From an uncultured Bacteroidales bacterium (lineage in GTDB: Bacteria > Bacteroidota > Bacteroidia > Bacteroidales > JAADJA01), in NCBI GenBank assembly GCA_963749345.1, contig CAVVMO010000004.1, forward strand, positions 286,047 through 350,046: a DNA stretch of 64,000 nt. Reading direction: 5' to 3'. Positions 1 through 64,000 of the stretch are shown in pieces (position 1 is the first letter of the stretch; each line of letters starts with the position of its first letter). A program made the translations under genes and the position numbers. The notes under the pieces were generated by a model, which saw nothing but the letters and a program-made list of their open reading frames with translations, made no database searches and was not told the origin of the DNA.

Positions 1-1
1 A

Positions 2-1301
2 GTCTATACTGAAAAAATAACAAACCGAATCAAATTCACCTTCAACCTTTTTCTGAAGGAACTGCTGAAAGTTGACTACAGCCTGACTGCGAATAATGAT
101 GAATTCAAAGCTTTTGAGGGTGTTAAGTTTAGTTATGCTAAAAAACCTCTGGATAATGAATTGTTTTTCGGTTGTTCAAATTTATTGTTCGAAAGAGGCA
201 TTTCCAATATTGACCTGATGTTTATTGAATATGATGGCCAGCCGGCATTTTTCCCGGTTTACCAAAAGGAATCAGCCATGCCTTTCGATCCTTTTGCTGC
301 CGGGTTTTACCTCGTTTCGCGTTACGAAGAATACCTGCCCTATCGCAAAGATGAATTTGGCCGTTTCAGTGCAAGCGAAAGTCTGGCTTATCAGAAAAAC
401 TTCCTGCACAAACCCATAGTAAATATCTGGGCATTGACGATCGCAAAGAAACTAAAAGAAAGATTTCCGGGTTTTTCATTTCCAGGAACTACATACCAAT
501 TCAAACCCACCATAGATATAGATTCAGCATGGGCCTTCAAGCAAAAAGGGGTTTTGCGTACAACCGGAGGTTACATCAATGCCTTTAGTAACTTTCACTT
601 TTCCTCGATTATACATCGGACAAGGGTTCTCTTCGGCCTTCAAACAGATCCGTTCGAAACTTATAACCTTCAGTTTAGAATTACAGAAAAAATACAAGCT
701 GCAACCCATCTATTTTATCCTTTTTGCTGAATACGGTTTTAACGACAAGAATATCCCTGTTGAAAACCTTGCTTTTCAAACACTGATCAAATCTCTGGCA
801 GACTATGCAGAAGTTGGAATTCACCCTTCCTATAATTCAAATTTTTCAGCAAAAAAACTTAAGGAGGAAATAGAAAGGTTATCCAAAGTTTTGAAACGGG
901 AAGTGACAAAAAGCCGGCAACATTTTCTTAAACTTCAATTGCCTTATACTTACAGAAACCTGATAAACCTGGATATAACCGACGATTATACCATGGGTTT
1001 TGCAGCGCAGCCCGGATTCAGAGCCAGCATTTGCAGCTCATTTAATTTTTATGATTTGGATATGGATGCCGAGACCAAATTAAGGGTTCATCCATTCACA
1101 CTTATGGATGGAACCTTAAGGGACTATATGAACATTGGCGCGGATCAGGCTATGCAATACATTGCACCCCTTATCCAGGAGGTAAAAGCTGTGAACGGGA
1201 CTTTTATTTCATTATGGCACAATGAATCTCTCGGCAATGAGGGGCGATGGACAGGCTGGCTTACTGTATATGAGGAAATGATCAAAGAAGCGTTACGGTA
1301 A
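2..1301 (+). pseudogene. polysaccharide deacetylase-family protein; 5' end lies off-window and the frame is broken by an apparent +1 shift near 660-680
   Basis: The frame is open from nt 2 (VYTEKITNRIKFTF...) to the stop at 730. The overlapping ORF 579..1301 in the next frame continues the same protein (...LQPIYFILFAEYGFNDKN...GIHPSY...SLWHNESL). The two halves join sensibly (..DPFETYN / FSLELQKKYKLQPIYF..) only if one nt is skipped around 665-672. Confidence 0.55.
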
Positions 1302-2242
1302 TGATCAAATACCTTACAAATAGTGAAATCGACAAAAAAAAGTGGGACGATTGTGTCCATGAATCATTCAATGGCATTATATATTCCTATTCGTGGTATC
1401 TTGATATTGTTGCTGAAAACTGGCAGGCTTTGGTCGAGGATGATTACGAAAGGATTTTACCTCTGGTCAGCGAAAATAAATGGAACATTGATTATCTCTA
1501 CCAACCAGTATTTACGCAGCAGCTGGGGGTAATTTCGAAAAATATTCTTACAGAAGATGTAGTAAGTTCATTTTTAATGGCCATTCCAGGTAAATTCAGA
1601 TTTGCAGAAATTAACCTCAACACACTTAACAAAATTAAACCCGGAAATTACAAAATAATTTATTGGCAAAATTTTGAACTTGACCTGATCAATTCCTACG
1701 AAAACCTCTATAAAGGTTATTCAACCAACCTGAAACGAAACCTAAAAAAAGCTGAGAATGCAGGCCTCACTATTTCAAAGAATATTAAGCCTGATGAAAT
1801 TATTGATCTTTTCAAATCAAACCGTGGCCGGAAAATAAAGTCCCTGAGAGAAGACCATTACCAGAAGCTAAAGCGGCTTTCTTATATAGGTATTTATAAA
1901 GGATTGATCTTAACTTATGGCATATATTCTAACCATAACCAACTCGTCGCCGGTGCTATATTTGCGAGGAGCAAGAATAAAATGATCTTTCTTTTTTCAG
2001 GCTTGTCAGAAGAAGGAAAAGAATCACATGCCATTGCTTTTCTTCTCGATTCATTTATCCGGGAACATTCGCAGCATCATCTAACCCTTGACTTTGAGGG
2101 ATCAAATGATCCCAACCTTGCCCGTTTTTATCAAAGTTATGGTTCATCGTTATGCACTTACCCGCATATTAAGTTCAACAGGCTTCCAATGATTACCCGG
2201 CTTATTTTATCCCTGATTAAATGGGTTAGAAAAATTATTTGA
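1301..2242 (+). CDS. GNAT-fold (FemAB/BioF2-like) acetyltransferase family protein, putative
   Basis: 313-aa ORF whose ATG overlaps the upstream stop (TAATG). The N-terminus LTNSEIDKKKWDDCV..SFNG..YSYSWYLD and its length are typical of the acetyltransferase-like proteins found beside deacetylase genes in Bacteroidota. Confidence 0.5.
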   Translation: MIKYLTNSEIDKKKWDDCVHESFNGIIYSYSWYLDIVAENWQALVEDDYERILPLVSENKWNIDYLYQPVFTQQLGVISKNILTEDVVSSFLMAIPGKFRFAEINLNTLNKIKPGNYKIIYWQNFELDLINSYENLYKGYSTNLKRNLKKAENAGLTISKNIKPDEIIDLFKSNRGRKIKSLREDHYQKLKRLSYIGIYKGLILTYGIYSNHNQLVAGAIFARSKNKMIFLFSGLSEEGKESHAIAFLLDSFIREHSQHHLTLDFEGSNDPNLARFYQSYGSSLCTYPHIKFNRLPMITRLILSLIKWVRKII

Positions 2243-2305
2243 AAGTCCGTCCCACAAAAAAAATCTCAATCTGCTTATTGAGTATTGCGTTCATAAAAAT
2301 AATTG

Positions 2306-2313
2306 TAGATTTG
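2306..2313 (+). promoter_or_regulatory. Bacteroidota -7 promoter box TAGATTTG upstream of upp
   Basis: Exact match to TAnnTTTG, 44 nt upstream of the ATG at 2357. Confidence 0.4.
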
Positions 2314-2356
2314 TAACGAAAATATTTTCAGGTCGATTAACAACTCAACCACCGCC

Positions 2357-3010
2357 ATGATAAAAAATTTAGGTCTGAGCAACTCCATATTAAATCAATA
2401 CATTGCCGAGATCAGGGACAATGTAATCCAAAGCGATAGTTTGCGATTCAGGTATAATCTCGAGCGTATCAGCGAGATTTTTGCCTATGAAATAAGCAAA
2501 ACGATGGAGTACGAAAAAACTGAAGTCATTACTCCACTGGGAAGTGCAGAAGTTCCAATTTTGAAGAATTATCCGGTTATTATTCCTGTTTTGCGTGCAG
2601 GCTTGCCCATGCACCGCGGACTTCAAAACATCTTCGACAAATCAGAAAGTGCTTTTATTTCCGCTTATCGCAAAGTTGAAAAGAACGAAAAATTCATCAT
2701 CAAGGTAGAATATGTTTCATCTCCTGACCTAACCGGCAAAACTTTAATTTTAGCCGACCCCATGATGGCAACTGGTGCTTCTATCGTTGCGGTTTATAAG
2801 GAGCTGATCACGTTGGGAAAACCCGCACATTTTCACATTGTGATCATCATTGCAAGTGCCGAGGGAGTGGAGTTTGTTAAAAAAAGCCTGCCCGATAAAG
2901 AGGTCACACTTTGGGTGGGTGCTATTGATGACGAATTAACAGCCAAGGCTTACATCGTCCCGGGATTAGGCGATGCAGGCGATCTGGCATTTGGAAGAAA
3001 GAATTCCTGA
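2357..3010 (+). CDS. upp: uracil phosphoribosyltransferase
   Basis: 217 aa. It has the PRPP-binding motif LILADPMMATGAS, a VLRAGL loop and the C-terminal YIVPGLGDAGDLAFG signature of Upp. Confidence 0.9.
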   Translation: MIKNLGLSNSILNQYIAEIRDNVIQSDSLRFRYNLERISEIFAYEISKTMEYEKTEVITPLGSAEVPILKNYPVIIPVLRAGLPMHRGLQNIFDKSESAFISAYRKVEKNEKFIIKVEYVSSPDLTGKTLILADPMMATGASIVAVYKELITLGKPAHFHIVIIIASAEGVEFVKKSLPDKEVTLWVGAIDDELTAKAYIVPGLGDAGDLAFGRKNS

Positions 3011-3227
3011 CCCATATCAGGAAAATTAATTTATTTGTTCCAGCAACCCATTTTTCATCTCGCCTTGTCATTGACTTGCTACTTTAATAATATTTCGCAA
3101 AAATTTCAATTTTGAATTCACTCAGACCAGGATGATGATTTCTTTTTCTCGCCTGTCTAAAACTTTTGCATAGAAATTTCGTTAATTAACAGATCGAATA
3201 TTGCTTTTTAGTGAAACAGGAACTACC

Positions 3228-3731
3228 ATGACATTTATTATTGGTTTAAAAATCTTCAAATTACTTCAGGTACTCATTGTAAGCGGAATAAAATTTTTAT
3301 TCGCCCCCCTCATTTCGATTGGTTATGGGTTCAATTATATCCAAACAGCACTCATTACTGCTCTTGGAGGTATTCTGGGAATTTTATTTTTTTACTTTCT
3401 GAGCAAATGGATCATCGCTCAATACTACAAATATAGTCCTGTTATTTACAGTTATTTTACAGGAGTTAAAATCAGCCGTTCGCGGATAATTCTGATCCGT
3501 GAAAGTATTATTAAAAAGAAATTCACCCGGAAAAACAAGCTTATCATCAATGTACGGAACAAATATGGATTCTTCGGGGTAATTATCCTGACTCCGGTTT
3601 TACTCTCCATACCCTTGGGTGCATTTCTTGCACGAAAATATTATTCCGGAAGAAGCAACACCCTCATTTACATGAGCATTTCTGCGGTTTTGTGGTCCTT
3701 CTTTATTTCCTCTATTTTCTTTCTATTCTAA
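3228..3731 (+). CDS. small multi-pass membrane protein, unknown function
   Basis: The ORF 3201..3731 starts at TTG; the first ATG is at 3228 (MTFIIGLKIF...). Several hydrophobic segments are separated by basic loops (KKKFTRKNK). Confidence 0.55.
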   Translation: MTFIIGLKIFKLLQVLIVSGIKFLFAPLISIGYGFNYIQTALITALGGILGILFFYFLSKWIIAQYYKYSPVIYSYFTGVKISRSRIILIRESIIKKKFTRKNKLIINVRNKYGFFGVIILTPVLLSIPLGAFLARKYYSGRSNTLIYMSISAVLWSFFISSIFFLF

Positions 3732-3846
3732 AAGATTCAAATAATAGTCAGCCTTTTTTTGTTTTTGACGATTTGGTCGCTTTCTGATCACACAGAATAT
3801 TTTGTTGGAATTAATAATAATTGCTTCTGCAACTCTGAATAAACCC

Positions 3847-3854
3847 TATCTTTG
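3847..3854 (+). promoter_or_regulatory. -7 promoter box TATCTTTG upstream of the ABC permease gene
   Basis: TAnnTTTG match 21 nt upstream of the ATG at 3875. Confidence 0.4.
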
Positions 3855-3874
3855 CTTTCATATATTCTATTATA

Positions 3875-5116
3875 ATGACTGGATTATTAATTGAAAATTT
3901 GAGGATATCCCTTGAGTCAATCAGGTCGCACCTTGTACGAACCATCCTAACCGTGCTGATCATCGCATTTGGTATCATGGCTTTGGTAGGAATCCTTACC
4001 TCCATTGATTCAATAAAATATTTTCTTACTGAGAACTTTACCATGATGGGTGCAAATACCTTTACCATAAGAAACAGGTCGATGCAAATCCAAATGGGAA
4101 ATAAAACTGAAAGGGCAAGATATTATGAACCGATTTCCTACGACGAAGCCCTCTCTTTTAAGGAAAACTTTGATTTTCCTGCCAGTACCTCCGTTCATGC
4201 TTTCGCCACACATATTGCCACATTAAAATACGGATCTGAAAAGACAAACCCCAATGTTGTCGTGCTGGGAACCGATGAAGACTATTTGACAACCTCCGGA
4301 TCAGAGCTTGCCGAAGGACGAAACTTTAATCAAAACGAAATATACCATGGCTCTCATGTTGCCATCATCGGCAGCGAATTGAAAAGCAAGCTTTTTAAAA
4401 ATAAAAAAAATCCGGTTGGGGAGATCATTTCTATTGGACCGGGCAAATATCGCGTGATAGGAGTACTGGAACCAAAAGGGTCGAGTTTCGGATTTTCAGG
4501 TGATAAAAACGTTCTTGTACCTCTCAACAATGTCAGGCAATATTTTTCTTCATCCAACCGGTCATATACTATTAATGTTATGGCTGCCAAACCGGAATTG
4601 ATGGAGTCGGCCATTGGAGAAGCCACTGGGGTTTTGCGGCTTATACGTCAAACACCTTTAGGCGAGGATAATGATTTTGAGATCACTAAAAGCGACAAAC
4701 TGGTAACCACATTCCTCGAAAATCTGAAGTACATCCGCTATGCAGCCATTTTTATTGGCGCAATAACACTAATGGGTGCTGCAATCGGGTTGATGAACAT
4801 TATGCTGGTTTCAGTTACTGAACGGACTAAAGAAATAGGAATAAGGAAAGCAGCCGGAGCGACCAAAAGAACTATAAAAAATCAATTTCTGGCCGAAGCC
4901 ATAGTCATTGCACAAATTGGTGGGATACTCGGGATCATTTTCGGAATTGGCATTGGTAACATCCTTTCAATGATCATCGGAAGTAGCTTTATTGTTCCAT
5001 GGTTATGGATTATTGTTGGAGTTGGGTTGTGTTTCTTTGTTTCCATTATCTCAGGTTATCTGCCAGCTACCAAAGCTGCCAGGCTTGACCCTATTGAATC
5101 CCTCAGGTACGAATAG
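3875..5116 (+). CDS. ABC transporter permease, MacB/FtsX family
   Basis: 413 aa. An N-terminal TM helix is followed by a large periplasmic domain and then a C-terminal FtsX-type 3-TM bundle ([19 protein letters not shown]...[18 protein letters not shown]). Confidence 0.85.
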
Positions 5117-5246
5117 TCTTTATTAAACCTGATATCCCCCAATCAAAATAACCCGTAACTAAAAAGCAAAATCTTAAATCGGATTACTCCAATTGCAGAC
5201 ACTGTTCGTCGTTCGACATGGCATAAAAAACACACTTTCCGGATTA

Positions 5247-5280
5247 AAGGAATCCAAAGTCCTGTTTCCCGACTTCTGAC
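5247..5280. repeat. left copy of a composite repeat (21-nt direct unit followed by a 13-nt inverted unit)
   Basis: AAGGAATCCAAAGTCCTGTTT (5247-5267) recurs exactly at 5541-5561. CCCGACTTCTGAC (5268-5280) is the reverse complement (12/13) of GTCAGAAGTCAGG at 5528-5540. Confidence 0.8.
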
Positions 5281-5313
5281 GCTTCTTCTTTTTAGGGCGA
5301 TCTTAAATTTTAA

Positions 5314-5460
5314 TTAACTAATAATGAGGACGATAAAAATTACGAATGCGAAATTTACCGCACTAACTGATTTTTTTCTATTTTTTCGGTTTGCAACTCT
5401 TAAATTGATTTTAACTGCTTGAGAATCGCTTAAAGAAATATCAAATAATTTTTTTTGCAT
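5314..5460 (-). CDS. candidate 48-aa tail-anchored small membrane protein (below the ORF-track cutoff)
   Basis: Hand translation gives MQKKLFDISLSDSQAVKINLRVANRKNRKKSVSAVNFAFVIFIVLIIS*. A basic patch precedes a C-terminal hydrophobic helix. The ORF is the only one in a 480-bp convergent gap and is bracketed by the repeats at 5247-5280 and 5528-5561. It could be a chance ORF in AT-rich DNA. Confidence 0.25.
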   Translation of the reverse strand: MQKKLFDISLSDSQAVKINLRVANRKNRKKSVSAVNFAFVIFIVLIIS

Positions 5461-5527
5461 TTATTCAATTCTCAGAGGCTTTAGATTTCAAATACGAAAA
5501 TATTGAAGATGTCCTACCGCACTAAAT

Positions 5528-5561
5528 GTCAGAAGTCAGGAAGGAATCCAAAGTCCTGTTT
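5528..5561. repeat. right copy of the composite repeat (13-nt inverted unit followed by the 21-nt direct unit)
   Basis: See 5247..5280. An 11-nt direct repeat TACCGCACTAA also occurs at 5356-5366 and 5515-5525. Confidence 0.8.
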
Positions 5562-5596
5562 TTTATTCTGAATCTTCCATTGCCTTTTCTGTTTTA

Positions 5597-6112
5597 TCAC
5601 TCTTCACAAAGCTTTTCAAGGGTTTCGAGTCCCCGGCAGTTTTTCATTTCACTGAATTTTGCTACATCTTTAAGGTCGAAACTTCCAGAAGCGGCAAGGA
5701 TGGTGGTTTCTTTACTTTCCTGAATTACAATGATAATCTCTGAAAGCTTATCCCCATCCTTTTTTACCATCATATCCACTTTATCTCCACTGTTTTTTAC
5801 TTCTACCAGCCCTTTATAGGTTTTAAAATCGATGCTTGAATTAAACTTTTCGTAAATATCTGCCGCTTTGTATTGCGCAGACGATCCCTCCTCAAAAGAA
5901 AGTATTTTAATCGAGATTAACTTGTTTGCCTCAGGAGAAGCATTGCCTTCCTTGTTTGAAGTGAACAGGTTGGTTTTCATATCCAGGAAGTAAAATCCCG
6001 GCTGATCGGCATATTTTTTAATCAGTTCATCCAGTGGATTTGACTGTGCAAATAACATGATGGGGAAAAGGCCACCGATGATGATCAGAATAATTTTATT
6101 GATGATTTTCAT
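5597..6112 (-). CDS. DUF4252 domain-containing protein (paralog 3)
   Basis: 171 aa with a signal peptide ending in FAQ and the motif LIKKYADQPGFYFLDM. It is paralogous to the two upstream ORFs and is the last gene of the ECF sigma operon. Confidence 0.75.
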   Translation of the reverse strand: MKIINKIILIIIGGLFPIMLFAQSNPLDELIKKYADQPGFYFLDMKTNLFTSNKEGNASPEANKLISIKILSFEEGSSAQYKAADIYEKFNSSIDFKTYKGLVEVKNSGDKVDMMVKKDGDKLSEIIIVIQESKETTILAASGSFDLKDVAKFSEMKNCRGLETLEKLCEE

Positions 6113-6136
6113 AACATTGCGTTTTTAAGGTTATTA

Positions 6137-6673
6137 TTACTTCTTCATTTTTTCGAGGTAGTTCATTCCATCCAGATTCATCGATTTACCAAGTTTTGCA
6201 ACATAATTCAGATCGATATTTCCGGTCATGCTTAAAATTACGGCCTCATCCTTTCCATCTACCACCATAATCATTTCAGTTATTACCTGCTGATTATTTT
6301 TTGCATAAAAATTCACATTGGCTTCGCTGTCCCTGATCACCATCAATTCCTTATACTCGCTGAAAGGAATGGAACTCATGATGTCTTTATAGAATTTTTC
6401 CTTGGTTTCCTTGCTTCCTTTTTCAGAGGAATATACAAGCAACTTAAGCGATTCAAGCCCTTCCACTGCTTTCTGGAAGTCCGCAAACTCCGGATCATCG
6501 GCATCGATCTCGGCGAATAGTTCGAACAAACCTTTAGAAACTTCAACTGAAGTATAGTCTTCCTGGTCGGAATAACGGCTGAAAAAACTGTCAACCGGAC
6601 TTTTTTGTGCAAGCGAAATCATTGGCACCGCCAACACGATCATTACTACTGATTTAAAAATTGTACTTTTCAT
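6137..6673 (-). CDS. DUF4252 domain-containing protein (paralog 2)
   Basis: 178 aa with a signal peptide (..SLAQ), FFSRYSDQEDYTSVEVSKGLFELFA, and a C-terminal ...GNIDLNYVAKL pattern shared with its neighbours. Confidence 0.75.
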   Translation of the reverse strand: MKSTIFKSVVMIVLAVPMISLAQKSPVDSFFSRYSDQEDYTSVEVSKGLFELFAEIDADDPEFADFQKAVEGLESLKLLVYSSEKGSKETKEKFYKDIMSSIPFSEYKELMVIRDSEANVNFYAKNNQQVITEMIMVVDGKDEAVILSMTGNIDLNYVAKLGKSMNLDGMNYLEKMKK

Positions 6674-6742
6674 GTTTAAATGTTTTTAAAGTTAATATTT
6701 TTTTAATGCAACATAGGAATAAAAACCAGTCCCCTGCTTCGG

Positions 6743-7282
6743 CTATTTTTCTATTTCTTCAAGGTTTTCCATCCCTTCAATTTTCATTGCCTTCGATAAT
6801 TTCGAAATGGTTTTCAGGTCAATATTTCCCTGGATACTGATGAGAACATTTTCCTCAGTACCACCAACCACCATTAACAGTTCATTGATGATTTTACCAT
6901 CTTTGCGGATAAGGAATTTAATATCCTGGTTATCTTTTTTCACCACCATCAGTTCTTCGTACTTCTGCTTTGGAAAATCTTTGATAATCTCATTGTAAAA
7001 ATTTACCGATTTGTTCAGAGCACCCGTTGTGTCATCCACTGAAATGATTTTAATACAGGTTAGGTTTTTAACCAGGTCCAAAAATCCTTCTTCATCACCT
7101 TCAGTATCCATGTCAGCAAAAAGGCTGAACATCGCTTGCGTGATATAAACCGAGGTAAAGCCTTCTTTTTGCGAATATTTGTCGAACAAAGCATCTGCAG
7201 GGCTTTGTGCAATAGCCATAACCGGCAGCATAATTGCCAGCAAAACTGTGATTTTCAAATTTTGATTTTTCATTTTATTCAT
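6743..7282 (-). CDS. DUF4252 domain-containing protein (paralog 1)
   Basis: 179 aa with a signal peptide (..AIAQ). LFDKYSQKEGFTSVYITQAMFSLFA is the classic DUF4252 N-terminal motif. The gene overlaps the upstream gene by 8 nt. Confidence 0.8.
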   Translation of the reverse strand: MNKMKNQNLKITVLLAIMLPVMAIAQSPADALFDKYSQKEGFTSVYITQAMFSLFADMDTEGDEEGFLDLVKNLTCIKIISVDDTTGALNKSVNFYNEIIKDFPKQKYEELMVVKKDNQDIKFLIRKDGKIINELLMVVGGTEENVLISIQGNIDLKTISKLSKAMKIEGMENLEEIEK

Positions 7283-7844
7283 TTTTAGTTGTTATTATTT
7301 CTTTAGCTTTATCGAATATCGTAACTTTTTCCAATTGCTTCAGCCCTGTTTGAAAGGCAGAAACCTTATCCAGTTCACTCAAACCAGCATTGAATTCTTT
7401 AATACTTTTCATTTCATTTACACCTGAGTTCAGGTTAACCGAAACTTTCATCAGGACTTTTTTGGTCTCAGCATAAGCCAGCAAAGGATCATTATAAGTA
7501 TCTTTCAATGATGAACCCGTAAGTCCATATCGAAAGTACAAACCTAGTAATATTATAACGCCGGCGGCTATGGAGGAAATGAAATACAATCTTTTTCTAT
7601 TAACATAAGTTATGGGGATGATTTTTTTATCATCAATGGCTGCAAGGACTTTTTCATCAAAATCAGATGAAGGCAACTCCTCGTTTTTTGAAGATTCAAA
7701 GTACGAAAAGAGTTCTTTATAGTTTCTGAGATGCAATGGAACCTCTTCCTTCAGAAAAAAAACTTTCAACTGCTGTTCCTCATCAGCAGAAGTTTCTCCT
7801 CTTTCATACTTTTCAATCAGTTGTTCAATTCTTTGCAAATTCAT
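7275..7844 (-). CDS. putative anti-sigma factor (single-pass membrane protein)
   Basis: 189 aa. It overlaps the sigma gene by 20 nt. A cytoplasmic N-domain (LIEKYERGETSADEEQQL) is followed by one TM segment (YFISSIAAGVIILLGLYF) and a periplasmic C-domain. Position and topology are typical of ECF partners in Bacteroidota. Confidence 0.6.
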   Translation of the reverse strand: MNLQRIEQLIEKYERGETSADEEQQLKVFFLKEEVPLHLRNYKELFSYFESSKNEELPSSDFDEKVLAAIDDKKIIPITYVNRKRLYFISSIAAGVIILLGLYFRYGLTGSSLKDTYNDPLLAYAETKKVLMKVSVNLNSGVNEMKSIKEFNAGLSELDKVSAFQTGLKQLEKVTIFDKAKEIITTKNE

Positions 7845-8340
7845 AATTATAAGTTTTTGTAAGCATTTCCCTTACTTTTTTGCGGGCTCTCGATAGGTTA
7901 ACCCTGATAGTATTCATGTTCAATTCCATAATTTCTGCTATTTCATCGAGGTCATATTCCTCAACATCTCTCAAATGAATGATCATCCGCTGTTGCTCAG
8001 GTAAGGATTGAATGATCAATTGGATTTTCTCAAATGACTCAGTTAATTCCAGCCTTGTATGTGGGTTTGATTCGCCCATTTTTTCATGATTTTCAGTCAA
8101 TTCATCTGTTTTATAACCTTTTGATTTCATTCTGTCCAGGCAAAGATTCTTTGTTATCGTTAGTGCAAATGCTTCAATGCTTCTGTATTCCTTAAGAGCA
8201 TCTTTTTTTGTCCATAACCGCAGAAACGTTTCCTGCACTGCATCTTCCGCTTCAGGAACATTATTAAGCAATCTTTTTGCAAGTCTGTACAATTTATGCT
8301 TAACCGGAAGTACTTCTATTTTGAACGTTTCAACTGTCAT
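7825..8340 (-). CDS. RNA polymerase ECF-type sigma-70 factor
   Basis: 171 aa. Region 2 reads EAEDAVQETFLRLW and region 4 reads LPEQQRMIIHLRDVEEYDLDEIAEIMELNMNTIRVNLSRARKKV. Confidence 0.9.
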   Translation of the reverse strand: MTVETFKIEVLPVKHKLYRLAKRLLNNVPEAEDAVQETFLRLWTKKDALKEYRSIEAFALTITKNLCLDRMKSKGYKTDELTENHEKMGESNPHTRLELTESFEKIQLIIQSLPEQQRMIIHLRDVEEYDLDEIAEIMELNMNTIRVNLSRARKKVREMLTKTYNYEFAKN

Positions 8341-8350
8341 GTGTTCAGAA

Positions 8351-8376
8351 GACGATCATTATTTCAGATTATTACA
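8351..8376 (-). promoter_or_regulatory. candidate ECF-type autoregulatory promoter TGTAAT-N16-CGTC
   Basis: On the minus strand TGTAAT (8376-8371) and CGTC (8354-8351) are separated by exactly 16 nt, directly upstream of the sigma ATG at 8340. This resembles the ECF -35/-10 architecture. The implied leader would be very short. Confidence 0.25.
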
Positions 8377-8448
8377 ACAAATTAAAAAATACCTTATTCT
8401 TTTATTTTATGTCATTCAAACAAAAGTTGTAAAATTTCCATTTTTAAT

Positions 8449-8456
8449 TATTTTTG
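8449..8456 (+). promoter_or_regulatory. -7 promoter box TATTTTTG upstream of the POT transporter gene
   Basis: TAnnTTTG match 59 nt upstream of the ATG at 8515. Confidence 0.4.
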
Positions 8457-8514
8457 TCCTCTATAAAATTTCCGGAAGTAAATTTATTCAAATAATAATT
8501 TAACAATTAAAACT

Positions 8515-10359
8515 ATGTTAAAAGATCACCCAAAAGGACTATTGGTCGCTTTCTTCACAAATATGGGAGAACGCTTTGGATTTTACACCATGATGGCAAT
8601 CCTGGTTATGTTTCTGCAAGCACGGTATGGCCTTGATGCCGATTCAGCAGGAAGCATTTATTCGTGGTTTTATTTTGCAATTTATGCCCTGGCACTGGTT
8701 GGAGGTATGGTTGCTGACTGGACGAAAAAGTATAAGACGGTTATTTTGGTCGGACAAGTCGTGATGTTCGCCGGCTATTTAATTATTGCAATACCTGGAT
8801 CCGAACTTTGGGTTTCAGTAGCTGCATTGTTGATTATTGCTTTAGGAAACGGATTATTCAAAGGAAACCTGCAGGCAGTTGTAGGACAAATGTACGATGA
8901 TGAAAAGTACAAGAAATTCCGCGACAGCGCCTTTATGATCTTTTATATGGGTATTAACATCGGAGCTTTCTTTGCACCCTTTGTTGCAAAAGGAATAAAG
9001 GAATTCTGGCTCAAGCACAACGGATATTACGAAAACGCCAACCTTCCTTTGCTAAGTCATCAATATCTGAATGGCACCTTAAAAGACGCTGACCAGTTTC
9101 AGACCCTTGCAAACGCAGCTGTAATGCCTGATGGAGGTAAGTCGGCCGCTGATCTCACCGCTTTTGCAAATGATTACATCGGTGTTTTTTCAGCTGGCTT
9201 CAACTATGCCTTTGCCATAGCCGCCTGTGCGATGATCGTTTCTTTGCTGGTTTATGTCAGTTTCAATAAACTCTTACCCTCAAAACACAAACTTGCGGCT
9301 GCAGAGAAAAAGAATAATAATGTAACAGAAACAAAACCATCCCTGAATTTAGCAAGTAACCTGAAATACATCATCATTTCCCTGGGATTAGTGGTGTTAA
9401 TTGCGGTTTTGTTTCACATAGCCGATGGATACAGTAACATTAAGGACATTGATTATAAATTAGGTTTAGCCGTTGGTTTGTTTGTTGGATTTGTTTCACT
9501 CATATTCCAAATTTCCACCAGGGACGAAAAACCCCGGGTAGTGGCTTTATCCCTGGTATTTATTGTGGTTATTTTCTTCTGGATGTCCTTCCATCAAAAC
9601 GGACTTACACTCACGATGTTTGCCCGCGATTATACGGCTCAGTACGTAGGACCTTTTACCAACCTGTTCTTCAACATCTGGTCAATATTATCGGTTATCG
9701 GCGCTATTGCCGGATGTGCTGTTGCTTTCTTTACAAAAAAACTTACAAGCCGGTTGATTGGCGCTGCAGGGTTTCTTGTATTCGGGTACCTTTGTTATTA
9801 CTTTGCTTCAAACAACGAAGCACATAACCTGATTTCACCTGAGGTTTTCCAATCCTTTAATCCTTTGTTCATTGTAGCGCTGACACCGCTGGTGATGGGA
9901 ATTTTTGCCTGGTTAGGCAAACGCGGACAGGAACCTTCATCGCCCCGTAAAATCGGTATCGGAATGGTTATTGCCTCTTTCGGTTTTGTACTGGTATTGA
10001 TCGCTTCGCTGGGATTGGTTTCACCTAAAGAAATGGCAGGTGTTGCCGTGGAGGAAATAAACAGGGTTTCGCCTTACTGGCTGATGAGTTCTTATCTCAT
10101 TTTAACCATCGCTGAGCTTTTCCTCAGCCCGATTGGATTATCATTTGTTGCAAAAGTAGCTCCCGCGCGCTTCCAGGGATTGATGCAAGGCGGTTGGTTA
10201 TTGGCAACAGCCATCGGAAACAAATTCCTTTTTGTCGGCAGCTTGTTGTGGGGTAAAGTTGAGCTTTACATGCTTTGGGGTATCTTTATTATTTGTTGCA
10301 TACTCGCTGCTATATTCATTTTCTCAATTATGAAACGGCTCGAAAACGCAACAAAATAG
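8515..10359 (+). CDS. proton-dependent oligopeptide transporter (POT/PTR2 family MFS)
   Basis: 614 aa with many TM segments. The N-terminal signature is HPKGLLVAFFTNMGERFGFYTMMAILVMFL, and the family motif FYMGINIGAF is present. Confidence 0.88.
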   Translation: MLKDHPKGLLVAFFTNMGERFGFYTMMAILVMFLQARYGLDADSAGSIYSWFYFAIYALALVGGMVADWTKKYKTVILVGQVVMFAGYLIIAIPGSELWVSVAALLIIALGNGLFKGNLQAVVGQMYDDEKYKKFRDSAFMIFYMGINIGAFFAPFVAKGIKEFWLKHNGYYENANLPLLSHQYLNGTLKDADQFQTLANAAVMPDGGKSAADLTAFANDYIGVFSAGFNYAFAIAACAMIVSLLVYVSFNKLLPSKHKLAAAEKKNNNVTETKPSLNLASNLKYIIISLGLVVLIAVLFHIADGYSNIKDIDYKLGLAVGLFVGFVSLIFQISTRDEKPRVVALSLVFIVVIFFWMSFHQNGLTLTMFARDYTAQYVGPFTNLFFNIWSILSVIGAIAGCAVAFFTKKLTSRLIGAAGFLVFGYLCYYFASNNEAHNLISPEVFQSFNPLFIVALTPLVMGIFAWLGKRGQEPSSPRKIGIGMVIASFGFVLVLIASLGLVSPKEMAGVAVEEINRVSPYWLMSSYLILTIAELFLSPIGLSFVAKVAPARFQGLMQGGWLLATAIGNKFLFVGSLLWGKVELYMLWGIFIICCILAAIFIFSIMKRLENATK

Positions 10360-10383
10360 AAAAAAATAATTCACATTTTTAAA

Positions 10384-10412
10384 GCAGGGACAACAATCCC
10401 TGCTTTCTTTTT
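10384..10412 (+). terminator. intrinsic terminator after the POT gene
   Basis: GCAGGGA-caacaa-TCCCTGC is followed by TTTCTTTTT. Confidence 0.7.
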
Positions 10413-10433
10413 ATAAAATAACAATAAGCTACA

Positions 10434-11402
10434 ATGAATTACCCCTGGGGACACGATAAAAGGTTCAATTCCTACCCTGAATATTTTAAAAAACTATTCG
10501 GCGAAAGGATCCAGAAAATTTCCGTAGATGCAGGATTTACATGTCCCAACCGGGATGGGACACTGGCTTACGGTGGTTGTACTTATTGTGATAATGATGC
10601 ATTCAATCCTTCTTATTGTCTTCCTGACAAATCGGTAACTCTGCAGATAAGTGAAGGCATCGAATTTCATGCAAAACGCTACAGAAGGGCAAACAAATTT
10701 CTGGTTTATTTCCAGGCTTATTCTAATACCTATGCATCGCTTGATCACATAAAAAAATTATATTCCGAAGCTTTAACCTATCCTGGAATTATCGGTCTTG
10801 TGATCGGCACCCGGCCTGATTGCATCGACGATGAAAAATTAAATTATTTTCGTGAGTTATCGGAAAGATATTACATCATTATAGAATATGGGATTGAATC
10901 ATGCTACAATAAAACCCTTGAAACCATTAACCGTCAGCATACATTTGAGCAATCAGTCGATGCTATACAAAGGACTGCTGCAGCAGGAATAAAAACCGGA
11001 GCACACATTATCTTCGGTCTGCCAGATGAAACAAGAGAACAAATGCTCAACGAAGCTGAGATTTTATCATCACTGCCAATCAATAACATCAAATTTCACC
11101 AACTCCAAATCGTAAAAAATACACCCATTGAAAAAGCATTTAAAAAAAATCCAGAAAGATTTAAGTTATTTGGATTGGATGAATACATCGAATTTATAAT
11201 AAAGTTCATTGAACGAATGAATCCGGAATTCATCATCGAACGGTTCACCGGTGAAATGCCACCCCGTTTCATTTCAGTCCCAAACTGGGGGCTAATCAGA
11301 AACGATCAGGTAAACAGGTTTATTGAAAAAAAGCTTGAAGAAAAAAACACCTGGCAGGGAAGGCAATTTAATCAGGAAGTAAAATTAAAAAAGTACAATT
11401 AA
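10434..11402 (+). CDS. TIGR01212-family radical SAM protein
   Basis: 322 aa. FTCPNRDGTLAYGGCTYCDN is the characteristic Cys cluster of this radical SAM subfamily, and the C-terminal region is conserved. Confidence 0.85.
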   Translation: MNYPWGHDKRFNSYPEYFKKLFGERIQKISVDAGFTCPNRDGTLAYGGCTYCDNDAFNPSYCLPDKSVTLQISEGIEFHAKRYRRANKFLVYFQAYSNTYASLDHIKKLYSEALTYPGIIGLVIGTRPDCIDDEKLNYFRELSERYYIIIEYGIESCYNKTLETINRQHTFEQSVDAIQRTAAAGIKTGAHIIFGLPDETREQMLNEAEILSSLPINNIKFHQLQIVKNTPIEKAFKKNPERFKLFGLDEYIEFIIKFIERMNPEFIIERFTGEMPPRFISVPNWGLIRNDQVNRFIEKKLEEKNTWQGRQFNQEVKLKKYN

Positions 11403-11508
11403 ACAAAATAGTAAGCAACCATTATCAAATAGGTGCTGTCAATGAAATAAATAGGAATAATAAAATGTGTCCAACTTTTATAAAACGCCTGGATATTTAA
11501 TTAAGTGC

Positions 11509-11516
11509 TATATTTG
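11509..11516 (+). promoter_or_regulatory. -7 promoter box TATATTTG of T9SS cargo gene 1
   Basis: TAnnTTTG match 56 nt upstream of the ATG at 11572. The same box sits upstream of gene 2 (15214) and a TACATTTG box upstream of gene 3 (20897). Confidence 0.5.
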
Positions 11517-11530
11517 TTGGGCAGAAAAAT

Positions 11531-12400
11531 ATGATTTAATCAATTATTTACATTAACTAAATTTTATTATTATGAAAGTGTTTACAAAAATGATGTGTGT
11601 AATGATGGTGTTACTGCTTTCGTTCACATTTGTTCTGGGACAATCGACAAATCTTGAGAAGATCAAGGCGAACAAGTCGACGACAGATTTAACTGTCGAC
11701 ACCTATGATGGGGTGAAACCCATTGCTAATCCAAATGACGCAGGTTCAAATGTAAGTTTTGCTTCAAGTGACCCTGATAAGTTAGTTCTTTTTGACAACG
11801 GACCAATGATCACACACCCCGGTGGCGGTTTTGGTGGTGCCGATGCAAGTGCATTACAGTCTGTGAGTGGTCCGGCATTAACAACTTATGGTTTCGGCGC
11901 TCAACAAACAGCGGGTAATTCTATGGCAGATGATTTTACTGTTACCGGTACGTGGACACTAAATACGATTACGTTTTTTTCGTATCAGACGGGTTCAACC
12001 ACTACCTCTACCATCACAGGAATTTATGCCCAAATCTGGAATGGTGCGCCCAATGCTGGTGGAACAGTTGTTTGGGGTAACCTTACAACAAATCTGTTGG
12101 CTTCAACTACCTTCACAAATATTTACAGAAGTATTGAAACTGACTTTCTGGCCAGCAACCGTCCGATTATGGAGGTGGTTGCCAATGTTGCCGGATGTGA
12201 GCTTTCTTCAGGAACTTATTGGGTACAATATCAATTTACAGGATCATTAGCTTCCGGTCCCTGGGCTCCGCCTATCTCTATATGGGATCAGGGAGAAACG
12301 GGAAATGCACTCCAGAATACTTCGACAGGATGGGCTGCTGCAGTTAGCGGTACAGCTCCCAATACGTATGCACAGGGAGTACCTTTTATCATTGAGGGTA
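11531..12400. repeat. R1a: 5' module (leader, signal peptide, N-domain) shared with 15243..16105
   Basis: Offset is 3712 nt. 11531-12111 is almost identical to 15243-15823 (three substitutions in the coding part by eye). Homology then continues at lower identity to about 12400/16105. Confidence 0.9.
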
Positions 12401-14760
12401 CTTCAGGAAGTGCTGGAAACACCGTTTTCTTTGATGATTTTGAAAGTGGTATAACAAACTGGGCAGTTACCGGGACATGGGGAATAACCGATCAATATTC
12501 TTATTCTACATCGCACTCGCTAACAGATAGTCCGGGTGGAAATTATATACCTAATCAGGAAACTTATTCAACAATGGTAAGTGGTGTTGATTTATCAGAC
12601 CCTGCAATTTTATCTGTGGATTTGTCATGGTGGATGATTATGGATATTGAAAATGGTAATTTTGATTATTTATATGTTGAAGTATCTGATGATAATTTTG
12701 CGACCTTTATTGAAATCGCTTCTTTTTTTGGAGAAGATATGCTTACCCCCTGGGTAGAATATTCCTACCCACTTAGCGTGTTTCTGGGAAGCAATAATGT
12801 AAAAGTAAGGTTCCATTTCTCAAGTGATCAAGGTTATGAAGTAGATGGATGTTACATTGATGATGTTACAATTACTACAAGCGATGTCGACAATGCACCT
12901 CCAGAAATATTTTTTGATGCACCTTTTGGTTATGAAGGGACAGCTATAGAATTTTTGGTAGAAGCAGAACTTATTGATGCTACAGGTGTTGCTTCCGCAG
13001 AAGTTATCTATACTGTTGATGGTGTAGTACAATCAAACATCACAGGTGTAAATGTCGGTGGCAATAACTGGGAATTCACAATTCCACAGCAAGATCCCGG
13101 CTACCAGGTTGATTTTGTGATTTCAGCTGTGGACGCTTCTCCAAATGCAAATGAAGCAATAACAGATACAGCACGGTATATTGCCGGTCAGTACATTAGT
13201 TATGACAATGCACAAGTTGATTTTTACACCTCAATTGCTGCTCCTGGTGGAACCGCTGTTTTATTTGAATTGACGAACCCTTCTCAGCTTGTTACTGCTC
13301 TCATTAGGAATTACACAGATCAGAGTCAACCCCCAAATGACGAAATGCTTGTCCATATATGGAGCGATGGTGGAGGAGTACCCGGCGCTGACCTGATCAC
13401 TCCCATTCTTATGATGCCGGAGGCTAACCTTATTAATACAAGAGCATTTACCCGGGTAGATTTACGGCCTTATGCCGCTCAGTTGTCAAACATAGTAGGT
13501 AATGTATTTATCGGCTATACTGTACCATCCGGTATAGTACTCACAACCATCACCCAGCCTGGAATAGGAAACCATTCATTTAATTCGCTTGATGGTTCTA
13601 CGTGGAATGCTTTAGCTGATGATTACCATTACAGAATCATTGTGGGTGAAGGTGGAACGAATCCTTTTGACCCTCCAACCAACCTTACCGGTCCTGATGC
13701 TGTAACGACTGGTGAAACAATAAATCTTGAATGGGATGCACCCGGAGGTGGTGGAACAATTGAAGAATTGATTTATGACAATGATGTTACTACCGGTGCT
13801 TATAGCTATAACGGATATACAATGTCGACCCATATGTCTCCTGCTGGTTCTTGTAAAGTTCTGTCTATGAAATTTTATACAACCATACAAGCTGGTGCGA
13901 ATGATTTCAATGCCACACTTTTTGAATGGGCTGGTTCTCAACCTGGACTGGATATTATCTACCAGGAAAATGTGACAGCTGTGGACGATAATTGGATGGA
14001 GGTTGATATTTCATCTCAGAACATTACCTTTAGCGGTGATTTTGTTGTAGGATTTGGATCTGTTAACGCTACTACATTCCTCGGTTATGACGCCGGATTA
14101 AATAATGGACGATCATGGGATTTCAACAATAGTTCCCCTTCATGGTCAGAGTGGAATGAAGCTTACCTGATCAGAGCAATTGTAGAATATACCGATGGAA
14201 CCATTGCTGAAATTGGAACAGTAAATATTCAAAACCCGGTTTCTGTTAAATCTGCAGAATTATCTGTACATCCGACCGATTATTCAGCGGTTACTACAGT
14301 AAAACCGATCGGCAATCTTGCAGCATCTGTAAAAGAGCTTGTTGGATATAATGTATATCGTGATGGTTCAATGATTGATTATACAACTGAAACCTTTTAT
14401 AATGATGTAATCCTTGTTTCAGGTATATATCAATATTTTGTCACAGCCGTTTATGAAAATCCGGCCGGTGAATCTTTACCATCAAATACAATTACAGTGG
14501 ACGTGTTAACCAGTATCGAAGATGTGATATCTAACAGCACATCCATTTACCCGAATCCTGCTTCTAATGTTGTAAATATTAAATCTGATTATACAATTAA
14601 TACAATCAAGGTTTATAATTATTCAGGACAGGTTATTTCTAATGAACTCGTTGATACTAAATTCTTCCAGTTCAATACTTCAAAGTTCAATTCAGGATTG
14701 TATCTATTCCAGATTGAAACCAATGAAGGTACCATTACAAAACGAATTATTATCGAATAA
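11572..14760 (+). CDS. modular T9SS-secreted surface protein, gene 1 of the array (1062 aa)
   Basis: Signal peptide MKVFTKMMCVMMVLLLSFTFVLGQ, then an N-domain shared with gene 2. A MAM/choice-of-anchor-J-like block follows (FFDDFESGITNWAVTGTWG...CYIDDVTIT), then FN3-like segments (PPTNLTG...LEWDAP; LVGYNVYRDGSMIDYT...). The C-terminal ~75 aa (IYPNPASNVVNIKS...GLYLFQIETNEGTITKRIIIE) fit the T9SS type-A sorting domain pattern. Confidence 0.9.
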   Translation: MKVFTKMMCVMMVLLLSFTFVLGQSTNLEKIKANKSTTDLTVDTYDGVKPIANPNDAGSNVSFASSDPDKLVLFDNGPMITHPGGGFGGADASALQSVSGPALTTYGFGAQQTAGNSMADDFTVTGTWTLNTITFFSYQTGSTTTSTITGIYAQIWNGAPNAGGTVVWGNLTTNLLASTTFTNIYRSIETDFLASNRPIMEVVANVAGCELSSGTYWVQYQFTGSLASGPWAPPISIWDQGETGNALQNTSTGWAAAVSGTAPNTYAQGVPFIIEGTSGSAGNTVFFDDFESGITNWAVTGTWGITDQYSYSTSHSLTDSPGGNYIPNQETYSTMVSGVDLSDPAILSVDLSWWMIMDIENGNFDYLYVEVSDDNFATFIEIASFFGEDMLTPWVEYSYPLSVFLGSNNVKVRFHFSSDQGYEVDGCYIDDVTITTSDVDNAPPEIFFDAPFGYEGTAIEFLVEAELIDATGVASAEVIYTVDGVVQSNITGVNVGGNNWEFTIPQQDPGYQVDFVISAVDASPNANEAITDTARYIAGQYISYDNAQVDFYTSIAAPGGTAVLFELTNPSQLVTALIRNYTDQSQPPNDEMLVHIWSDGGGVPGADLITPILMMPEANLINTRAFTRVDLRPYAAQLSNIVGNVFIGYTVPSGIVLTTITQPGIGNHSFNSLDGSTWNALADDYHYRIIVGEGGTNPFDPPTNLTGPDAVTTGETINLEWDAPGGGGTIEELIYDNDVTTGAYSYNGYTMSTHMSPAGSCKVLSMKFYTTIQAGANDFNATLFEWAGSQPGLDIIYQENVTAVDDNWMEVDISSQNITFSGDFVVGFGSVNATTFLGYDAGLNNGRSWDFNNSSPSWSEWNEAYLIRAIVEYTDGTIAEIGTVNIQNPVSVKSAELSVHPTDYSAVTTVKPIGNLAASVKELVGYNVYRDGSMIDYTTETFYNDVILVSGIYQYFVTAVYENPAGESLPSNTITVDVLTSIEDVISNSTSIYPNPASNVVNIKSDYTINTIKVYNYSGQVISNELVDTKFFQFNTSKFNSGLYLFQIETNEGTITKRIIIE

Positions 14761-14786
14761 TAGTTCCTGAAATACATTGCATAAAA

Positions 14787-14815
14787 GGCTGTCCAAAAAG
14801 GACAGTCTTTTTTTA
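14787..14815 (+). terminator. intrinsic terminator of cargo gene 1
   Basis: GGCTGTCC-aaaaa-GGACAGTC is followed by T7. It is homologous to the hairpins after genes 2 and 3. Confidence 0.75.
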
Positions 14816-14817
14816 TT

Positions 14818-14976
14818 GTGTGAGGTCATATCCAAAAGCCTTCGCTCTTTCTGATTTGTGCAAGTGGATGCAGCGTTGGGTAATCCGAAAGCAATAATAA
14901 GGGATTTAAAATCCCTTCCCTTCTCCCACCCGGATTAGCTCCCCGAATGCTCTGGCTCAAATCCGGACGAGCAGCG
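14818..14976. repeat. post-terminator element, copy 1 (shorter)
   Basis: It aligns with 20579..20826 through shared blocks ..AGGTCAnATCCAAAAG.., ..TTCGCTCTTT..GATTTG.., ..TAATCCGAAAGCAATAA.. and ..CAAATCCGGnCGAGCAGCG, with indels between them. Confidence 0.75.
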
Positions 14977-15213
14977 CCAGGCTAGGGATTGATAAGGAAT
15001 GATCAGGTAAACCTATTCATTGCCTATAAGATAGAACAAATAAATACATGATAAAGAAAAAAATTTAAAACAACTGAAATTAAAGTTATTTAAAATATTA
15101 CTTTAGCGACTTATATTGAAAGCAAATTTTGTATTTTTGATGCTGTCATAAAAAAAGCAACGAATAAAATTTATATATTTTTAATAAATTTCTTGGATAT
15201 TTCAAAAATGCGC

Positions 15214-15221
15214 TATATTTG
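15214..15221 (+). promoter_or_regulatory. -7 promoter box TATATTTG of T9SS cargo gene 2
   Basis: TAnnTTTG match 63 nt upstream of the ATG at 15284. Confidence 0.5.
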
Positions 15222-15242
15222 CTGTTCAGAAAAAAGAAAAAA

Positions 15243-16105
15243 ATGATTCAATCAATTATTTACATTAACTAAATTTTATTATTATGAAAGTGTTTACAAA
15301 AATGATGTGTGTAATGATGGTGTTACTGCTTTCGTTCACATTTGTTCTGGGACAATCGACAAATCTTGAGAAGATCAAGGCGAACAAGTCGACGACAGAT
15401 TTAACTGTCGACACCTATGATGGGGTGAAACCCATTGCTAATCCAAATGACGCAGGTTCAAATGTAAGCTTTGCTTCAAGTGACCCTGATAAGTTAGTTC
15501 TTTTTGACAACGGACCAATGATCACACACCCCGGTGGCGGTTTTGGTGGTGCCGATGCAAGTGCATTACAGTCTGTGAGTGGTCCGGCATTAACAACTTA
15601 TGGTTTCGGCGCTCAACAAACAGCGGGTAATTCTATGGCAGATGATTTTACTGTTACCGGTACGTGGACACTAAATACGATTACGTTTTTTTCGTATCAG
15701 ACGGGTTCAACCACTACCTCTACCATCACAGGAATTTATGCCCAAATCTGGAATGGTGCGCCCAATGCCGGTGGAACAGTTGTATGGGGTAACCTTACAA
15801 CAAATCTGTTGGCTTCAACTACCTGGTCAAGCATTTACAGGAGTATTGAAACTGACCTTCTGGCCAGCAATCGTCCGATTATGGCAGTGGTTGCCAATGT
15901 TGCCGGATGTGTGCTTTCTTCAGGTACTTATTGGGTACAATATCAATTTACAGGATCATTAGCTTCCGGTCCCTGGGCTCCGCCAATCTCTATATGGAAT
16001 CAGGGAGAAACGGGGAATGCACTCCAGAATACTTCAACAGGATGGGCTGCTGCAGTTAGCGGTACAACTCCTTATGCACAAGGAGTGCCTTTTATCATTG
16101 ATGGA
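15243..16105. repeat. R1b: 5' module shared with 11531..12400
   Basis: See R1a. Confidence 0.9.
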
Positions 16106-19100
16106 ACTACCGGTGGACTTCCGGGTAACGACCTTTCAGTGACAAGCATTTTAGCCCCATCAACCGGCGCTAATTTAGGATCTGCTGAACCCGTTACCAT
16201 CAGGATACAAAATATGGGTACCAATCCACAATCAAATTTCCCTGTTTTCTATACTATAAATGGCGGCGCTCAGGTTAATGGAACTGTTACAGCGACTATT
16301 AACAGCCTTGCTACCTACGATTATACCTTTGCTACTACCGCTAATCTTTCAGCCTATGGGGTTTATAATTTCCATGCCTGTGTTAACTTAACAGGTGATG
16401 AAAATCCTGCAAACAATTGCTTTGATAAAGTAGTTGAAAACCTTATGCCTTCTTATTGTACTGCATCAACAACCACTGAGGATGAATATATTGCAAATGT
16501 ATCCTGCGGCACCATTAACAATCCCAGTGGATGGCAGGGTGGTGTTGCCGATTATACTGCAATTTTCACTACCATTGATGCTGGCATGTCCGAAGATATT
16601 ACCGTTTTAAATGGTCCTAATATTTATGCCTCTGACCAGGTTACCTGCTGGGTTGACTGGAATATGGATTATACATTCGGCACTGGTGATGAAGAATTTA
16701 TTTTAACTAATGTAGGTGGAACCGGAGCCACTTTCACAGGTGCAATCACCGTTCCTGCTGGTACACCTGGTGGAGATTACAGGATGAGGGTCAGAATGAC
16801 TTACAGCCTTGCTCCGGTACCTTGCGGAAGTGCATCCTATGGCGAAATTGAAGATTATACTATAAATGTTGGTGGTGTAATTAATCCAAATATCGTTTTT
16901 GAAGATAATTTCGATGCATATACTGCCGGCGGTCAAGTGGCTTGTCAAAATCCTACCGGATGGACAACCTGGAGCAATGCTCCTTGCGGTTCAGAAGATG
17001 CCTATGTATCGAATCTTTATTCTTACAGCAGTCCAAATTCTGCAGTGATAGCTCAAAATAACGATTTGGTTAAGGATTTTGGTGATCCATACACATCAGG
17101 AAAATATAGTATAAGTTTTTATGCTTATATTCCTGCAACTAAAACAGGGTACTTCAATACCTTACAAAAGTTTACAGTTGCCCCTCAGATTTGGGGTCTT
17201 GAGGTATACTTTAATGCAGGTGGTGCAGGAAGCATCAATGCAGGTGGTACCGGAACTGCTACTTTCACATGGACACCTGGTACCTGGTTCATGGTTGAGC
17301 ATATTATCGATATGGATAATGATATGTCTGAAATCTGGATCGGTGGAATTATGATCTATTCCTACCAGTGGAGCCTTGGAGCTACCGGAACAGGACAAAA
17401 TACATTGGAAGCCAATGATTACTTTGGAGCTACGGCCAATGATCAAATGTATATTGATGACTATAAACTTGAATTAATTCCACCAGTTACACTTAATCCT
17501 CCAACAAACCTTACTGCAACCGTTGCTGATGATGATGTTCAACTGGAATGGGATGCACCGACAGCCGAACCCCTTCTGGGCTATAATGTCTATCGTGACG
17601 GAACGATGATCGACTATACTACAGCCACATCTTATGACGATATGGATCTTGCCGAAGGCACATACGGATATTATGTAACTGCCGTTTACGACGAAGGAGA
17701 ATCAGTACCTTCCAACACGGTAAGTGCAACTATTTCAGGCGGCACATCAGGAGTGATCTTTACCTATGACTTTGAAAACTATACTTCCGGTGGGCAGGTA
17801 GCTTGCCAAACACCTGATGAATGGACAACCTGGAGTAATTTGCCTTGTGACGCTGTGGAAGATGCTTATATTTCCAGTCTTTATGCACACAGCGGTGTAA
17901 ACTCTGCAGTTGTTGTACAAAACAATGACCTGGTTAAGGACTTTGGAGAAGCCTATACAACGGGTAAATACAAAATCAGTTTCTGGGTTTATATCCCAAC
18001 CGGAAAAGCAGGTTATTTCAATACCCTCGCAAGCTTTGCCGGAACAACCAGCAGCTGGGGTCTCGAGGTTTATTTCAACCTGGGAGGTGCCGGAAGTATC
18101 AACGCTGGCGGAACGGGAGCATCTACTTTCTTCTGGAATGAGAATACATGGTTCTACGTTGAAAATGTGGTTGATTTGGATATGGACTGGGCAGAATTCT
18201 GGATTGACGGTAATATGCTTTATGAATGGCAATGGACTTTGGGATCAAATGGTGTGGCTATACCAAATACTTTGGATGCTAACGATTTCTTTGGCGCTAC
18301 TGCTAACGATCAAATGTTTTTTGACGATTATGTGCTGGAATCTTTTGGAGCTCTTGCAGGTCCAACTAACTTAACATTAAGTTTATCAGGCAGTAATGTT
18401 GTTCTTGACTGGGATGCACCTTCAGGAAAATCATTCAGCAATAATGTTCCAATCCAGGAATTACCTCTGACTGTTACAACTGAGTTAACAAATTCGGTGC
18501 ATAATAATTTACTCAATCAATACAAACAAAGTGGTCAGGAAATCAAAGCTGAACAGTTGATTAACAACGCAAAAACTCCTGCAGGTTATCAGCCATTTAA
18601 ACTTGATATCAAGGGTGCAACTGCATATGCTTTTGTCGCTTATGATCCGAGCAGTGTAAATCCAATTGGCCCTGCTTATTTTGATACAGATTTCCCGGGT
18701 ACTATTACTTCATTAGGTCCAAATGGTGCTGGTGATTTTATCGCCGGTGGTTCATGGGCTGAAGGTGTATGGTATGGTGAGGAATATGGTACCGGCGCTT
18801 TATATACCATTGATCCTTCTTCAGGCGCTATGTCCTTGGTTGGTTACGGCTCAGCAGCCGGTGGATTCAATGCGATAGCTTACGATGTTACCACGTCCAC
18901 AATGTTCGGTTGTGATTATAATGGCAGTTCCTGCGGACTGTACTCAATTGATCTGTCTTCAGGTGCAAATACCTATATTGGTGATGTGGGTTTAGGTGCA
19001 TTGGTTATTGGACTGGCCTGTGATGCATCAGGTAATTTATATGCAGCCGATCTTTTTACCGATGTTCTGATTTCAGTTGACAAAGCTACAGGCGCTGGTA

Positions 19101-20521
19101 CAGTAATCGGGCCACTTGGTATAAACATCAATTATGCCCAGGACTTAGAGTATGACAATGAAAATGATGTACTCTATCTTGCCGGATATACTGCAACAGG
19201 AGAACTTTATACCGTTGATCCATCAACAGGAGATGCTACATTTGTCGGGACTTTCCAGGGCGGTGCTGAAATTTGCGGACTCGCCTTTGAATACAATGCG
19301 GTTCAGTATACAAATGATATTGGAATTCAAAGCATACTTTCCCCAGCCAGTGGTGTTAACTTAGGCAATGAAGTTGTAACTGTCAGGATAAAGAATTTTG
19401 GCACAGCAGCGCAATCCAATTTCAACATTTCCTATACGCTGGATGGCGGTACTCCGGTTAATGCAACCATTACAAATTCCATTGCAGGTGGTGCAACCTA
19501 TGATTATACCTTCACGGGAACGGTGAATCTTTCAGCTTACGGTACCTATGAATTTGTAGCTTGTACCTACCTTGCAGGTGACGAAAATGCTGTGAATGAC
19601 TGTAAACCTAAGAGCGTTACCAATAGTGAGCCTTCACTCTGTGTTCCTCAATATGGCACCGGTTGTGCTTTTGGAGATGGCTTTACTGATTTCGTTCTGG
19701 CTGAAATTCAAAACAATGGTTCAGGATGTGCCGATCTGAATGGTATAGGCTGGAGCCAGTATTTCAATTTAGGCCCTGCCATGCTGAGCGCCGGTGGAAC
19801 TTATGATGTGATTATGACCGGTGGTTATGATGGCACCTTTGCTTCCATGTGGATCGATTTTAATGATGACCTGGTACTAAGTTCAGACGAAGAGATATTT
19901 ATCGGTTATGAACTGGTAACAATGGGCGTTCCTTATACGGTTTCTATTACTATTCCGGCCAATGCACCAAGTGGACAGCATGTCATGAGGGCCCGCACCA
20001 ATTGGCTGGCACCAGCTCCAGATCCTTGTGCATTATATACTTACGGCGAAGCTGAAGATTACATTGTACAGGTTGGTGGTGGTGGCACTGGATTGCTTGG
20101 TTATAATGTTTACCATTCATACCAGAATGGAGCCTTCAGCGTGCTTGATTTTGTAACGCCTACTAACTATACACATTTTGATCCTCCTTATGGTTTGCAT
20201 AAATATTATGTAACAGCCGTATACGACGAAGGTGAATCAGGACCCACAAATACAGTACAAGTTACGCTTACCGGTGTTCAGGAAACTGCAGTTGAGTCAA
20301 CCCAGATTTACCCGAACCCAGCAAACAGTGTTGTTAATATCAAATCTGCATTTGACATTACGTCTGTCAGGGTTTACAATCATGCAGGTCAAATCATAGC
20401 CAGCGAGCTTGTAAATACGAAATTCTACCAGTTCAATACTTCACAGTTCACTCCGGGATTATACATGTTCCAGATTGAAACCAATGAAGGTACGATCACG
20501 AAACGAATTATTGTCGAATAA
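15284..20521 (+). CDS. modular T9SS-secreted surface protein, gene 2 of the array (1745 aa, chimeric)
   Basis: Same signal peptide and N-domain as gene 1. Then come a CARDB-like module (16127-16435) and a GEVED-like module (16451-16870, ..SYGEIEDYTINV). Two ~195-aa jelly-roll/LamG-like copies (16892-17473, 17753-18340) are separated by an FN3-like module. From 18361 the gene is homologous to gene 3: beta-propeller-like repeats (LYTIDPSSGA, LYSIDLSSGA, LISVDKATGA, LYTVDPSTGD), a second CARDB-like module (19310-19621), a second GEVED-like module (19631-20074, ..YGEAEDYIVQV), an FN3-like module and the T9SS CTD (20297-20518). Confidence 0.9.
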   Translation: MKVFTKMMCVMMVLLLSFTFVLGQSTNLEKIKANKSTTDLTVDTYDGVKPIANPNDAGSNVSFASSDPDKLVLFDNGPMITHPGGGFGGADASALQSVSGPALTTYGFGAQQTAGNSMADDFTVTGTWTLNTITFFSYQTGSTTTSTITGIYAQIWNGAPNAGGTVVWGNLTTNLLASTTWSSIYRSIETDLLASNRPIMAVVANVAGCVLSSGTYWVQYQFTGSLASGPWAPPISIWNQGETGNALQNTSTGWAAAVSGTTPYAQGVPFIIDGTTGGLPGNDLSVTSILAPSTGANLGSAEPVTIRIQNMGTNPQSNFPVFYTINGGAQVNGTVTATINSLATYDYTFATTANLSAYGVYNFHACVNLTGDENPANNCFDKVVENLMPSYCTASTTTEDEYIANVSCGTINNPSGWQGGVADYTAIFTTIDAGMSEDITVLNGPNIYASDQVTCWVDWNMDYTFGTGDEEFILTNVGGTGATFTGAITVPAGTPGGDYRMRVRMTYSLAPVPCGSASYGEIEDYTINVGGVINPNIVFEDNFDAYTAGGQVACQNPTGWTTWSNAPCGSEDAYVSNLYSYSSPNSAVIAQNNDLVKDFGDPYTSGKYSISFYAYIPATKTGYFNTLQKFTVAPQIWGLEVYFNAGGAGSINAGGTGTATFTWTPGTWFMVEHIIDMDNDMSEIWIGGIMIYSYQWSLGATGTGQNTLEANDYFGATANDQMYIDDYKLELIPPVTLNPPTNLTATVADDDVQLEWDAPTAEPLLGYNVYRDGTMIDYTTATSYDDMDLAEGTYGYYVTAVYDEGESVPSNTVSATISGGTSGVIFTYDFENYTSGGQVACQTPDEWTTWSNLPCDAVEDAYISSLYAHSGVNSAVVVQNNDLVKDFGEAYTTGKYKISFWVYIPTGKAGYFNTLASFAGTTSSWGLEVYFNLGGAGSINAGGTGASTFFWNENTWFYVENVVDLDMDWAEFWIDGNMLYEWQWTLGSNGVAIPNTLDANDFFGATANDQMFFDDYVLESFGALAGPTNLTLSLSGSNVVLDWDAPSGKSFSNNVPIQELPLTVTTELTNSVHNNLLNQYKQSGQEIKAEQLINNAKTPAGYQPFKLDIKGATAYAFVAYDPSSVNPIGPAYFDTDFPGTITSLGPNGAGDFIAGGSWAEGVWYGEEYGTGALYTIDPSSGAMSLVGYGSAAGGFNAIAYDVTTSTMFGCDYNGSSCGLYSIDLSSGANTYIGDVGLGALVIGLACDASGNLYAADLFTDVLISVDKATGAGTVIGPLGININYAQDLEYDNENDVLYLAGYTATGELYTVDPSTGDATFVGTFQGGAEICGLAFEYNAVQYTNDIGIQSILSPASGVNLGNEVVTVRIKNFGTAAQSNFNISYTLDGGTPVNATITNSIAGGATYDYTFTGTVNLSAYGTYEFVACTYLAGDENAVNDCKPKSVTNSEPSLCVPQYGTGCAFGDGFTDFVLAEIQNNGSGCADLNGIGWSQYFNLGPAMLSAGGTYDVIMTGGYDGTFASMWIDFNDDLVLSSDEEIFIGYELVTMGVPYTVSITIPANAPSGQHVMRARTNWLAPAPDPCALYTYGEAEDYIVQVGGGGTGLLGYNVYHSYQNGAFSVLDFVTPTNYTHFDPPYGLHKYYVTAVYDEGESGPTNTVQVTLTGVQETAVESTQIYPNPANSVVNIKSAFDITSVRVYNHAGQIIASELVNTKFYQFNTSQFTPGLYMFQIETNEGTITKRIIVE
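16892..17473 (+). repeat. intragenic duplicated jelly-roll/LamG-like module, copy 1
   Basis: IVFEDNFDAYTAGGQVACQNPTGWTTWSN...NNDLVKDFG...GYFNTL...WGLEVYFN.GGAGSINAGGTG...GATANDQMYIDDYKLE aligns along its full length with copy 2. By eye a majority of positions are identical. Confidence 0.8.
17753..18340 (+). repeat. intragenic duplicated jelly-roll/LamG-like module, copy 2
   Basis: VIFTYDFENYTSGGQVACQTPDEWTTWSN...NNDLVKDFG...GYFNTL...WGLEVYFNLGGAGSINAGGTG...GATANDQMFFDDYVLE. Confidence 0.8.
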
Positions 20522-20577
20522 TAATTCCTGAAATACATTCTTAAAAGGCTGTCCTCTTTTGGACGGCCTTTTTTTAT
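18361..20577. repeat. R2a: 3' module (2.2 kb, through stop codon and terminator) shared with 21704..23916
   Basis: Offset is 3343 nt. The core 18743-19992 is virtually identical to 22086-23335. The out-of-frame ORFs 19152..19364 and 22495..22707 translate identically. The flanks are clearly more diverged. Confidence 0.92.
20546..20577 (+). terminator. intrinsic terminator of cargo gene 2
   Basis: AGGCTGTCC-tctttt-GGACGGCCT is followed by T7. Confidence 0.75.
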
Positions 20578-20578
20578 T

Positions 20579-20826
20579 GAGTGCAGGTCAAATCCAAAAG
20601 TGCACCGTCATTGCGAACGGAATAAAATGAAGTGAAGCAATCTCCCTTCGCTCTTTTCCAGATTTGTTCAAAGGGAACCAGCGCTGTATAATCCGAAAGC
20701 AATAAAAAGGCATTTTCCCAAAGGTCCAAAGGACTCAAATGGAGGATGGTTTTGCCATAAATCCCACTCTTACTCCCATCCTGATTAACTCCTAACTTAC
20801 CCTGTTTCAAATCCGGGCGAGCAGCG
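20579..20826. repeat. post-terminator element, copy 2 (longer)
   Basis: Homolog of 14818..14976. It has extra insertions, including a palindromic CATTGCGAACGG...GAAGCAATC segment. Confidence 0.75.
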
Positions 20827-20896
20827 TTTATAGCTAATTTATTTAATTGGATTTGAATAAACTATTCATATATTTTTTTGTTTATTGAAAACCTAT

Positions 20897-20904
20897 TACA
20901 TTTG
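20897..20904 (+). promoter_or_regulatory. -7 promoter box TACATTTG of T9SS cargo gene 3
   Basis: TAnnTTTG match 57 nt upstream of the ATG at 20961. Confidence 0.5.
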
Positions 20905-20960
20905 CCTTTTTTAAGGTTTATTATTCAATCCATTATTTACATTAACTAAATTTTATTATT

Positions 20961-23861
20961 ATGAAAATGTTTACAAAAATGATGAGTCTGGTGATGGTGT
21001 TCTTTCTATCGTCCAGTCTGATCTTTGGACAGGCTAATCCTGATCAGTTCAAGGTTGAGCTTATGAAAAAAAATGCGGTACCTGTTTTGGTTTCCGGACC
21101 CATAAAATCGGGTTACATTCCGGCACAGACCGATGATGTTTTGTGGTCGCAGATGTCACCTTCAGATGCTGATGGTGCATGTGCATCCCAGGATTTTGAA
21201 GCAGCTAACGACATTTACGACTGCCGTGGAGCAGATGATTTTACAGTTACAAGTGGACCCTGGGAAGTAAGTGTTGTGTCGTTTATTGGTGCCTATTGGA
21301 ATGCTACTCCGGGAGGTCCGGCAGACGGATTCAACATTGAATTCTTCAACGATGCCGCCGGAGTTCCCGGAACCTCTGTTCAAAATTATTCCAACCTGGC
21401 CTATACTGCGGTTCCATCAGGTGCTTCTTTCATTTTTACTGTAAATCTTCCTGCACCTTTGATCCTTGCTAACGGAAATTACTGGATCGCCATGCAGGCA
21501 CGTATGGACTTTACGCCAGGTGGACAGTTCGGTCTTTTGCCACAGTTACCCCCGCAAATCCAATACGAAAGAATGTGGATTTGCCCGGGTGGAGGATTTC
21601 CGGGAGCAACAACCTGGACACCAGGAACGGCAATATGGCCGGGACAAGCCGGCAAAGATTGGTGCTTTCAACTCGAAGGTTCAGTGGGTGGTGTTCTCGA
21701 CCCTCCAACAAACCTTACCCTAAATTTATCAGGCAGTAATGTTGTTCTTAACTGGGATGCACCTTCAGGAAAATCATTCAGCAACAATGTTCCAATCCAG
21801 GAATTACCCCTGACTGTGACAACTGAGTTAACAAATTCAGTGCATAATAATTTACTCAACGAATACAAACAAAGTGGTCAGGAAATCAAAGCTGAACAGT
21901 TGATTAGCAATTCAAAAGCTCCTGTTGCCTACAAGACTATGAAACTTGATGTCAAGGGCGCTACAGCTTATTGTTGTGTAGCTTATGACCCATCATCCGT
22001 GCTTCCGATTGGGCCCGCCACATTTGATACCGACTTCCCCGGAACAATTACTTCTCTGGCTCCTGGCACATCCGGCGACTTTATTGCCGGTGGTTCATGG
22101 GCTGAAGGTGTATGGTATGGTGAGGAATATGGTACCGGCGCTTTATATACCATTGATCCTTCTTCAGGCGCTATGTCCTTGGTTGGTTACGGCTCAGCAG
22201 CCGGTGGATTCAATGCGATAGCTTACGATGTTACCACGTCCACAATGTTCGGTTGTGATTATAATGGCAGTTCCTGCGGACTGTACTCAATTGATCTGTC
22301 TTCAGGTGCAAATACCTATATTGGTGATGTGGGTTTAGGTGCATTGGTTATTGGACTGGCCTGTGATGCATCAGGTAATTTATATGCAGCCGATCTTTTT
22401 ACCGATGTTCTGATTTCAGTTGACAAAGCTACAGGCGCTGGTACAGTAATCGGGCCACTTGGTATAAACATCAATTATGCCCAGGACTTAGAGTATGACA
22501 ATGAAAATGATGTACTCTATCTTGCCGGATATACTGCAACAGGAGAACTTTATACCGTTGATCCATCAACAGGAGATGCTACATTTGTCGGGACTTTCCA
22601 GGGCGGTGCTGAAATTTGCGGACTCGCCTTTGAATACAATGCGGTTCAGTATACAAATGATATTGGAATTCAAAGCATACTTTCCCCAGCCAGTGGTGTT
22701 AACTTAGGCAATGAAGTTGTAACTGTCAGGATAAAGAATTTTGGCACAGCAGCGCAATCCAATTTCAACATTTCCTATACGCTGGATGGCGGTACTCCGG
22801 TTAATGCAACCATTACAAATTCCATTGCAGGTGGTGCAACCTATGATTATACCTTCACGGGAACGGTGAATCTTTCAGCTTACGGTACCTATGAATTTGT
22901 AGCTTGTACCTACCTTACCGGTGACGAAAATGCTGTGAATGACTGTAAACCTAAGAGCGTTACCAATAGTGAGCCTTCACTCTGTGTTCCTCAATATGGC
23001 ACCGGTTGTGCTTTTGGAGATGGCTTTACTGATTTCGTTCTGGCTGAAATTCAAAACAATGGTTCAGGATGTGCCGATCTGAATGGTATAGGCTGGAGCC
23101 AGTATTTCAATTTAGGCCCTGCCATGCTGAGCGCCGGTGGAACTTATGATGTGATTATGACCGGTGGTTATGATGGCACCTTTGCTTCCATGTGGATCGA
23201 TTTTAATGATGACCTGGTACTAAGTTCAGACGAAGAGATATTTATCGGTTATGAACTGGTAACAATGGGCGTTCCTTATACGGTTTCTATTACTATTCCG
23301 GCCAATGCACCAAGTGGACAGCATGTCATGAGGGCACGCACCAGTTGGCTCTCAGCAGCTACCGATCCTTGTGCATTATATACCTACGGCGAAGCTGAAG
23401 ATTACATTGTACAGGTTGGTGGTGGCACTGGGTTACTTGGTTATAATGTTTACCATGCATCCGGGGGTGGTAGTTTCAGTGTGCTCGATTTTGTTACACC
23501 TACTACCTACACACATGTTGATCCTCCATTAGGTTTGCATGAATATTATGTAACAGCCGTATACGATAGTGGCGAATCAGAACCTACAAATACTGTATCA
23601 GTAGTGCTTACCGGTGTTCAGGAAAGTGTTGTTGAATCAACTCAGATTTACCCGAATCCGGCTTCTGCAGTTGTAAATATTAAATCGGAATATTCAATTG
23701 TTAATGTTAAGGTTTACAATTATGCAGGACAGGTAATTGCAAGCGAACTCGCTGATACCAAATTCTACCAATTCAATACTTCAAAGTTTACTCCTGGATT
23801 ATACATGTTCCAGATTGAAACCAATGAAGGTACGATCACGAAGCGAATTATTGTCGAATAA
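20961..23861 (+). CDS. modular T9SS-secreted surface protein, gene 3 of the array (966 aa)
   Basis: Signal peptide MKMFTKMMSLVMVFFLSSSLIFGQ, then a distinct ~240-aa N-domain (..GADDFTVTSGPWEVSVVSF..NYWIAMQARMDF..). From 21704 it carries the same FN3-like/linker/propeller-like/CARDB-like/GEVED-like/FN3-like/T9SS CTD series as gene 2. Confidence 0.9.
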   Translation: MKMFTKMMSLVMVFFLSSSLIFGQANPDQFKVELMKKNAVPVLVSGPIKSGYIPAQTDDVLWSQMSPSDADGACASQDFEAANDIYDCRGADDFTVTSGPWEVSVVSFIGAYWNATPGGPADGFNIEFFNDAAGVPGTSVQNYSNLAYTAVPSGASFIFTVNLPAPLILANGNYWIAMQARMDFTPGGQFGLLPQLPPQIQYERMWICPGGGFPGATTWTPGTAIWPGQAGKDWCFQLEGSVGGVLDPPTNLTLNLSGSNVVLNWDAPSGKSFSNNVPIQELPLTVTTELTNSVHNNLLNEYKQSGQEIKAEQLISNSKAPVAYKTMKLDVKGATAYCCVAYDPSSVLPIGPATFDTDFPGTITSLAPGTSGDFIAGGSWAEGVWYGEEYGTGALYTIDPSSGAMSLVGYGSAAGGFNAIAYDVTTSTMFGCDYNGSSCGLYSIDLSSGANTYIGDVGLGALVIGLACDASGNLYAADLFTDVLISVDKATGAGTVIGPLGININYAQDLEYDNENDVLYLAGYTATGELYTVDPSTGDATFVGTFQGGAEICGLAFEYNAVQYTNDIGIQSILSPASGVNLGNEVVTVRIKNFGTAAQSNFNISYTLDGGTPVNATITNSIAGGATYDYTFTGTVNLSAYGTYEFVACTYLTGDENAVNDCKPKSVTNSEPSLCVPQYGTGCAFGDGFTDFVLAEIQNNGSGCADLNGIGWSQYFNLGPAMLSAGGTYDVIMTGGYDGTFASMWIDFNDDLVLSSDEEIFIGYELVTMGVPYTVSITIPANAPSGQHVMRARTSWLSAATDPCALYTYGEAEDYIVQVGGGTGLLGYNVYHASGGGSFSVLDFVTPTTYTHVDPPLGLHEYYVTAVYDSGESEPTNTVSVVLTGVQESVVESTQIYPNPASAVVNIKSEYSIVNVKVYNYAGQVIASELADTKFYQFNTSKFTPGLYMFQIETNEGTITKRIIVE

Positions 23862-23916
23862 TAATTCCTGAAATACACTCCAAAAAAGGCTGTCCGGTTT
23901 TGGGCGGTCTTTTTTG
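21704..23916. repeat. R2b: 3' module shared with 18361..20577
   Basis: See R2a. Confidence 0.92.
23888..23916 (+). terminator. intrinsic terminator of cargo gene 3
   Basis: GGCTGTCC-ggttt-TGGGCGGTC (with G:U pairs) is followed by TTTTTTG. Confidence 0.6.
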
Positions 23917-23975
23917 TTTTAATGGGATTCCTTAAATGACTAATGAATCATATTAGTTTGATATTATAAATTTTA

Positions 23976-23983
23976 TACTTTTG
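23976..23983 (+). promoter_or_regulatory. -7 promoter box TACTTTTG upstream of ileS
   Basis: TAnnTTTG match 35 nt upstream of the ATG at 24018. Confidence 0.4.
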
Positions 23984-24017
23984 CACACTTTTTAAATCAT
24001 ACAGATTTTCAGCTTGA

Positions 24018-27000
24018 ATGAAACGGAAATATTCAGAATATAAGCAACTTGATTTAACACACATCGGAAAAGAGATCAACAACTATTGGAAAGGGCACCG
24101 AACTTTCGAAAAAAGTGTTGATCTGAGAAAGGGGCATAAGCCGTTTGTGTTTTATGAAGGTCCGCCTTCTGCCAATGGTACACCAGGCATCCATCATGTG
24201 ATGGCCCGTGCCATTAAGGATATATTCTGCCGTTATAAAACCATGAAAGGCTATCTGGTTGAACGCAAGGCCGGGTGGGATACGCATGGCCTTCCCGTAG
24301 AGATAAGCGTTGAAAAATCATTGGGTATCACCAAAGAAGACATTGGTACAAAAATTTCGGTAGAAGACTACAATAAGGCCTGCCGGAAAGAGGTGATGAA
24401 ATATAAAGATCTTTGGGATGACTTGACTGTTAAAATGGGATATTGGGTTGATCTGGATAATCCCTATATTACTTTCGATAATAAATACATCGAAACCGTT
24501 TGGTGGTTATTAAGAAAATTGTATGATAAAGGATTATTGTATAAAGGATATACCATTCAACCCTATTCACCAGCTGCCGGGACAGGACTTAGTTCGCATG
24601 AATTAAACATGCCGGGTTGTTACCGGGATGTAAAAGATAATACGGTAGTTGCCCAGTTTAAAGTTTTACGGGATGAAAAATCTGAATTTTTATTTGATGC
24701 TGTATTTGGTGATTTGTTTTTCCTTGCATGGACAACGACTCCATGGACACTGCCCTCAAATACAGCATTGGCCGTCGGAGTGAATATCAATTATATAAAA
24801 GTTAAAACTTACAATCCCTATACCCATCAACCTATCACAGTAATATTGGGTAAAGATCTTCTGAATAAGTATTTCCCTGAATCGAACACTGAATTGAAAT
24901 TAGAGGAATATGAACCGGGGCAGAAAAAGATTCCGTTTATTGTAGCAGGTGAATTTAAAGGAAAAGACCTGAAGGATATTCGCTTTGAGCAATTACTGCC
25001 TTATGTACAGCCAGAAGATGGTGATGCCTTCAGGGTTTTATTAGGAGATTTTGTTACCACCGACGAAGGAACCGGTATTGTTCATATAGCTCCAAGCTTT
25101 GGTGCAGATGACTTTAAAGTTGCCCGTGAAAATGGAATTGGTTCACTGACTCTTGTTAACAAGCAGGGAAAATTTGTGGAAGAAATGGGTGAATTTGCCG
25201 GTCGGTTTGTAAAGCAGGAATACGATCCCAATTACGACCCCGCCAAAGAAGATTCGGTCGACATTGACATCATCGTAAAACTGAAAAAAGAGAACAAGGC
25301 ATTTAAAACCGAAAAGTATGTTCACTCCTACCCTCATTGCTGGCGAACGGATAAACCGATACTTTACTATCCGCTGGATTCGTGGTTCATCAAAACTACA
25401 GCATTCAAGGACAGGATGATTGAACTGAACAACACCATCAACTGGAAACCAAAGGCGACCGGAACCGGAAGGTTTGGAAACTGGTTAGAAAATCTGGTTG
25501 ATTGGAATCTATCCCGATCAAGGTACTGGGGAGTGCCTTTACCGATTTGGATGACTGAGGATGAAACAGAAAAAATTTGCCTTGGGTCTGCTGAAGAATT
25601 AAAGGCAGAAATCGAAAAGTCAATAGATGCTGGTTTTATGATTAAAAATCCATTGGCGGATTTTATTCCTGGTAATAATTCAAAAGAGAATTATGAGACA
25701 TTTGATTTTCATAAACCTTATGTTGATGATATAATACTTGTTTCTCCCGGTGGAAAAAAAATGTTTCGGGAACCGGCACTAATTGATGTATGGTTTGATT
25801 CAGGGGCGATGCCTTATGCCCAGTTCCATTATCCGTTTGAAAACAAAGAAAACCTGGACGATTATTTTCCGGCAGATTTTATCGCCGAAGGAGTAGATCA
25901 AACCCGGGGATGGTTTTTCACGCTCCATGCTATCGCCACAATGGTTTTTGATTCTGTTGCTTACAAAACCTGTGTTTCGAACGGACTGGTGCTGGATGCC
26001 CATGGAAATAAAATGTCAAAACGATTAGGAAATGCTGTCGATCCATTTGCAACCATTGAGAAATTTGGACCGGATGCTACCCGCTGGTATATGATCACCA
26101 ATTCCCAACCCTGGGATAACCTGAAATTTGATGATGCGGGGATTGATGAAGTTAAAAGGAAATTCTTTGGTACCCTTTATAATACGTATGCCTTTTTTGC
26201 TCTCTATGCCAACATCGATGGCTTTAACTATTCCGAGCCTGAAATTCCTGTTGAAAAAAGACCTGAACTTGACCGCTGGATCATTTCTGAACTGAATAGC
26301 CTGATCAAAAATGTGGATGAATGTTACCTCGACTATGAGCCGACAAAAGCCGGCAGGGCAATCAGCGAGTTTCTTGATCTCCATCTAAGCAATTGGTATG
26401 TGCGGTTGAGCAGGAGAAGATTCTGGAAGGGGGAGTATACTGATGATAAAATTGCCGCTTATCAAACTTTATATCGTTGCCTTGAAGTCATTGCACAATT
26501 AGCCTCTCCGATAGCTCCATTCTTTATGGAGAAATTGTTTGTCGACCTGAATTCGGTAACTGCTCACTTATCGTCTGATTCAGTTCATCTTACAGACTTT
26601 CCATTTTCAGATGAAAAGCTGATTGATAAAAGACTCGAAGAGCGGATGGAATTGGCGCAGAAAATATCCTCGATGGTTTTGTCATTGCGTAAAAGAACCA
26701 GTATCAGGGTGCGCCAGCCACTGAATAAGATCATGATCCCTCTGATGAACAACCACTTCAGGGAAAATGTAGAGGCAGTCAAACACCTCATCTTATCCGA
26801 AGTCAATGTGAAAGACCTGGAATTCATGGAGGATGATAAAATCCTTATGAAAAAAATTAAGCCGAACTTTAAAACTTTGGGACCTAAGTATGGCAAATTG
26901 ATGAAATCAATCAATGCTGCACTGATAGCTTTTGACAATGAGCAGATCGGCCAATTTGAAACAGCAGGAAAATACAACCTTCAAATTGAAGGACAAGAAG

Positions 27001-27383
27001 TTGAAATATTAATTTCGGATGTCGAGATCCTTACCGAAGATATTCCCGGATGGCTCATAAGTTCGATGGGAAACCTTACTGTTGCGCTGGACATTACCAT
27101 TACCGACGATCTTAAGCACGAAGGTATTGCCAGAGAGCTGGTAAACAGGATTCAAAATCTGCGCAAAGAAAATCAATTTGAAGTGACCGATAAAATTTCT
27201 CTGCTTATTGAAAAAACAAATGAATTAGAAATCGCTGTGCAAAAGAATTTTGATTATATTTGCTCGGAAACTCTTGCTGATTCACTTCAATTGACAGATC
27301 AGATTTTGACAAATAATAAAATTACAATTGAATTGACTGATGATATGAAAACGAATATAATAATTGAAAAACATTTAAATTAA
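24018..27383 (+). CDS. ileS: isoleucine--tRNA ligase (long, type-2-like form)
   Basis: 1121 aa. HIGH region PPSANGTPGIHHV, KMSKS motif (GNKMSKRLGN), and editing-domain and anticodon-binding regions typical of the Bacteroidota IleRS. Confidence 0.95.
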   Translation: MKRKYSEYKQLDLTHIGKEINNYWKGHRTFEKSVDLRKGHKPFVFYEGPPSANGTPGIHHVMARAIKDIFCRYKTMKGYLVERKAGWDTHGLPVEISVEKSLGITKEDIGTKISVEDYNKACRKEVMKYKDLWDDLTVKMGYWVDLDNPYITFDNKYIETVWWLLRKLYDKGLLYKGYTIQPYSPAAGTGLSSHELNMPGCYRDVKDNTVVAQFKVLRDEKSEFLFDAVFGDLFFLAWTTTPWTLPSNTALAVGVNINYIKVKTYNPYTHQPITVILGKDLLNKYFPESNTELKLEEYEPGQKKIPFIVAGEFKGKDLKDIRFEQLLPYVQPEDGDAFRVLLGDFVTTDEGTGIVHIAPSFGADDFKVARENGIGSLTLVNKQGKFVEEMGEFAGRFVKQEYDPNYDPAKEDSVDIDIIVKLKKENKAFKTEKYVHSYPHCWRTDKPILYYPLDSWFIKTTAFKDRMIELNNTINWKPKATGTGRFGNWLENLVDWNLSRSRYWGVPLPIWMTEDETEKICLGSAEELKAEIEKSIDAGFMIKNPLADFIPGNNSKENYETFDFHKPYVDDIILVSPGGKKMFREPALIDVWFDSGAMPYAQFHYPFENKENLDDYFPADFIAEGVDQTRGWFFTLHAIATMVFDSVAYKTCVSNGLVLDAHGNKMSKRLGNAVDPFATIEKFGPDATRWYMITNSQPWDNLKFDDAGIDEVKRKFFGTLYNTYAFFALYANIDGFNYSEPEIPVEKRPELDRWIISELNSLIKNVDECYLDYEPTKAGRAISEFLDLHLSNWYVRLSRRRFWKGEYTDDKIAAYQTLYRCLEVIAQLASPIAPFFMEKLFVDLNSVTAHLSSDSVHLTDFPFSDEKLIDKRLEERMELAQKISSMVLSLRKRTSIRVRQPLNKIMIPLMNNHFRENVEAVKHLILSEVNVKDLEFMEDDKILMKKIKPNFKTLGPKYGKLMKSINAALIAFDNEQIGQFETAGKYNLQIEGQEVEILISDVEILTEDIPGWLISSMGNLTVALDITITDDLKHEGIARELVNRIQNLRKENQFEVTDKISLLIEKTNELEIAVQKNFDYICSETLADSLQLTDQILTNNKITIELTDDMKTNIIIEKHLN

Positions 27384-27425
27384 ATAATAGTATAAAATAA
27401 TCTAAATCAACAAAATAATACGACA

Positions 27426-27833
27426 ATGGCAAACGAAGAAATGAATGTGGATTTGAAGAAAAACCGGTATTCGGATGAGGAACTGGAAGAGTTTCGCCTG
27501 ATCATTCTTGACAAACTCGAAAAAGCTAAGGAAGATCTTAAAATGCTTACGGATGCTTATACTCATGCCAATGAACATGATATCGTAGATACCTCCCCAA
27601 CTTTTAAAGTGTTGGAAGAAGGTTACCAGGTGTTATCAAAAGAAGAAAACAGCCGGCTTGCTGCCCGACAGCAAAAATTTATAAATTCGTTAGAGAATGC
27701 CTTAATACGGATTGAGAATAAATCATATGGTATTTGCCGCGCCACCGGACAATTGATTTCAAAAGAAAGGTTGAGAAGTGTGCCCCATGCCACATTAAGC
27801 ATTGATGCTAAATTAAATCAGTCGAAAAAATAA
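27426..27833 (+). CDS. TraR/DksA-family protein
   Basis: 135 aa. An acidic coiled-coil N-half is followed by the C-terminal YGICRATGQLISKERLRSVPHATLSIDAK motif. The position between ileS and lspA is conserved in Bacteroidota. Confidence 0.7.
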   Translation: MANEEMNVDLKKNRYSDEELEEFRLIILDKLEKAKEDLKMLTDAYTHANEHDIVDTSPTFKVLEEGYQVLSKEENSRLAARQQKFINSLENALIRIENKSYGICRATGQLISKERLRSVPHATLSIDAKLNQSKK

Positions 27834-27866
27834 CTGCTTAATGTACTTCCTATTTTCTATTTCAAT

Positions 27867-28463
27867 TTGAAAAAGCCAATCATTCTTATTGTTCTGATTT
27901 TAATCTCAGATCAGGTATTAAAGGTTTGGATCAAAACCCATATGACCCTTGGCGAGGAGATCAATGTGCTGGGAAACTGGTTCATCATTCATTTTACCGA
28001 AAATGAAGGAATGGCTTTTGGGATGCGGTTTGGTGGTGATTCCGGCAAGCTTATCCTAAGCATATTTCGCATCATTGCCATCATAGCAATAGGTTGGTAT
28101 CTTTTAAAGATCACAAAAAGAAAAGAAAATCCCGGTTTGATTTTCAGCATGTCGCTGATATTTGCAGGAGCGCTTGGTAACATAATCGACAGTGCTTTCT
28201 ATGGAATGATTTTCAGTGAAAGCAAATTTCATGAAGTTGCTATGTTGTTTCCAACTGAAGGAGGGTATAGCAGTTTTTTGCATGGAAAAGTTGTTGACAT
28301 GCTCTATTTTCCTGTTCTCAAGGGATTTTACCCGCAATGGTTTCCATTTTGGGGCGGGCAGGATTTTATTTTTTTCAGACCTGTATTTAATATTGCAGAT
28401 TCTTCCATCACGACAGGAGTGCTTATTTTAATTTTCTTCCAGAAAAAATTCTTCAAAAAATAA
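27867..28463 (+). CDS. lspA: lipoprotein signal peptidase (signal peptidase II)
   Basis: 198 aa with four TM segments and the LspA motifs GALGNIIDSAFYG, VVDMLYF and FNIADSSI. The start appears to be TTG, with no in-frame ATG nearby. Confidence 0.88.
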   Translation: MKKPIILIVLILISDQVLKVWIKTHMTLGEEINVLGNWFIIHFTENEGMAFGMRFGGDSGKLILSIFRIIAIIAIGWYLLKITKRKENPGLIFSMSLIFAGALGNIIDSAFYGMIFSESKFHEVAMLFPTEGGYSSFLHGKVVDMLYFPVLKGFYPQWFPFWGGQDFIFFRPVFNIADSSITTGVLILIFFQKKFFKK

Positions 28464-28551
28464 CTTTTCATCATTTAGAGTTTAAGGGCTCTGTTCATTA
28501 TTTTTTTGTTGTTGGTAAGCATAAAGAAATAAATACAATTAAGAATAATTT

Positions 28552-28559
28552 TATATTTG
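28552..28559 (+). promoter_or_regulatory. -7 promoter box TATATTTG upstream of atpD
   Basis: TAnnTTTG match 22 nt upstream of the ATG at 28581. Confidence 0.45.
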
Positions 28560-28571
28560 CGAAAATTTTAA

Positions 28572-30089
<1,518 letters not shown>

Positions 30090-30118
30090 AACCTTTTTAA
30101 TAGATTATTGAACTAAAA

Positions 30119-30356
30119 ATGAATATCGAAATTATTGATCCTGATAAAACTATCTTTCAGGGAGAAGCTGAGATTGTTCAGTTACCCGGCAAAGATGGAT
30201 TCTTTTGAAATATTAAATAATCATGCACCCCTGATTTCAGTTCTTAAAAAAGGCAGGATTAAAATTGTGGATCAAAACAAGCAAACTCAGTTTTTTGAAA
30301 TCAAAGGCGGTGTGATTGAGGTACTCAGGAATAAAGTCCTGATACTTGCTGAATAA
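30119..30356 (+). CDS. atpC: F0F1 ATP synthase subunit epsilon, interrupted by an apparent 1-nt insertion at about 30200
   Basis: The ATG at 30119 gives MNIEIIDPDKTIFQGEAEIVQLPGKDGFF*, with the stop at 30206-30208. The +1 frame continues SFEILNNHAPLISVLKKGRIKIV...ILAE to 30356. Skipping the T at 30200 restores the canonical ..LPGKDG-SFEILNNHAPL.. epsilon sequence (78 aa). Confidence 0.8.
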
Positions 30357-30361
30357 AAAAA

Positions 30362-30392
30362 AGCCGCTTTGTAATCATAGAGCGGCTTTTTA
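30362..30392. terminator. intrinsic terminator, potentially bidirectional (atpC on +, small ORF on -)
   Basis: AGCCGCT-ttgtaatcatag-AGCGGCT is flanked by A8 upstream and T5 downstream. Confidence 0.75.
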
Positions 30393-30407
30393 GTTTCATA
30401 AATAATT

Positions 30408-30575
30408 TCAGTTTTGCTCTCTTTCGGATTCGTATGTTGCCAATGCATTTATTACAGTTTCCTTAACACTGTTTCGTATTACATTAACCAAATGGTCCTT
30501 TTGGTCAAGATTCAAGAAATGTTTTCTAATAAAAAGTTCTGCAGTTTCATTTGCAATTGTTTCCATTCTTTCCAT
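30408..30575 (-). CDS. candidate 55-aa hydrophilic small protein (below the ORF-track cutoff)
   Basis: Hand translation gives MERMETIANETAELFIRKHFLNLDQKDHLVNVIRNSVKETVINALATYESEREQN*. It fills an otherwise empty 350-bp gap. Its stop lies 16 nt from the hairpin at 30362-30392, which has a T-run in this orientation too. Confidence 0.35.
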   Translation of the reverse strand: MERMETIANETAELFIRKHFLNLDQKDHLVNVIRNSVKETVINALATYESEREQN

Positions 30576-30708
30576 GATAGTAGTGTTTAGTGAGTTAATT
30601 TTTCATTTTGGTAATTCCAGTATTCAAATAAAAACTATTACACGGCACCACCAAAAAGTAATAATAAACTGATCATAACAACGTTTGAATCGTTATTTAG
30701 TTTTTATC

Positions 30709-31350
30709 ATGAAAAAAATACTTCCGGTTTTCTTTCTATTATTCTTAAGCCTAACCAGTTGTATTGAAATTGTTGAAGAGATTACCCTGCACAGCGATCA
30801 ATCCGGTAAAATAAAGTACCGCATAAAGACCAATCAAATTATTTCTTTTCTTGATAACTTTTCCGATCTTATAGACCTATCATTGGAGAAACAATTAAAG
30901 TCGGAAGCTGAAGAATTTGCATCTAAGTTAAAAAACCAGGAAGGTATTGATAGTATAACGATCAACCTGAAAGGAAAGCTAAGCGATTATTCTATGGGAT
31001 TCAGCTTTGCCAGCGCAGATGATCTAAACGATGCTGTTTATAGGGTATTGGGATATAAGGAAAATATTTTCTCGCCGAAATATCTCAAAATAACAAAGCA
31101 TAATTTTAACAGAAAAAACTTTTCACCCTGGATAAAAAAATATTTCGAGCAGGAGGGAATTGATCTTCCCTCGGGGGATCTCTTAACAATGGTCTATTTT
31201 AAAACCATCATTTCTTACCCCCGGGAAGTAAAAAATTATAGAGGGGATAACATAGAACTATCCGGCAACAGAAAAAACCTGAGTCAAAAAAATTCTTTAA
31301 TCAATGTGGTTGAAAATAAAACCAATGTAGGGATCAAATCAAGGTACTGA
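30709..31350 (+). CDS. hypothetical lipoprotein
   Basis: The ORF 30685..31350 starts at TTG; the ATG at 30709 gives MKKILPVFFLLFLSLTSC (lipobox LTSC). No recognisable catalytic motif. Confidence 0.6.
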   Translation: MKKILPVFFLLFLSLTSCIEIVEEITLHSDQSGKIKYRIKTNQIISFLDNFSDLIDLSLEKQLKSEAEEFASKLKNQEGIDSITINLKGKLSDYSMGFSFASADDLNDAVYRVLGYKENIFSPKYLKITKHNFNRKNFSPWIKKYFEQEGIDLPSGDLLTMVYFKTIISYPREVKNYRGDNIELSGNRKNLSQKNSLINVVENKTNVGIKSRY

Positions 31351-31374
31351 TTCTTCAATTGCCCTTAGTCAGAA

Positions 31375-31869
31375 TTATTGATCCGGAGAACCCGGAATTG
31401 ACATGTGGCTTTGTACGATGAACCAGTCACCATTAATTTTTTCGAGTACTCCGGTAAACCTTAAACCTTCATATTTTACAGGCTTTCCCTTGTAAATGTA
31501 ATTATAATTTACAAATTCACTAAACCAGGCCGTATTGCCGGTTTCATTAATCCCAATTCGTTGATCTCTGACAGAAATATAAGTATCTTCAATGGATTCA
31601 AATTGACGTTGTAATGCATTCTTAATTGCGTCCCAGCCAATTATTGTTTCATCGCTATTGGTGCCAATAACAACAATATCCGGATTTGTTGCCCATATCT
31701 CTTTAATCAGGTTAAGGTTCTGGTCTTCATTTGCAATAACATATTTTTCCAATACCAGAGCTACCTTTTCCTTTTCTTTGGCAGGATCAAAAGTCAGTTT
31801 GTCCTGGTTGACTTTACTACAGCCAGCTGTAAAAATTCCAACAAGAATGATGAACGTAAGCTTTTTCAT
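31375..31869 (-). CDS. NTF2-fold (SnoaL/DUF4440-like) lipoprotein
   Basis: 164 aa. MKKLTFIILVGIFTAGCSK contains a lipobox. Length and the ..W.....D.V..G........G..AI......F pattern fit NTF2-like proteins. Confidence 0.55.
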   Translation of the reverse strand: MKKLTFIILVGIFTAGCSKVNQDKLTFDPAKEKEKVALVLEKYVIANEDQNLNLIKEIWATNPDIVVIGTNSDETIIGWDAIKNALQRQFESIEDTYISVRDQRIGINETGNTAWFSEFVNYNYIYKGKPVKYEGLRFTGVLEKINGDWFIVQSHMSIPGSPDQ

Positions 31870-31970
31870 ATTTTGTTCTCCTTATAATTATGGATGATAA
31901 ATTCTCATTTTTTACTTTTCAAAGTTAATAGATTCAAATCATTCAGGCAAGATAAAATTAATATTTTATA

Positions 31971-32004
31971 AAAATAAAAAAGCCCGGAGGAACAAAATCC
32001 GGGC
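31971..32004 (-). terminator. intrinsic terminator after tRNA-Phe
   Basis: The minus strand reads GCCCGGA-ttttgttcc-TCCGGGC followed by TTTTTTATTTTT. Confidence 0.75.
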
Positions 32005-32020
32005 CTCTTGAAATATTAAG

Positions 32021-32093
<73 letters not shown>

Positions 32094-32228
32094 TTCATTA
32101 TGCTAAACGATCCCTGTTAATTAGGGGATGCAAAAGTAAATAACATTTCATTAAATATAAAAACTTTTTACTGAAAATAAAATAATTACGCATGCGGTTT
32201 ATAAAGTTGTCCTTACTTACTATTGACT

Positions 32229-32236
32229 TACCTTTG
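32229..32236 (+). promoter_or_regulatory. -7 promoter box TACCTTTG upstream of coaX
   Basis: TAnnTTTG match 41 nt upstream of the ATG at 32277. Confidence 0.4.
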
Positions 32237-32276
32237 CATTCCCATTTGAATTAATAATACCATAGGTTCAATCAGA

Positions 32277-33026
32277 ATGAAACTGGTTATTGATATCGGA
32301 AATACACGGATTAAAATCGGGCTATTTGAAGCTGAAGCTATGCTTGATATCCGAATCTCCGACGATATAACACCGGATCAACTTGAATTTCTTATAAAAA
32401 CATTTAATGACTCGAGGCCTGAATATTCTCCAATTAAACATACAATCATTTCAGCTGTCAGGAATTACCCTGATGAAATAAAGAATCTGCTGAACAGCAA
32501 GTATCATTTCATTGAATTGGGTCCGGAATTACCATTACCCATCAAACTCAAATATAAAACTCCTGCCACTTTGGGGAACGACAGAATTGCCCTGGCTGTT
32601 GCGGCCACAGGTTTATTTCCAGCTCAGAATGTGCTCATCATAGATGCCGGAACTTGCCTAACATACGATTTTGTAAATGGAAATAAGGAATATTATGGAG
32701 GCGGAATTTCGCCTGGTATTGTGATGCGCTTTAAGGCACTTAATACTTTTACTGATAAGCTTCCGTTAGTTAGCAGAAGGGATAAGATCGACCTTATCGG
32801 AGACAGTACTGAAAATTCAATACAGTCCGGAGTGATGAATGGAGTAATTGCTGAGGTTAATGGAATAATTGAAAAGTATGAGAGCAAATTTTCGGACTTA
32901 AAGATTATTTTGACCGGTGGGGATGCTAATTATTTTGATAAATACTTAAAAAATAACATCTTTGCAAACTCAAATATAGTTTTAGCAGGATTGAATATGA
33001 TACTCGATTATAATGTGGGGGCTTAA
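32277..33026 (+). CDS. coaX: type III pantothenate kinase
   Basis: 249 aa. Motifs MKLVIDIGNTRIKIGLF, GNDRIALAVAA, IIDAGTCLTYD and ILTGGDA. Confidence 0.9.
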   Translation: MKLVIDIGNTRIKIGLFEAEAMLDIRISDDITPDQLEFLIKTFNDSRPEYSPIKHTIISAVRNYPDEIKNLLNSKYHFIELGPELPLPIKLKYKTPATLGNDRIALAVAATGLFPAQNVLIIDAGTCLTYDFVNGNKEYYGGGISPGIVMRFKALNTFTDKLPLVSRRDKIDLIGDSTENSIQSGVMNGVIAEVNGIIEKYESKFSDLKIILTGGDANYFDKYLKNNIFANSNIVLAGLNMILDYNVGA

Positions 33027-34308
33027 TCAATTAAGGATTTACTTATTCTTTATTATTATAATTTCATTTGTCGGGCACCTGAATGCACAACATGAAATCA
33101 GTTCACCCTATTCGGCTTTCGGGCTGGGCTACCTGAGTAACATCAACAGCATTAAAAATCTCAGCATGGGTGGAATTGGAATCGGCACCCGTGATAATTC
33201 ATCTATAAACATTGTTAATCCAGCATCTTATACATCATTCGATACCACCTCCTTTCTGTTTGAAGGTGGTGTTGCAGGAAATTACCTGAGATTGAAATCA
33301 GACGAGTTTGATGAGGTTGCTACTTCAGCCTCAATTAGTCATCTGGTTATGGGATTCCCCATTACGCGCTGGTGGAAGAGCAGCATCGGATTACTGCCAT
33401 TCAGCAAAGTTGGTTATGAAGTGAATTCTTTAACATTCCAGGAAAATATTGGAAATGTATTATATACCTTCGAGGGAAATGGCGGGTTGAGCCGCGTATA
33501 TTGGGGCAATGCAATCCAACCATTTAAATTCTTGTCGCTTGGAGTAAATGCTTCTTATTTATTTGGCAGCATTGACCGGATACAAAATGTATCATTTCCT
33601 GATTCAAGTTATTATGTGAACACAAAAATTAATAATTCTGTGTCCATTGGTGATCTTTATTTCGATCTTGGTGCACAATATTTTACACAACTTAAAAAAA
33701 ACATCAAGCTTGTAGTTGGAGCGACCTATCATCCCAAAGTAAATTTAAGTGCAAAGAAAGATTACCTTGCCCGTACTTCATTGGGAGAAATAAGTGGTGT
33801 TGAATTTTTCAGAGATACCGTCGATTACAGAAACGAGCAGGGTAAGGTAATTCTTCCTGAAGGGTTTGGGCTTGGATTTTCATTGACTGAAGCCAACTAT
33901 TGGCTCTTTGGTTTGGATTACAAGAATGATAAATGGAAAAACTTCAGAAGTTTTGGTGAAAGCGATTCCCTTGTGAATAGTCAATCCGTAGCTATGGGTG
34001 GTCAGATTACACCTGATTTTGCCAGCACCTCATATATTAAAAGAATTGAATACCGGCTTGGTGGCAGGTACTATCAATCTTACTTAAAGCTTCGGGATAA
34101 ACAATTGGATGGATTTGGTATAACTTTTGGTTTAGGAATGCCATTAAGAAGCATTGCTGTTAAAGGTTCTAAATCGATGATAAATATTAGTGTGGAAACG
34201 GGAAAAAGAGGAACTATAGATAACGGATTGATCCAGGAAACCTATGTTAACTTTTACTTCGGAGTATCAATATATGAATCATGGTTCTTTAAGAGAAGAT
34301 ACAAGTAA
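33013..34308 (+). CDS. putative outer-membrane beta-barrel protein (porin/FadL-like), function unknown
   Basis: 431 aa with a signal peptide (..GHLNAQ). Alternating-hydrophobic, aromatic-rich strands run throughout (SPYSAFGLGYL...). It overlaps the coaX end by 14 nt. Confidence 0.55.
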   Translation: MWGLNQLRIYLFFIIIISFVGHLNAQHEISSPYSAFGLGYLSNINSIKNLSMGGIGIGTRDNSSINIVNPASYTSFDTTSFLFEGGVAGNYLRLKSDEFDEVATSASISHLVMGFPITRWWKSSIGLLPFSKVGYEVNSLTFQENIGNVLYTFEGNGGLSRVYWGNAIQPFKFLSLGVNASYLFGSIDRIQNVSFPDSSYYVNTKINNSVSIGDLYFDLGAQYFTQLKKNIKLVVGATYHPKVNLSAKKDYLARTSLGEISGVEFFRDTVDYRNEQGKVILPEGFGLGFSLTEANYWLFGLDYKNDKWKNFRSFGESDSLVNSQSVAMGGQITPDFASTSYIKRIEYRLGGRYYQSYLKLRDKQLDGFGITFGLGMPLRSIAVKGSKSMINISVETGKRGTIDNGLIQETYVNFYFGVSIYESWFFKRRYK

Positions 34309-34384
34309 GTTTTTTTAACAAAAAGATATTAATTTTACGGTTTGTTTTGCTATTGTTAATGTTTAATACAAGATATTTGTAATC

Positions 34385-35743
34385 ATGAAAATAAAAAGAA
34401 AATTATTTATCAGTTTGATTCTGGTGATGATGTTTGGTGGAGTAATTAAATCACAGCCGTCAGGAGCATCAAAATATGGTTCCGATAGTGTAACGTGTGT
34501 TATGAATAATTCACTCTACTATGAGTTTTACAAGCAATGGAAGGCCAGCGATTTTGTGAATGCTTCGTGGAAAGACGCGATTGCCCCCTGGAGATGGGTT
34601 TATCTTAATTGCCCTCAAAGCACCATCAATATTTTCCTGCACGGTGAAAGCCTAATGGAAGCATTAGTCACCAATGAAACAAATAAACCCCTTAAGGAAA
34701 AGTACATCGATACATTGATGATGGTTTATGACAACCGTATCAAATATTATGGTAAAGAAGGTTATGTCCTTGGGAAAAAAGGTGTCGATCTCTATAAGTA
34801 TCGTCCAGAAAGTTATGAAGAAGTCTACCAGATACTTGGTAAATCAATTACTCTGGAAGGTAATTCTTCAGGTGGGCCGGCCCTTATTTACTATTTCAGG
34901 GCTGCTGAAAAACTCGTGAAAGCTGAAAAGGCTGAAAAAGCTATCCTGGTAGATATTTATGATCAGACAAGTGATATTATCGACTTCAACCTGAAAGATT
35001 GCCTGGCAAAAAATGATACAAAAAACATTGCCAATTGGGAAAACGTCAAGACCAATATTGAATTGTCTTTTGAACCTTATGCGACCTGCGAGGATTTGAT
35101 AAGCATTTATACCATTAAGTTTAATAATACTCCAAATGATATTGATTTGCTTAAGAAAATAACTAAAATTCTTGATAAAAAGAACTGTACTGATTCCGAA
35201 TTGTTTTTTAAAGCAACTGAGAATTTACATAATCTTGAGCCCACTGCAAATTCTGCAAAATTGATGGGTAAAATGTATATAAAAAGAGAGGACTACAATA
35301 AAGCTACTACTTACCTTCTGCAGGCTATTGATTTGTATGAAGACGATAATGACAGGGCAGATGTACATTTCCTGCTTGCGAATGTATATTTCCAGGTTAA
35401 GCAATATTCCAATGCCCGTTCGCAGTGTTATGAAGTTTTAAAAGTAAGATCCAATGATGGTAAGGCCTACATACTTATCGGTGATCTGTATGCCTCCAGT
35501 GCTAAAGATTGTGGCGATAATGACCTGACCAATAAAGTCGCCTATTGGGTTGCTGTGGATAAATACTATAAAGCAAAAACGGTAGATCCTTCAGTTGAGG
35601 AGCTTGCCACTACAAAGATCAATACCTTTTCACGATATTTTCCGGCAACCGAAACTATATTCTTTTATGATCTTAAAAAGGGCGATTCCTATTCAGTTGG
35701 TTGCTGGATCAACGAAACAACTACAGTCAGAACGTCTGACTAA
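34385..35743 (+). CDS. tetratricopeptide-repeat protein
   Basis: 452 aa with a signal peptide and TPR-like helices (YNKATTYLLQAIDLYEDDNDRADVHFLLANVYFQVKQYSNARSQCYEVLK). Confidence 0.65.
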   Translation: MKIKRKLFISLILVMMFGGVIKSQPSGASKYGSDSVTCVMNNSLYYEFYKQWKASDFVNASWKDAIAPWRWVYLNCPQSTINIFLHGESLMEALVTNETNKPLKEKYIDTLMMVYDNRIKYYGKEGYVLGKKGVDLYKYRPESYEEVYQILGKSITLEGNSSGGPALIYYFRAAEKLVKAEKAEKAILVDIYDQTSDIIDFNLKDCLAKNDTKNIANWENVKTNIELSFEPYATCEDLISIYTIKFNNTPNDIDLLKKITKILDKKNCTDSELFFKATENLHNLEPTANSAKLMGKMYIKREDYNKATTYLLQAIDLYEDDNDRADVHFLLANVYFQVKQYSNARSQCYEVLKVRSNDGKAYILIGDLYASSAKDCGDNDLTNKVAYWVAVDKYYKAKTVDPSVEELATTKINTFSRYFPATETIFFYDLKKGDSYSVGCWINETTTVRTSD

Positions 35744-35749
35744 TATTGA

Positions 35750-36343
35750 ATGCGTCCAATACATAAGTATGAGGTGAGACCTGTAATATTCAGTATAATA
35801 TCAAAAAGCATTATTATATTTTCTCTTATAATAATGCTTTTTGCTTGTGAGAATGATATCAAAGTAATCACCTCCCTGTCTCAGGTTGATTCACTTCCCT
35901 ATGAACAAGCCCGCGACATAGAAGTATATTACAGCGATTCTGGCAGGTTGAGAGCTTATCTTGAAAGTCCCCTGATGAAGAACTACGAGAAGGCGAACGC
36001 CTATGTGGAATTTCCTGAAGGATTCAAAGTGATATTTTACGGTTCCGATTTAAAACCAAAATCAGAAATCACAGCCAAATACGGGATTCGATATGAAAAA
36101 ACCAAAATTATGGAAGCGAAGAATAACGTTATCGTTAGGAACATTGATAAAAACGAGCAGCTGAACACAGAATATTTAATCTGGGACGAAAACAAACGCA
36201 TCATTTATTCTGAGGTTTTTGTGAAAATAACCAGGGCAGATGAAGTACTTTATGGTGATGGCCTTACTTCAGACCAGGATTTCGAGAATTACACCATTAA
36301 AAACCCAACCGGTGAGTTTAAGATAAAACCGGATGAACAATAA
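35750..36343 (+). CDS. lptC: LPS export ABC transporter periplasmic protein LptC (putative)
   Basis: 197 aa with an N-terminal membrane anchor and an OstA/LptC-like beta-jellyroll pattern. The position upstream of a CBS/CorC gene and ppiD is conserved in Bacteroidota. Confidence 0.55.
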   Translation: MRPIHKYEVRPVIFSIISKSIIIFSLIIMLFACENDIKVITSLSQVDSLPYEQARDIEVYYSDSGRLRAYLESPLMKNYEKANAYVEFPEGFKVIFYGSDLKPKSEITAKYGIRYEKTKIMEAKNNVIVRNIDKNEQLNTEYLIWDENKRIIYSEVFVKITRADEVLYGDGLTSDQDFENYTIKNPTGEFKIKPDEQ

Positions 36344-36357
36344 ATTAAAATGCATCA

Positions 36358-37632
36358 ATGAATAATTGGTCTATAGTTACAATATCCCTTATATTTTCTG
36401 CTTTTTTTTCAGGTTTGGAAATAGCATTTGTCAGTTCGAATAAATTAAAAATCGAACTTGACAAGAACAAAGGTTTATTCTCAGCAAAAATTCTTTCTGT
36501 CTTTTTTAAGGAACCTTCAAAAATTCTGGGGGCATTGCTTTTAGGCAATAATATTGCACTGGTAATCTATAGTATTGCAATGGCCGACATTCTCAAACCG
36601 GTCATCATCAGTAGTTTTGCTCCTGCTCAACCCACCGAATTTATTATGCTGGTTCTCCAAACAGTCATTTCAACATTATTGATTTTGATAACCGGCGAAT
36701 TTATACCAAAAGCACTCTTCAGGATAAATCCTAACCGGTTGTTAAACTTACTGGCTTTACCCTTAAAGCTATATTATTGGGTGTTTTATCCGATTATTCA
36801 TTTTATAGTTTGGATTTCAGAATTCATTTTAAATCACATTTTCAGGTTGAAACTTGTGCATCATAATTATTCTTTCAGCCCGACTGACCTGGATCATTAC
36901 TTAAAGGAATTCGCCATCGAAAAAAAAGAAGAAAGTGATGTGAAACAGGAAATTCAGATGCTTCAGAATGCAATTGACTTTCGAAATGTAAAACTGAGAG
37001 AATGCATGGTACCGAGGACTGAAATAACCGCCATTGCACGCTCAGAATCTGTTGAAGATTTAAGAAAATGCTTTATTGATTCCGGACATTCCAAAGTGCT
37101 TGTATATGATGAAACCCTGGATAACATCATCGGCTTTGTGCATTCATCTGATTTGTTTAAAAATCCGCAATCTATTGGTTCTGTAACCCATACCATACCT
37201 ATTATTCCTGAAACCATGCTTGCGAATAATGTGTTGAGCATGTTCATCAGGGAACACAAAAGCATTGCCCTTGTGGTGGATGAATTTGGCGGCACTTCAG
37301 GGATTGTCACCATGGAGGATATTATTGAAGAGATATTTGGAGAAATCGAAGATGAATTTGATGTGGAAGAGCTGACTGAGAAAAAGATAAAAGAAAATGA
37401 ATACCTTTTCTCTGCCAGACTCGAAATCGATTACCTGAATGAGAAATACAGTTTGCATCTTCCGGAGTCAGATGAATATGAAACGTTGGGTGGATTCATC
37501 ATCAATATTCATGAAAGTATCCCCTCTGTCAATGAAATCATTATCAAGGGTAAATTCCGGTTTTTAATCACTGAGGCAAGCGATACCAGGATAGAAACAG
37601 TGCATTTAACGATTGATTCGAAAAAAGATTAA
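36358..37632 (+). CDS. hemolysin-family/CNNM protein (DUF21 TM domain, CBS pair, CorC_HlyC); GldE-like
   Basis: 424 aa. An N-terminal 4-TM DUF21 is followed by a CBS pair (..ECMVPRTEITAI.., ..IALVVDEFGGTSGIVTMEDIIEEIFGEIEDEFD) and a C-terminal CorC domain. Confidence 0.8.
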   Translation: MNNWSIVTISLIFSAFFSGLEIAFVSSNKLKIELDKNKGLFSAKILSVFFKEPSKILGALLLGNNIALVIYSIAMADILKPVIISSFAPAQPTEFIMLVLQTVISTLLILITGEFIPKALFRINPNRLLNLLALPLKLYYWVFYPIIHFIVWISEFILNHIFRLKLVHHNYSFSPTDLDHYLKEFAIEKKEESDVKQEIQMLQNAIDFRNVKLRECMVPRTEITAIARSESVEDLRKCFIDSGHSKVLVYDETLDNIIGFVHSSDLFKNPQSIGSVTHTIPIIPETMLANNVLSMFIREHKSIALVVDEFGGTSGIVTMEDIIEEIFGEIEDEFDVEELTEKKIKENEYLFSARLEIDYLNEKYSLHLPESDEYETLGGFIINIHESIPSVNEIIIKGKFRFLITEASDTRIETVHLTIDSKKD

Positions 37633-37741
37633 TTGATTGCAAAGCCACGAGGCATTATAAAGTAATCAGCGCTAAACCTTACCAACCCTGTTATTGCAAC
37701 ATAATTTTCAATAAAACTTGTACCAATTAATAATGTTGTTG

Positions 37742-37749
37742 TACATTTG
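37742..37749 (+). promoter_or_regulatory. -7 promoter box TACATTTG upstream of the ppiD-like gene
   Basis: TAnnTTTG match 27 nt upstream of the ATG at 37776. Confidence 0.4.
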
Positions 37750-37775
37750 CACCCTCTTTTAAAAAAAATAGAACT

Positions 37776-39908
37776 ATGGCGCTTATTGGTACAATTAGAA
37801 AAAGGTCCGGATTGTTGATCATCATCGTGGGTGTTGCATTGGCTGCATTTGTTTTGGGTGATTTTCTTAGTCCACAATACGGCCGAGGAAGGGAACAAAT
37901 AAATGTAGCTGAATTATTGGGAGAAGATATTACCTATTCTCAGTTTGATGCTAAATTTGAGCAAAACCATGAAAATCAGAAAAGGAATCAAAAGAAAGAA
38001 AGCCTTACAGCTGAAGAAGTTTTTAATTTGAAACAGCAAACCTGGGATCAGATTATTCAAACCATTATATTAGATAAAGAATACAAGGAATTAGGTTTGG
38101 TAGTTTCTGCTGAGGAATTGTTTGACCAGATACAGGGAGATCAGCCTCATGCTTATATTTTACAATATTTTAAGGACCCTGAAACCCAGCAATACGATCC
38201 TGAACTGGTAAGGAATTATATAAAACAGCTTGACCAGATGGACCCAACCAACCGCAGCCAGTGGGATGCTTTTGTGGAAGCCATTAAAGAAGACCGTTAC
38301 AAGACCAAGTACAAGGACCTGATCTCAAAAGCTTATTACATGCCTGAACAGTTTGTAAGAATGGATTTTGATGAAAAGAAAACCAATGCAAAAATAAGGC
38401 TTGTGGGTTATCGCTATAATTTAATTGACGATAGTCTTGTGAAGGTTAAAGACAGCGACTATGAAAAATATTATAACGATTACAAGCAGAATTACAAACA
38501 GGAAGCCTCAAGGGATATTGACTATGTGGTGTTTGATGTGAAACCATCCCCTAAGGACAGAAAAGAAGCACGTGACTTAGCCTTTAAAGTATTCGAAGCC
38601 TTTAAATCTGCCGATAATATTCCATTGTTCGTTAATGGCGAGTCCGATACTAAATATGATAGTACCTGGAAAAAACAGGGAACCTTATCTCCCCGGGTTG
38701 ATACCGTAGTTTTTAAATCTCCGGCAGGCACTTTTGTTGAGCCTTATATCGAGAATGAAGCCTGGCACATGGCTAAGTTAATGGATGTCCAAATGAGGCC
38801 CGATTCCATGAAGGCATCTCACATTTTGGTTTCCTATGCAGGAGCTACTATGGCAGATGAAAAGATCATACGTACCAAAGAAAGGGCAAAAATTATTGCG
38901 GATAGCCTTCTGAATGTTGTAAAAGCCTCTCCAACCCTCATCGAAACACTCGCCCGTTTGAAGTCGGATGATCCATCTGCAGAACAAAACTCAGGCGACC
39001 TGGGTTGGTTTGCCGATGGCTCCATGGTGTATCCTTTTAATTATGCAGTATTAACTCACAATGTCGGTGACTTCGTTGTGGTGGAATCTAACTTTGGATA
39101 TCATGTGATTAAAGTAACCGGAAAATTAGAACCTGTTAAAAAAGTAAGGATAGCGTTAATCGATATCGCAATTGATGCCAGCCAGGAAACCAACCAGGAA
39201 ATGTTTGCCAAAGCAAGCGAATTTACCGGAAGGGCAACCAATATTACCGCTTTTGATACCCTGGCAACAAAAATGGGATTAAACAAGCTTACAGCTACCT
39301 ACCTGCAAGCCATGGGAAACCGGATTGCCGGATTGGATTACCCGCGCCCTATCATTCAATGGACATTTATTGAAGGCATTGGTGTTGGTTCCGTTTCACA
39401 GGTGTTTACAATGGAAGACAAGTATATTGTTGCCATCGTAACCAAAGTAAGGGAAAAGGGAATACCAAAGCTTGAAGATCTTAAAGAAGTAATGGAGCCG
39501 CTTATTATCAAGGAAATGAAAGGTGATCTGGCCGTGCAAAAGATGACGGATGTAGCCGGCTCAACATCAAACCTGATTGAAATAGCTCAAAAATTAAATT
39601 CAAAGGTGGATACCATACCCAATGTGAACTTCAACCTCCGGAATATTGCCAGTTACGGCAATGAAGCGAATGTTATCGCAAAAGTCTTTACACTCCAGCC
39701 CAATATAATGTCGGAGCCGATTAAAGGCAGCAATGCCGCTTTCTTTGTGATTGTGGACGAAGTCACCAAACCGGCTGAAGGCGAGGACAGGAAAGTATTC
39801 GAAAAACAACTGGTCATGAACTTTAAATCCAAGGTCACCAATAATTCATTTACAAAAACCCTTGAGGAAAAGGCCAACATTACCGATAACAGGGTGAAGT
39901 TCTATTAA
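37776..39908 (+). CDS. ppiD: periplasmic peptidyl-prolyl isomerase / chaperone (PpiD/SurA-like, parvulin domain)
   Basis: 710 aa with an N-terminal TM anchor and a parvulin signature (ASHILVSY...GDLGWFADGSMVYPFNYAV...GYHVIKV). Confidence 0.75.
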   Translation: MALIGTIRKRSGLLIIIVGVALAAFVLGDFLSPQYGRGREQINVAELLGEDITYSQFDAKFEQNHENQKRNQKKESLTAEEVFNLKQQTWDQIIQTIILDKEYKELGLVVSAEELFDQIQGDQPHAYILQYFKDPETQQYDPELVRNYIKQLDQMDPTNRSQWDAFVEAIKEDRYKTKYKDLISKAYYMPEQFVRMDFDEKKTNAKIRLVGYRYNLIDDSLVKVKDSDYEKYYNDYKQNYKQEASRDIDYVVFDVKPSPKDRKEARDLAFKVFEAFKSADNIPLFVNGESDTKYDSTWKKQGTLSPRVDTVVFKSPAGTFVEPYIENEAWHMAKLMDVQMRPDSMKASHILVSYAGATMADEKIIRTKERAKIIADSLLNVVKASPTLIETLARLKSDDPSAEQNSGDLGWFADGSMVYPFNYAVLTHNVGDFVVVESNFGYHVIKVTGKLEPVKKVRIALIDIAIDASQETNQEMFAKASEFTGRATNITAFDTLATKMGLNKLTATYLQAMGNRIAGLDYPRPIIQWTFIEGIGVGSVSQVFTMEDKYIVAIVTKVREKGIPKLEDLKEVMEPLIIKEMKGDLAVQKMTDVAGSTSNLIEIAQKLNSKVDTIPNVNFNLRNIASYGNEANVIAKVFTLQPNIMSEPIKGSNAAFFVIVDEVTKPAEGEDRKVFEKQLVMNFKSKVTNNSFTKTLEEKANITDNRVKFY

Positions 39909-39931
39909 GATTGATATTACAAACAATGGAA

Positions 39932-39958
39932 AAGGGCGTCGGATGATGCCCTTTTTTG
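39932..39958 (+). terminator. intrinsic terminator after the ppiD-like gene
   Basis: AAGGGC-gtcggatgat-GCCCTT is followed by TTTTG. Confidence 0.7.
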
Positions 39959-39972
39959 TTTGAGTAAATTCG

Positions 39973-39999
39973 TTATTTCCTGACAAACCTTCCGGTTGG
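39973..39999 (-). other. 27-nt vestige of a T9SS-protein 3' end
   Basis: The reverse complement encodes PTGRFVRK*. It matches 22/27 nt of the real 3' end of the neighbouring gene (AGTGRFVRR*, 40114-40140), which lies 140 nt away. Confidence 0.5.
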
Positions 40000-40113
40000 T
40001 GGATTCTTTCCTTCGCAGGAATGATTTCTGTTCTTCAAAGGCATTCCTGAAAAACCGATAGGTTTTATCAGGAATTCAGGACATTCCGCTATACCATTAT
40101 ACCCCTATACCTT

Positions 40114-41691
40114 TTATCTCCTCACAAACCTCCCCGTCCCCGCCACTTTCCCATTGCTCTTCACCACGGCAAAGTACAAACCCTTGCTCCAGTTGCTTAC
40201 ACTTAGCTTTGTTTGCTGCTGCCCTTTGTATATCTTTTCGCTGTGTACCTTCTGCCCAAAGATGTTATAGCACTCCAGTAGCATGTTGCTGTGGTGCTCC
40301 GTGTTTTCGAAGGCAAGGGTGATTTCCGTTTCAGCGGGGTTGGGGTAGGCAGTGATGGGTATGGTGGATATAAAGCTGTAGTATTCCTCCGGTGAAGGTA
40401 TTTCCTCCGTTCCAGTCCAAACCAGACAATCTGATAGATCTATTGTGCCCGATTGTATAGGCTCCGGGCAAAGGCTGTCGTATGTGTAAGTGTTTGTATC
40501 GAAAGGGACGGATTCTAAATTTTTATCAATTTTATACAGATAAATGTTTTTATCATTGTTAGGCTCTGTGATGGTTGAAGCTAATACAAAGTTGTTATCC
40601 GATGATTTTATCAAACTTGCCGATGATGTATTAGGTCTTGATTGAAAATTATAAAGATTTCCAGCGGTATCTAAAACTAACTCACCTCCGGGATTAATGT
40701 TATAATCCGATCCAAACAAGGATGCTGCAATAAATAATGTGTCGTTTATTCTATCAATATCTCTAATATGATTACTATGAATATCAGGCCCGATTTGCTC
40801 ATTAAATATTTCACTTAAGCCTACCTCTTCGCCTTGAATATTATAAAGTGCCAGCAACGAATTATCAATATTGCCATCGTATCGTCTTATTCCAGCGCCC
40901 AATATAATCGAATCATTTATTGGAATTGAAGTATAAGCCTTCCCAAACACCGAATCAAGAGCATAAAACGGTAGTATCCATTTTTCATTGAACAAGCTGT
41001 CAATTCCGATAAAAAGGGGACGCTGATAAAAATGAGTTGTATCGGTTGGAAAAGGCCAATAACAATACCCGGAAATGTAATAATCTTTGTTGTGCTCCAT
41101 TACATCATAAGCCACCGGCACATCTATCCAGGGATGATCTTCTTGCCTGGCATATTGTTTCTTCCAAAGGAACACTCCGTTTTCGTTAAAACATGCAAGA
41201 AATATTTTAGTTTCCTGATCTAATCCAACATAATTGCATAAAATTATTATTTCATTGTTTGCATTTATTAGAATATCACTTGTGCTTCCAAACCAAAGTT
41301 GATCATCAGTGATTATTTTGCACCATTCATTTTCACTACAGGAATTGAATTTTGTCGAAAATGGCCAACTTCCAATACTACCTCCAACATATCGGTTCCC
41401 TTCACCATCCATTACTGCAAAACGACTACTAACTTCGTATTGCTGGTGAACAAGTGTTTTATCCCATAGAACATCTCCATTAATACTTGTTTTTATTCCC
41501 CAACCATGCCAAATAGTTGAAATATCATATCCGGCTTCAATGTAATATCCTTTATCATAATATTCAATTATGTCATTGGCATATTCATCTCTATTTGAAA
41601 TACCAATATGCACCTCCCAATCCTGATTCTGCCCCAGCACAAATAAGTTTGCTATTAGGATAAAGAAAGTTAGTAAGGCTTTTGCTTTCAT
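40114..41691 (-). CDS. T9SS C-terminal sorting domain protein with a beta-propeller-like body, function unknown
   Basis: The ORF 40114..41703 begins at TTG; the ATG at 41691 gives MKAKALLTFFILIANLFVLGQ. The C-terminus AYPNPAETEITLAF...GLYFAVVKSNGKVAGTGRFVRR fits the T9SS CTD. Confidence 0.8.
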   Translation of the reverse strand: MKAKALLTFFILIANLFVLGQNQDWEVHIGISNRDEYANDIIEYYDKGYYIEAGYDISTIWHGWGIKTSINGDVLWDKTLVHQQYEVSSRFAVMDGEGNRYVGGSIGSWPFSTKFNSCSENEWCKIITDDQLWFGSTSDILINANNEIIILCNYVGLDQETKIFLACFNENGVFLWKKQYARQEDHPWIDVPVAYDVMEHNKDYYISGYCYWPFPTDTTHFYQRPLFIGIDSLFNEKWILPFYALDSVFGKAYTSIPINDSIILGAGIRRYDGNIDNSLLALYNIQGEEVGLSEIFNEQIGPDIHSNHIRDIDRINDTLFIAASLFGSDYNINPGGELVLDTAGNLYNFQSRPNTSSASLIKSSDNNFVLASTITEPNNDKNIYLYKIDKNLESVPFDTNTYTYDSLCPEPIQSGTIDLSDCLVWTGTEEIPSPEEYYSFISTIPITAYPNPAETEITLAFENTEHHSNMLLECYNIFGQKVHSEKIYKGQQQTKLSVSNWSKGLYFAVVKSNGKVAGTGRFVRR

Positions 41692-41699
41692 AATGTATT

Positions 41700-42176
41700 T
41701 CAATGGCCATTGGTGTAGTAATCGTAAAGCTTCTTTACCAGTCCGGCGCTTTCGGCAATGTCAATGGATAAATCGCTTTTTAGCAGTTCAATCATTTCAT
41801 GCGCATGAGTAGAAAGCTTTTCCTGTGGCTGCCAAAGGATCTTTATCACGCAATGCTCCAGCAGAATGTATTTGTCGCGGTTGTTTGCAAGGCCCGGCTG
41901 CCAATTTTCGAGGTAGTTGTCGGTTTGCGCGAATAACTTCCTGAGATCATCCCCGTCAATCTGTCCCGGAATCATAACGGGTTTTAGTTTCAGCAGGTTT
42001 TTATCAAACGATACCGGCGTCAGACGAGCATACATTTCAGCATCATTCATTGAATAAGAATACACAATCTTTCCTTCCTCAAACTTCACATCTGCAATCG
42101 GTGTCGTCCAGTCCTCGTTGCCCAGTTGAGCAAGAGTAATTAGGGGTAACAGCAAAAGTATAACCAGCCAGCGCAT
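41700..42176 (-). CDS. secreted hypothetical protein
   Basis: 158 aa with signal peptide MRWLVILLLLPLITLAQ. It ends 8 nt before the ATG of the T9SS gene, so the two are probably co-transcribed. A TATTTTTG box (42206-42199, minus strand) lies 23 nt upstream. Confidence 0.6.
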   Translation of the reverse strand: MRWLVILLLLPLITLAQLGNEDWTTPIADVKFEEGKIVYSYSMNDAEMYARLTPVSFDKNLLKLKPVMIPGQIDGDDLRKLFAQTDNYLENWQPGLANNRDKYILLEHCVIKILWQPQEKLSTHAHEMIELLKSDLSIDIAESAGLVKKLYDYYTNGH

Positions 42177-42461
42177 GTTATTATGAATTAACGTTTCTCA
42201 AAAATACAATATAAATTGGTAATAAAAAAATCCCACGAACCACTCCGGGGGAATTATAAATAACTCAGCCCACAAGTACTATCCCTGCGGGCTGAAATTC
42301 ATATTATCTCTTTATCAATGTGCCTGAGCACCTGTGTTAAACGAATTTTAACAGGAGTTAGTTACAGCGTAGGTTCCGTCTGGATTTATTTTCTGGCCAA
42401 TCTCCGCAAACGAATGAATTAACTTATTCGGAAATGCAGGAAATCCTCATTTTACTATAAC

Positions 42462-43367
42462 CTAATTGGAAGTTTTTATCCCCAGTTCAGCTACCTGGAT
42501 GACTTCACCGGTATCTTCCGAAAATACATAAGCGATGATGTTACAGTTGGAGGTAACCCACGCGGAATTGAGATCGAAAATGAACTGGTTAGGGTATTCC
42601 TGGTTCTGCGCAACATTACCATCGGCTGAAATGTAACCGCCATAGGTAGAATTAACAGCGCCGCGAAGGATATTCCGGTGCTCGTAATCGAGCCAGTCGG
42701 GCGATGGGCCAATGGCCGGATTGTTGTTCTTTTGCGGGGAAACGATGCTATCTTCTACCACATACACCACAAGCTTGTATTTTCCTTCAGGTTCAAAAAG
42801 AAACTTAGCGGCAACATCAATCTGTATTTTATTCAGGTTGGGATAATAGATATTGCGAAGCTTCAAATCCACTGCATTCTCTTTTTCAATCTCCTGCATC
42901 ACAACTGTTTCCCAGTTACCGGCTCCAATCAGCAAAGAGCCGTTGAATTCCACCCGGTCAATCAAACCAATGGGATTGGCAAATGCCTGAAAGTTGTTGT
43001 ACAATGCTTCCCCGGTCTCGCAGCGGAAATCGGCAGTATAATTGCCTGTTTCGTCAGGTTCGGCATAGTATCCGGCATGAACACTGTAAATAATAAGCTT
43101 ATGGTTTAAGTCCTCCGCAAGGTTATGAGCGGCAATAGCGGCTTCAGGACAGTTCACACATTTGTGGCCGGTAAAATCCTCTAACAAAACATGTTTCTCA
43201 GTTATACTTACTGAATCAGCAAAATACAACGTGTCCAGATAGCCGTCAGTTGTATATTGTTCATCTATGATGTCCAGGGGCTGATCTATTTTATCGCAGG
43301 AAGCCAAAAAAATAAAAGACGCAACTGCCAGTAAGATTTTGGGTGTGAATTTATTTTTCATAATCAT
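42462..43367 (-). CDS. Omp28-related / thioredoxin-fold CXXC lipoprotein
   Basis: 301 aa with lipobox FLASCDK and the motif LLEDFTGHKCVNCPEA (CXXC in a thioredoxin-like context). Confidence 0.6.
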   Translation of the reverse strand: MIMKNKFTPKILLAVASFIFLASCDKIDQPLDIIDEQYTTDGYLDTLYFADSVSITEKHVLLEDFTGHKCVNCPEAAIAAHNLAEDLNHKLIIYSVHAGYYAEPDETGNYTADFRCETGEALYNNFQAFANPIGLIDRVEFNGSLLIGAGNWETVVMQEIEKENAVDLKLRNIYYPNLNKIQIDVAAKFLFEPEGKYKLVVYVVEDSIVSPQKNNNPAIGPSPDWLDYEHRNILRGAVNSTYGGYISADGNVAQNQEYPNQFIFDLNSAWVTSNCNIIAYVFSEDTGEVIQVAELGIKTSN

Positions 43368-43382
43368 GTATCCTTTCTTCCT

Positions 43383-45167
43383 TTAAAATGAACTCGTGAT
43401 GGTAAGTGTTAAACCTGTGGAAGCCGGAACGTACCTGCAAACGCCCCCCACACAAAGCAAGCCTTCGCGCTGCCTTCCATAACGGAGGGAAATACGGTTG
43501 GTTTTATTGGTATATCCGAATGATGCATTGTAGTAATGCACCTGCTTATCGTTGTCTGGGTTTCCATAATTCCATTCGTCCATTACCGCAAAAAACCATG
43601 CCGGCGAAATATTGTATTCAAGTGTCATTGCAGCCCAATCACCCTCATCCTCTTTTGTCCATAAGCCCTGTCCTTCGACACGCAAAGAGTGCTTGCTAGA
43701 AAATTTATATGTAAGATCTATAACACCAATGTTGGCATGTACCATTTCTTCGTCGTTATAAATATCATCTTCAATCACATTCAGGTTGTAGGTCTGGTTG
43801 AAATAAGCCAGTTTAACTTTAAGTTTTTTATTGAATTTCCGGTCAAACTTTATATCCAGGTCTCTGTAAAAAGGCAAATCGCCAAAGGCTAAAAATTTTG
43901 TCTGATACCCATCAGTGCCAGTTGAATCGATTGGGATGGCAGAGCTGATGGGTTCTTTATTTATTGAATTGGCATAAGCATAATCAACCTCTATGGTAGT
44001 ACCATACTCTCCGCCTATTTTTGTCTTTTTCGGGATGGTGTAAATCACTTCCGTCTTGAATCCGGCTTCACCGTTTTGCTTGGTAGCATAAGGATACATG
44101 GTGGCAAGGCTGTAAGGGTGCTCCTTTGAAATAGCAGGAAGATAATTTATATCAAGCATTGGAGGCGGTTCATATTCTGTCATTTTCGATTTAAAATGCA
44201 TATAATCTATCCATTTCATTGATAAAAAAGCACCAAATCCTTTCTTGGAATAAGATAGAGTAGAATATAAGGCGCGTCCATTTTTGTAAATTAAGCTTTT
44301 ACCTTCATTATAAGTGTAATTTGGATCATTTCCTTTCTCAGCATATTCAGCATAAAAGTTATACCCTCCTGAAGCCAGATTTAACCGTGCAGCCCAGCTA
44401 CCAACATTGTAAGGTAGATTATATTCGTAGGTAGTTTTTTTTGTCCAATGTGTTGTTCCACCTAATTCATTAACACTGTCGAACTCAACGATTCTTGTAA
44501 AAGTTTTTATATCTGGTTGTTCATACCTGCTGACAAAACTCCCGCCAAGGGTAATTTTGGTTTTTGCATCCGTCATGCCTTTGAAAATATCATTCAGGTA
44601 GAAATCGCCATCCATACCCCTCACAATACCGCGGTTATTGGCTTCATAAGGTTCCCAGAAATATCGTTGCACGCCGACAAGCCCTTTGAGGGTGACACCA
44701 CTAACCGGTGAAAATTTTGCATTGAAGCCATAGATGTTGTTATCGTAACCCAATGTCCACTCTTCCCAGCTTCGCAAAACCAGCCCGCTGCCAAACTGCT
44801 CATAGAAATGACCGGCGGTAATTTCAAGGGCTCCAAGCTTATACCCGGCAAACCAGTATGGAATACCAACACCTTCGTAACGCGGATCATCAAATCCACT
44901 CAAAGGATTCAGATAGCCTTCAAAACGGATACCCGCTTTAAAATCGCCATTTGTATAAAGGATGTTTGCAAAACCATTCATCCCGAACTTCTTATAGTTC
45001 AGTGTGGAATCGGTGATCCCGAGTTTTGAATCTTCGGAATAAACCTGGGCATCCACCTGCATATTGCCGGTAACCTTGCCTCCGCTAAGGATATCCTGGG
45101 CAAATGACACCACAGGCAGAAAAGCCAGCAACAATAATATCCGGACACTGTAATTCTTCTTTTTCAA
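43383..45167 (-). CDS. outer-membrane beta-barrel protein of unknown function (DUF6029-like)
   Basis: 594 aa with a signal peptide (..SFAQ), alternating aromatic/glycine strand patterns and a C-terminal ...TLTITSSF with terminal Phe (OMP beta-signal). Confidence 0.6.
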   Translation of the reverse strand: MKKKNYSVRILLLLAFLPVVSFAQDILSGGKVTGNMQVDAQVYSEDSKLGITDSTLNYKKFGMNGFANILYTNGDFKAGIRFEGYLNPLSGFDDPRYEGVGIPYWFAGYKLGALEITAGHFYEQFGSGLVLRSWEEWTLGYDNNIYGFNAKFSPVSGVTLKGLVGVQRYFWEPYEANNRGIVRGMDGDFYLNDIFKGMTDAKTKITLGGSFVSRYEQPDIKTFTRIVEFDSVNELGGTTHWTKKTTYEYNLPYNVGSWAARLNLASGGYNFYAEYAEKGNDPNYTYNEGKSLIYKNGRALYSTLSYSKKGFGAFLSMKWIDYMHFKSKMTEYEPPPMLDINYLPAISKEHPYSLATMYPYATKQNGEAGFKTEVIYTIPKKTKIGGEYGTTIEVDYAYANSINKEPISSAIPIDSTGTDGYQTKFLAFGDLPFYRDLDIKFDRKFNKKLKVKLAYFNQTYNLNVIEDDIYNDEEMVHANIGVIDLTYKFSSKHSLRVEGQGLWTKEDEGDWAAMTLEYNISPAWFFAVMDEWNYGNPDNDKQVHYYNASFGYTNKTNRISLRYGRQREGLLCVGGVCRYVPASTGLTLTITSSF

Positions 45168-45202
45168 ATTCTTAGATTTATTGAAATTTTACAATAGCAG
45201 AA

Positions 45203-45724
45203 TTAGTTGATTTTTTCGCCCTTTAATATTTTATTAACAATCTCGATGTATTCAGCTTCATCTCCATCAAGATAACCTACATGTTGCCAGACTATCTGGC
45301 CCTGCCCATCAGTGATAAAGGTATGCGGTGGAACATTCACATTCATGGCCCTTTTGAAATCACTATTCTCATCCAGCAACACCTCAAACTCCCAACTTTT
45401 ACCATCCACCAGCGGTTTCACACTTTTGCTCGAACGGGCATTGTCAATTGAAATGGCATAAAGTTTTACCCCGGTTTCTTCCACCCAATCAGAGTACACA
45501 TCATTGATTGCATCGTGCTCCTTTAAACAGGGCTTGCACCAGGTTGCCCAAAATGTGATGATTACTGGTTTTCCATCATTTAATATGGAAGAGGTATTGA
45601 ACGATTTTCCATCCATAGTTTTCACATCAATGGCTGGAATCTTAACCAAATTCTTTGTGCCTTCCTGAGCATTTAATATACTGACAAAAGCAACCAAAAT
45701 GATTGTAATCCAAAGGTTTTTCAT
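45203..45724 (-). CDS. TlpA-family thiol:disulfide oxidoreductase
   Basis: 173 aa with a signal peptide, the thioredoxin active site FWATWCKPCLKE and an AhpC/TSA-like fold pattern. Confidence 0.85.
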   Translation of the reverse strand: MKNLWITIILVAFVSILNAQEGTKNLVKIPAIDVKTMDGKSFNTSSILNDGKPVIITFWATWCKPCLKEHDAINDVYSDWVEETGVKLYAISIDNARSSKSVKPLVDGKSWEFEVLLDENSDFKRAMNVNVPPHTFITDGQGQIVWQHVGYLDGDEAEYIEIVNKILKGEKIN

Positions 45725-45891
45725 AATTTATATCTGTTAAAATGAAAGCAAACCAAGACAAACAACGAGCCAAAAGTAAAAAAAAACCGATTCAAAAAAC
45801 TTTGTAAGTTTATTTAGAATAAAATAATGCAGGATTGTTTTCAGCCAGACAAAATATAGCTCAAAACCGTTGTATGATTAATGTCAAACAA

Positions 45892-46875
45892 TTACAAAAC
45901 CATGCAGACTTCGAGGATTTTTGTTTCCGGGGCAGGGTAAATTTCTACCTTTTCAATAATAGCCGGCAGAAGTATGGCTTCACCCAGTTTAACTGAGTAT
46001 TTGATATTGTCGCATTTTAAATCAAAAGCCCCTTCCGTACAAATGTAAATAACAAAAGAGTCGAGTTGACTGTAATCCTTTTTTAAGGCTTTATTTAAAT
46101 GTATCAGGTTGGTTGTAAAATAAGGGCTTTCGACCAATTTTACTGTTTCGTTCAGCTTGTCGGTGTAAGGAGTTTTGTAGTTGTCATGCAGATTGAAATC
46201 AATTGCATCAAGAGCCAGGTCGGTATGCAATTCCCGCATCATGCCGGCATTATCAATCCTGTCCCAGTCATAAATCCGATAGGTCACATCTGATGTCTGC
46301 TGGATTTCAGCAAGTAAAATTCCAGGTCCCAGTGCATGAACCCGTCCTGCAGGAGTAAAGAAAACATCTCCCTTGTTTACTTTTTCAAAGTTCATAATGC
46401 TTTTAAGGGTTTTGTTTTCAAGGTGTTTTTGGTAGCCACTTTTATCAACCCTTGTGCTGAAACCGGCGATCAGTTCCGAATCATGATCTGCATCGAGAAT
46501 ATACCACATTTCAGATTTACCCAAGCTTTGATGACGCTTCCATGCCAGCTTATCATCCGGATGCACCTGGATCGAAAGCCAGTCGTTTGCATCGATAAAT
46601 TTTATCAGGATGGGAAATTCATTACCAAATTTTTGATAGATTTTTTCACCGACCAGGTCACCCATGTATACCTCGACGAGCTCATTCAAATCGTTGCCGG
46701 CAAGGAATCCATTTTCAATGACAGTTTGATTGTCTTCCACTCCTGATAAAACCCATACTTCACCGCAGTTTGGAAGGGGTGAAAAGTTTTGTTTTAAGAC
46801 AGTTCGGATTTTTTGTCCACCCCAGATTTTATCTTTAAATATGGGTTTGAATTTAAAGGGATATAAATTATTCAT
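45892..46875 (-). CDS. manA: class I mannose-6-phosphate isomerase
   Basis: 327 aa. N-terminus LYPFKFKPIFKDKIWGG, metal-binding SIQVHPDD, and GKSEMWYIL...FTPAGRVHALG. Confidence 0.85.
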   Translation of the reverse strand: MNNLYPFKFKPIFKDKIWGGQKIRTVLKQNFSPLPNCGEVWVLSGVEDNQTVIENGFLAGNDLNELVEVYMGDLVGEKIYQKFGNEFPILIKFIDANDWLSIQVHPDDKLAWKRHQSLGKSEMWYILDADHDSELIAGFSTRVDKSGYQKHLENKTLKSIMNFEKVNKGDVFFTPAGRVHALGPGILLAEIQQTSDVTYRIYDWDRIDNAGMMRELHTDLALDAIDFNLHDNYKTPYTDKLNETVKLVESPYFTTNLIHLNKALKKDYSQLDSFVIYICTEGAFDLKCDNIKYSVKLGEAILLPAIIEKVEIYPAPETKILEVCMVL

Positions 46876-46994
46876 AGGAATAAAAAATCAACATTGTTAA
46901 TTGAAAAGATTGACAACCGACAAAAATATCGATTTTTTAGTCTTTGATAATATTAGTTAGGATTGGGCAGAATAAAGAAGTAATAATCCGGCAA

Positions 46995-47621
46995 TTATTT
47001 TATTGTATCCAGCATGATTGTCCACAATTCAGTAGAGGAAACTTTAAAAGCGACAACTCCCAGTTTTTGAGTGTAGTAAATTTCAAAAGGCCGCCTTTCC
47101 TGCTTTTTAAAATAAACACTGTCGAACTGAATTCCATTAAGCACAAGCTCTGGTTTATAGGTAAAATTTTCACCCTTATCACTGCTTTCCGTTTCGTATG
47201 TCACGATTTTCATTTCATTCTGATAATAATCTCCATCTCCAACTGAAACCTTTAAAATATCCCAATCACCTAATTCACCTTTATTACGTTCGAGATAGTA
47301 TCTGATAAAATAGGGTGTTGAAGCGGAGTTAAAAAAGAGATTCTGTCTTTCCAGCTCAGCATAGTAGTCCTCCTGTGCTCCTATAAAACCACCCTGATCG
47401 GTCATGTAACGGACATTTTCATAATAGCTTGATCTTCCTGCACCATAAAACACCATTCGGGAAGTATCAAACGCAAATACAACATCTTCACTTCCAGCAA
47501 ATGGAATCCATGCTAATGATATAGAATCGAGATTTTCAGTGTCGGTTGTAATGGATTTTGGTCCACATCCAATCAATGAAATCATGAATGCAAGGGCAAC
47601 AGCTAAATATATCCTTTTCAT
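46995..47621 (-). CDS. hypothetical lipoprotein
   Basis: The ATG at 47621 gives MKRIYLAVALAFMISLIGCG (lipobox). The upstream extension to 47699 has no signal-peptide logic. Confidence 0.6.
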   Translation of the reverse strand: MKRIYLAVALAFMISLIGCGPKSITTDTENLDSISLAWIPFAGSEDVVFAFDTSRMVFYGAGRSSYYENVRYMTDQGGFIGAQEDYYAELERQNLFFNSASTPYFIRYYLERNKGELGDWDILKVSVGDGDYYQNEMKIVTYETESSDKGENFTYKPELVLNGIQFDSVYFKKQERRPFEIYYTQKLGVVAFKVSSTELWTIMLDTIK

Positions 47622-56776: not shown

Positions 56777-56998
56777 TTAATATTCATCCTCATGGAAGAA
56801 AAAGTCTTCCTTGGTTGGATACTCAGGCCAGATATCTTCAATGCTATCATAAATCTCACCTTCATCCTCTATTTCTTTGAGATTTTCTATTACCTCCATA
56901 GGGGCACCAGATCTGATAGCATAATCAATCAGCTCATCTTTTGTAGCTGGCCAGGGGGCATCCTCTAACTTCGAAGCTAATTCAAGTGTCCAGTACAT
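56777..56998 (-). CDS. DUF2795 domain-containing protein
   Basis: 73 aa. The motif WPATKDELIDYAIRSGAPMEVIENLKEIED is typical of DUF2795. Confidence 0.7.
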   Translation of the reverse strand: MYWTLELASKLEDAPWPATKDELIDYAIRSGAPMEVIENLKEIEDEGEIYDSIEDIWPEYPTKEDFFFHEDEY

Positions 56999-57094
56999 TT
57001 CCTGATGATTTAAGGTTTAAATTTTTGCAAAAATAATTTTTTTTAGAACAAATCAAACAAAATGAAAAAAAATACAATTCTTTATTGTTACCTC

Positions 57095-57655
57095 CTATTT
57101 ACTGGTCTTCCAAAGTATCTCTTCAACATCCAGATCATGTGTGAAACGTCTTCCCAGAACAAAAAAATAATCCGAAAGCCGGTTCAGGTAAATAAGAATC
57201 GTTTCGTCTATGCTGAATTTCTCACTTAACCGGATTGATAATCGCTCTGCCCGTCTGCAAACTGTTCGTGCAATATGACAATAAGAAACCGCAGGGTGGC
57301 CTCCGGGTAAAATAAATGACTGAAGTTCGGGCAAACCGATATTCATTTCATCAATTTCCTTTTCCAAAGCCAAAACATCATGTGATGATATTAATGGTAA
57401 TCGATCAAGGTGTTCTTGCCGGTCTGCAGCAAGACGAGATTCAGCGATAAAAATTTTTTCCTGAATATTGAGAAGCACATTTTTGTAATGCTGATCCATG
57501 GGCTGATCTCTAAGCAAACCGATGAAAGAATTCAATTCGTCAAGTGTTCCGTAAACCTCTATTCGATCATGGTATTTACGAACTCTCGTTCCGCCTAACA
57601 GAGAAGTTTCGCCCTTATCACCTCCTTTTGTATATATTTTAAATTGATTGCTCAT
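57095..57655 (-). CDS. ATP:cob(I)alamin adenosyltransferase, PduO type
   Basis: 186 aa. IYTKGGDKGETSLLGGTRVRKYHDRIEVYGTLDELNSFIG is the canonical PduO-type N-terminus. Confidence 0.88.
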   Translation of the reverse strand: MSNQFKIYTKGGDKGETSLLGGTRVRKYHDRIEVYGTLDELNSFIGLLRDQPMDQHYKNVLLNIQEKIFIAESRLAADRQEHLDRLPLISSHDVLALEKEIDEMNIGLPELQSFILPGGHPAVSYCHIARTVCRRAERLSIRLSEKFSIDETILIYLNRLSDYFFVLGRRFTHDLDVEEILWKTSK

Positions 57656-57702
57656 TGCATTAATAACCTCAAATTTTAAAAATTGTTAGAACGAAGTTGT
57701 TT

Positions 57703-58431
57703 TTATTTCGGTTCAAGCTGATAATGAGCCATGGTTCTTATGTTCTTATTCAACTCATCCGTTTCGACTTTCCCATCTATCAGCCTGATGATCCTGTGAG
57801 CATGACGCGCAATATCTTCTTCGTGAGTCACAACAATGATTGTATTACCGGCTTTGTGAATTTCTTCAAGTAATCCCATAATTTCGATTGAGGTTTTCGA
57901 ATCAAGGTTCCCTGTAGGCTCATCAGCGAGAATAATAGATGGGTGGTTGACAAGAGCTCTTGCAATTGCTACCCTTTGCCTTTGACCACCTGATAACTCA
58001 TTCGGTTTATGCAGGCTCCTGTCAGATAATTGAACCTGCTCAATTACCTCCTTTCCTCGTTCCAACCTCCTGGCTTTATTAAATCCGGCATAAATCAATG
58101 GGAGCATCACATTTTCCAGAGCCGTTGATCGGGGTAACAGATTAAAGGTTTGGAAAACAAATCCGATTTCTTTATTTCTGATCTCTGCTAAACTATTGTC
58201 ATCCATTTTACTCACGTCCTTGCCATTTAACCAGTACTGTCCACTGGTTGGGGTATCAAGACATCCCAGCAAATTCATTAGTGTTGATTTTCCCGAGCCT
58301 GACGGGCCCATCAGCGCAACAAATTCATTTTTTTCCATGGTGAGCGATATCCCCTGCAGTGCTCTGACAATTTCAGTACCTACTTTAAAGTTTCTTTTTA
58401 TATCAACTAACCTGATTACTTCTTGTTTCAT
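57703..58431 (-). CDS. ABC transporter ATP-binding protein (MacB/LolD-type)
   Basis: 242 aa. Walker [10 protein letters not shown], signature [15 protein letters not shown], Walker [12 protein letters not shown]. Confidence 0.9.
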
Positions 58432-58467
58432 AGCGGAATGATTGAGTCAAACAAAGATATAATAAAT

Positions 58468-59253
58468 TCAAAACCGGATAATAAAATGTTGCTTTGTCAA
58501 TTCTTTCTTAAAAAAAACAATTCCCATAAAGAAAATGTCGACCGATAATGTCACCGATGGATGATTACGGATATAATTCCAGGCCTCCTCCATCCCATCG
58601 GACCAATGGATATCATCGAAAACAAAAACTGTTTCATTAACTGTTTTAGTTAAACATTGTTCAAAGTATTTTATTGTGGGTTCTTTTTTATGATTGCCAT
58701 CAATGAAAACAAAATCAATACGATCGGTGGAGTTTAAAACACCGGGCAATTCATTGTCAAAACTTCCATTTATCACGGTGATATTACGAATACCAAGCTT
58801 ATTAAAATTTTTCTGAGCCAAATCGGCTATATTAGGGCAGCCTTCTATAGTAATAACCTTCGTTTCAGAATTTACAAGTGCCAGGTAGGCCGTGCTAAAT
58901 CCCAATGATGTTCCAAGTTCAAGAATTATTGACGGTTTGAAATAATCAACCAGACGAAACAATAGTCTCCCATACTTTTTTGGTTTGGAAGAATTTCGGG
59001 CAACAATACCGATCCTCCGTTCTTTTCCTTTGCCGGAAACAGATCCTGCACCTAGGTCGGTAACGGCAATAGTTCTTTTATCACTTACCAATTGATCCTT
59101 TAATGCTTCAATTTTTAGACAATTAGCATCGATGGACTTGTTTTTAAAAACCCTGGTTACGAGATCGAATAAAAATGGAGGGTGAACTCCATAACTCGTA
59201 GTCGAGCAGTATAGATAGTGAATGTATCTTATTAAAAGAGCCAGCTTTTGCAT
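58468..59253 (-). CDS. class I SAM-dependent (O-)methyltransferase
   Basis: The ATG at 59253 (MQKLALLIRY...) is preferred over the track start at 59301. SAM-binding ILELGTSLGFSTAYLA and DFVFIDGNHKKEPTIKYFE are present. Confidence 0.75.
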   Translation of the reverse strand: MQKLALLIRYIHYLYCSTTSYGVHPPFLFDLVTRVFKNKSIDANCLKIEALKDQLVSDKRTIAVTDLGAGSVSGKGKERRIGIVARNSSKPKKYGRLLFRLVDYFKPSIILELGTSLGFSTAYLALVNSETKVITIEGCPNIADLAQKNFNKLGIRNITVINGSFDNELPGVLNSTDRIDFVFIDGNHKKEPTIKYFEQCLTKTVNETVFVFDDIHWSDGMEEAWNYIRNHPSVTLSVDIFFMGIVFFKKELTKQHFIIRF

Positions 59254-59374
59254 AAAGCAAATGTAATCAATAAAACAAAAAGTTATATTGCAAAAAAACA
59301 TCTGAGATTTTTAACCATTTAAAGGCCCGTTAAAAATTGTACTTTTGAACGCTGTTGTCATTATTATTGGAATA

Positions 59375-60646
59375 ATGCTCGAAAAGTTTCAAAAATCTGA
59401 ATTTACAAGGAATGTATTTACCCTGACCAGTGGAACTGCTATTGCTCAAGCAATTCCAGTCGTACTTTCACCAGTACTTAGCCGTTTATATTCGCCGGAA
59501 GATTTTGGGATCCTAGCCTTGTTTATGTCGGTTGCTGCTGTTTTATCTGTGATTGCTACAGGTAGATATGAACTGGCCATCATGATTCCTGAAAATAAAA
59601 AAGATGCCTACAATGTACTTGCTATTTCGCTTTTGATCTCTTTTGTTACAGGCATCCTTGCACTTATACTGGTTCTGCTTTTGCGGAAGCCAGCTGTTGT
59701 ATTTTTTGATGAACCAAATATTGGCCCTTGGTTTTTCCTGATTCCGGTTGTAGTATTATTTGCCGGGATTTATCAATCTTTCAATTATTGGTCGACACGA
59801 CAAAAGACCTTTAAATTAAATGCGGTAAGCAGGGTTTCGCAATCAACGACAAACGTAATCACCAGCCTTGGTTTAGGCATTGCTAAAGCAGGTCCCGCCG
59901 GATTGATTGCCGGATTCATCATAGGCCAGGTTTTTGCCGGGCTTATCCTCATGGTTAATTTTTTTAAAAACATGAAAGAGTTTTTCGTCCAGGTTTCATT
60001 GCAAGACATGAAAGCAAATGCGCATAAATACAGAAGTTTTCTCCGAATAAACACACCTCATGCTTTTATTGATTCGTTGCAGGACAATGGAATTGTTTAT
60101 GTGATCATGTATTTCTTTTCAAAAATGATATTGGGCTCCTATTCGTTTGCATACCGTTTGCTTAAACTTCCCGTGGGTTTAATCGGAGGTTCGATATACC
60201 AGGTTTTCTACCAGAAAGCTTCAGAATTGGCTAAAAAAGGAGAAGATATTCGACCGATGATTTTAAAAATATACAAGCGTTTATTCGGATGGGGATTGCC
60301 ATTTTTTATTATTCTCTTTTTATTCACTCCTGCGATTTTCGGTTTTATCTTTGGAGAAAATTACAGGACATCGGGAGAGATTGCAAGGATTCTGATTCCG
60401 TGGATCTTCATCAATTTCATTGTTTCGCCTGTTTCATGCGTGGCCCTGATTAAAAATAAGCAAAAGCAGGCCATGTATTTTACCTTTGCGGATATTACTT
60501 TTAAGTTGACATCAATCATTATTGGTGGTATTTTTGAGAATTATTTCCTTGCATTTGTGATAATGAGCATACTGTGTAGTTTACTTCTGTCTTATGCCTG
60601 TTATTGGTATTATCAGATAGCAGGAACCAATCATTCATATTCATAA
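59375..60646 (+). CDS. oligosaccharide flippase (Wzx/MOP family)
   Basis: The ORF starts at TTG 59345; the first ATG at 59375 gives MLEKFQKSEFTRNVFTLTSGTAIAQAIPV. About 12 TM segments, typical polysaccharide-biosynthesis flippase architecture. Confidence 0.75.
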   Translation: MLEKFQKSEFTRNVFTLTSGTAIAQAIPVVLSPVLSRLYSPEDFGILALFMSVAAVLSVIATGRYELAIMIPENKKDAYNVLAISLLISFVTGILALILVLLLRKPAVVFFDEPNIGPWFFLIPVVVLFAGIYQSFNYWSTRQKTFKLNAVSRVSQSTTNVITSLGLGIAKAGPAGLIAGFIIGQVFAGLILMVNFFKNMKEFFVQVSLQDMKANAHKYRSFLRINTPHAFIDSLQDNGIVYVIMYFFSKMILGSYSFAYRLLKLPVGLIGGSIYQVFYQKASELAKKGEDIRPMILKIYKRLFGWGLPFFIILFLFTPAIFGFIFGENYRTSGEIARILIPWIFINFIVSPVSCVALIKNKQKQAMYFTFADITFKLTSIIIGGIFENYFLAFVIMSILCSLLLSYACYWYYQIAGTNHSYS

Positions 60647-60690
60647 ATCAAATAAGAGTGTCATTAAAATATTATATCAATAAGGCAATC

Positions 60691-61233
60691 ATGCGAGTTT
60701 GCAAACCCAGAATGATTTGGGGATATAAAACACCCGATGGGAAATTCCTCAAGAATGTTAGAATAAGCAGTTCAACCTTTATTGACCATCACAAACATCT
60801 ATTTATTGAGGATCATGTTTTCATTGGACATTTTAATTTTATTGAAGCAAGCAATAACGTGATCATCGGAGAGGGTTGTCAGATTACCAATTTTATCACT
60901 ATCACAACGCATTCAAGTCACCTATCTTTAAGGTTGTATGGAAAAGAGTATATAAACCACCCTAATCCAATAGGATATGAAAAGGGATCGGTTGAAATCG
61001 GAAAGTACAGTTTTATTGGTCCACATTCTGTTATCATGCCAGATTCTGCCATTGGCAAAGGATCGCTGGTTGCAGCCTATAGCCTGGTTAAAGGTTCCTT
61101 TCCGGATTTTTCTGTAATCCGGGGAAACCCTGCAAAAGTAGTTGGAGATACACGGGAAATGGACCGACAATTTCTGAATGAGCATCCTGAATTACGATCA
61201 TTTTACGAAGCCTGGAGCCAGGATAAATCCTGA
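60691..61233 (+). CDS. hexapeptide-repeat (LbH) acyl/acetyltransferase
   Basis: The ATG at 60691 gives MRVCKPRMIWGYK. Hexapeptide-like turns are IGHFNFIEASNNVIIGEGCQITNF and IGPHSVIMPDSAIGKGSLVAAYSLV. Confidence 0.7.
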   Translation: MRVCKPRMIWGYKTPDGKFLKNVRISSSTFIDHHKHLFIEDHVFIGHFNFIEASNNVIIGEGCQITNFITITTHSSHLSLRLYGKEYINHPNPIGYEKGSVEIGKYSFIGPHSVIMPDSAIGKGSLVAAYSLVKGSFPDFSVIRGNPAKVVGDTREMDRQFLNEHPELRSFYEAWSQDKS

Positions 61234-61239
61234 ATTCAC

Positions 61240-62277
61240 ATGAGATTATTAATCGTAGGACCAAATAGCATACACCTTTCCAACTTTATACAGCTCATTG
61301 AAGGATTTATTGATGATTTTCTGTTTTTAACAGATTCGCCTCCAAAAGATCAGGCCCAAAACTTTAGACTTGTCAACTTCTCAATAAAAAATCCATTAAA
61401 AATAAGGAAGTCCATTAAGGAGATGAATAGAATAATCCGGGATTACAATCCTGATCTCATTCATGTTCACGAGGCGGGTACACATGCATTTCTTGTTTTA
61501 CAAGCTGTTGGAGCAAGAATCCCTGTGATTGTGACCGCCTGGGGTAGCGACATTCTCCTTGTACCTAAACGCGGCTGGTTAAGTAAAAAAATGGTGCAAT
61601 TCATTCTGCGGAGAGCAAAAGGTATTACTTCGGACTCTATTCATATGGCTGAGGTCATGAAAAGCCTTGTACCTGATTTAAAGCCTGACATTACAATCGT
61701 AAACTACGGTATCGACGAAATTGCACCGAAAAAAAATAAGGAAAAGCTCTTTTATTCGAACCGGCTTCATGATCAGCTTTACAGAATAGATAAAATACTT
61801 GAATCGTTTAAAAGATTTTTAGAAGCTTCCAGGGATAGCGGCTTTAAACTTGTAATCGCCGGTGAGGGAAAGGAAACAGAAAATCTTAAAAAACTCGCAG
61901 CCGAATTAGGTATCAGCGAATCGGTTGAATTTACAGGGTGGCTTGATAAAAAATCTAACCAGGAATATTATTGCAGAGCTATGTGTTTTATTTCTATTCC
62001 GGGGTCGGATGCAACATCCATCAGCCTTCTCGAGGCCATGTCAGCCGGGTGTATTCCTATAGTCTCAGATCTTCCGGCTAACCGGGAGTGGATTATAAAT
62101 GGGGAAAACGGAATCATCGTCAATGATCTTAATGAGAACTTCCTGGAAAAGGCAATTAATTTAAATGCTGACAACGTTAAAAGAATTAACCGGGATTTGT
62201 TTTTGGAGAAAGCTTCAAAAAATATCAACCGGGATAAATTTCTTCGGCTATACAAACAAATCCTGATGGAAAAATAA
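61240..62277 (+). CDS. glycosyltransferase family 4 (GT-B)
   Basis: 345 aa. C-terminal EAMSAGCIPIVSDLPANREWI..GENG is the E-x7-E-type GT4 motif. Confidence 0.8.
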   Translation: MRLLIVGPNSIHLSNFIQLIEGFIDDFLFLTDSPPKDQAQNFRLVNFSIKNPLKIRKSIKEMNRIIRDYNPDLIHVHEAGTHAFLVLQAVGARIPVIVTAWGSDILLVPKRGWLSKKMVQFILRRAKGITSDSIHMAEVMKSLVPDLKPDITIVNYGIDEIAPKKNKEKLFYSNRLHDQLYRIDKILESFKRFLEASRDSGFKLVIAGEGKETENLKKLAAELGISESVEFTGWLDKKSNQEYYCRAMCFISIPGSDATSISLLEAMSAGCIPIVSDLPANREWIINGENGIIVNDLNENFLEKAINLNADNVKRINRDLFLEKASKNINRDKFLRLYKQILMEK

Positions 62278-63368
62278 TGAAAATTTGCCATCTGACATCA
62301 GTGCATCACCGTAACGATACCCGGATTTTTATTAAAGAAATTCCGGCACTGGTTCTTTCGGGATATGAGGTAATTGCAGTTGTTGCAGATGGGAAAGGTT
62401 ATGAGAAAAGACAAGGCTTTGAGATATTTGATGCTGGGGCAGAAAGTTCCCGGCTTAGAAGAATATTTATTTCTGCCCGAAATGTGTACAGGAAAGCAAT
62501 TGAAATCAATGCTGATGTTTACCATTTCCATGACCCGGAATTGATTCCTGCAGGAAAGAAACTACTCTGCCAAGGAAAAAAAGTGATCTATGATGTGCAT
62601 GAAGATGTACCACGCGACATTGTCTCAAAGGATTGGATTCCGAAATTTTTACGTTTAGCTGTGGCCGGACTGTTTGAAAGTTATGAAAACAAAGCTGCAT
62701 CCCTGTTTAACTGCATCATTACCGCAACGCCAATGATTTATTTTCGGTTTCAAAAAGTGAATGAAAATATTGTCAACATAAATAATTTTCCGATCAAAGA
62801 TGAATTAAATACGCTAACGAGTGAAGTCAGGAAGGAAAGGATAGTGACGTATATAGGTGAAATAACAAGAATCAGGGGAGCTATGGAAATGATAAAGGCG
62901 ATGGACTTTGTAAATGGGAAATTGTACCTGGCCGGGCCTTATGAATCGGAATCTTTTAGGAGGGAATTAAAAAACCTGAGAGGGTGGGAAAAGGTGAAGG
63001 AATTTGGTTTTATCTCCAGGTTGCAGGCAAAAGAAATTCTCGGGGAAAGCAGCGCAGGCCTTGTTATTTTTCACCCCGAACCCAATCACATCAATGCACA
63101 ACCGAATAAAATATTCGAATATATGTCGGCAGGTATTCCGGTAATTGGTTCCGATTTTCCTTTGTGGAGAGAGATCATTGAAGGTAACCAAACCGGAATG
63201 TGTGTTGACCCTTTGAATCCTGAAGCTATCGCGCTGTTAATTAACTTCCTGTTTGAAAACCCTGAAGAAGCAAAAAGAATGGGGTTAAATGGCATAAAAG
63301 CAATCCGTGAAAAATTCAATTGGGAAGCTGAAGTAGAAAAACTCATCGAAGTATATCAAAATATCTGA
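62277..63368 (+). CDS. glycosyltransferase family 4 (GT-B)
   Basis: 363 aa. The start overlaps the upstream stop (TAATG). MKICHLTSVHHRNDTRIF and FEYMSAGIPVIGSDFPLWREII..NQTG are present. Confidence 0.8.
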   Translation: MKICHLTSVHHRNDTRIFIKEIPALVLSGYEVIAVVADGKGYEKRQGFEIFDAGAESSRLRRIFISARNVYRKAIEINADVYHFHDPELIPAGKKLLCQGKKVIYDVHEDVPRDIVSKDWIPKFLRLAVAGLFESYENKAASLFNCIITATPMIYFRFQKVNENIVNINNFPIKDELNTLTSEVRKERIVTYIGEITRIRGAMEMIKAMDFVNGKLYLAGPYESESFRRELKNLRGWEKVKEFGFISRLQAKEILGESSAGLVIFHPEPNHINAQPNKIFEYMSAGIPVIGSDFPLWREIIEGNQTGMCVDPLNPEAIALLINFLFENPEEAKRMGLNGIKAIREKFNWEAEVEKLIEVYQNI

Positions 63369-63372
63369 TTTA

Positions 63373-64000
63373 ATGGATCCGCTCATATCGATTATCACTC
63401 CTGTTTACAATGCAAGTCCTTTTCTAAAGGAGACCATTAATTCAGTAAAGGATCAAACCTTCAAAGATTGGGAATGGATTATAGTTGACGATTGTTCTAC
63501 CGATTCAAGCGTTGACATTATAACTTCATTTGCATCCGACGATAGCCGAATTCATTTGATCCGGCTTGATATTAATTCGGGAACGGGTGTTGCCAAGAAT
63601 ACAGCCCTCAGGCATGCCAGAGGAAGATTTATTACATTTATTGACAGCGATGACCTCTGGAAGCCCGAAAAACTTGAATTGCAGGTTAATTTTATGATGG
63701 ATAACAACCATCCGATCAGCTTCACCTCTTATGTGCTAATGGATCAGTCAGGTCGTGATAAAGATAAAATAATATCTGTGAAATCCTCTGTGAATCAGCA
63801 CCAATACCTGAAAAATACTATCATAGGATTTTCAACCTCAATGATCGATAAGAACATTACCGGATCGTTTGAATTCATCGGATTGAGGTCAAGAGAAGAT
63901 ACCCATTTATGGATCACACTTCTTGGTAAAGGCTTTATAGCCTATGGCTTAAATAAAGTTATGACCCGCTATCGGGTGCATGATCATTCTATTACATCAA
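63373..64000 (+). CDS. glycosyltransferase family 2 (3' end beyond the window)
   Basis: The ATG at 63373 gives MDPLISIITPVYNASPFLKETINSVKDQTFKDWEWIIVDDCSTDSS...FIDSDDLW (GT2 DxD region). The frame is still open at 64000. Confidence 0.85.
   Translation, partial: MDPLISIITPVYNASPFLKETINSVKDQTFKDWEWIIVDDCSTDSSVDIITSFASDDSRIHLIRLDINSGTGVAKNTALRHARGRFITFIDSDDLWKPEKLELQVNFMMDNNHPISFTSYVLMDQSGRDKDKIISVKSSVNQHQYLKNTIIGFSTSMIDKNITGSFEFIGLRSREDTHLWITLLGKGFIAYGLNKVMTRYRVHDHSITS

Follow-up and report, generated by a model that had tools for sequence, protein, structure and literature searches.

Concerted evolution of bacterial paralogues is known from tufA/tufB in Salmonella and from rRNA operons. In cassette-type antigenic variation, as in Neisseria pilE/pilS, Borrelia vlsE and Treponema tprK, silent promoterless donors feed a single expression site and the expressed gene is diversified. 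The genes hagA, rgpA and kgp of Porphyromonas gingivalis are dispersed, whereas the genes described here lie in tandem. Adhesin-domain repeats of these P. gingivalis genes defeat automated assembly (PMC5266723). Gene conversion of paralogues has been surveyed across prokaryotes (PMC6053082), and rates of rRNA conversion have been treated as well (PMC8022953). In Mycobacterium tuberculosis, conversion of genes for surface and secreted proteins (PE/PPE and PE_PGRS families) that are neighbours or paralogues leads to mosaic alleles and hotspots of diversity, which long reads resolve best (PMC1762029, PMC12046097, PMC13061034).

The locus analysed here lies in a 64,000-nucleotide stretch of DNA (the window) from an uncultured environmental Bacteroidales bacterium. 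It consists of three tandem same-strand genes, and the second and third of these (genes 2 and 3) form the pair between which conversion has very probably taken place. As in the classic concerted paralogues, copies within a genome are closer to each other than orthologues are between genomes, and the tracts are in register, of kilobase scale and with diverged borders, and recur independently in related lineages. Those cases concern housekeeping genes that are dispersed and homogenised from end to end; the genes are here adjacent, variable, multi-domain surface-protein genes in which only an internal segment is homogenised, with limits that are specific to each lineage. The locus shares with PE/PPE the exchange between neighbouring paralogous surface or secreted protein genes, but differs in protein families, secretion system (ESX versus type IX, T9SS) and phylum. 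As in P. gingivalis, the products are Bacteroidota T9SS cargo (PMC5266723); unlike there, the domains are a DUF4394 propeller, CARDB and GEVED, no cleaved-adhesin domain was found in them, and the host is an environmental bacterium and not a pathogen. The cassette systems resemble it in that segments appear to be copied non-reciprocally between paralogous surface-protein sequences; here, however, three complete genes are involved and the event observed homogenises the copies. Conversion between genes 2 and 3 adds one more case to a process already well known and implies no new mechanism. It provides a clear and internally controlled case of concerted evolution in T9SS cargo of an environmental Bacteroidales, rarely documented outside Porphyromonas.

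Table 1. Features of the three-gene array and of its near-identical tracts (positions in the window)
Feature	Position	Strand	Remarks
Gene 1	11572..14760	+	1062-aa T9SS cargo protein; Por_Secre_tail; InhA-like MAM match weak
Gene 2	15284..20521	+	1745-aa T9SS cargo protein; two GEVED, fn3, DUF4394, CARDB, Por_Secre_tail
Gene 3	20961..23861	+	966-aa T9SS cargo protein; DUF4394, CARDB, GEVED, Por_Secre_tail
Leader and putative signal-peptide region, gene 3	20919..21015	+	repeat family D6, 87-98% identity
Other D6 copies	11530-11626 (gene 1), 15242-15338 (gene 2)		leader and putative signal-peptide region, conserved
Terminator-like hairpin after gene 2	20543..20572	+	
Similar hairpins	14783-14811 (after gene 1), 23881-23916 (after gene 3)		
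Whole paralogous module, gene 2	18361..20574	+	blastn 92% identity to 21704-23915
Whole paralogous module, gene 3	21704..23915	+	blastn partner of 18361-20574
Identity tract, gene 2 copy	18743..19992	+	aa 1154-1570; 2 mismatches/1250 nt vs 22086-23335
Identity tract, gene 3 copy	22086..23335	+	aa 376-792
Sole differing codon	19574..19576 (gene 2) vs 22917-22919 (gene 3)	+	GCA Ala (gene 2), ACC Thr (gene 3)
Second near-identity tract, gene 1 copy	11538..12112	+	leader, putative signal peptide, N-terminal domain
Second near-identity tract, gene 2 copy	15250..15824	+	offset 3712

All three proteins carry a C-terminal sorting domain (TIGR04183/PF18962) that scores above the curated cut-off (46.5-48.9 bits against 23), also with a second profile (48.9-51.4 bits against 27). 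Their N-termini are hydrophobic in the translations, MKVFTKMMCVMMVLLLSFTFVLGQ and MKMFTKMMSLVMVFFLSSSLIFGQ being putative signal peptides read by eye. As a hairpin follows the 3′ end of each gene, each looks like its own transcription unit. In gene 2, the module shared with gene 3 opens at a PTNLT motif (nt 18362; nt 21705 in gene 3), where an fn3-like segment starts, and takes in the T9SS C-terminal sorting domain, the stop codon and the terminator. The neighbouring ORFs scanned are of housekeeping type: a POT transporter, a radical SAM protein, IleRS, a DksA/TraR-type zinc finger, LspA, an ATP synthase subunit and an ECF sigma factor. Within the window, no inverted repeats of at least 40 nt were detected (14-nt seed). 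No solved structure matched the tract protein in a sequence search, and a fold search returned generic matches only, beta-propellers followed by Ig-like domains (e.g., 1l0q).

An earlier note on this DNA, made by reading the sequence, had claimed that the two copies of the tract match nearly base for base at an offset of 3343, the exception being one codon. This is borne out by the exact alignment: both differences fall in the GCA/ACC codon, at 19574 (G/A) and 19576 (A/C). The offset does not change within the tract or in the flanks next to it on either side, and neither end has an indel; a later indel, past ~20077, moves the register to 3340. The first mismatches beyond the tract are at 18742 and 19993. 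Over the whole module 165 mismatches were counted, and the flanks in the in-register alignment are diverged by ~17-18% on both sides. A sliding-window plot displays, as predicted, a sharp plateau within diverged homology, 100-nt windows being 70-95% identical upstream of the tract and 79% immediately downstream. The flank differences that had been quoted are all found in the translations (NQYKQ/NEYKQ, TPAGYQPFKLDI/APVAYKTMKLDV, TNWLAPAPD/TSWLSAATD and GGGG/GGG). The tract encodes the DUF4394 beta-propeller from blade 2 on and the CARDB Ig-like domain; of the GEVED domain it covers roughly two-thirds. Since its ends sit within the propeller and GEVED domains, away from domain borders, homology-driven exchange fits better than domain shuffling.

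Synonymous divergence between genes 2 and 3 follows the same profile, with a dS of 0.80 upstream, 0.003 in the tract (one difference at 298 synonymous sites) and 0.50 downstream. The flanks have a dN/dS of 0.15-0.24, which indicates purifying selection on both copies, and the low dS of the tract as against its flanks means that protein constraint cannot account for the plateau. At the flank divergence of 0.175, the binomial probability of two or fewer differences in 1250 sites is 1e-100; that of at most one synonymous difference, at a pS of 0.42, is 7e-69. In a Sawyer-type permutation of the polymorphic sites, the GENECONV-style analysis that had been proposed, the observed run was reached in 0 of 10,000 shuffles. 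A chance origin of the identity tract is excluded.

For comparison with related strains, the searched collections provided four strains, and both paralogues are present in full in only two genomes; the other strains are represented by fragmentary metagenome contigs that break at the repeated module. Five members, from four strains, make up the 90% protein cluster of gene 3. When metagenomes were scanned with gene 3, the hits were confined to distant relatives and a single 1.6-kb fragment (78% amino-acid identity). The relative L001 is syntenic at ~94% nucleotide identity, with both genes and the spacer collinear with the source genome (that of the window). We scored the sites of the quartet formed by both paralogues of these two genomes. 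The ratio of concerted to orthologous patterns was 0:7 at 18361-18436, 82:0 across the tract and 1:65 at 20101-20574. Within the tract, paralogue identity is 100% in nearly all 100-nt windows, against 72-99% between genomes, and orthologue dS (source versus L001) is 0.22-0.29. The plateau, the dS contrast and the switch of the quartet pattern at the tract ends all support the view, put forward in the earlier note, that conversion recently acted on a tract within older paralogy. Very recent partial duplication, which had been offered there as a separate option, is not distinct from it, an in-register replacement with no indel at either end being conversion. Phylogenies inferred from these proteins will mislead, since over the tract each paralogue groups with the other copy in its own genome.

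Between about 18437 and 19915, identity of the two L001 copies lies at 97-100% in each 100-nt window; 19.5 synonymous and 4.5 non-synonymous changes separate them (dS 0.069). The predominance of synonymous changes indicates real substitutions and not sequencing errors; with a dS below that between orthologues, the L001 tract is independent and older. It also extends ~335 bases further 5′ than the source tract. From these alignments, we conclude that conversion occurred independently in the source and L001 lineages. At 18437-18742 there are 61 sites unique to gene 3 of the source genome, and the outgroup state is matched by that gene at 24 sites and by the other three copies at 22. Such a split is expected if gene 3 of the source has retained its old gene 3 sequence and gene 3 of L001 was overwritten by that of gene 2, so that, judging from these site patterns, segment 18408-18742 of L001 looks like a transfer from gene 2 to gene 3.

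Traces of exchange are found elsewhere in the family. Genes 1 and 2 of the source genome share a second tract with three mismatches in 575 nt, one of them in the first 519, and flanks diverged by ~25-35% upstream and ~6-7% downstream. There, 10 sites are shared by genes 1 and 2 of the source and differ from the orthologous gene 2 in L001 and in strain L051, while gene 2 of the source stands alone at none. In a further strain, L052, the gene 2 orthologue combines a gene-3-type sorting domain with a GEVED segment of outgroup type and is a separate mosaic; that it arose as a gene 2/gene 3 deletion fusion was rejected, its 3′ intergenic sequence being of gene 2 type (87% versus 41%). The genes 1/2 tract, the L001 tract and the L052 mosaic together indicate that the family evolves through recurrent exchange between paralogues.

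We interpret the tract in genes 2 and 3 as very probably the product of a recent non-reciprocal homologous replacement, i.e., gene conversion, between tandem T9SS surface-protein paralogues. The starting point would have been an old 2.2-kb module in both genes, begun at the PTNLT motif on a domain border. Repair of a heteroduplex or of a double-strand break between misaligned copies, on the same chromosome or on sister chromosomes, would then have written ~1.25 kb of one gene over the matching part of its partner, wiping out ~200 accumulated differences. The agent would presumably be the RecA-type homologous recombination machinery, and both the non-reciprocity of the exchange and its direction in the source genome are likewise deduced. 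Conversion has probably recurred: earlier and independently in L001, between the first two genes of the source, and in L052 over the C-terminal sorting domain. Under such recurrence, the central module evolves in concert within each genome and the flanks retain their orthologous history. Through the 1.25-kb near-perfect direct repeat that results, 3.3-kb stretches could readily be deleted or duplicated, and assemblies that are collapsed or made from short reads will be misjoined or break there, as the related metagenome contigs do.

An assembly or polishing artefact, in which the copies truly differ (for instance at the low percentage seen in L001) and one was built or polished from reads of the other, would be in line with the metagenome contigs of a related strain breaking exactly at the module, where assemblers struggle, and with the frameshifted ORFs of L001, which show that consensus errors can occur in assemblies of this lineage. 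We consider it improbable. The source contig is 3.1 Mb long with intact ORFs (protein P0001, 100% identical to the gene 3 product, sits on a contig of 3,136,011 bp), and the source assembly presumably rests on long reads that span the repeat into its diverged flanks. The plateau ends sharply against its 17-18% diverged surroundings and a copy-specific codon survives inside it. L001, assembled independently, is concerted too, with other limits and mostly synonymous differences, and an artefact could inflate identity but not generate the 82:0 site pattern. Equally improbable is unequal crossing-over, that is, reciprocal recombination of misaligned copies yielding hybrid genes and gain or loss of copies. 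Tandem direct repeats as long as these can undergo it, and a hybrid gene 2/gene 3 arrangement exists in nature in L052; but a single unequal crossover alters copy number and leaves one side of the junction all gene-2-like or all gene-3-like, whereas in each copy both flanks have retained their own orthologous identity (0:7 and 1:65), with spacing and unique N-terminal regions intact. Two exchange points are required, which means conversion or a double crossover, alike at the sequence level.

Block 19159-19312 is hyperdivergent, 17-28% from relatives and mostly at third codon positions, and thus resembles an imported allele; states specific to the source genome, those of this block among them, occur in both paralogues. 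That the same foreign allele was brought into each copy independently, by horizontal transfer and homologous recombination, nevertheless seems very improbable, as it demands the same donor and the same end points to the base in both genes (18743/22086 and 19992/23335), and one import followed by conversion of the paralogue needs one coincidence fewer. The good protein-level conservation of the module across strains could suggest that extreme purifying selection on nucleotide or protein sequence keeps the copies identical. This explanation is refuted by the single synonymous difference between paralogues against the dS of 0.22-0.29 between orthologues, and a search of Rfam gave no RNA family at E ≤ 0.1 within 11000-24500.

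Several forms of programmed variation were also considered. A diversity-generating retroelement target was rejected: with G/A and A/C mismatches in one codon, an adenine-only pattern is impossible in either direction. No reverse transcriptase was found among the ten neighbouring ORFs scanned. Silent-cassette variation of the pilE/pilS type was discarded, all three genes being full-length, with start codon, leader, putative signal peptide and terminator-like hairpin, and so was recombinase-driven variation, all genes being complete and the scanned neighbours of housekeeping type. We regard as unlikely a broader proposal in which the three tandem genes would be a self-contained cassette-exchange system, with conserved leaders, PTNLT linkers and terminators framing swappable modules. 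Under this proposal, selection would favour frequent conversion and the import of divergent alleles (such as 19159-19312) for reshuffling surface-exposed segments of the propeller, CARDB, GEVED and sorting domains. If true, T9SS surface proteins would vary across the population, as a defence against phage or predators, without a dedicated recombinase.

With conversion as the preferred reading, an added assumption is needed for the codon at 19574-19576: it was left unconverted, as an island, or it mutated twice afterwards. At the matching position, ACC occurs in genes 2 and 3 of L001 and in gene 2 of L051, ACA in the outgroup L002, and GCC (Ala) in the gene 2 orthologue of L052. As the Ala allele is also present in gene 2 of L052, the codon may be an unconverted island rather than the site of two new mutations; such an island could stem from patchy mismatch repair or from two abutting events.

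Genes 2 and 3 share a 2.2-kb module of homology (18361-20574 and 21704-23915, 92% identical overall), within which a tract spanning 18743-19992 in gene 2 aligns without a shift of register (offset 3343) to 22086-23335 in gene 3 and matches it at 1248 of 1250 positions. Both mismatches, at 19574 (G/A) and 19576 (A/C), fall within one codon, which is GCA (Ala) in the gene 2 copy and ACC (Thr) in the gene 3 copy. The first mismatches beyond the tract are found at 18742 and 19993, and the flanks contain about 70 differences between the two genes in 380 bases upstream and about 100 in 580 bases downstream. If the tract were as diverged as its flanks (0.175), two or fewer mismatches would arise among its 1250 sites with a probability of about 1e-100, and none of 10,000 shuffles in a Sawyer-type permutation of the polymorphic sites gave a run as long as that observed; chance is therefore not a candidate for the source of the identity. 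The earlier note had reported that the two segments match at this offset save for one codon, as the computation confirms; its examples of flanking amino-acid changes and of a GGGG/GGG indel were all found, and the permutation supplies the GENECONV-type test that it had asked for.

Synonymous and non-synonymous divergence between genes 2 and 3 was estimated by segment (Nei-Gojobori). In the upstream flank dS is 0.80 and dN/dS 0.15, and in the downstream flank these values are 0.50 and 0.24; the gene 2 and gene 3 copies are old and both are under purifying selection. Selection cannot explain the identity plateau, as the synonymous sites themselves form it: dS within the tract is 0.003, corresponding to one synonymous and one non-synonymous change, for which dN/dS is not meaningful.

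A genome scan provided two relatives for comparison. The first, L001, is the MAG of an uncultured Bacteroidales bacterium; it is syntenic with the window, to which it is about 94% identical across 19 kb, and has both genes 2 and 3. Its gene 2 and IleRS ORFs are split by frameshifts, which we take as long-read indel errors. The second, L002, is farther (about 76-81% identical), carries the module in single copy and was used as outgroup. In a four-sequence alignment of genes 2 and 3 of the window genome and L001 (gene 2 coordinates), informative sites pairing the copies within a genome and those pairing orthologues number 0 and 7 at 18361-18436, 82 and 0 in the tract, and 1 and 65 at 20101-20574. 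Such a sharp switch along the module is the hallmark of concerted evolution. Both paralogues of the window genome carry the states derived in it, including the block at 19159-19312 described below.

L001 has a plateau of its own: between about 18437 and 19915, its two copies show 97-100% identity in each 100-nt window. Within the tract, 19.5 synonymous changes and 4.5 non-synonymous ones separate them (dS 0.069), and, as the changes are mostly synonymous, they represent true substitutions and not sequencing errors. Since this dS is lower than that of orthologues in the tract (0.22-0.29), the L001 event is younger than the divergence of L001 from the window genome, and considerably older than the window event. 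The L001 plateau also extends about 335 bases further 5', its sparse differences starting after 18407 compared with 18743 in the window. Between 18437 and 18742, 61 sites are unique to window gene 3; of these, the outgroup shares the state of window gene 3 at 24 and that of the remaining three sequences at 22, a split that is expected if window gene 3 keeps the old gene 3 sequence and gene 2 sequence replaced that of gene 3 in L001. As the L001 plateau is older and its 5' limit lies elsewhere, conversion is independent in the two lineages, with differing end points.

We consider it very probable that the tract is best explained by non-reciprocal homologous replacement after misalignment of the tandem copies: genes 2 and 3 would pair out of register, and the tract of one would then replace that of the other. 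The pattern itself is observed; the recombination machinery behind it, its non-reciprocal nature and its direction in the window genome are inferred. The gene conversion proposed in the earlier note thus stands, on the drop of dS in the tract and on the 82:0 ratio of concerted sites against L001. Since each copy retains its own identity in both flanks, one unequal crossover is excluded. Had the same foreign allele instead been imported twice, separately into genes 2 and 3, the end points would have to coincide in the two genes.

The only rival that matters is an assembly or polishing artefact that made the copies identical. Metagenome contigs of a related strain do end at or near the repeated module (L051, with its end at 13402, and L052), so assemblers fragment this locus. 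Against an artefact, the plateau ends sharply, one copy-specific codon survives within the tract, the source contig is 3.1 Mb long with intact ORFs, and the same pattern is present in the independent assembly of L001.

At the position of this codon (19574-19576), ACC is found in window gene 3, both L001 copies and L051 gene 2, and ACA in the outgroup. The gene 2 orthologue of L052 has GCC (Ala), sharing the first-position G with window gene 2. Because this orthologue also encodes Ala, the Ala allele may be an older gene 2 polymorphism left unconverted; such an island could result from patchy mismatch repair or from two adjoining conversions, 831 and 416 bases long. The codon may, on the other hand, reflect two new mutations.

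Gene conversion between bacterial paralogues, of which tuf genes and rRNA operons are examples, is already well documented, and the present case adds another instance. Published work includes a survey of such conversion in prokaryotes (PMC6053082) and studies of rRNA operons (PMC8022953) and mycobacterial PE/PPE genes (PMC1762029, PMC12046097, PMC13061034). The adhesin-domain repeats of Porphyromonas gingivalis hagA/rgpA/kgp, put down to recombination, also defeat automated assembly (PMC5266723). The domains here are unrelated to those, and the lineage is uncultured and environmental. Cassette-based antigenic variation was rejected, all copies here being complete genes, as was a diversity-generating retroelement target, the mismatches being unable to fit an adenine-only pattern; none of 10 neighbouring ORFs scanned encodes a reverse transcriptase.

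Genes 1-3 lie in tandem, and all three encode a C-terminal type IX secretion sorting domain, above curated Pfam and NCBIfam cut-offs, and their translations begin with a hydrophobic signal-like peptide. DUF4394, CARDB and GEVED domains are common to genes 2 and 3. Each start codon is preceded by an AT-rich leader (repeat family D6), conserved among the three genes and about 43 nt long, and a strong terminator-like hairpin, similar among the three (AAAAGGCTGTCC...), lies 3' of each gene; neither leaders nor hairpins match an Rfam family. As each has its own leader and hairpin, the genes look like three separate transcription units. Gene 2 also contains an internal tandem duplication (16919-17464 and 17780-18331, 68% nucleotide identity) of a domain with the motif GGQVACQxP..WTTWSN and no Pfam match. 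The neighbours are housekeeping genes (POT transporter, radical SAM, IleRS, DksA/TraR-type zinc-finger protein, signal peptidase II, ATP synthase subunit), and no recombinase or mobile element was found among those scanned.

Coordinates of genes 1-3, their associated elements and the predicted structural elements of the module
Feature	Position	Properties
Gene 1	11572-14760	1062 aa; same strand as genes 2 and 3
Gene 2	15284-20521	1745 aa; same strand as genes 1 and 3
Gene 3	20961-23861	966 aa; same strand as genes 1 and 2
Leader region, gene 1	11530-11626	
Leader region, gene 2	15242-15338	
Leader region, gene 3	20919-21015	
Terminator-like hairpin, gene 1	14783-14811	
Terminator-like hairpin, gene 2	20543-20572	
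Terminator-like hairpin, gene 3	23881-23916	
Gene 1 N-terminal part, window	11572-13665	
Gene 1 N-terminal part, L001	2442-3496	
Gene 1 N-terminal part, L051	4411-6558	
Predicted beta-propeller	model residues ~87-310	pLDDT 75-93
Predicted Ig-like CARDB domain	model residues ~320-422	pLDDT 83-96
GEVED region	model residues ~480-571	pLDDT 46-65, low confidence
Predicted fn3-like domain	model residues after ~580	pLDDT 79-88

The module was modelled with AlphaFold (gene 3 aa 249-896; overall mean pLDDT 71; values per element are means over 10-residue blocks). Fold matches of the model are generic only, propellers followed by Ig-like domains, such as 1l0q, a surface-layer fragment with a YVTN propeller and PKD; when solved structures were searched by sequence with the tract protein, none matched. 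We read the three products as putative secreted or cell-surface binding proteins. The tract corresponds to gene 3 residues 376-792 (model residues 128-544), and, as its 5' end falls inside the propeller and its 3' end inside GEVED, neither end is a domain border.

Other signs of recurrent exchange are present in the family. A block at 19159-19312 (22502-22655 in gene 3), identical in both window paralogues, differs by 17-28% from L001 and L051, compared with about 6% genome-wide, and most of these differences fall at third codon positions; most simply, one copy would have taken up a divergent allele from outside, and conversion would then have carried it into the other. A second tract of near identity links genes 1 and 2 (11538-12112 and 15250-15824); it spans the leader, the signal-like peptide and the N-terminal domain, and 3 of its 575 nt are mismatched, just one of these in the first 519; upstream the sequences are diverged, and downstream they differ by about 6-7%. 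At 10 sites, window genes 1 and 2 have the same base, unlike gene 2 of L001 and L051. In these two relatives gene 1 has a wholly different N-terminal part (sortilin/BNR-like), the window gene having a gene-2-like domain plus a MAM-like region, and homology resumes at 13665, ten bases 5' of a PTNLT motif; the entire 5' module of gene 1 thus appears to have been swapped. PTNLT motifs open fn3-like segments at 13675, 17501, 18362 and 21705, and the homology between genes 2 and 3 starts within one base of the last two (18361/21704). As PTNLT marks both these starts and that of the shared part of gene 1, the older module junctions appear to lie at domain linkers, in contrast to the ends of the recent tract.

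L052 (1-3747, ERZ25039503 contig_119767), a short contig from a fourth strain, carries a gene 2 orthologue with a gene-2-type 5' part, a GEVED segment (equivalent to 19628-20014) of outgroup type and a gene-3-type sorting domain (identity to gene 3 copies 97-99% over 20113-20313 and 93-100% further on, versus 70-89% to gene 2 copies), followed by intergenic sequence of gene 2 type. Judged from these segments, it seems to be a further, different mosaic.
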